From positions 64,001 through 90,944 of the IMG/VR virus record IMGVR_UViG_3300026549_000060: a DNA stretch of 26,944 nucleotides, one strand, 5' to 3'. Positions 1-26,944 of the stretch are shown here, piece after piece. This DNA is from a virus. Taxonomy: Duplodnaviria; Heunggongvirae; Uroviricota; Caudoviricetes. The stretch's first letter is position 1. The number at the start of each line of letters is the position of its first letter. The position numbers were made by a program, and so were the translations under genes. The notes under the pieces are model-generated. The model had not been told where the DNA came from. It made no database searches and saw only the letters and a list, made by a program, of their open reading frames with translations.

Positions 1-666
1 GTACCTAATTTTACAGTGCAATTTAGGAAGAAGTTTAAAGCTGGTGATGAGTTTTCTGGAGCTTATAACTATTTCTTAGGTAGATGGTTTGTTTCTTCAA
101 GTGACTATAGCTTTGATTATGAAAGTATTGAAAATGCAGTTAGAGAGCTTATCAATAGAACAACTCAACCAGATCAAATGTGGGAGAGATTCTTGGATTC
201 AGATTGTAAGTGCTATTATTATATGAAAGACCCTGTAGATGCATATTATCCCAATAAGTTTAATTTAATGCAGTTGTATAATTATACTACAGGTATAGGG
301 TATCATATTAAAGTTAATAATGATTATCCTATAGAATTAGCTCAAGAAAGATTATTCCAAGCAGTTAGATTTGTGTTATATCTTAAGGGAGTAGAAGTGC
401 AGAGGCATGATTGGCAAAAATATGTTTGTAGCTATCCTATAGAAGAGTATGACGATGTTCTTGATAAACTGGATGTTTATATGGACCAAAAATATACTGA
501 AATGAAATCAGTTATAGACTTAGACAATATGTACGAACTTTTAAGTGATACCGTTGATGATTTCTTAGGTCAGAAATCTTATGATGATAATATGGTGGTT
601 TATGATTGGGAAGAAAGCGATAAAGATTATTTGGAGAGACCTCTTGAAGAACCCGCTCAAGTATGA
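1..666 (+). CDS. Hypothetical protein, 5'-truncated by the window edge
   Basis: Frame is open from base 1 (gta cct aat ttt aca gtg...) to TGA at 664-666; acidic C-terminus; no recognisable motif. Confidence 0.8.
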   Translation, partial: VPNFTVQFRKKFKAGDEFSGAYNYFLGRWFVSSSDYSFDYESIENAVRELINRTTQPDQMWERFLDSDCKCYYYMKDPVDAYYPNKFNLMQLYNYTTGIGYHIKVNNDYPIELAQERLFQAVRFVLYLKGVEVQRHDWQKYVCSYPIEEYDDVLDKLDVYMDQKYTEMKSVIDLDNMYELLSDTVDDFLGQKSYDDNMVVYDWEESDKDYLERPLEEPAQV

Positions 667-672
667 TATACT
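644..672 (+). promoter_or_regulatory. Sigma70/sigmaA-type promoter with extended -10
   Basis: TTGAAG (644-649), 17-nt spacer, TATACT (667-672) preceded by TG at 664-665; upstream of the clamp loader gene. Confidence 0.65.
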
Positions 673-702
673 CCTCCCTAGAGAGAACAATATCTAGGGA
701 GG
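673..702 (+). promoter_or_regulatory. RBS-sequestering hairpin
   Basis: CCTCCCTAGA (673-682) is the exact reverse complement of TCTAGGGAGG (693-702); the 3' arm contains the GGAGG Shine-Dalgarno of the ATG at 710. Confidence 0.7.
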
Positions 703-709
703 TTTTGTC

Positions 710-1651
710 ATGTGGGTAGATAAGTACAGACCTAAGACAATTTATGATGTAGCTCTTGAAGATGATATTAAAACCAAACTTATTAATCAGCTCAATAATA
801 AATCTATTAATCATTCTATTTTTGTAGGAAAACCTGGTACAGGCAAAACATCTTTAGCATTAGTTATTAGGGATACTCTTATTAAAGACGATTCAGATGT
901 ATTGTTTATGAATGCCTCTGGAGACAGAGGAATTGATACTATTAGAGATGTGGTAATTGATTTCATTAAGACACCTCCATTCAAATCTAATATTAAATTA
1001 GTTATAATGGATGAAGCAGATAATCTTACATCTGATGCGTGGAAGACTTTAAGAAATCCTATTGAGAACCCAGAGATTAATGTTAATTTAAGCTCTAGGT
1101 TTATCTTTACAGCAAACTATGAACAAGGTATTCCTGATTTTATTAAAAGCAGATGTGATTTGTACAAGTTCTATGGTATGCCTAAAGAAAAAGCATACGA
1201 TAAAGCTTTTAGTATACTACAGAATGAGATGGTAGAATATGAAGAAAAGGATGTATATAGTTTAGTTAATGATAAGTATCCAGATCTAAGGGCTATTATT
1301 AATAGTTTAGAAAGTAATACAATTGATAATAAGTTTAGTTATAATTATACAGAATCTGTAGAGAGTATTGTTAAATCTTTATTTAATCAGTTTATTGATG
1401 CGATAATTCATGATAAAGATTATGATAAAGCATCTACTATAATTTATCAGATCAGAAATAGTATTGGTTCTAATGTGGTAAATTATATAGAACTTACAAG
1501 ATACTTTATGGATAATGTTGATTTACCTATTGCTATGATTCCAATAATGAATCACTATTTTAACCAATTTAATATGGTTATAGACCCAAGATTACATTTT
1601 ATTGCGATGCTAGGAGATATGATGCTTGTATACAAGAGAATTGGGGGTTAA
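710..1651 (+). CDS. Clamp loader AAA+ subunit (T4 gp44 / RFC small subunit-like)
   Basis: N-terminal WVDKYRP, Walker A GKPGTGKT, NAS..RGID, Walker B IMDEAD, sensor FIFTAN, arginine finger SRC. Confidence 0.93.
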   Translation: MWVDKYRPKTIYDVALEDDIKTKLINQLNNKSINHSIFVGKPGTGKTSLALVIRDTLIKDDSDVLFMNASGDRGIDTIRDVVIDFIKTPPFKSNIKLVIMDEADNLTSDAWKTLRNPIENPEINVNLSSRFIFTANYEQGIPDFIKSRCDLYKFYGMPKEKAYDKAFSILQNEMVEYEEKDVYSLVNDKYPDLRAIINSLESNTIDNKFSYNYTESVESIVKSLFNQFIDAIIHDKDYDKASTIIYQIRNSIGSNVVNYIELTRYFMDNVDLPIAMIPIMNHYFNQFNMVIDPRLHFIAMLGDMMLVYKRIGG

Positions 1652-1654
1652 GAT

Positions 1655-2581
1655 ATGTTTGAGGATTTCTTCAGAGAATTAGGTAAGCACCTTAAGTATA
1701 TTACAACTACTTCTGGGCATAAAATCTATAGATGCCCTTTTTGTGGAGATTCTAGTAATACTAATAAAGGTCATCTGTACGTAGCTACAGATAAGCCAGT
1801 ATTTAGATGTGCAAAATGTGGTGAATCTGGTCATTTCAGTAAGCTTATTAATCTGTTTAATTTAGATAATATTGTATTACCTAAAACTAAGATATCTGGT
1901 AATAAGTATAGTAATACTCCTGTGTCCAATATAATTAAGTATACTTTGGATGAAGATACTGAAAATTATTTGGAGAGCAGATTAGGTAAAGTTACAATTG
2001 ATCCAGATGAAGCTAATATTATTAATAATGATGAACTTAATAATATCTGGACTGGTAGTTCTAAATATACTTCAGATAGAGTTATACCCAAACATTCTGT
2101 GAACTTTTTAACCTACTTTAAAAAGAAAGTTGTTGTAAGATTGTATAATGAAGATGACTTGAAGTATTTTGGAAGATATGATACAATTCAGTTATCAGAG
2201 GGATCTGACGTTTATATACTGAACAATAAAAGAATTTTTTCAGAATACTTTAAGCATCGAACTATAGTTATTGCTGAAGGTATCTTTGACATACTTAATA
2301 CATATTATAATCTTAATATGTTTCCCAAGGATGCTATTTATACAGCGGCTCTTAATGCACATATAGGTAAAGCATATGAAATAGCATCTTCAGTAGCAAT
2401 TAGTTTTAATCCAAATATAATTGTATTAGCTGATAATGATAAGAAAGACATAGATTATTTGAAATGTTTGCCTAAGTCTCTATGGAACAGTACAGTTATC
2501 TATAGGAATACTTTAGGTAAAGACTTTGGAGAAAAAGAAGTGAAGGGAGAAATCTCTTATGGTCGAGCTAACCAAAGATAA
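1655..2581 (+). CDS. DNA primase (zinc finger + TOPRIM), T4 gp61-like
   Basis: CPFCGDS...H...FRCAKCG zinc ribbon; TOPRIM motifs IAEGIFD and LADND. Confidence 0.8.
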   Translation: MFEDFFRELGKHLKYITTTSGHKIYRCPFCGDSSNTNKGHLYVATDKPVFRCAKCGESGHFSKLINLFNLDNIVLPKTKISGNKYSNTPVSNIIKYTLDEDTENYLESRLGKVTIDPDEANIINNDELNNIWTGSSKYTSDRVIPKHSVNFLTYFKKKVVVRLYNEDDLKYFGRYDTIQLSEGSDVYILNNKRIFSEYFKHRTIVIAEGIFDILNTYYNLNMFPKDAIYTAALNAHIGKAYEIASSVAISFNPNIIVLADNDKKDIDYLKCLPKSLWNSTVIYRNTLGKDFGEKEVKGEISYGRANQR

Positions 2582-3284
2582 ATACACAGATCTTTGTGCT
2601 ATTATTAATAAGATAAGCTATATTACTACGGATATGGATATGAGGCATTCTGAAATGAGCCAAAGATCTGGTGATAATACTTATAATATCAATATAGATT
2701 TTACTCCTATACATTCTGATCTTAATCTTGGTATCATCAATATACCTACGAAATATCCTCTCCTTAAATCATTAATGGATACCACTTCAGAAAAGTATAT
2801 TATTGATACACTTAAAGATAAGAATTCCTATATTATTACAGATACTATTAGTGATATAGAATTAGCTATTCCAGATTTTACTAATTTCACTACTAAGTAT
2901 GATGAAAGTCTTAAGATTGATTTAAATCAAAATGATAAGATTTTTACAGTAAATTTGGATAAAACTCTTATAAAGAAACTCAATAATTTTGTAAGAATCC
3001 TTGGTGCTGAAACAGTTAATATTGATATAACTAATGGTGAAGGTAAGATAAACATTAGTAGTAAGTCAAAAGTATCTACAGTTAAACTTATTTCTGGCTT
3101 TGAAACTAATGTTGATAATTTTAAAACAGATATTAATATGGAGTGTTTTAAAATGAGTGTAGGTGATGAATGTGTGATTACTGCTTATAAGAGATCAAAA
3201 ACAGCTTGTTATGTGGATATTCAAACTGAGCTATCTGGATGTAAAGTTAGCTATAAACAAAATAGACAGGGGATATTCAAATGA
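2559..3284 (+). CDS. Putative sliding clamp (gp45/PCNA-like)
   Basis: 241 aa, similar in size to PCNA/gp45; sits in the clamp loader-primase cluster; no diagnostic motif recognised, so the call is mostly contextual. Confidence 0.4.
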   Translation: MVELTKDKYTDLCAIINKISYITTDMDMRHSEMSQRSGDNTYNINIDFTPIHSDLNLGIINIPTKYPLLKSLMDTTSEKYIIDTLKDKNSYIITDTISDIELAIPDFTNFTTKYDESLKIDLNQNDKIFTVNLDKTLIKKLNNFVRILGAETVNIDITNGEGKINISSKSKVSTVKLISGFETNVDNFKTDINMECFKMSVGDECVITAYKRSKTACYVDIQTELSGCKVSYKQNRQGIFK

Positions 3285-4066
3285 TTTACCTTACTGGTGA
3301 TACTCATGGAGAAATGTCTAGGTTTAAATTCCTAGATTATAGTTATGGTGATATTGTTATTATTCTAGGTGATTTTGGTGGAATCTTCTTTAATGAGTCA
3401 CGGCAGTTTAAAGAGGTAAGAATTCAATATGAAAAAGAGATATTTGATACTCTGAATGATTTCAGATGTACTTTTCTTTTTATTGATGGGAATCACGATA
3501 ATATTGATAGGCTTGAAAACCTTCCTATTAAGTATAAGTTTGGTAATCAGGTAGGAGAAGTTTCAGATAATGTATTCTATCTAAAACGTGGTCATATTTA
3601 TACTATTGAAGATAAGAAGTTTATGTGTATGGGTGGAGCATTAAGTCAAGATAGAAACCATAGAACTGAAGGTGTAGATTACTGGAGAGATGAAAATCCT
3701 ACTTTTAAAGACTGGAACAAACTAGAAATGGAACTAGTTAATAACCAGTATAAAGTAGATTATGTTCTTACACACACTCCACCCGAGTTCATTACAGAAA
3801 AGTGTTTAAAGTATCAATATTTTAGTGAACCAAGTACTCCTTCTTACATGCTTGAGGATGATTATATTAAAGGTAAATTAAATGATCCTACTGCTAGGAC
3901 TTTAAATAAAGTATATGATATGATTAAGTTTAAGATTTGGTTCTTCGGTCATATGCATCTCAATATTACCTTTAAAGATTATCCTAAGTTTGTAGGTCTT
4001 TATGAAAAAATTGTACCATTGAAAGATGATGTAGATGAATATCATAAGTTATTATCCAACTTTTGA
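3281..4066 (+). CDS. Calcineurin-like metallophosphoesterase
   Basis: Motifs GDTHG, GDFG, GNHD, THTPP and FGHMH in canonical order. Confidence 0.9.
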   Translation: MIYLTGDTHGEMSRFKFLDYSYGDIVIILGDFGGIFFNESRQFKEVRIQYEKEIFDTLNDFRCTFLFIDGNHDNIDRLENLPIKYKFGNQVGEVSDNVFYLKRGHIYTIEDKKFMCMGGALSQDRNHRTEGVDYWRDENPTFKDWNKLEMELVNNQYKVDYVLTHTPPEFITEKCLKYQYFSEPSTPSYMLEDDYIKGKLNDPTARTLNKVYDMIKFKIWFFGHMHLNITFKDYPKFVGLYEKIVPLKDDVDEYHKLLSNF

Positions 4067-5093
4067 AGAACTTGACAGCCTTAGGGAATCGCATCCTAAG
4101 GCTAATTGTTTAAATATATTTTTAGACTTAAAGAATGCTTTAGGTATACTTTATGTTAAAAATGTTGTAGAGAATTTATTAGAGATTTCCAATAAGACTG
4201 GTAAGCCCAATAGTATGATATTTTTATCCTGGTTAGACTTTTTAATGTTTCACTATGATTACGCTATTAAAAATAATGTTAATATTAGAATTATAACTTA
4301 TGCTGATGTAGGAGAATATCAATATCATAAAGCTATCTATAAAGATTATAAAAGTAATAGAAGCATTACTAAAAAACGAACTCATTCGGATTTATGTGAT
4401 TCAGATGATTTTCATAAAGTAATGCTGTCTAATATAGAAACGATTATGAAAGCTTGTAATAAATTTTATCATACTAAAGGAGTATACCTTTCTTTCTGTG
4501 AATCTGATTTTGTTCCAGAATACTATATTGAAAAGTACTTTACTGATGAAAAGTATTTGAATATTATTTATAGTTCTGATAGAGATTATGTTCAGACTCT
4601 TAGATTTAAGAATACAGTTCAATTTATGAAGAAAAGTAATCATGAAAGAGAATTCTTAGATTACAGTAATTGGTCAAATATCTTGGATAAGCCTACTACT
4701 CTTCCAGTAGATTCTTATATTTATATTAAATCTATTATGGGTGATAAAGGTGATGGTATTGATGGTATTGGTAAAGTAGGTCCAGTAAAGGCTACTCAGT
4801 TTATAGAGTACTGTTATAATACATTGAATAACGCATCTATAGAACAAATATTGGAAGAAGCTACTAACTGTTGTAATAATGCTGATATAAAGGAATCTAA
4901 GATCGCTAAAGCTATTGAAGAGAAAAAAGATATAGTCTATAGAAACTATAGATTAATGTCTTTTAATGAATTGATTCAAAATCTATCGTTACCTACTATA
5001 GAAAAGTTAATTAAAAAAGAAGAAAATCACTTGACATTAGAACAAACTTTTGATACTATTAAATTATTAAGAGAAAAACTAAAACTTTGGTAG
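4035..5093 (+). CDS. 5'-3' exonuclease / T4 RNase H-like (FEN/PIN fold)
   Basis: FLD near the N-terminus, ESDF, SSDRDYVQ, and helix-3-turn-helix MGDKGDGIDGIGKVGPVKA. Confidence 0.85.
   Translation: MNIISYYPTFEELDSLRESHPKANCLNIFLDLKNALGILYVKNVVENLLEISNKTGKPNSMIFLSWLDFLMFHYDYAIKNNVNIRIITYADVGEYQYHKAIYKDYKSNRSITKKRTHSDLCDSDDFHKVMLSNIETIMKACNKFYHTKGVYLSFCESDFVPEYYIEKYFTDEKYLNIIYSSDRDYVQTLRFKNTVQFMKKSNHEREFLDYSNWSNILDKPTTLPVDSYIYIKSIMGDKGDGIDGIGKVGPVKATQFIEYCYNTLNNASIEQILEEATNCCNNADIKESKIAKAIEEKKDIVYRNYRLMSFNELIQNLSLPTIEKLIKKEENHLTLEQTFDTIKLLREKLKLW
5031..5059 (+). promoter_or_regulatory. Sigma70/sigmaA-type promoter inside the 3' end of the exonuclease gene
   Basis: TTGACA (5031-5036), 17-nt spacer, TACTAT (5054-5059) with TG at 5051-5052. 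Confidence 0.7.
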
Positions 5094-5119
5094 TTATACT
5101 AAAGAAGGTGATATTTAAA

Positions 5120-5827
5120 TTGTTATCTAAACAGAAAGTAATCTTTTTTGTTAAACAAAGATTAGGATTTCCAAATGTTACCATTGAAAAGTCTGATGAA
5201 GATATGTGGGAATATATTAGAAACTTCTCTATAATGGAGTTCAGCAAGTATGTTCCGGATTATCAGGAAATGACTTTAGATTGTAATGATTCTGATAATA
5301 AGACTGATGATGAGAATATGTTTTTACTGCATGAGCCTGAAGGTGCTCAAATTATGGATATAGTAGATATTCCAATGCCTTGGAATAATGCATTTATTAA
5401 TGGCTGGGAATATCAAGCTCCTATAGCGTCATATGATTCTTTAGCTAATTATGCTCAGTCAGTTGAGAGAGAAAAGACAGTAGAGCATTTCTCTAAAGCA
5501 GGTCTTTCATGGAGATTCTTTCCCCCAAATAGATTAAGAATCAACATGAGCATGCGGCCTGATAAGTTAAAGATTATGTACTATAGAGCTCAGCCAGAAT
5601 CACTTTACTATATTCCATATCAGTATGAATCAGAATTTTTATTCTTATGTTTAGCTGATATTATGACTATAATTGGTAATATTAGACTAAAATATTCTTC
5701 ATTGACCACACCTTTTGGAGAAATACCAGTTAGTGGAGACATAGCTAATACAGGTAATGAGCTAAAAGATAAAGTTATCCAGAGACTTGAGCAGTTACCT
5801 CCTAATGCACTTATTTATGTGGATTAA
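5120..5827 (+). CDS. Neck / head-completion protein (T4 gp13-like)
   Basis: N-terminal KQRLGFPNVTIEKSDEDMWEYI resembles the gp13-type RRLGAP.I.VEL...Q...CI pattern; start reassigned to TTG at 5120 behind the AAGGTG RBS. Confidence 0.65.
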   Translation: MLSKQKVIFFVKQRLGFPNVTIEKSDEDMWEYIRNFSIMEFSKYVPDYQEMTLDCNDSDNKTDDENMFLLHEPEGAQIMDIVDIPMPWNNAFINGWEYQAPIASYDSLANYAQSVEREKTVEHFSKAGLSWRFFPPNRLRINMSMRPDKLKIMYYRAQPESLYYIPYQYESEFLFLCLADIMTIIGNIRLKYSSLTTPFGEIPVSGDIANTGNELKDKVIQRLEQLPPNALIYVD

Positions 5828-5830
5828 AAT

Positions 5831-6331
5831 ATGACTAGTAAACAAAAAGCTAAAGGTAAATACTTTGAAGATAAAATTGCTACGCATTTAAGGAATACTC
5901 TTAATCTAAGAGAAAATGAGTGTGTTAGGTCTCCTAATTCTGGAAATGGAGAATTTGAATTTGGTGATTTATTTTTTACAGACCCTATTAAGTATCCATT
6001 TATATTTGAATGTAAGTTTGGATATGATTGGGATTTGAAATCAATATTCCCTAAATTAAATAAACAATTAAGTAAATTTCTAAAGCAGAATAAAGAAGCT
6101 GTTGAAAAGTATAAAATAAAAATGAAACAAGAACCAAGATTCTCAGGAGTAATACTTTCAAAACCTTATTCTGAAATTTTGGTGTTGACAAATTTTTATG
6201 AATGCGATTTAATTGATTGTACTAGGATAGTTACAGAAGATATTGATGGAAATAGAGTATATGTGTATCCTCTTAATAAAGCTTTAGAGATTATTTTAGA
6301 ACTGCAGGAGGATCCTCTTTATGGTAGATAA
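5831..6331 (+). CDS. Holliday-junction resolvase-like PD-(D/E)XK nuclease
   Basis: KQKAKGKYFE...GDL...IFECK pattern typical of Hjc-like phage resolvases. Confidence 0.65.
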   Translation: MTSKQKAKGKYFEDKIATHLRNTLNLRENECVRSPNSGNGEFEFGDLFFTDPIKYPFIFECKFGYDWDLKSIFPKLNKQLSKFLKQNKEAVEKYKIKMKQEPRFSGVILSKPYSEILVLTNFYECDLIDCTRIVTEDIDGNRVYVYPLNKALEIILELQEDPLYGR

Positions 6332-6713
6332 GTATAAAGAGCTAGAGTTGATCCTTGAAGATTTAGCAAAAAGAAAAGAGAAGTATGAGGGGATTAGTTC
6401 TCAGGCAACTAAAGTTATAGATGAACTTGAAGCTAAAATTATGCATGCAGTAAGAGGTAGCCAAAATTTACCAAGAACTGCTGATATTAGTATTATAATT
6501 CAAACATTTAGTCAATTACTTAAAACTAAGTTAGATGCTGAAGATTCTATTACAAGATCCTTAGAAAAGAGATATGACTTAGTTAATAAGTTTGAGAATC
6601 CTGATAATACAACTGATCCTAATTCAATTACTGCTGATTCAGTTGATAAACTTCTTGTTCTTTTTGAAAAATCTAAGCAAAAGGATCTTGACAAAAGTTC
6701 TGAAGAAGAGTAA
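6321..6713 (+). CDS. Hypothetical helical/coiled-coil protein
   Basis: 130-aa ORF overlapping the previous stop, GGAGG upstream, heptad-like leucine pattern. Confidence 0.7.
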   Translation: MVDKYKELELILEDLAKRKEKYEGISSQATKVIDELEAKIMHAVRGSQNLPRTADISIIIQTFSQLLKTKLDAEDSITRSLEKRYDLVNKFENPDNTTDPNSITADSVDKLLVLFEKSKQKDLDKSSEEE

Positions 6714-6716
6714 AAT
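6688..6716 (+). promoter_or_regulatory. Near-consensus sigma70/sigmaA promoter for the ncRNA/tRNA unit
   Basis: TTGACA (6688-6693), 17-nt spacer, TAAAAT (6711-6716). Confidence 0.8.
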
Positions 6717-6721
6717 ATTTT

Positions 6722-6839
6722 TACTGAGTTGTTAACTGCCCTGTTAAATAAATTGGCCCTTTAGTCTGAGGATTACTGGGTGGGGAGTTAATAGCATGCT
6801 ATTCTTTGGTAGACAACTGCCATCAGTTAACAACCAGTA
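6722..6839 (+). ncRNA. Candidate structured RNA of unknown family
   Basis: TACTG-a-GTTGTTAACTG (6722-6738) pairs with CAGTTAACAAC-CAGTA (6824-6839); the GC-richer interior has hairpins AATAGC/GCTATT and TGGTAG-ACAA-CTGCCA; begins at the predicted transcription start. Confidence 0.5.
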
Positions 6840-6853
6840 TACATTTTAAATGC

Positions 6854-6928
6854 CTCGCCATAGTTCAATGGAAAGAATCCGGGTCTTCTAAACCCATGAT
6901 CTCAGTTCGATTCTGAGTGGCGAGGCCA
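6854..6928 (+). tRNA. tRNA-Arg (anticodon TCT) with encoded CCA
   Basis: Acceptor CTCGCCA/TGGCGAG, D arm GTTC-AATGGAAA-GAAT with A20, anticodon loop CT-TCT-AA, T arm CTCAG-TTCGATT-CTGAG, discriminator G, CCA at 6926-6928. Confidence 0.95.
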
Positions 6929-6992
6929 GTATTTATCAATATTTACATGCTGTTAACAAAATCTAAAATAGAAAGGCAGTGGTAATGACCCT

Positions 6993-7307
6993 ATGAATAA
7001 AGAGGAAAAAGCATTATCAATTGTATATGGTATAACAACTTGTTTAACATTAGGATTATTTATTTTTATGTACTATACAATGTATCAGGAAATTTTTGTA
7101 GCAAATAGTATTACCTTAACAACCTGGGGAATAGTGTTGCTTATATTATTTGCAGGATATCCTGTAGTATTTGCTATGAAATTGCTATCATTAGTTATGC
7201 CATTGCCATTTATTATTTCAGATAAACTTCTTTGGATTGCTATATCAGTTGCTGTAGCAAGGGGACTTATGGATATTTTTGAAAAAACTTTGAAGGGGGA
7301 TAAGTAG
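6993..7307 (+). CDS. Small membrane protein (about 3 transmembrane helices)
   Basis: Three long hydrophobic stretches and a charged C-terminal tail (EKTLKGDK). Confidence 0.7.
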   Translation: MNKEEKALSIVYGITTCLTLGLFIFMYYTMYQEIFVANSITLTTWGIVLLILFAGYPVVFAMKLLSLVMPLPFIISDKLLWIAISVAVARGLMDIFEKTLKGDK

Positions 7308-7311
7308 AGCT

Positions 7312-8526
7312 ATGCCAAGAAAAAAAGCAGATGGTACTGAAGTAGAACAGGTTGCTGATGATCTTATTGCTGGATTGGACGATGCATTAAGTAAAATTAG
7401 TGGTTTGGAAGATCTGACTGGTAGTGATGAAATTAGGTGTGTTCCTACTGGAATAGACCTTCTTGATGAAGTCCTTGGCGGCGGAGTTCCAGTAGGTAAA
7501 CTGTGCTCAATGACTGGTGCCGCTGGGTCCGCAAAGAGCTCGTGTGCGATTCAGTATATTGTAGGCTTTCAGCATTATGACCCTCGTTCAATTGGAGTAT
7601 TTATTGATGTTGAGCAAGCAATTAGTATGAAGAGACTTATTGAATTGGGTTGTGATCCTAAAAGAACTAAACTTTTTAGCAATTCTGAATTAACAATGGA
7701 AAGAATAGCTTCAATTGTTAGAGGATTGGCTAAGTTTAAAATAGAGCATAAGGTTAAAGATGTTCCATATATTGTAGTGTGGGATTCTGAATCAGTGACA
7801 CCTACACAAAAAAGCCTTGAAGCAGCTGAGTCTTCTAAAGTAATGGGAGAGCATTCAAGAACTTTGGGATTTATTATGAATCAGTTAATCCCATATATTG
7901 CTAAAACAAACATCACTTTGGTTATTATTTCTCAATTAAGAGATAAGATTAGTCAGAATCCTTATGAAGTAAGGTTTGATATGAATTTTGGATCTAATCA
8001 GAAGATTACTGGTGGTTCTGTAATGCAGTATTATCCCTTTAATATGTGCCGAACTAGGAATAAGGGTGAATTGGATTATGATATGATGGGTATTAGAGGG
8101 TTTAAAACAGAGATGACATTTCTTAAAAATAAGAACTTTGCCCCTAAAATTCCTATCCAAGTAGTTCTCGATTATGCAACAGGATTTTCAGATTTTTGGA
8201 CTAAAGAGAATCTTATTAGGGAAGCTAAATGTTTTATTACTTCTGGACCTAAGAATGCTTTGAAAAATTATAAAGATTTTAAATTCAGTAGAAGAGACAT
8301 TAAAAAACTTTATGATACTGACGAAACCTTTAGGGAAAAGTTTGAAGAGCAGTATAACATCTGTAAATCAGAAATTCAAACAAATAATCCGTGGGATAAA
8401 AATCTTCAGATCAAGAAAGTTAAAGAAGTTGAATCTGATTTGTCTGATGAAGATCAGGATCTTCTTAGTAAACTTGATTCTCTTGGTTCAGAACCTACAG
8501 ATGAATTGAATTTGGATAATCTTTAA
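7312..8526 (+). CDS. recA: RecA/UvsX-like recombinase
   Basis: PTGIDLLDEVLGGG, P-loop GAAGSAKS, FIDVEQA, Walker B IVVWDS, IISQLR, TGG...YY. Confidence 0.9.
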   Translation: MPRKKADGTEVEQVADDLIAGLDDALSKISGLEDLTGSDEIRCVPTGIDLLDEVLGGGVPVGKLCSMTGAAGSAKSSCAIQYIVGFQHYDPRSIGVFIDVEQAISMKRLIELGCDPKRTKLFSNSELTMERIASIVRGLAKFKIEHKVKDVPYIVVWDSESVTPTQKSLEAAESSKVMGEHSRTLGFIMNQLIPYIAKTNITLVIISQLRDKISQNPYEVRFDMNFGSNQKITGGSVMQYYPFNMCRTRNKGELDYDMMGIRGFKTEMTFLKNKNFAPKIPIQVVLDYATGFSDFWTKENLIREAKCFITSGPKNALKNYKDFKFSRRDIKKLYDTDETFREKFEEQYNICKSEIQTNNPWDKNLQIKKVKEVESDLSDEDQDLLSKLDSLGSEPTDELNLDNL

Positions 8527-8547
8527 AGAAAGAAGGTTTGCATTAAT

Positions 8548-8850
8548 ATGAAAATCTTTATTTCTCAGCCTATTACAGGTAAATCAAATTCAGAAATCTT
8601 TGCAACTAGGAAAAATATTGTATCCAAACTTCATACTAAATATCCAGATGCTACTATCATTAACTCTATTATCTTAGGTGGTAATGATACTAATGATATT
8701 AAATATCTTGGACTTACTCTCAATCTTATGGCTGATGCAGATCTAGTAGTTATGGCTAAAGATAGAGCAAATTCTAAGGGATGCCAAGTTGAGCAGTATG
8801 TTGCGACAATCTATAATAAAGAAATCATTGAAGAAAGTGAGTTGGATTAA
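8548..8850 (+). CDS. DUF4406 / nucleoside 2-deoxyribosyltransferase-like protein
   Basis: KIFISQPITG...ADADLVVM....SKGCQVE pattern. Confidence 0.6.
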   Translation: MKIFISQPITGKSNSEIFATRKNIVSKLHTKYPDATIINSIILGGNDTNDIKYLGLTLNLMADADLVVMAKDRANSKGCQVEQYVATIYNKEIIEESELD

Positions 8851-8852
8851 TT

Positions 8853-9440
8853 TTGTTTAATGATTTTAATGTGGTCATAAGCATTACTTTATCTGGTAAA
8901 TCTTATGAAGAATCTATGCATCTTAGTGATGATGTAATTATGGGTATTTGTAGGAATTGTAATCCTAAATATAGCCCTAAAACTTATTTTCATCCTAAAA
9001 CTTTTGAATCAAATATTAAAGTTCCAGATATGGATAAAGAACTAAAAGAGATGGTTAATAGAAGGAAATGCATTATAATCACTCCTAAAATTAATGACTA
9101 TGATGTGGTTATTAACCTTCTTTCAGCAGTAAAAAGATGGAGAGAAAACTGTGATGAAAATGTTTTTGGTAAAACTATTGAAATCACGGCAGAGTCTAAA
9201 AGCTTTGATGGAACTCTTCATTACAATATCTCTAATAAAATGTTCATTCCATCAAGAACTAAACTGGAAATTGAAGGGGTTACCCAGTCTTTTATTGATA
9301 AAATTAACGCATTCAATAAAGATATTGATGATATCCCAGTTGTTGTTCTTACTGAAGAGGAGTTGGCTGAAATCAATAAGCCAAAAATTAAACAGGAAAC
9401 CTTTGTTGATAAACTTCTTAAAGATTTTCCTATAAAATAA
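8853..9440 (+). CDS. Hypothetical protein
   Basis: 195-aa ORF with TTG start, tightly packed between neighbours; no motif recognised. Confidence 0.7.
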   Translation: MFNDFNVVISITLSGKSYEESMHLSDDVIMGICRNCNPKYSPKTYFHPKTFESNIKVPDMDKELKEMVNRRKCIIITPKINDYDVVINLLSAVKRWRENCDENVFGKTIEITAESKSFDGTLHYNISNKMFIPSRTKLEIEGVTQSFIDKINAFNKDIDDIPVVVLTEEELAEINKPKIKQETFVDKLLKDFPIK

Positions 9441-9461
9441 TTAAATAAATCTTTTAAAGAG

Positions 9462-9506
9462 ACTCCTCTTCTGGTATAATATCTCCAGAGTGAGGAGTTT
9501 TTCTTT
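9462..9506 (+). terminator. Rho-independent terminator whose loop is a -10 box
   Basis: ACTCCTC-TTCTGG (9462-9474) pairs with CCAGAG-t-GAGGAGT (9485-9498) followed by a T-rich tail; the loop starts with TATAAT (9475-9480), with TG at 9472-9473. Confidence 0.75.
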
Positions 9507-9537
9507 ACTCAAATATAAATGGAGGTAATGATATAAT

Positions 9538-9747
9538 ATGCTGTTATATACGACTGGATGTTCAAAATGTAAAATCCTTGAGTCAAAACTTAATGAAAAA
9601 GAAATTAAGTATGAAGTGTGTGAAGATAAAGAGCTGATGAAATCTAAAGGATTCAGATCAGTACCTGTTCTTGAATTGGATGATGGAACTATACTGACCT
9701 ATGGTAAAGCAGTCAAGTATGTGAATAATTGGGAGGATAATCAGTAG
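9538..9747 (+). CDS. nrdH: Glutaredoxin-like NrdH redoxin
   Basis: CSKC redox motif, GFRSVPVL cis-Pro region, 69 aa, directly upstream of nrdD. Confidence 0.8.
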   Translation: MLLYTTGCSKCKILESKLNEKEIKYEVCEDKELMKSKGFRSVPVLELDDGTILTYGKAVKYVNNWEDNQ

Positions 9748-9748
9748 T

Positions 9749-10279
9749 ATGGCTGGATACTTAGATATTAGTATTAAGTTAGATGAAGACTTTGTTGAAT
9801 GTCTTAAAGGATTAAAGAAAGAATACGGTAATAAATTAACTATACTCAATGGTTTGAGTAATAGCCAATTAAATAATACAGAATTTATAGATAACTTTGT
9901 TGATAAGAATACCTCCACAGCAGATGCATCTATAGATGGTAATGCTAATGCAAGTACTAAAGATATCTGCTCATTAATGGTAGAAATGAGAAAACCAGAA
10001 CTTAAGCTTGAATCATTTAATAAAATATTCTATGAGTTAAAGAAGAAGTATGGTGTTGAAGTAGCTAGAGACTGGTTAAAGAATGAGTGGGATGGGCACT
10101 TTTATAATCATGATGCCTACAGTACTAGCTTTTTGCCTTACTGCTTTGCTTATGATTTAAAAGATCTGGCTGAGAAGGGGTTGTATTTTATTAAGGACAA
10201 CTTTAACCATCAACCACCACAGCATTTAACTACCTTTACAGACTTTGTTGGAGAATTCGTGTCCTATATGAGCAATCGT
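9749..10279 (+). CDS. nrdD: Anaerobic (class III) ribonucleotide reductase, exon 1
   Basis: YNHDAYSTSFLPYCFAY and HLTTFTDFVGEFVSYMSNR; the reading frame stops (TAA 10283-10285) just inside the intron. Confidence 0.9.
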
Positions 10280-10503
10280 GGATAAAACTGCGACTTTATA
10301 GAGTAATCTATATTGTAATTCAATTGTGAACTGCTGGAAAGGTTAATTAACCTAATCAGCATCTACGTTTAATAATAATTAAACAAGATCAACGACTATT
10401 CCTTTAAAAGGAAGTAAAACTAACTTTCATAAAGTTAAAGTTTGAAGTGCAAGGGCCTAAATATTAGGTTGAAGATATAGTCTTTTAGTTTTTTAAGCTA
10501 AAA
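10280..10503 (+). mobile_element. Group I self-splicing intron, IA2-like, no homing endonuclease
   Basis: P1 TCGT|GG-ATAAAA-CTGCGA with the U.G pair; P2 TATAGA-GTAA-TCTATA; P element GAACTGCTGGAAA; Q AATCAGCA; R TCAACGACTA; P7.1 TTCC/GGAA; P7.2; P8 GGCCTAA/TTAGGTT; S GAAGATATAGTC; P9 TTTAGT/GCTAAA. The 3' boundary is uncertain by a few nt. Confidence 0.9.
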
Positions 10504-11913
10504 AGTTCAGGAGCTTGTGGACTCCCCAATTTCTTAATTTACTCATTTTATTTTTGGAAGAAAGATTGTGAGAATGGGTATTACCCCAAAAGTCAAGAAT
10601 ATTATAGAGACAATGAGTTCCAACGCATAATTTTTAAACTGAACCAACCGTACCTGAGAGTGAACCAAAGTTCATTTACAAATTTTACTATTTTTGATAG
10701 AGAATATTTTGAAGCACTTTTTGGAGATAAAACCTTCCCTGATGGAAGTTATATGATTGATTTTGAGGAAGAGTTTATTAATTATGAAAAGGCGTTTATG
10801 AAAGTTGTGTCAAAGATTAGAGAAACTAATATGATGACATTCCCAGTATTAACCTTTTCATTGCTTAGAGTTGATGGTAAGTTTATAGATGAAGAATTTG
10901 CAAGGTTTGCTGTGCAGCATAATATGCGTTGGAATGACAGCAATTTCTATATTTCTGAGGATGTGACAAGTCTCAGTAACTGCTGTAGACTGGTCTCTGA
11001 CATTAATACTCCCTTCTTTAACAGCATTGGGGGCACAGCATTAGAAGTAGGATCTATTAAGGTTAATACAATTAATCTTGCTAGAATTGCATATGAAACC
11101 AATACTAAAGAAGAGTATATGAAATTATTAGAAGAAAAAACTATTTTGTGCTTACAGACATTGGATGTAATTAGACACATTATAAAGAGAAATATTGAAA
11201 AAGGATTACTTCCAAATTATTCTTGTGGAGCACTTCATTTGGAATCTCAGTATAATACTATTGGTATTATTGGCATATATGAGGCAATTCAGAAGTTTGG
11301 TTTTACCTATAAAGATGAATTTGGTAATACCTTCTATACTGATGAAGGACTTCAGTTTGCCAAAGATTTTATGCAGAAGATGATTGATGTTAAGACTGAA
11401 TTTGCTAAAGATAAGGATTATATGATTAATATTGAACAGATTCCTGGAGAAAGAGCTGCGGCTGTTCTTATGCAGAAAGATCAGATATTCTTCCCAGATG
11501 AAGCTTATGAGTTACCACTGTATGGAAATCAATTTATACCATTAGGTGTTAAGACTACTTTACAAGAAAAAGTCAGAGTGTCTGCGGTATTAGATGCTGC
11601 CTGTTCAGGCGGTTCAATACTGCACGCAAACGTTGATGCACCTATACATGATTTTGATACTGCATGGAGATTGATTAACTATATTGCTGATAGTGGCGTA
11701 AAGTACTTTGCTTTATGTGTAAGGATTAGCACCTGTAAAAATAACCATGCATATTATGGGTCCAGGTGTCCAATCTGTGGAGATCCTACAGAAACCACAT
11801 GGCAGAGAATAGTTGGCTTTTTAACACCAGAGAAATCATACTCTAAAGAAAGAAAGGCTGAATTTGCTTTGAGAGATTGGTTTAAAATTAATGATATGGG
11901 AGAAACCTTTTGA
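10504..11913 (+). CDS. nrdD: Anaerobic (class III) ribonucleotide reductase, exon 2
   Basis: Frame is open from agt tca gga gct tgt (SSGACGLPNFLIYSFYFWKKD), 156 nt upstream of the ORF-track start; NCCRL, C-terminal Cys cluster and glycyl-radical motif RIVGFL. Spliced product would be 646 aa. Confidence 0.92.
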   Translation, partial: SSGACGLPNFLIYSFYFWKKDCENGYYPKSQEYYRDNEFQRIIFKLNQPYLRVNQSSFTNFTIFDREYFEALFGDKTFPDGSYMIDFEEEFINYEKAFMKVVSKIRETNMMTFPVLTFSLLRVDGKFIDEEFARFAVQHNMRWNDSNFYISEDVTSLSNCCRLVSDINTPFFNSIGGTALEVGSIKVNTINLARIAYETNTKEEYMKLLEEKTILCLQTLDVIRHIIKRNIEKGLLPNYSCGALHLESQYNTIGIIGIYEAIQKFGFTYKDEFGNTFYTDEGLQFAKDFMQKMIDVKTEFAKDKDYMINIEQIPGERAAAVLMQKDQIFFPDEAYELPLYGNQFIPLGVKTTLQEKVRVSAVLDAACSGGSILHANVDAPIHDFDTAWRLINYIADSGVKYFALCVRISTCKNNHAYYGSRCPICGDPTETTWQRIVGFLTPEKSYSKERKAEFALRDWFKINDMGETF

Positions 11914-12398
11914 GATTAACTAATCTTAAAGATGAAGACTTTGTGAACTATAAGAAGCCATCACTTTTTATAGGCACATGTTATTGTGATTTTAAGTGCT
12001 GTGATGAGGGTGGTTTTGACAGGTCAATCTGTCAGAACCATTCTCTCTACAATTCAAAACAGCATGAGCTTACTTCAGAACAACTTTATAACAGATACAT
12101 CAATAATCCAATTACTTCAGCTATAGTTATAGGTGGATTAGAACCTATATTACAAGTGGAAGAAGTTATTGAGCTTATATCATATTTTAGATCTAAAGAT
12201 TGTAAAGATGATTTTGTTATATATACAGGTTATACTGAAGAAGAACTCATTAATAATCATATTCTTGACAAATTTAAGAAATATGATAATATTATATTCA
12301 AATTTGGTAGATTCAAACCAAACCAAGAAAAACATTGGGATGAAGTATTGGGAGTATATTTGATTTCAGATAATCAATACGGAAAGAAGGTATCTTAA
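11910..12398 (+). CDS. nrdG: Class III RNR activating enzyme (radical SAM-type)
   Basis: Cys cluster CYCDFKCC, IGGLEP, IYTGY, KFGRF; start overlaps the nrdD stop (TTGA). Confidence 0.88.
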   Translation: MRLTNLKDEDFVNYKKPSLFIGTCYCDFKCCDEGGFDRSICQNHSLYNSKQHELTSEQLYNRYINNPITSAIVIGGLEPILQVEEVIELISYFRSKDCKDDFVIYTGYTEEELINNHILDKFKKYDNIIFKFGRFKPNQEKHWDEVLGVYLISDNQYGKKVS

Positions 12399-12402
12399 AA
12401 CT

Positions 12403-12660
12403 ATGTCTATACCTGTAATTACTGGTGCAACTTTAGCTTGTTCAGTTGGAGCCATTCATAATGAGACTATGAATAGATCCAATGAAAAATATGATACCGA
12501 TGACTTGATGGATATGCTTAATTTAATAGAAGCTCATTACTTTATGATGTTGAATCGTATAGATTGGGAAAAGAGTTATAATCCTAATTTAAGATCTAAA
12601 TTGATTAAAGATTTTGATAGCTTTAAAGAAGAGCTTTTTAAATTATTATTGAATAAATAG
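12403..12660 (+). CDS. Hypothetical protein
   Basis: 85-aa ORF with AAGG upstream; no motif. Confidence 0.6.
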   Translation: MSIPVITGATLACSVGAIHNETMNRSNEKYDTDDLMDMLNLIEAHYFMMLNRIDWEKSYNPNLRSKLIKDFDSFKEELFKLLLNK

Positions 12661-12725
12661 AATATACCGGAGTGATTATATGCATGATTAATTATAGTAG
12701 AAATCTTATTTTGGGTGGTAATACA

Positions 12726-14129
12726 ATGAGTCGTTTAATGCCAAAATTTTATATAGATGATAATGGAGTAGCCCGATTAAGAACTGATGGAGATTTAGTT
12801 TTTAATGGAGTAGTAGATGTAGAAACTAATGCTATGAAGAATGAATATCAGAATACTGGTATAGAATCAATATCATTTCCAGATTTAGAAACAATAACTG
12901 GTTCATATGCTATGTCATATCTTATAGCTGGTGATACTAATTTAACAACTATATCATTTCCTTCATTGGAGGCTATAACCGGCTCCTATGCTATGGAATA
13001 CTTATGTTATAGTGATACATATTTAACCAGTATAGACTTTTCTTCATTAACTAGTATAGGATCATATAGTATGCAATATGCATTTTATGGATGTACTAGA
13101 TTAACTGGAATTGATTTTAGTTCTATAACATCATTAGGTACATATGGATTACAGTATGCATTTTATGGATGTAGTGGTATTACTGAAGCAGATTTTTCTA
13201 GTTTAACTTCTATACCAACTTATGGTATGAGAAATGCATTATATAATTGTACTAGTTTAGTTGATGCAGATTTTAGTAGTGTTACTTCTATAGCTAGTTA
13301 TGGTATGTATGAAGCATTTAAAAATTGTAGCGATCTTGAATCAATAGACTTTAGCTCGTTAACTAGTATAGGTTCATATGGAGTTCAAAATGGATTTTAT
13401 GGGTGTAGTTCATTAGAAACTATAGAATTTCCTGAATTAACAACTTTATATGAAGCAGCTTTAAAAGAAAGTTTTAAAGGCTGTAGTAGTCTAGAATCGG
13501 CGTCATTTCCAAAACTTACTGATGTTAGATCTATAACTAATCCAGGTAATAATGGGGGATTATGGGGTACTTTTGGTGAAATAGCTTCACTGAAAAGTAT
13601 ATCTCTTCCATCTTTAGTTACTATATCTTATAGAGATGCTTTAGATAGTATGTGTTATAATTGTACTGGATTAGAAACTATTGATATGCGATCATTAAAA
13701 ACTATAAATAGTATAGATGGTATGTATCTATCATTTTACGGATGTACCTCATTAGAATCAGTTGAATTTCCAGAATTAGAAACTCTTTCTGGAGGATATG
13801 CGTTTGCTAATATATTTGAAGGGTGTACAAATCTTATATCAGTAAGTTTACCTAAATTAAAAACAGCTACTGGAGAATGGGCGTTGGCAGCTGCATTTAA
13901 GGATTGTACTAAATTAACTACTATATCGTTCCCATCATTGCAATCAGTTAGAAATAATGCGTTTGGAAATAATAGTGCAAATTATGCCTATCAAAAAGGA
14001 ATGTTTTTAAATTGTTCAGCACTTACTGAAATACATTTTCCAGCTGCAAGTCGATCCGCCATAGAAGCTATGACTAATTATAGTGCTAAATGGGGAGCTA
14101 GTAATGCTACAATTTATTTTGATTTATAA
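12726..14129 (+). CDS. Leucine-rich-repeat (BspA/LRR_5-like) solenoid protein
   Basis: Many 25-28 aa repeats of the form (D/S)F(S/P)SLT.I..Y.M..AFY.C..L..I; start reassigned to ATG 12726 behind GGTGG. Confidence 0.85.
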   Translation: MSRLMPKFYIDDNGVARLRTDGDLVFNGVVDVETNAMKNEYQNTGIESISFPDLETITGSYAMSYLIAGDTNLTTISFPSLEAITGSYAMEYLCYSDTYLTSIDFSSLTSIGSYSMQYAFYGCTRLTGIDFSSITSLGTYGLQYAFYGCSGITEADFSSLTSIPTYGMRNALYNCTSLVDADFSSVTSIASYGMYEAFKNCSDLESIDFSSLTSIGSYGVQNGFYGCSSLETIEFPELTTLYEAALKESFKGCSSLESASFPKLTDVRSITNPGNNGGLWGTFGEIASLKSISLPSLVTISYRDALDSMCYNCTGLETIDMRSLKTINSIDGMYLSFYGCTSLESVEFPELETLSGGYAFANIFEGCTNLISVSLPKLKTATGEWALAAAFKDCTKLTTISFPSLQSVRNNAFGNNSANYAYQKGMFLNCSALTEIHFPAASRSAIEAMTNYSAKWGASNATIYFDL

Positions 14130-14153
14130 AATAAAGAAAAACTTTAATTATAA

Positions 14154-14225
14154 ATGTCAGCTGAAAGAGATTGGTATGAAAAGTTAAGAGAAGCTGCATT
14201 ATATTGATATCCTGATGTAGATTAA
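14154..14225 (+). pseudogene. Degenerate remnant resembling the C-terminus of the 14389-14586 ORF
   Basis: Translates MSAERDWYEKLREAALY*YPDVD*, versus WYKK--EAVIHHYPDIED in the downstream ORF. Confidence 0.35.
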
Positions 14226-14254
14226 TTTATAAATAGAAAGGTGTGTTTAATAAA

Positions 14255-14392
14255 ATGTCTAAAGAAGAATATGAAGAACTTGTTAAGAATGCACATCCAA
14301 ATAGTATTGTTGGTGGATTAAGATCTGTTAATGATACTCTTGATAGAATTATTTTAAAGTTAGATAAGTATTTGGAAGAGATTAGGAAGTGA
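14255..14392 (+). CDS. Small hypothetical protein (45 aa, not in the ORF track)
   Basis: AGAAAGGTG RBS, then MSKEEYEELVKNAHPNSIVGGLRSVNDTLDRIILKLDKYLEEIRK*; stop overlaps the next start (GTGA). Confidence 0.65.
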   Translation: MSKEEYEELVKNAHPNSIVGGLRSVNDTLDRIILKLDKYLEEIRK

Positions 14393-14586
14393 GCGCTATT
14401 ATGTATCCTACTTTTGAAGAATGTGCCCAATATCATAAAGATCTGAAAGAAGAAAGTTATAAAAAGAATCTTGATCTATATAAAGATTATTTCAATACTT
14501 CTTATTGGGATAGTGTACCTGAATGGTATAAAAAGGAAGCTGTTATTCATCATTATCCTGATATAGAAGATGCGATTGGAGGGTAA
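14389..14586 (+). CDS. Small hypothetical protein
   Basis: 65-aa ORF coupled to the previous stop; its end contains the RBS of the next gene. Confidence 0.6.
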   Translation: MSAIMYPTFEECAQYHKDLKEESYKKNLDLYKDYFNTSYWDSVPEWYKKEAVIHHYPDIEDAIGG

Positions 14587-14595
14587 TACATAAGT

Positions 14596-15597
14596 ATGTC
14601 AACAACAAAAGTACCAAACTTTATGGTCTCACCCCCCCCTCCTAGTGAAAGTGAGACTACAGCTAGTTTAAATAGTTTAGAAAATAGACTGGATACTTTA
14701 GAAAATTTATCAATTAGCTCTAGATTAAGTTCTATAGAGGCTAATTATGTCACTACAGATACAAATCAAACATTAACTGGAACTAAAACATTAAAATCTA
14801 ATTTAGACCTAAACCCACCCACAGTAAATAGTAATACTGGCGGCCAGATCAATTTTCATTATAATCAAGCTAGTTCAGCTACTAGTTCTATATATGAAAA
14901 TCAATCTGGAAGAATTAGACTAGATGGGAATTTAGAAGTAGTACATACAGTAACTGGTTATGAATCAATTAGTACGGCTAACGGGAATAGTTTTAGAGTA
15001 ACTAGGCCATTGAATACAGGAATAAGGCCAATTACTAATTATAATGGTGCTGAAAGATGGGACATGCCATTAGTATATGTAAATGCAACGGATGGAAAAG
15101 TATTATCATCAATATATACACCATTTAGATTTGCTTCAAGTAGTGATTATAGAAATGCCATTCAATTATTAGCATATAATCCTTTAGTTGAAAATGAGTT
15201 TGATATGTTAGGAATAGGTTATAATCAGAATGGGGCTTATACTCATGCACCAACCCCAGCAACTACAGATAATAGTGGGCAAATAGCTACTACTGCTTGG
15301 GTAATGAACAGATTAGGCACCTATTATAAGGATTTAGGTGATAACTATGTTATGAATATAGCGGATTTTGATAAAATGGGGGTTATGTATCATATAGGTA
15401 GTTTATCAACAGAGACTACTATAAATTATCCTTCTGGTAATAATAATGGAGATTGGGCAATGTATTGTTTTAGAGCTGATAGGTTTACAACTTTACTAGG
15501 AGTTACTCCAAGAAGCACTAAGTTGTTCTATGCTACATTTTGGAGTGGCAACTTTAATGGGTGGAGAGTTTTTGAACCTGTTTCAGTTTCTAGCTAG
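14596..15597 (+). CDS. Tail fibre protein 1 (short)
   Basis: Fibre motifs YVTTDTNQTLTGTKT and APTPATTDNSGQIATTAWV; followed by a chaperone-like gene. Confidence 0.72.
   Translation: MSTTKVPNFMVSPPPPSESETTASLNSLENRLDTLENLSISSRLSSIEANYVTTDTNQTLTGTKTLKSNLDLNPPTVNSNTGGQINFHYNQASSATSSIYENQSGRIRLDGNLEVVHTVTGYESISTANGNSFRVTRPLNTGIRPITNYNGAERWDMPLVYVNATDGKVLSSIYTPFRFASSSDYRNAIQLLAYNPLVENEFDMLGIGYNQNGAYTHAPTPATTDNSGQIATTAWVMNRLGTYYKDLGDNYVMNIADFDKMGVMYHIGSLSTETTINYPSGNNNGDWAMYCFRADRFTTLLGVTPRSTKLFYATFWSGNFNGWRVFEPVSVSS
14632..14639 (+). repeat. C8 homopolymer near the 5' end of tail fibre gene 1
   Basis: tca CCC CCC CCt cct (SPPPP), eight consecutive C in an AT-rich genome. Confidence 0.95.
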
Positions 15598-15614
15598 GTA
15601 GGAGGTAATGTATA

Positions 15615-16133
15615 ATGAATATAATTGAATTAACTGATAGATGGGTAAATATTGATGGTAAGCATTATATTAACAATGATGAAGGTAGAGCTAAAATATT
15701 AGATGAGTATGGTGAAGAAGACTATAATATGCTTATTTCAGAATGGGGTAATACAACACAATGCCCTTTAGAGTTTATACAGAATGAAATCAGAGAGATT
15801 AAAGAAAAAGAACTTGATACAGCATTTAATAGAGCTGTAGAAGGTTCATTTATTACTACTGAAGGATATAAGATGCAGTTTAACACAGATGATTCTTTAA
15901 AGATGTTTGGAGCAATACAATTATTAGAATCTTCAGGTGTAGAAACTGGATATATCACAGATGCTGATGATAACACTCATTATGAGGTTCCTGTGAGTGT
16001 GATGAAATCTGTTCAAAATCAGATGCTTAAAAAGTATGCTCAGTGTCATTTAATGAAACAGAAGTATAGATCTATGATTAATGAATCTGAAAGTATTGAA
16101 GATTTAACTAAAATTAATATAACCTTTGAATGA
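15615..16133 (+). CDS. DUF4376-like tail fibre assembly/chaperone protein
   Basis: KEKELD.AF...V.G......MQFNTDD..., YITDADDNTH, ending EDLTKINITF. Confidence 0.6.
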   Translation: MNIIELTDRWVNIDGKHYINNDEGRAKILDEYGEEDYNMLISEWGNTTQCPLEFIQNEIREIKEKELDTAFNRAVEGSFITTEGYKMQFNTDDSLKMFGAIQLLESSGVETGYITDADDNTHYEVPVSVMKSVQNQMLKKYAQCHLMKQKYRSMINESESIEDLTKINITFE

Positions 16134-16145
16134 GGGGTTTTAAAG

Positions 16146-16442
16146 ATAGTTCATTTTGTAAGAGCATTTGATTTAGAAAATGAAATAAAAAGAATGGAAA
16201 GTACTCCTATTGGTTATAACCGACCTATAGGAGTTACTTCCGATGAAAAAACAGTTACAATAGATTTATCATTATCTCAATATAGAACTTTGATTATAGA
16301 TGTGTATGGTGTTGAAATATTGAATAAGTTATTATCAGGGGAGTATAAAAGTTATAGTGGTGAACATAAAGAAGGTGGAAGATTTAAGTTTGATAGAGTT
16401 AAAGATAATATCTGGAAGATAACTGAATATATTTTAGACTAA
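16146..16442 (+). CDS. Hypothetical protein (candidate ATA start; ATG alternative at 16194)
   Basis: Frame is open back to the TGA at 16131-16133; GAGGGG lies 8 nt before ATA at 16146, while the ATG at 16194 has no SD. Confidence 0.55.
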   Translation: MVHFVRAFDLENEIKRMESTPIGYNRPIGVTSDEKTVTIDLSLSQYRTLIIDVYGVEILNKLLSGEYKSYSGEHKEGGRFKFDRVKDNIWKITEYILD

Positions 16443-16470
16443 ATTTTTATTTGGAGGTGGTTAGAGGAGG

Positions 16471-17115
16471 ATGTTTAATAAAAAATTATTGATGAAGAAC
16501 TTTGATGAGAAAGAAAAACCTCTAGTAGATCTTTCTGATTGGGCTTATAAAACTTATACTAAAACATATAGTACCATGACTGAATTAGACCAAACAGGAA
16601 TTGATTATTTAAATTCAGTTAGAGGAACCAATATGAATATGATGTTTTATGCATGTAAAAGGTTAAGAACATTAGATGTTTCTAATTGGGATACTAGTAA
16701 TGTTACTGCTATGAATTGTATGTTTCGTAATTGTAGTTCATTAACTTCATTAAATGTTTCTAATTGGGATACTAGTAATGTTACTGATATGACGGGTATG
16801 TTCAGTGATTGTAGTTCATTAACTTCATTAGATTTATCTAATTGGGATACTAGTAAGTGTAGTAATGTGTATGGTATGTTTGGTAATTGTAGATCATTAG
16901 AATATTTAATTATTGGATCTCCTACTTTTAAATTTCGGATGATTGATTCTAGTTGTGGAAACCTTAACACTACTTGTAAGATTTTAGTTCCATCAGCATT
17001 ACTTAATACATATAAAACCGCTACTAATTGGTCTTCAAGAGCATCACAGTTTGATGCAATAGAAAATTATACAATAACTAGATCTAATGGTCAGGTTACC
17101 GTGACGCCCAAATAG
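16471..17115 (+). CDS. DUF285/BspA-like repeat adhesin, short form (about 3.5 repeats)
   Basis: 26-aa repeats M..MF..C..L..L.VSNWDTSNVT; C-terminal cap shared with 21298-23130. Confidence 0.85.
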   Translation: MFNKKLLMKNFDEKEKPLVDLSDWAYKTYTKTYSTMTELDQTGIDYLNSVRGTNMNMMFYACKRLRTLDVSNWDTSNVTAMNCMFRNCSSLTSLNVSNWDTSNVTDMTGMFSDCSSLTSLDLSNWDTSKCSNVYGMFGNCRSLEYLIIGSPTFKFRMIDSSCGNLNTTCKILVPSALLNTYKTATNWSSRASQFDAIENYTITRSNGQVTVTPK

Positions 17116-17178
17116 GCTATGTAAATATTTATGCTATCTGGTTAGACTAAAAATATTTAAAGAAGGTGATACTTAAAC

Positions 17179-17751
17179 ATGTTAGAAAATTGGCAAAAAT
17201 CATTTAATTCAGTTTTAAGATATGAAGGTGGGTATGTTAATGACCCATTAGATATGGGTGGAGAAACCAATCTTGGTATTACAAAGAGTACATTAAATAA
17301 AGCTATAAGAGAAGGTGTAGTTGATTCATCAGTTACAGTAAGGACTTTAAAGAAATGTGATGCTGAAAAGATATATAAGAAGTATTATTGGGATAAGATG
17401 TTTTGTGATGATATGCCTACTCCAATAGATCACATTATTTTTGATACGGTAGTTAATCATGGTATAATTGGAGGATCAAGAATTATCCAAAGAGCTATTA
17501 ATTCAGCTGGAATATCTAATGATATTAGTATAGTGGTTGATGGTAAATTTGGTAAACTTTCTAAAGAAGCTGTAGATAGATTAGATGCTTTGGAAGAAAC
17601 TCCATATTTAGCTAGAATGATTCTTATAAAGAGAAAAGCATATTATGATGATATTATTGCTAATAAACCATCTCAAGCTAAGTTTAGAAGAGGCTGGTAT
17701 AATAGAATCAATAATTTGGCTAAAGATTGTTGTATTGATTGGACGGCATAA
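17179..17751 (+). CDS. Glycoside hydrolase family 108 lysozyme (endolysin) with C-terminal peptidoglycan-binding region
   Basis: Signature EGGYVNDPLDMGGETNLGIT, FDTVVNHG, VDGKFG and C-terminal F.RGWYNR. Confidence 0.9.
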   Translation: MLENWQKSFNSVLRYEGGYVNDPLDMGGETNLGITKSTLNKAIREGVVDSSVTVRTLKKCDAEKIYKKYYWDKMFCDDMPTPIDHIIFDTVVNHGIIGGSRIIQRAINSAGISNDISIVVDGKFGKLSKEAVDRLDALEETPYLARMILIKRKAYYDDIIANKPSQAKFRRGWYNRINNLAKDCCIDWTA

Positions 17752-17864
17752 CATAATTAATTATAGCTATTAGGTCAATACCTATACTAGATAAAACAGT
17801 AGCATACTCTCCGACAGTTAGTGTAGCACTAGTACAAATTTCACTATAGTAATAAAAAGGAGGC

Positions 17865-17894
17865 TTGACAAGAATAAAAATTTATGTTTATAAT
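17865..17894 (+). promoter_or_regulatory. Possible sigma70 promoter with perfect consensus boxes
   Basis: TTGACA (17865-17870), 18-nt spacer, TATAAT (17889-17894); overlaps the start of a CDS. Confidence 0.45.
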
Positions 17895-18389
17895 GAAGTA
17901 ACATATACAGATCCTGATCAGTTCAGGAAAGTATTTAAGAATGTTTCATTTCCAAAAACAATAACAGATGACATGTTAATGGCAAGAGGAGTTGTTGTTA
18001 AGGAAGAAGTGGAACCAGAAGAATCATTTGAAGATAAAAAGAAAAAGAAACTTTTAGAGCTTCAAACTGCATATAATACAGCAGTTAGTGGATCAGTTTC
18101 AGTTCAGTTAAATGATACAACAACTATCAGAATGTTATTTGCAGAAAAAGATCTTTTGATGGTTAGGGCTATGCTTGATAAGATGACTGATGCATCTGTT
18201 GATAATGGAGTCTTAGTTGATGTTGATGATAATGTTTATATGAATTTAGATAAAGATACAGTTAATAAAGTATATCTGGCTATGCTGGATAAACAGTTTG
18301 GAGTGTATATGCAAATGAAGCAGTATCAGATTCAGATTAATAATGCTTCTAATGAAGAAGATCTAGAAGGGATCAGAATATCTTTTTAA
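17865..18389 (+). CDS. DUF4376-like tail fibre assembly/chaperone protein (start probably ATA at 17874)
   Basis: N-terminal NVSFPKTIT motif; C-terminal LVDVDDNV...INNASNEEDLEGIRISF parallels 15615-16133. Confidence 0.6.
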   Translation: MTRIKIYVYNEVTYTDPDQFRKVFKNVSFPKTITDDMLMARGVVVKEEVEPEESFEDKKKKKLLELQTAYNTAVSGSVSVQLNDTTTIRMLFAEKDLLMVRAMLDKMTDASVDNGVLVDVDDNVYMNLDKDTVNKVYLAMLDKQFGVYMQMKQYQIQINNASNEEDLEGIRISF

Positions 18390-18409
18390 AGAAGGGAACT
18401 GAATAAGAT

Positions 18410-21298
18410 ATGGCCTATATTTTTGATAATAAAGATACAGTAGTTGAATACTTAAGACAATTAGAAATTACTGTTGGAGAAGAGTATAATCACTATATAG
18501 TTCCTCATCATTCTTATGTGAGAAGATTTGACATTTTTTATAATAGTGAAAACATTGGCTATGTTGAAAATGAAGAGCTTACTCCAAATGCTAAAAGTGA
18601 ATGGGTTATACATATTCCTTCTGAAAAGAGAGCATATTTGGAAGCAAAACAAAAAGGATTATATGGAGCTATTTATGATTTACCTAATGAATCCTATGGA
18701 GATATTGATAAGAAGTATTATATAGAACCAAGAGCTTTTACTAGAATAATTGCTAAGAAATCAGATAATACTCCTATTCAAGTTGATGCAAATGGACCTG
18801 GTGCATATGTTGGATTAAAGTTTAACAATAGTTTTGTTAATTTAGATAAAACTGAAGTAGCATTAGGATCAACACAGTTAAATATAACTATAGACCCTAA
18901 AAAATTAGCTAATGAACTTAAGTATTCTTTTGCTGAAATCTCTGGTTCATTACCTACTGGAGTAGTTGTAGAACCAGAAGGCATTTCAATTCAGAAGTGT
19001 TTAGAGTATCCTTCAATAATAGTTGCTACAGAACCTGGTGAACGTCCAAAGTGGGTTAAAGCAGAAGAACTTACAGTTGGAAAAGCAGCTTCAGCAGCTA
19101 ATGCAGATTTATTTGGTTTCAAGAAACCTGAAGATTATGTAACTTATCAGAATATTAATACAGATATTACATCATACTTTGATAACAGTTATGAATATGG
19201 TTTTAGAACTGGTTATGATTTAGAAAAAGAGCAGTCTTATGTTTATACCAGAGCATACAGAGTTCATTTGGTTGGGGATGTTTCCGGAGATGCTGAAGTT
19301 CATAATTTTGAAGACATAGATATTGAAACTAAGCTTGCTGACCAGAGTAAACTGGTATTTATAAAAAATGTTGAAGATGGTACAGAATTTCATAGTGGGC
19401 TTAGAATAAATGGTCCGGTTACTTTAGCTTATGGAAATGAAGGACCTTACTCTACTGCGTCCACATCTGAAAACCCAAGAGGGGAAGTTATTTATAATCA
19501 AGTAACAGGTCTTATGGCGTTTAGTGATATGTGGAGAATGGGTGCCGGATCAGTTGCGAGTGATAGAGGTTTCTTAGAAATTGCCACAGGTGATGATGCT
19601 AATAGTCCCACTTCTGAAGCGATTTATGTATCACAGTATAGTGGTAATAAGTTTAATACTTTAGTTAGAAGGGCCGCACTTCTTGATTCCGATGGAAATA
19701 CGAGTTTTCCTGGAACAGTAACTTCAGCTGGATTAACGGCTGGAGATCTTACAATTAGTACAGATAGACTTGGAAATACCGTTTTTGATATTTCAAGAAG
19801 TAAGGAATATAAATTTAATATAAATGGTATAAATGTCTTAACTTTAGATGAACGTGGAACTCCTTATGATAGTGTTTATGCTAAGTTAGTTTCTCCTCAT
19901 TTTACAGGTACTCCGACAGCACCAACTCCAGAAAGTACAGATAATTCTGATAAAGTTGCAACAACCGCATATGTTAAAGCTAATGTTCCAGTTTCAATTG
20001 GGTCTGATGTTACACCTGTGTATACAAATGAAAATGGTGTTATTACAGCGTCTAATGCCACTGTTGGATCAGAAACAGTTCCAGTTTATATTAAAGATGG
20101 TGTAATTACTTCTACGGATGTTTCATTTATTGACTATGCTGCTAAAGAATCTCCGATATTAACTGGTGTCCCTAAAGCACCAACTGCTGAAGCAGGAACA
20201 AATAATAAGCAAATTGCTACTACGGAATTTGTACAGACAGCTATTGATAATTTAGTAAATGGTGCTCCAGAACAATTAGATACTTTAAAAGAATTAGCTG
20301 ATGCTTTAAATAATAATGCTGATATGGCTAATGCTCTTACAGCAAACTTAGCATCTAAAATTGATAGGATTGGTGATGGGTATATTAAGGAATTAAGTAT
20401 AGATGGGCAAAGTATTACAGTTACAAAAGGTGATGGCTCACAGGATACTCTTGTTACTAAAGATACTACATATACTGATGCTACTTCATCTAAAGCGGGT
20501 CTTATGTCTGCCGAAGATAAGGCTAAATTAGATACTATTGAGGCTAATGCTAATGCATATACATATACTCTTACAGCAGCTAATAGTTCTACTTTAGGTG
20601 GTATTAAAGTAGGAACGAACTTAAGCATAGATAATGATGGGGTATTATCTGCTAAAGATACTGTTTATAGTAATGCAACTTCTGTTATATCAGGTCTTAT
20701 GTCAGCAGCTGATAAAGCAAAACTTGATACCATTTCTGAAAATGCTAATAATTTTACCTATACATTGCCTAAGGCAACTACAAATGTTCTTGGTGGTATT
20801 AAGGTAGGAACTAATTTAAGTATTGATGCTGATGGAGTTTTATCTGCTGATGCTCAGGCTTATGCGGATGTTACTGCTACAGCGTCAGGATTAATGACTC
20901 CAGAAGATAAAGTTAAGTTAGATAGTATTGCGTCGGGAGCAAATGCATATACCTTGCCAATAGCAAGTTCATCTAAATTAGGTGGTATTAAAGTAGGATC
21001 TAATTTAAGTATAGATGATAACGGTATTTTAAGTGCTAAAGATACTACTTATGGTAATGCTACAGCATCTGCGGCTGGGTTAATGTCTACTTCAGATAAA
21101 TCAAAGTTAGATGGAATTGCTGCTGGAGCTAATGCATATTCGTTACCTACAGCATCTGCAACGACTTTAGGTGGCATTAAAGTTGGTTCAGGGCTTGCAA
21201 TTAATAATGGAACGTTGTCTGTATCTGGTTCTTCAGTTTTTAGTAGTGATGGCCATTTAGTATTTCCTAATGGAGACGAATTCTGGGTGGAAGCCTAA
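18410..21298 (+). CDS. Long tail fibre protein 2 (962 aa)
   Basis: Fibre motifs APTPESTDNSDKVATTAYV, APTAEAGTNNKQIATTEFV, LVNGAPEQLDTLKELADAL; repeated GLMS..DK.KLD and LGGIKVG modules. Confidence 0.88.
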   Translation: MAYIFDNKDTVVEYLRQLEITVGEEYNHYIVPHHSYVRRFDIFYNSENIGYVENEELTPNAKSEWVIHIPSEKRAYLEAKQKGLYGAIYDLPNESYGDIDKKYYIEPRAFTRIIAKKSDNTPIQVDANGPGAYVGLKFNNSFVNLDKTEVALGSTQLNITIDPKKLANELKYSFAEISGSLPTGVVVEPEGISIQKCLEYPSIIVATEPGERPKWVKAEELTVGKAASAANADLFGFKKPEDYVTYQNINTDITSYFDNSYEYGFRTGYDLEKEQSYVYTRAYRVHLVGDVSGDAEVHNFEDIDIETKLADQSKLVFIKNVEDGTEFHSGLRINGPVTLAYGNEGPYSTASTSENPRGEVIYNQVTGLMAFSDMWRMGAGSVASDRGFLEIATGDDANSPTSEAIYVSQYSGNKFNTLVRRAALLDSDGNTSFPGTVTSAGLTAGDLTISTDRLGNTVFDISRSKEYKFNINGINVLTLDERGTPYDSVYAKLVSPHFTGTPTAPTPESTDNSDKVATTAYVKANVPVSIGSDVTPVYTNENGVITASNATVGSETVPVYIKDGVITSTDVSFIDYAAKESPILTGVPKAPTAEAGTNNKQIATTEFVQTAIDNLVNGAPEQLDTLKELADALNNNADMANALTANLASKIDRIGDGYIKELSIDGQSITVTKGDGSQDTLVTKDTTYTDATSSKAGLMSAEDKAKLDTIEANANAYTYTLTAANSSTLGGIKVGTNLSIDNDGVLSAKDTVYSNATSVISGLMSAADKAKLDTISENANNFTYTLPKATTNVLGGIKVGTNLSIDADGVLSADAQAYADVTATASGLMTPEDKVKLDSIASGANAYTLPIASSSKLGGIKVGSNLSIDDNGILSAKDTTYGNATASAAGLMSTSDKSKLDGIAAGANAYSLPTASATTLGGIKVGSGLAINNGTLSVSGSSVFSSDGHLVFPNGDEFWVEA
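20462..21226 (+). repeat. Four tandem 62-65 aa fibre repeat units
   Basis: Units of 65, 65, 63 and 62 aa, each with AT....GLM...DK.KLD.I...AN.Y.L..A....LGGIKVG..L.I..G.LS. Confidence 0.9.
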
Positions 21299-23130
21299 TG
21301 AAATTTAAGTTTAAAAATCAACAGTTAACATTATATGATACTATGAATGATTGTAGAACTGATAGTAATAAGAAAGGGTATGGCTGTGTAAAAAAAGGTA
21401 GTCGCACATATTATTTTGATTTAGTTCCTACTACAGATCCATTTGCTACGGAGTTAAGATATAAAAAGAAAAGTACTGGAACAACTTATGCTATTGCAGA
21501 TAGCAATTTAAAAGATCTGTCGAGATGGGGAAAGTATAACAAGGATAAATTTGATACAAATAATTATGAAACTGGGACTAATTTAACACAAGATGGTGTA
21601 AATTATCTTAAATACGCCAGGGGCATCAATATGACAGAGATGTTTCAGAATTGTTCTAATTTAACTACTTTAGATGCTTCTAATTGGGATACTAGTAATG
21701 TTACTAATATGAGTAAAATGTTCTATATGTGTCAAAAACTTAAAACATTAAATGTATCTAATTGGGATGTATCTAATGTTACTGATATGTCACATATGTT
21801 TGCTGGAGAAGATTATTGGGCTAGTAGACAAGGTGGTCCTTTATTTACAACATTAGATGTAGCCAATTGGAATACTTCTAAAGTTACAAATATGAGTCAT
21901 CTTTTTTATAAATGTGAAAAACTTGAAACTTTAAATGTACGAAATTGGAATGTATCTAATGTAACTGATATGTCATATATGTTTGGAGGAGAACATGGTA
22001 TTTCTGGTAAAAGTGTAGGACTTACTTCATTAGATGTTTCAAGATGGAATACTTCTAAAGTAACCAATATGTCAGGTTTATTTTCAGGATGTACTAAATT
22101 AACTACTGTAGATGTTTCAAATTGGGACACTTCTAATGTAACTGATATGTCGTGTATGTTTGGTATTACTAGTTGGTCTAGTGGGACTAGATTATCTTTT
22201 ACTACATTAAATGTTTCTAGATTTAATACTTCTAAAGTAACTAATATGGCATATATGTTTCATGGAAATCCAAATCTTTCAACTGTAGATGTTTCAAATT
22301 GGGATGTTTCTAAAGTAACTAATATGACATATATGTTTGGTTCATATTTTACCATGCCACAAGGATTTACTACATTAAATGTCTCTAACTGGAATACTTC
22401 TAATGTAACCACTATGAGTAATTTATTTTCTAATTGTGATAAATTAACTACATTAGATGTTTCAAGATGGAATACTTCTAAAGTAACTAATATGTATCAA
22501 ATGTTTTATGGTTGTAGATCATTAACTTCTTTAAATTTAACAAATTGGAATACCTCTAATGTAACTAATATGGCATACATGTTTATGCATTGTAAAGCTA
22601 TTTCAAATCTTAATTCGTTAAGTAATTGGAATACTTCTAATGTAACTGATATGACTAATATGTTTTATTCAATGGATACATTAGAATTTATAAATGTTTC
22701 AAATTGGAACGTATCCAAAGTAACTGATATGACTAATATGTTTGAATATTGCGAGGAATTGACTTCTTTAGATTTATCTAGATGGACACCAGTAGAAGGA
22801 GTAAAAATGAGCAAAATGTTTTATGGTTGTGGCAATTTAAAAGTCGTTGATTTATCAAATTTTAATACTAATAATAGTGATATGTCTGATTTATTTCATA
22901 ATACTACAAAACTTCAATATCTTATCATTAGTTCATCAACTTTTAAATTTCCAATGAATGATGGTTCTTGTGGCGATCTTAATACTACATGTAAAATATT
23001 AGTTCCTAGAGCTTTACTAAACACATTTAAAACTGTTACGAATTGGTCTTCAAGAGCTTCTCAATTTGATGCTATTGAAAATTATAATATAACTAGATCT
23101 AATGGACAAGTTACCGTAACTCATAAATAA
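21298..23130 (+). CDS. DUF285/BspA-like repeat adhesin, long form (about 15 repeats) with a distinct N-terminal domain
   Basis: Repeats M..MF..C..L..L.VSNW.TS.VT; start overlaps the fibre stop (TAATG); about 70-aa basic N-terminal domain absent from the short paralogue. Confidence 0.88.
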   Translation: MKFKFKNQQLTLYDTMNDCRTDSNKKGYGCVKKGSRTYYFDLVPTTDPFATELRYKKKSTGTTYAIADSNLKDLSRWGKYNKDKFDTNNYETGTNLTQDGVNYLKYARGINMTEMFQNCSNLTTLDASNWDTSNVTNMSKMFYMCQKLKTLNVSNWDVSNVTDMSHMFAGEDYWASRQGGPLFTTLDVANWNTSKVTNMSHLFYKCEKLETLNVRNWNVSNVTDMSYMFGGEHGISGKSVGLTSLDVSRWNTSKVTNMSGLFSGCTKLTTVDVSNWDTSNVTDMSCMFGITSWSSGTRLSFTTLNVSRFNTSKVTNMAYMFHGNPNLSTVDVSNWDVSKVTNMTYMFGSYFTMPQGFTTLNVSNWNTSNVTTMSNLFSNCDKLTTLDVSRWNTSKVTNMYQMFYGCRSLTSLNLTNWNTSNVTNMAYMFMHCKAISNLNSLSNWNTSNVTDMTNMFYSMDTLEFINVSNWNVSKVTDMTNMFEYCEELTSLDLSRWTPVEGVKMSKMFYGCGNLKVVDLSNFNTNNSDMSDLFHNTTKLQYLIISSSTFKFPMNDGSCGDLNTTCKILVPRALLNTFKTVTNWSSRASQFDAIENYNITRSNGQVTVTHK

Positions 23131-23149
23131 GAAAGGTGTGTTTATAATT

Positions 23150-23554
23150 ATGACTTCAAGCAATGCTATTGCTGAACTTTTTGATGCAGACCATGAGTGC
23201 GTATATAACGATGGAGATCCGGTAGGAATTTGCATTGATGGAATTGTGAGACCATTTGATAATAATACTGAACTAAAGCCAGTAGAATATGTTGGTGTCG
23301 TTTCATTAAATCCATCTTTTATATTGGGTGGTATTACAGGGGCAGTATCTAAAGTTCCAGTAGCTATATCAGGAAAAATTTGTATATGGGTTAATGGAAA
23401 TGGTAATTTAATTGGAAAGAAAGTTTTATTTGATAAAGATAAACTGATATTTAGACCCTTTGACAGATTATTTGATTCAGAATATAACGGTATTATTATA
23501 AACGTTGAAGGAGAGAATAAGGATCGTAGTCTGTGTCATATACTATTGAAATAA
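23150..23554 (+). CDS. Stand-alone peptidase G2 / intramolecular-chaperone-like domain
   Basis: AIAELFD...GDPV...YVGVVSLNPSFILGG...VPVAISGK resembles the DYAEYF...ILGVVS..P..IG...PVGL.G pattern; ATG 23150 preferred over GTG 23138 on SD spacing. Confidence 0.45.
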   Translation: MTSSNAIAELFDADHECVYNDGDPVGICIDGIVRPFDNNTELKPVEYVGVVSLNPSFILGGITGAVSKVPVAISGKICIWVNGNGNLIGKKVLFDKDKLIFRPFDRLFDSEYNGIIINVEGENKDRSLCHILLK

Positions 23555-23590
23555 AAAAAAGAGAACAGCCGATTGGCTGTTCTCTTTTTT
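23555..23590. terminator. Bidirectional rho-independent terminator
   Basis: AAAAAAGAGAACAGCC-GATT-GGCTGTTCTCTTTTTT, a perfect 16-bp stem between convergent genes. Confidence 0.92.
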
Positions 23591-23609
23591 ATGTTTTGAT
23601 TCATATGTA

Positions 23610-23627
23610 TATCACAATATTGTGATA
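23610..23627. repeat. Perfect 18-bp palindrome
   Basis: TATCACAATATTGTGATA is its own reverse complement. Confidence 0.9.
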
Positions 23628-23654
23628 AGTTTTGATATATGTTTAGTGTAATTT

Positions 23655-24305
23655 TTACTCAGCTGGATCTACTTCTGGGTCAGTTTCAGCTTCAGGTTCT
23701 CCTTCTTCTTCCTCAACTACAGGTGTAGGAGTTTCTTCTTGAGTAGGCATAACTGGAATAAAGTTAGAATCAATAGCATCAACTTCTTCTTTAGTAGAAG
23801 CTTCTCTAACTAACAATTCTAAGTGCTGCTGGATACCAACAACTAATGAAGTATACACTGAAGCATTAGTATAATTGGTTCTAATTCTATTTGCAAAAGT
23901 GATTATATCATCATTAGTAGGATTGGAGTTATTAATTCTAACCTTAAGTAAGCTAATGACAAACTGAGCATTCTCAGTATCAAAGTTATTATTAAGGATA
24001 TCCAACGCACCTAAGTTCTGCTGCTCAAAGGTCTTAATCTCGCCATCAGAATAACCTTCACTGATCTGCTTCATAAGCATATTAGATCTATCCTGAATAG
24101 CTCTAGCTTTCTGAGATTTAAGTTCATCTAAGGTAGGCTCAGGAGGAGTAGGAGGAACATACTCTTCAGCAGTATATGGAATATTGAGAAATGCTAACTG
24201 CTCATTAGTAACCTCTTTAGGAAATGAAATATTAGGATACATCTTCTTGAGGTCATAAATTCGAATGGTCTTATTAGTGTCTTCAATTGAACGGTAAATA
24301 ATCAT
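23655..24305 (-). CDS. Tail fibre assembly/chaperone-like protein, opposite strand
   Basis: N-terminal YPNISFPKEVT motif as in 17865-18389; PPEPTLDELKSQK, EIKTFEQQ and EASTKEEVDAI patterns; acidic tail. Confidence 0.6.
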   Translation of the reverse strand: MIIYRSIEDTNKTIRIYDLKKMYPNISFPKEVTNEQLAFLNIPYTAEEYVPPTPPEPTLDELKSQKARAIQDRSNMLMKQISEGYSDGEIKTFEQQNLGALDILNNNFDTENAQFVISLLKVRINNSNPTNDDIITFANRIRTNYTNASVYTSLVVGIQQHLELLVREASTKEEVDAIDSNFIPVMPTQEETPTPVVEEEEGEPEAETDPEVDPAE

Positions 24306-24341
24306 TGATTAAATAAACACCCCTTCTATAATTTTTATTTT

Positions 24342-24617
24342 TTAAAGTCTCTTAATGTTGTACAAGATATTGTCAATAGTTGTTAAAAAGTTAAAACTAT
24401 CATTAGATAAGTTATCTTCTTTAATACAAGCTTCAGTTTCATAGATTTCTTTATCAATATAAACAGTAAAGAACTTGACTATATTTAAGTCAGGATAATA
24501 CCTTACATATAGATGGTCATTGATAGTTGCAAAATGGTTGTCTTTAGTTAAAGATACATAAAGATCTGTGACAATATCTCTATACTTAATAGTCAGTGAG
24601 TAAGTAATTTTTTCCAT
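24342..24617 (-). CDS. Hypothetical protein
   Basis: 91-aa ORF overlapping the end of the upstream gene; no motif. Confidence 0.55.
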   Translation of the reverse strand: MEKITYSLTIKYRDIVTDLYVSLTKDNHFATINDHLYVRYYPDLNIVKFFTVYIDKEIYETEACIKEDNLSNDSFNFLTTIDNILYNIKRL

Positions 24618-25140
24618 ATAATGTAAAGTAACTCTCCCGGTATAAATTTTTATCTAAAAGAATGTTTTCAGTATCTGGGTATAATTTAGATGCTACATAT
24701 AATCCAATACTGTCAGCATATAATTCTTCTTTATATAAGGCTATATCATACTTTCTATATGATTTAGCATAGTCAGTTTTTATAACTGGAACATTCAGTT
24801 CTTTTAAGCTATAGTGATGATTATTATAAAGTTCATGACCTAATTCGTGAGAAATAATTTTTACAATATATTTATTTCTTTCTTTAGGTGTATGACCTTT
24901 ACATCTATACCTAAATACTTTAGGTCTTAGATATACAATATGTTTTTCACCACACCAACAACCAGCATGTTTAGTAATATCCTTAGATAATTGAATATCC
25001 TTATTACCAAAGTTATCTATAATATAGTCAGTACATCTACAGTGCATATAGTTTAAGTCTATATTGAAGTGAATATCAAAGAAATTTATACTTCTATCAA
25101 AGAGATAATGGATTAATTCTCTATATCTTATAGTAATCAC
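24586..25140 (-). CDS. HExxH zinc metallopeptidase-like protein (ImmA/IrrE-like arrangement)
   Basis: ISHELGHELY followed by a downstream EELYAD; start possibly ATA at 25131. Confidence 0.6.
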   Translation of the reverse strand: MITIRYRELIHYLFDRSINFFDIHFNIDLNYMHCRCTDYIIDNFGNKDIQLSKDITKHAGCWCGEKHIVYLRPKVFRYRCKGHTPKERNKYIVKIISHELGHELYNNHHYSLKELNVPVIKTDYAKSYRKYDIALYKEELYADSIGLYVASKLYPDTENILLDKNLYRESYFTLYGKNYLLTDY

Positions 25141-25230
25141 CTCTTTATTTGTTCAAAGTTCTAAGTCAACTTTTGTATATATATTATGTTATTGTATTGA
25201 AAGTCTTCTAATTTTATTGGAGGTGGTAGC

Positions 25231-25365
25231 ATGTGGGAAAAGTTCGTGAAAGAACTGGAGCATGCGGATAAAGTGGAAATCAACGGAAAGGAGTTTGATG
25301 CCAAGAAGCTGTTGAAGGCGTTTGACGAATACGTTGAGTGGGTTGTTGAGTTGCAGGAACAGTAA
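25231..25365 (+). CDS. Small hypothetical protein (44 aa, not in the ORF track)
   Basis: GGAGGTGG RBS, then MWEKFVKELEHADKVEINGKEFDAKKLLKAFDEYVEWVVELQEQ*. Confidence 0.75.
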   Translation: MWEKFVKELEHADKVEINGKEFDAKKLLKAFDEYVEWVVELQEQ

Positions 25366-25378
25366 GGAGGAGTTTGAT

Positions 25379-25588
25379 ATGGTTAAGGCGGATTTGAATC
25401 TTATTAATAAGCTCATATATGTGTATCAAGAAATGTATGTGCTTCAGGCGAGTTTGGCGGATAAGGATGATAATGATAATGCGGAGAGGGCTCAGTGTAT
25501 TATCAGTGAGGTAAAAGAAATTCTGGATAAGGATTTTGATTATCAGGTAACTGATGCTGATACACCAACGTTCTATATTGATGACTGA
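25379..25588 (+). CDS. Small acidic hypothetical protein
   Basis: AAGGAGG RBS before ATG 25379, in frame with the ORF-track entry 25322-25588. Confidence 0.75.
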   Translation: MVKADLNLINKLIYVYQEMYVLQASLADKDDNDNAERAQCIISEVKEILDKDFDYQVTDADTPTFYIDD

Positions 25589-25601
25589 GGAGGGTAATAA
25601 G

Positions 25602-25778
25602 ATGACTAAAGATATCATGTCTCTTCTTGTGCTTGGGGTAGTTAGTGCGATTTCCGTTGTGGGTATGCTAGTGTCGTTTGTATTCGGAAGCTGGGTATGC
25701 GTTGCAGTTTGTATGGTTATTGCAGTTATTTCTAGTGTAGCATTTTTCTACCAGGTATGTGATATGGAGGGCGAATAA
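25602..25778 (+). CDS. Small two-helix membrane protein
   Basis: GAGGAGG RBS; two uninterrupted hydrophobic segments. Confidence 0.72.
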   Translation: MTKDIMSLLVLGVVSAISVVGMLVSFVFGSWVCVAVCMVIAVISSVAFFYQVCDMEGE

Positions 25779-25779
25779 T

Positions 25780-25956
25780 ATGAACTTTTATCTTACACTT
25801 ATTTATGGAAGCTTTGGCGTGATGAGTATGTTCAGCTGTGTGTATTTTGGAGTACTTCTTAAGCAGGTAATTCCTTTTATGTTCTTTGCAGTAATTGGGT
25901 TTTTCCTGCTGATTATGGGATATAAGGTTAGTCCATATAAGGAGGATAATAAATGA
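25780..25956 (+). CDS. Small two-helix membrane protein
   Basis: GGAGG RBS; two hydrophobic segments and a charged tail. Confidence 0.72.
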   Translation: MNFYLTLIYGSFGVMSMFSCVYFGVLLKQVIPFMFFAVIGFFLLIMGYKVSPYKEDNK

Positions 25957-26534
25957 TTTATACTAATCTTGAACTTAAAGTTGATGAAAAAGAATTTACT
26001 TTTGGAAAACTTAAAGGAGTAACCCTTGGAGAAAGGGGTAGAGGCAGATTTGAAGTATTTCTGCCTGTACCCCCTACATTTGAAAAACTTGAGAAAGGAA
26101 TGAATGCTAATCTTAGTATTGGCCTTACGCAAAACAAAAAGTTTAGAATTAATAATGGTGATAATGGTAAGTTGTATCTGATTCTTACGTCTCAGGCTGG
26201 ATATACCCGAAGAGGTTCTGGTTATATCTATGAGTTTAAATTGAATGAAAATGATGAGCCAAAGGTAAAGGTCCTTGCTACAGCCAATGGCGCAGATGGA
26301 GATGCTGGAAGAATTGGTAGTTGGGAGGCACAGGTTATGGAAGTAAAACCTGGTGCTATTGTAAAGGTAGTATGGTCTGGGTCTGGTTATGGTATTTGTC
26401 CAACATATTATTTTGTTGATGAAGAAGGGGATGTTGTTGGTGTAGACGAAGATAATATCCAAGATTTTTATGATTATCGCAATGTGGAGATGCCAGAGGC
26501 ATTTAAAAGAAAGTTCAATAAGGAGGAAAATTAA
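25953..26534 (+). CDS. Hypothetical protein
   Basis: 193-aa ORF with AAGGAGG RBS and ATGA-type coupling; no function recognised. Confidence 0.8.
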   Translation: MIYTNLELKVDEKEFTFGKLKGVTLGERGRGRFEVFLPVPPTFEKLEKGMNANLSIGLTQNKKFRINNGDNGKLYLILTSQAGYTRRGSGYIYEFKLNENDEPKVKVLATANGADGDAGRIGSWEAQVMEVKPGAIVKVVWSGSGYGICPTYYFVDEEGDVVGVDEDNIQDFYDYRNVEMPEAFKRKFNKEEN

Positions 26535-26535
26535 T

Positions 26536-26944
26536 ATGAAAGACCTTTATTGGGAGCAGCTTGTGAAAGACGCTAAAGATACTTCTGTTGATAAAACAGT
26601 TCAGGTAGCATTTTTGACTGAAGCTAATGGAGCATTTTGTCCTACTCCATTTATGTCATTTGGGCCTAAGGTAGATTTGTTTGAAAACAATGATGAGCTT
26701 GAAAAAGCCTTTAAGGAAATTGTAGAGTCATGTAAAGAAATTGATCCAGATATTTCGGAGGATAAACTGAAGAACTTTGCAATTCTGGAGATGCCCATTA
26801 ATATGATGTTTGATTTGCTTAAGAGAGAAACTGAATTCTCTATTCTTAACATTCATTTGAAAATTACTCCAGATCAATGTTACGTGCTGGATAAAGCTTC
26901 TGATTTTATTCATGACCCTGAAGTTTCTGCTCAGTCTAAGCTTA
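26536..26944 (+). CDS. Hypothetical protein, 3'-truncated by the window edge
   Basis: AGGAGG RBS, ATG 26536 (MKDLYWEQLVKDAK...), no stop before the window end. Confidence 0.8.
   Translation, partial: MKDLYWEQLVKDAKDTSVDKTVQVAFLTEANGAFCPTPFMSFGPKVDLFENNDELEKAFKEIVESCKEIDPDISEDKLKNFAILEMPINMMFDLLKRETEFSILNIHLKITPDQCYVLDKASDFIHDPEVSAQSKL

Follow-up and report, generated by a model that had tools for sequence, protein, structure and literature searches.

The nrdD gene of this phage, whose genome is ~285 kb and whose nrdD product is a class III (oxygen-free) ribonucleotide reductase, is interrupted by a group I intron that ends in A. Within the window, by which is meant the whole 26,944-nucleotide stretch that was analysed, the intron occupies positions 10280-10503 of the + strand (224 nt, with no open reading frame) and its last base, at the omega position, is A10503. 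Group I catalysis is held to demand a terminal G at this position almost without exception, and boundary-finding pipelines have this built in; here that G is absent, and A stands in its place on the evidence of an intron-less allele and of diverged copies of the intron. It is probable that this is a working, IA-like group I intron with a 3'-terminal A.

The ends of the intron were set by the intron-less allele, L116, whose exons are 100% identical to those of the window and in which position 10279 is joined straight to 10504. Because the bases at 10280 and 10504 (G and A) are unlike, as are those at 10279 and 10503 (T and A), this boundary cannot slide, and the final intron base is therefore A10503. 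The sequence-only reading had placed the splice sites after U10279 and after A10503, and both placements are borne out by the exact junction in L116 and by comparison with intron-less nrdD homologues. The NrdD of another intron-less locus, L112, has 646 residues, equal to the proposed spliced product. Two assemblies from other samples, L120 (JGI 3300039431) and L124 (ENA ERZ27252073), match the window without a single difference across 4254 nt, so that three identical assemblies carry the A, and at this site the diverged copies L123 and L125/L126 terminate ..CUAAAA|AGUUC with the terminal A kept. No indel or substitution restoring an in-frame G, the change named beforehand as able to overturn the reading, was found among the identical or diverged assemblies. 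An exon-1 product that runs on into the intron is present on 10 contigs.

The homologues make the same demand on the exon junction as the intron-less allele, namely a non-G terminal base: N-[R/L]|[S/T]-S-G-A spans the site in 47/47 related loci and in 112/112 further homologues (159 in total), and G never follows N-R/L. The earlier reading had matched the junction SNR|SSGAC to a motif of this NrdD family. As a control, introns elsewhere in the nrdD of relatives all permit a canonical U...G when mapped by the same method. When in-frame pairings of nearby U with G10488, G10497, G10505 or G10510/10511 were listed by hand, the conserved motif was never obtained. Splicing from U10279 to G10505 was rejected as a frameshift. 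G10505, which lies two bases 3' of A10503, is a possible cryptic acceptor whose use would lead to a frameshift.

Exon 1 (9749-10279, + strand) comprises 177 codons and its translation has the C-terminus ..SYMSNR, while exon 2 (10504-11913, + strand) comprises 469 codons and a stop, opens SSGACGLP and has a glycyl-radical region (RIVGF) and a C-terminus rich in Cys. Against PDB entries 4coi/4u3e, exon 1 gives E-values of 1e-27 to 4e-27 with an alignment reaching Q169, and exon 2 gives 1e-110 against 4coi, with RIVGF corresponding to RIVGY and CPICG to CPVCG; the PDB matches to the exons are to two T. maritima sequences only. The T. maritima NrdD (4coi) runs gap-free, ..SNQ169-SSGAVG, across the intron site. 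Membership of the NrdD family (PF13597) is indicated by similarity to solved NrdD over the full length, and PF13597 is recorded on both ORFs. The gene is flanked directly upstream by a 69-aa glutaredoxin/thioredoxin-like ORF (9538-9747, + strand), whose Pfam matches are weak and below the gathering cut-offs, and is followed by an nrdG-like activase (Fer4_12; 11910-12398, + strand).

The Rfam group I model (RF00028, Intron_gpI) matches window positions 10270-10505 of the + strand over its entire length (1-253) with 47.3 bits (E 5e-11), 2.7 bits short of the gathering score of 50; the model is without P7.1 and P7.2 and misaligns there. The presence of these two helices (10399-10404/10408-10413 and 10421-10427/10431-10437, respectively) is the reason the intron looks like a member of subgroup IA. 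Across five intron sequences, pairing holds at 99.4% for the 66 pairs of the structure model, and in the P3-P8 core with its P3/P7 pseudoknot every helix is 95-100% paired. The core, all on the + strand, consists of P3 (10324-10328 with 10448-10452), which encloses P4 (10332-10337/10356-10361), P5 (10341-10344/10349-10352), P6 (10362-10364/10386-10388), P6a (10367-10373/10378-10384), P7.1 and P7.2, together with the P8 hairpin (10455-10469) and P7, whose strands GACUA (10394-10398) and UAGUC (10478-10482) are invariant in 5/5 sequences. Its guanosine-binding G-C pair, G10394-C10482, which we take to be the counterpart of Tetrahymena G264-C311, is present and unaltered among the five, in agreement with the earlier view that the pocket is intact.

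The 5' splice site lies in the P1 hairpin (10276-10293), in which UCGUGG (10276-10281) forms 6 bp with CUGCGA (10288-10293) and the splice-site wobble U10279·G10290 is invariant in the five sequences. The part of the internal guide that forms P10, AACU (10286-10289), pairs over 4 bp with AGUU (10504-10507) at the start of exon 2. At the 3' end, a combined P9.0/P9 (10484-10502) pairs UUUAGU (10484-10489) with GCUAAA (10497-10502), to which RNAfold adds U10483-A10503. The Rfam alignment draws P9 as a U5/A5 hairpin; this was replaced by the UUUAGU/GCUAAA helix, which is backed by covariation.

A sister intron, found in L113 and L129, lies 19 nt upstream in nrdD, after the equivalent of window T10260. 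From P2 to P8 it is ~98% identical to the window intron, with the same P7 pocket, the same UCGU/GCGA pairing at the 5' splice site and the same placement of P9, but it ends in a canonical G, directly after P9 and in the same alignment column as A10503. The differences between the two are limited to ~30 nt in the P1 loop and guide, J7/9, the outer P9 pairs and the last base: the P10 guide is GGAU in the sister and AACU in the window, the P1 loop also differs, the P1 extension pair 10281-10288 is U-A rather than G-C, J7/9 is UA rather than U, and at the outer end of P9 two pairs are A-U in L113/L129 and U-A in the window. Between the A-ending and G-ending forms there is covariation in P9, in the extension of P1 and in the guide for P10. 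In the P10 register proposed by the sequence-only reading, 90% of cells are paired and two pairs differ from those of the sister in both partners, whereas sliding P10 by +2, to the register of an omega-G10505, leaves 20% paired. Since the canonical sister ends in G, the ancestral omega base was probably G.

For the mechanism, homology suggests that in the first step an exogenous G held in the G10394-C10482 pocket would attack after U10279, itself held in P1 by its wobble with G10290; in the second step, the 3' OH of U10279 would attack the A10503-A10504 bond. This bond would be pre-positioned by the 6-bp P9.0/P9, which begins one base past P7 and stops right before A10503, and the 4-bp P10 would keep exon 2 in register; given this pre-positioning, it is proposed that base-specific docking of the terminal G matters less than usual. 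The ligated message would read ..AGC AAU CGU|AGU UCA GGA.., encoding the invariant NrdD motif, with ..AAUCGU predicted to be joined to AGUUCAGG. As to origin, the intron is optional in the population, a polymorphism that contig breaks at 10279 may reflect, and the small family to which it belongs has another site 19 nt upstream, where the end is a normal G. In the Tetrahymena ribozyme, a G-to-A change at omega with an intact pocket reportedly impairs exon ligation strongly. It is possible that the A-ending form ligates its exons efficiently with the pocket unchanged, the abutting hairpin, a possible U10483-A10503 pair on P7 and P10 substituting for docking, and we judge the chances of this to be about even.

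A different interpretation is that of a crippled intron: once inserted, its last base would have changed from G to A, and this would block or misdirect ligation (to G10505, for example, with a frameshift and a stop ~22 codons on), nrdD would be non-functional, and the element would persist through dispensability of nrdD or through homing at the DNA level. The sister intron, which implies G as the probable ancestral state, and the unaltered P7 pocket are compatible with such a history, as are the coexistence of intron-plus and intron-minus nrdD alleles and the apparent GIY-YIG endonuclease ORF of one family member. Furthermore, a low-divergence tract resembling co-conversion (10145-10716) spans the intron between the window and L123, so some spread has occurred through recombination or homing, for which splicing is not needed. 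However, we consider it unlikely that the intron is dead. The three A-ending alleles differ in exon 2 at a pairwise dS of ~0.17 (0.165-0.183) with dN/dS of 0.010-0.016 and contain 0 stops and 0 frameshifts in 646 codons, an argument from n=3 alleles that assumes the A to have been present already in their common intron ancestor; strong purifying selection on the host gene is thereby demonstrated. When the window is compared with L125, mismatches come within 12 nt of the intron on its upstream side and 6 nt on its downstream side, and the flanks beside it are as diverged as the remaining gene, so there is no co-conversion tract in this comparison. Within the intron, the ~14 positions at which these two differ are loop, wobble-preserving or compensatory changes, among them three P6a pairs altered on both strands in L125, and the core is untouched, a pattern that a dead RNA would lack. 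The P10 guide, moreover, fits exon 2 of its own site and is the same in each of the three copies. Given the strong purifying selection on the exons and the compensatory changes in the intron, the intron most likely splices.

A terminal G could also be retained by placing the ends elsewhere, and the coordinates and products of these alternatives had been given correctly in the earlier reading. Cuts after G10281 and G10505, through a non-wobble 5' site, would yield SNRG|SGAC; the protein would have the length seen in homologues, the guide AACUGCGA is able to pair with UCGUGG|UU too, and the final position of the Rfam model falls on G10505. This is nonetheless very improbable, given that the residue is G in 0 of the 47 + 112 homologues, that the intron-less allele reads CGT|AGT and not CGTGGT, that a G-C pair would be needed at the 5' site where the homologous sister uses the UCGU/GCGA wobble, and that the +2 slide would cost most of the P10 pairing described above. 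Ending the intron at G10497 would be in frame and accord with the U and G rules alike, adding two residues to the protein (SNR-LK-SSGAC). We regard it as extremely improbable: G10497 sits within P9 opposite U10489, as a U·G that becomes U-A in L123 and L125/L126, where the base is A; P10 would be impossible; and the insertion occurs at this site in 0/159 homologues, the corresponding 6 nt being absent from the intron-less allele. There is next to no chance that the terminal A arose through faulty sequencing or assembly. The record does come from metagenome assembly, and L130, a short contig, is chimeric, with one intron type fused to the other, so assemblers are able to make false joins in the core that both share; on the other hand, the two assemblies from other samples are identical across 4.2 kb, the A is retained in two diverged copies from other samples, and the 5' and 3' ends of the intron fit one insertion site with no exon base lost or duplicated.

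The informative intron copies were obtained solely by exact-protein look-ups of neighbouring ORFs, the sister contigs being fetched with the 69-aa glutaredoxin/thioredoxin-like ORF as handle. Megablast of the region against GenBank phages gave 0 matches, and a distant blastn search with the intron gave only stretches of ~100 nt with 73-75% similarity, in introns from Staphylococcus jumbo phages. An exact-pattern scan for P4-P6 found one unrelated intron in IMG/VR and six introns in metagenomes, none with homology beyond P4-P6; a J8/7-P7-J7/9 pattern scan found 0 copies, and the 50 matches to a 15-mer of the P1 loop and guide were all by chance. There was no second group I match in the phage's own genome, and the window intron was found in 0/51 IMG/VR relatives.

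The introns of phage T4 nrdD (sunY), td and nrdB are of group IA2, have P7.1 and P7.2, lie at conserved-motif sites in genes of nucleotide metabolism and are optional in populations. The window intron has in common with them the P7.1/P7.2 layout, insertion in a conserved motif and optional presence, but the T4 introns end in G, sunY has a homing endonuclease gene where the window intron has no ORF, and T4 NrdD belongs to a different branch of NrdD. In a recent database the flanking U is made a requirement, and the final base of the intron is said to be 'most frequently' the terminal G (PMC11835236). The hexacoral mitochondrial ND5-717 intron likewise has A in place of the terminal G, with a compact core resembling model group I ribozymes and a splicing efficiency reported as reduced (PMC8146996; PMC6545197); it differs in being mitochondrial and obligatory and in holding whole genes within P8, and the parts of these accounts that we draw on describe no closely related G-ending sibling. 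The self-splicing intron in the 23S rRNA of Coxiella burnetii also lacks a canonical omega-G, judging by the title of the report on it (Raghavan et al. 2007, J Bacteriol 189:6572, cited in PMC3428280 and PMC5423948), which would make it a bacterial group I intron like the present one in its end, although it resides in rRNA and not in a phage protein-coding gene. The nrdD intron thus joins the rare, already known group I introns that lack omega-G. The sequence-only reading missed the Coxiella precedent, and the rarity that it claimed needs tempering.

In the present case an intron-less allele, and not inference, supplies the boundary, in a gene under purifying selection and with a G-ending sibling of ~98% the same core. 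The sister introns form a natural near-isogenic pair, with the same core and pocket and either G or A at the end, and because their differences are confined to ~30 nt, the dispensability of omega-G is directly testable by swapping parts. Annotation that insists on a terminal G would mis-call such genes as frameshifted, as the Rfam alignment did here by ending on G10505. If the A-ending form does ligate its exons efficiently with the pocket unchanged, the 'essential' terminal G would be dispensable within a defined and transplantable structural context.

The nrdD gene of the window, taken from a 90.9 kb IMG/VR virus record of a phage whose genome is probably about 285 kb, since sister contigs reach 281-288 kb, lies in two parts between a glutaredoxin-like ORF upstream and an nrdG-like activase downstream. 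Exon 1 (9749-10279) ends in ..SYMSNR, its ORF continuing into the intron as G*, and the frame of exon 2 extends from 10504, where it starts SSGACGLP.., as far as 11913. Both exons match T. maritima NrdD (4coi, 4u3e; E 4e-27 for exon 1 and 1e-110 for exon 2), which reads ..SNQ169-SSGAVG over the join without a gap. Elsewhere in the window, a tRNA gene at 6854-6925 (Rfam 56.8 bits), upstream of a recA-like gene, has an anticodon loop, CUUCUAA, that suggests tRNA-Arg(UCU). An insertion at 10279/10504 (site 0) is absent in all 51 related IMG/VR loci, and the 47 that are readable all carry N-[R/L] followed by [S/T]-S-G-A-[C/V]-G, as several do at the DNA level with ..AATCGT joined to AGTTC..; NR followed by [S/T]SGA is likewise found in 112 of 112 further full-length NrdD homologues. 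The decisive alleles were obtained via exact-protein look-ups of the 69-aa ORF upstream of nrdD. One of them, the intron-less locus L116, has exons 100% identical to the window and joins 10279 directly to 10504. The boundary is unable to slide, because G10280 differs from A10504 and T10279 from A10503, and the inserted unit is therefore exactly 10280-10503, ending in A. The sequence-only reading, which had joined U10279 to A10504 after a terminal A10503 and had proposed alignment with intron-less homologues as a check, is thus borne out. A further intron-less allele (L112) is 96% identical and encodes a NrdD of 646 aa, and two contigs, L117 (JGI 3300026526) and L118 (Logan SRR7971121), terminate exactly at 10279, which, given how assemblers behave, would fit coexisting intron-plus and intron-minus variants in those samples.

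The terminal A is no artefact and no single mutant. Two contigs, L120 (JGI 3300039431) and L124 (ENA ERZ27252073, 285,694 nt), show no difference from the window across 4254 nt, and the exon 1 product reading into the intron is present on 10 contigs. In L123 (Logan SRR32996458), an allele that also carries an intein and has exons about 97% identical to the window, the site 0 intron departs from the window's by G10497A, an added U and a single change in P2, its end still reading ..CUAAAA before AGUUC; a third version (L125/L126), differing at about 14 positions in 223 nt, keeps the terminal A. Two nearby G residues had been considered as alternative ends. G10497 is not even conserved, as diverged A-ending copies differ there (A in L123). 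G10505 is where the final position of the Rfam group I model is placed in its match to the inter-exon DNA (10270-10505, 47.3 bits, E 5e-11; gathering score 50), but the register of P10, slid by +2, that it requires is only 20% paired. With the A10503 end, pairing in P10 between the guide (10286-10289) and exon 2 (10504-10507) stands at 90%, and two of its pairs differ from the sister intron in both partners, in support of the earlier proposal of this pairing. In an alignment of five distinct sequences, the 66 modelled pairs are 99.4% paired, with six changed on both sides, and P7 does not vary, G10394-C10482 included, upholding the intact G-binding site read from the window. The P9 strands of the window are UUUAGU/GCUAAA; L123 and L125 have UUUAGU/ACUAAA and the sister intron AAUAGU/ACUAUU, such that two pairs are flipped and one alternates between wobble and Watson-Crick, and a P1 extension pair is G-C in the window and U-A in the sister.

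This sister intron (L113 and L129) has a P2-P8 core about 98% identical to that of the window, is inserted 19 nt upstream and ends in G. Its context, ..GAATTCGT before ATTTTAAGGATGCGAC...ACTATTG and then ATCATTTATG.., is the canonical U...G arrangement, and its removal restores ..EFVSFMSNRSSGA.. UCGU precedes both sites and pairs with the same guide, GCGA; in the window's own exon the upstream target (10257-10260) is unoccupied. Directly 3' of P9, the three site 0 copies have A and the two sister copies G; judged from the alignment, this base is the homologous omega position in both intron types. A more diverged variant at the -19 site (the P0140 contig, Logan SRR12710963, and L128) has a 415-aa GIY-YIG-domain ORF behind it and probably represents a member of the same intron family that carries an endonuclease. 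A 1450-nt contig, L130 (ENA ERZ28612950), joins a -19-type 5' end to a site 0-type 3' end, so that 19 bases of exon would be lost and the frame shifted; either assembly produced a chimera at the core common to both types, or the contig is a natural recombinant that is dead.

If the intron and its gene were dead, the intron should decay at the silent-site rate and exon dN/dS should lie near 1. Neither is seen, which argues for function: the three alleles with the A-ending intron contain no stops or frameshifts, and differ pairwise by dS 0.165-0.183 and dN 0.002-0.003 (dN/dS 0.010-0.016). Changes within the A-ending group fall in loops, preserve pairing by wobble (P2, P9), are paired double changes (three in P6a) or weaken one P5 pair, leaving the core untouched. 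Between the window and L125, differences flank the intron at 12 nt on its 5' side and 6 nt on its 3' side, and divergence in the flanks is no lower than elsewhere in the gene; the intron has thus diverged together with its host gene and is no recent arrival. A low-divergence tract shared with L123 (10145-10716) indicates that recombination or homing has also moved it. On this evolutionary argument, the A-ending intron is probably spliced accurately. The A may be tolerated through a hairpin that begins 1 nt after P7 and ends exactly at the terminal base, an extra U10483-A10503 pair added by RNAfold, and a P10 of 4 bp.

As a control, the same protein-guided boundary mapping was used on the other nrdD insertions of relatives, where it tells inteins from true introns. 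Apparent inteins, in-frame insertions of 927-1044 nt that start with Cys and have His-Asn as their last residues ahead of a Cys, occupy two sites, 'PYC' in exon 1 (L006, L007, L017, L019, L038) and 'SNC/C' (L015, L030-L033, L041, L042, L045), with further alleles in L111, L115, L123 and L125; precomputed Pfam gives weak Intein_splicing and faint LAGLIDADG_3 matches, and in some alleles the A-ending intron occurs together with an intein. A canonical U...G solution was available for every true intron (L015 910-1178, L036/L038, L039, L040, L022 and the L114 intron 9 nt downstream of site 0), the window's being the only mapped intron without one. The L015 intron (89.6 bits) is a different group I intron that recurs at the NQSA/FTN site in several relatives (also L114 ~2960-3212 and the starts of L121/L122). 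The insertions of 1.26-1.29 kb in L039 (3266-4522) and L040 (3491-4777) gave no Rfam group I match at E <= 0.001 and may be divergent ORF-carrying introns. Three distinct group I insertion sites fall within 28 nt of the same conserved NrdD motif: -19 (L113/L129), 0 (the window) and +9, where L114 has an intron unlike the window's (..AGT GGT, then AGGCTG...TTAACCG, then GCTTGT).

No published phage intron lacking omega-G was found in the literature searched. The hexacoral ND5-717 intron, called unique by its authors (PMC8146996; PMC6545197), shares the terminal A, and the Coxiella 23S rRNA intron, which by its title 'lacks the canonical Omega G' (Raghavan et al. 2007), shares the missing G. Introns without a terminal G are thus rare but known, and the window intron adds to them; its particular value lies in a boundary proven at the DNA level and a near-isogenic sibling that ends in G.
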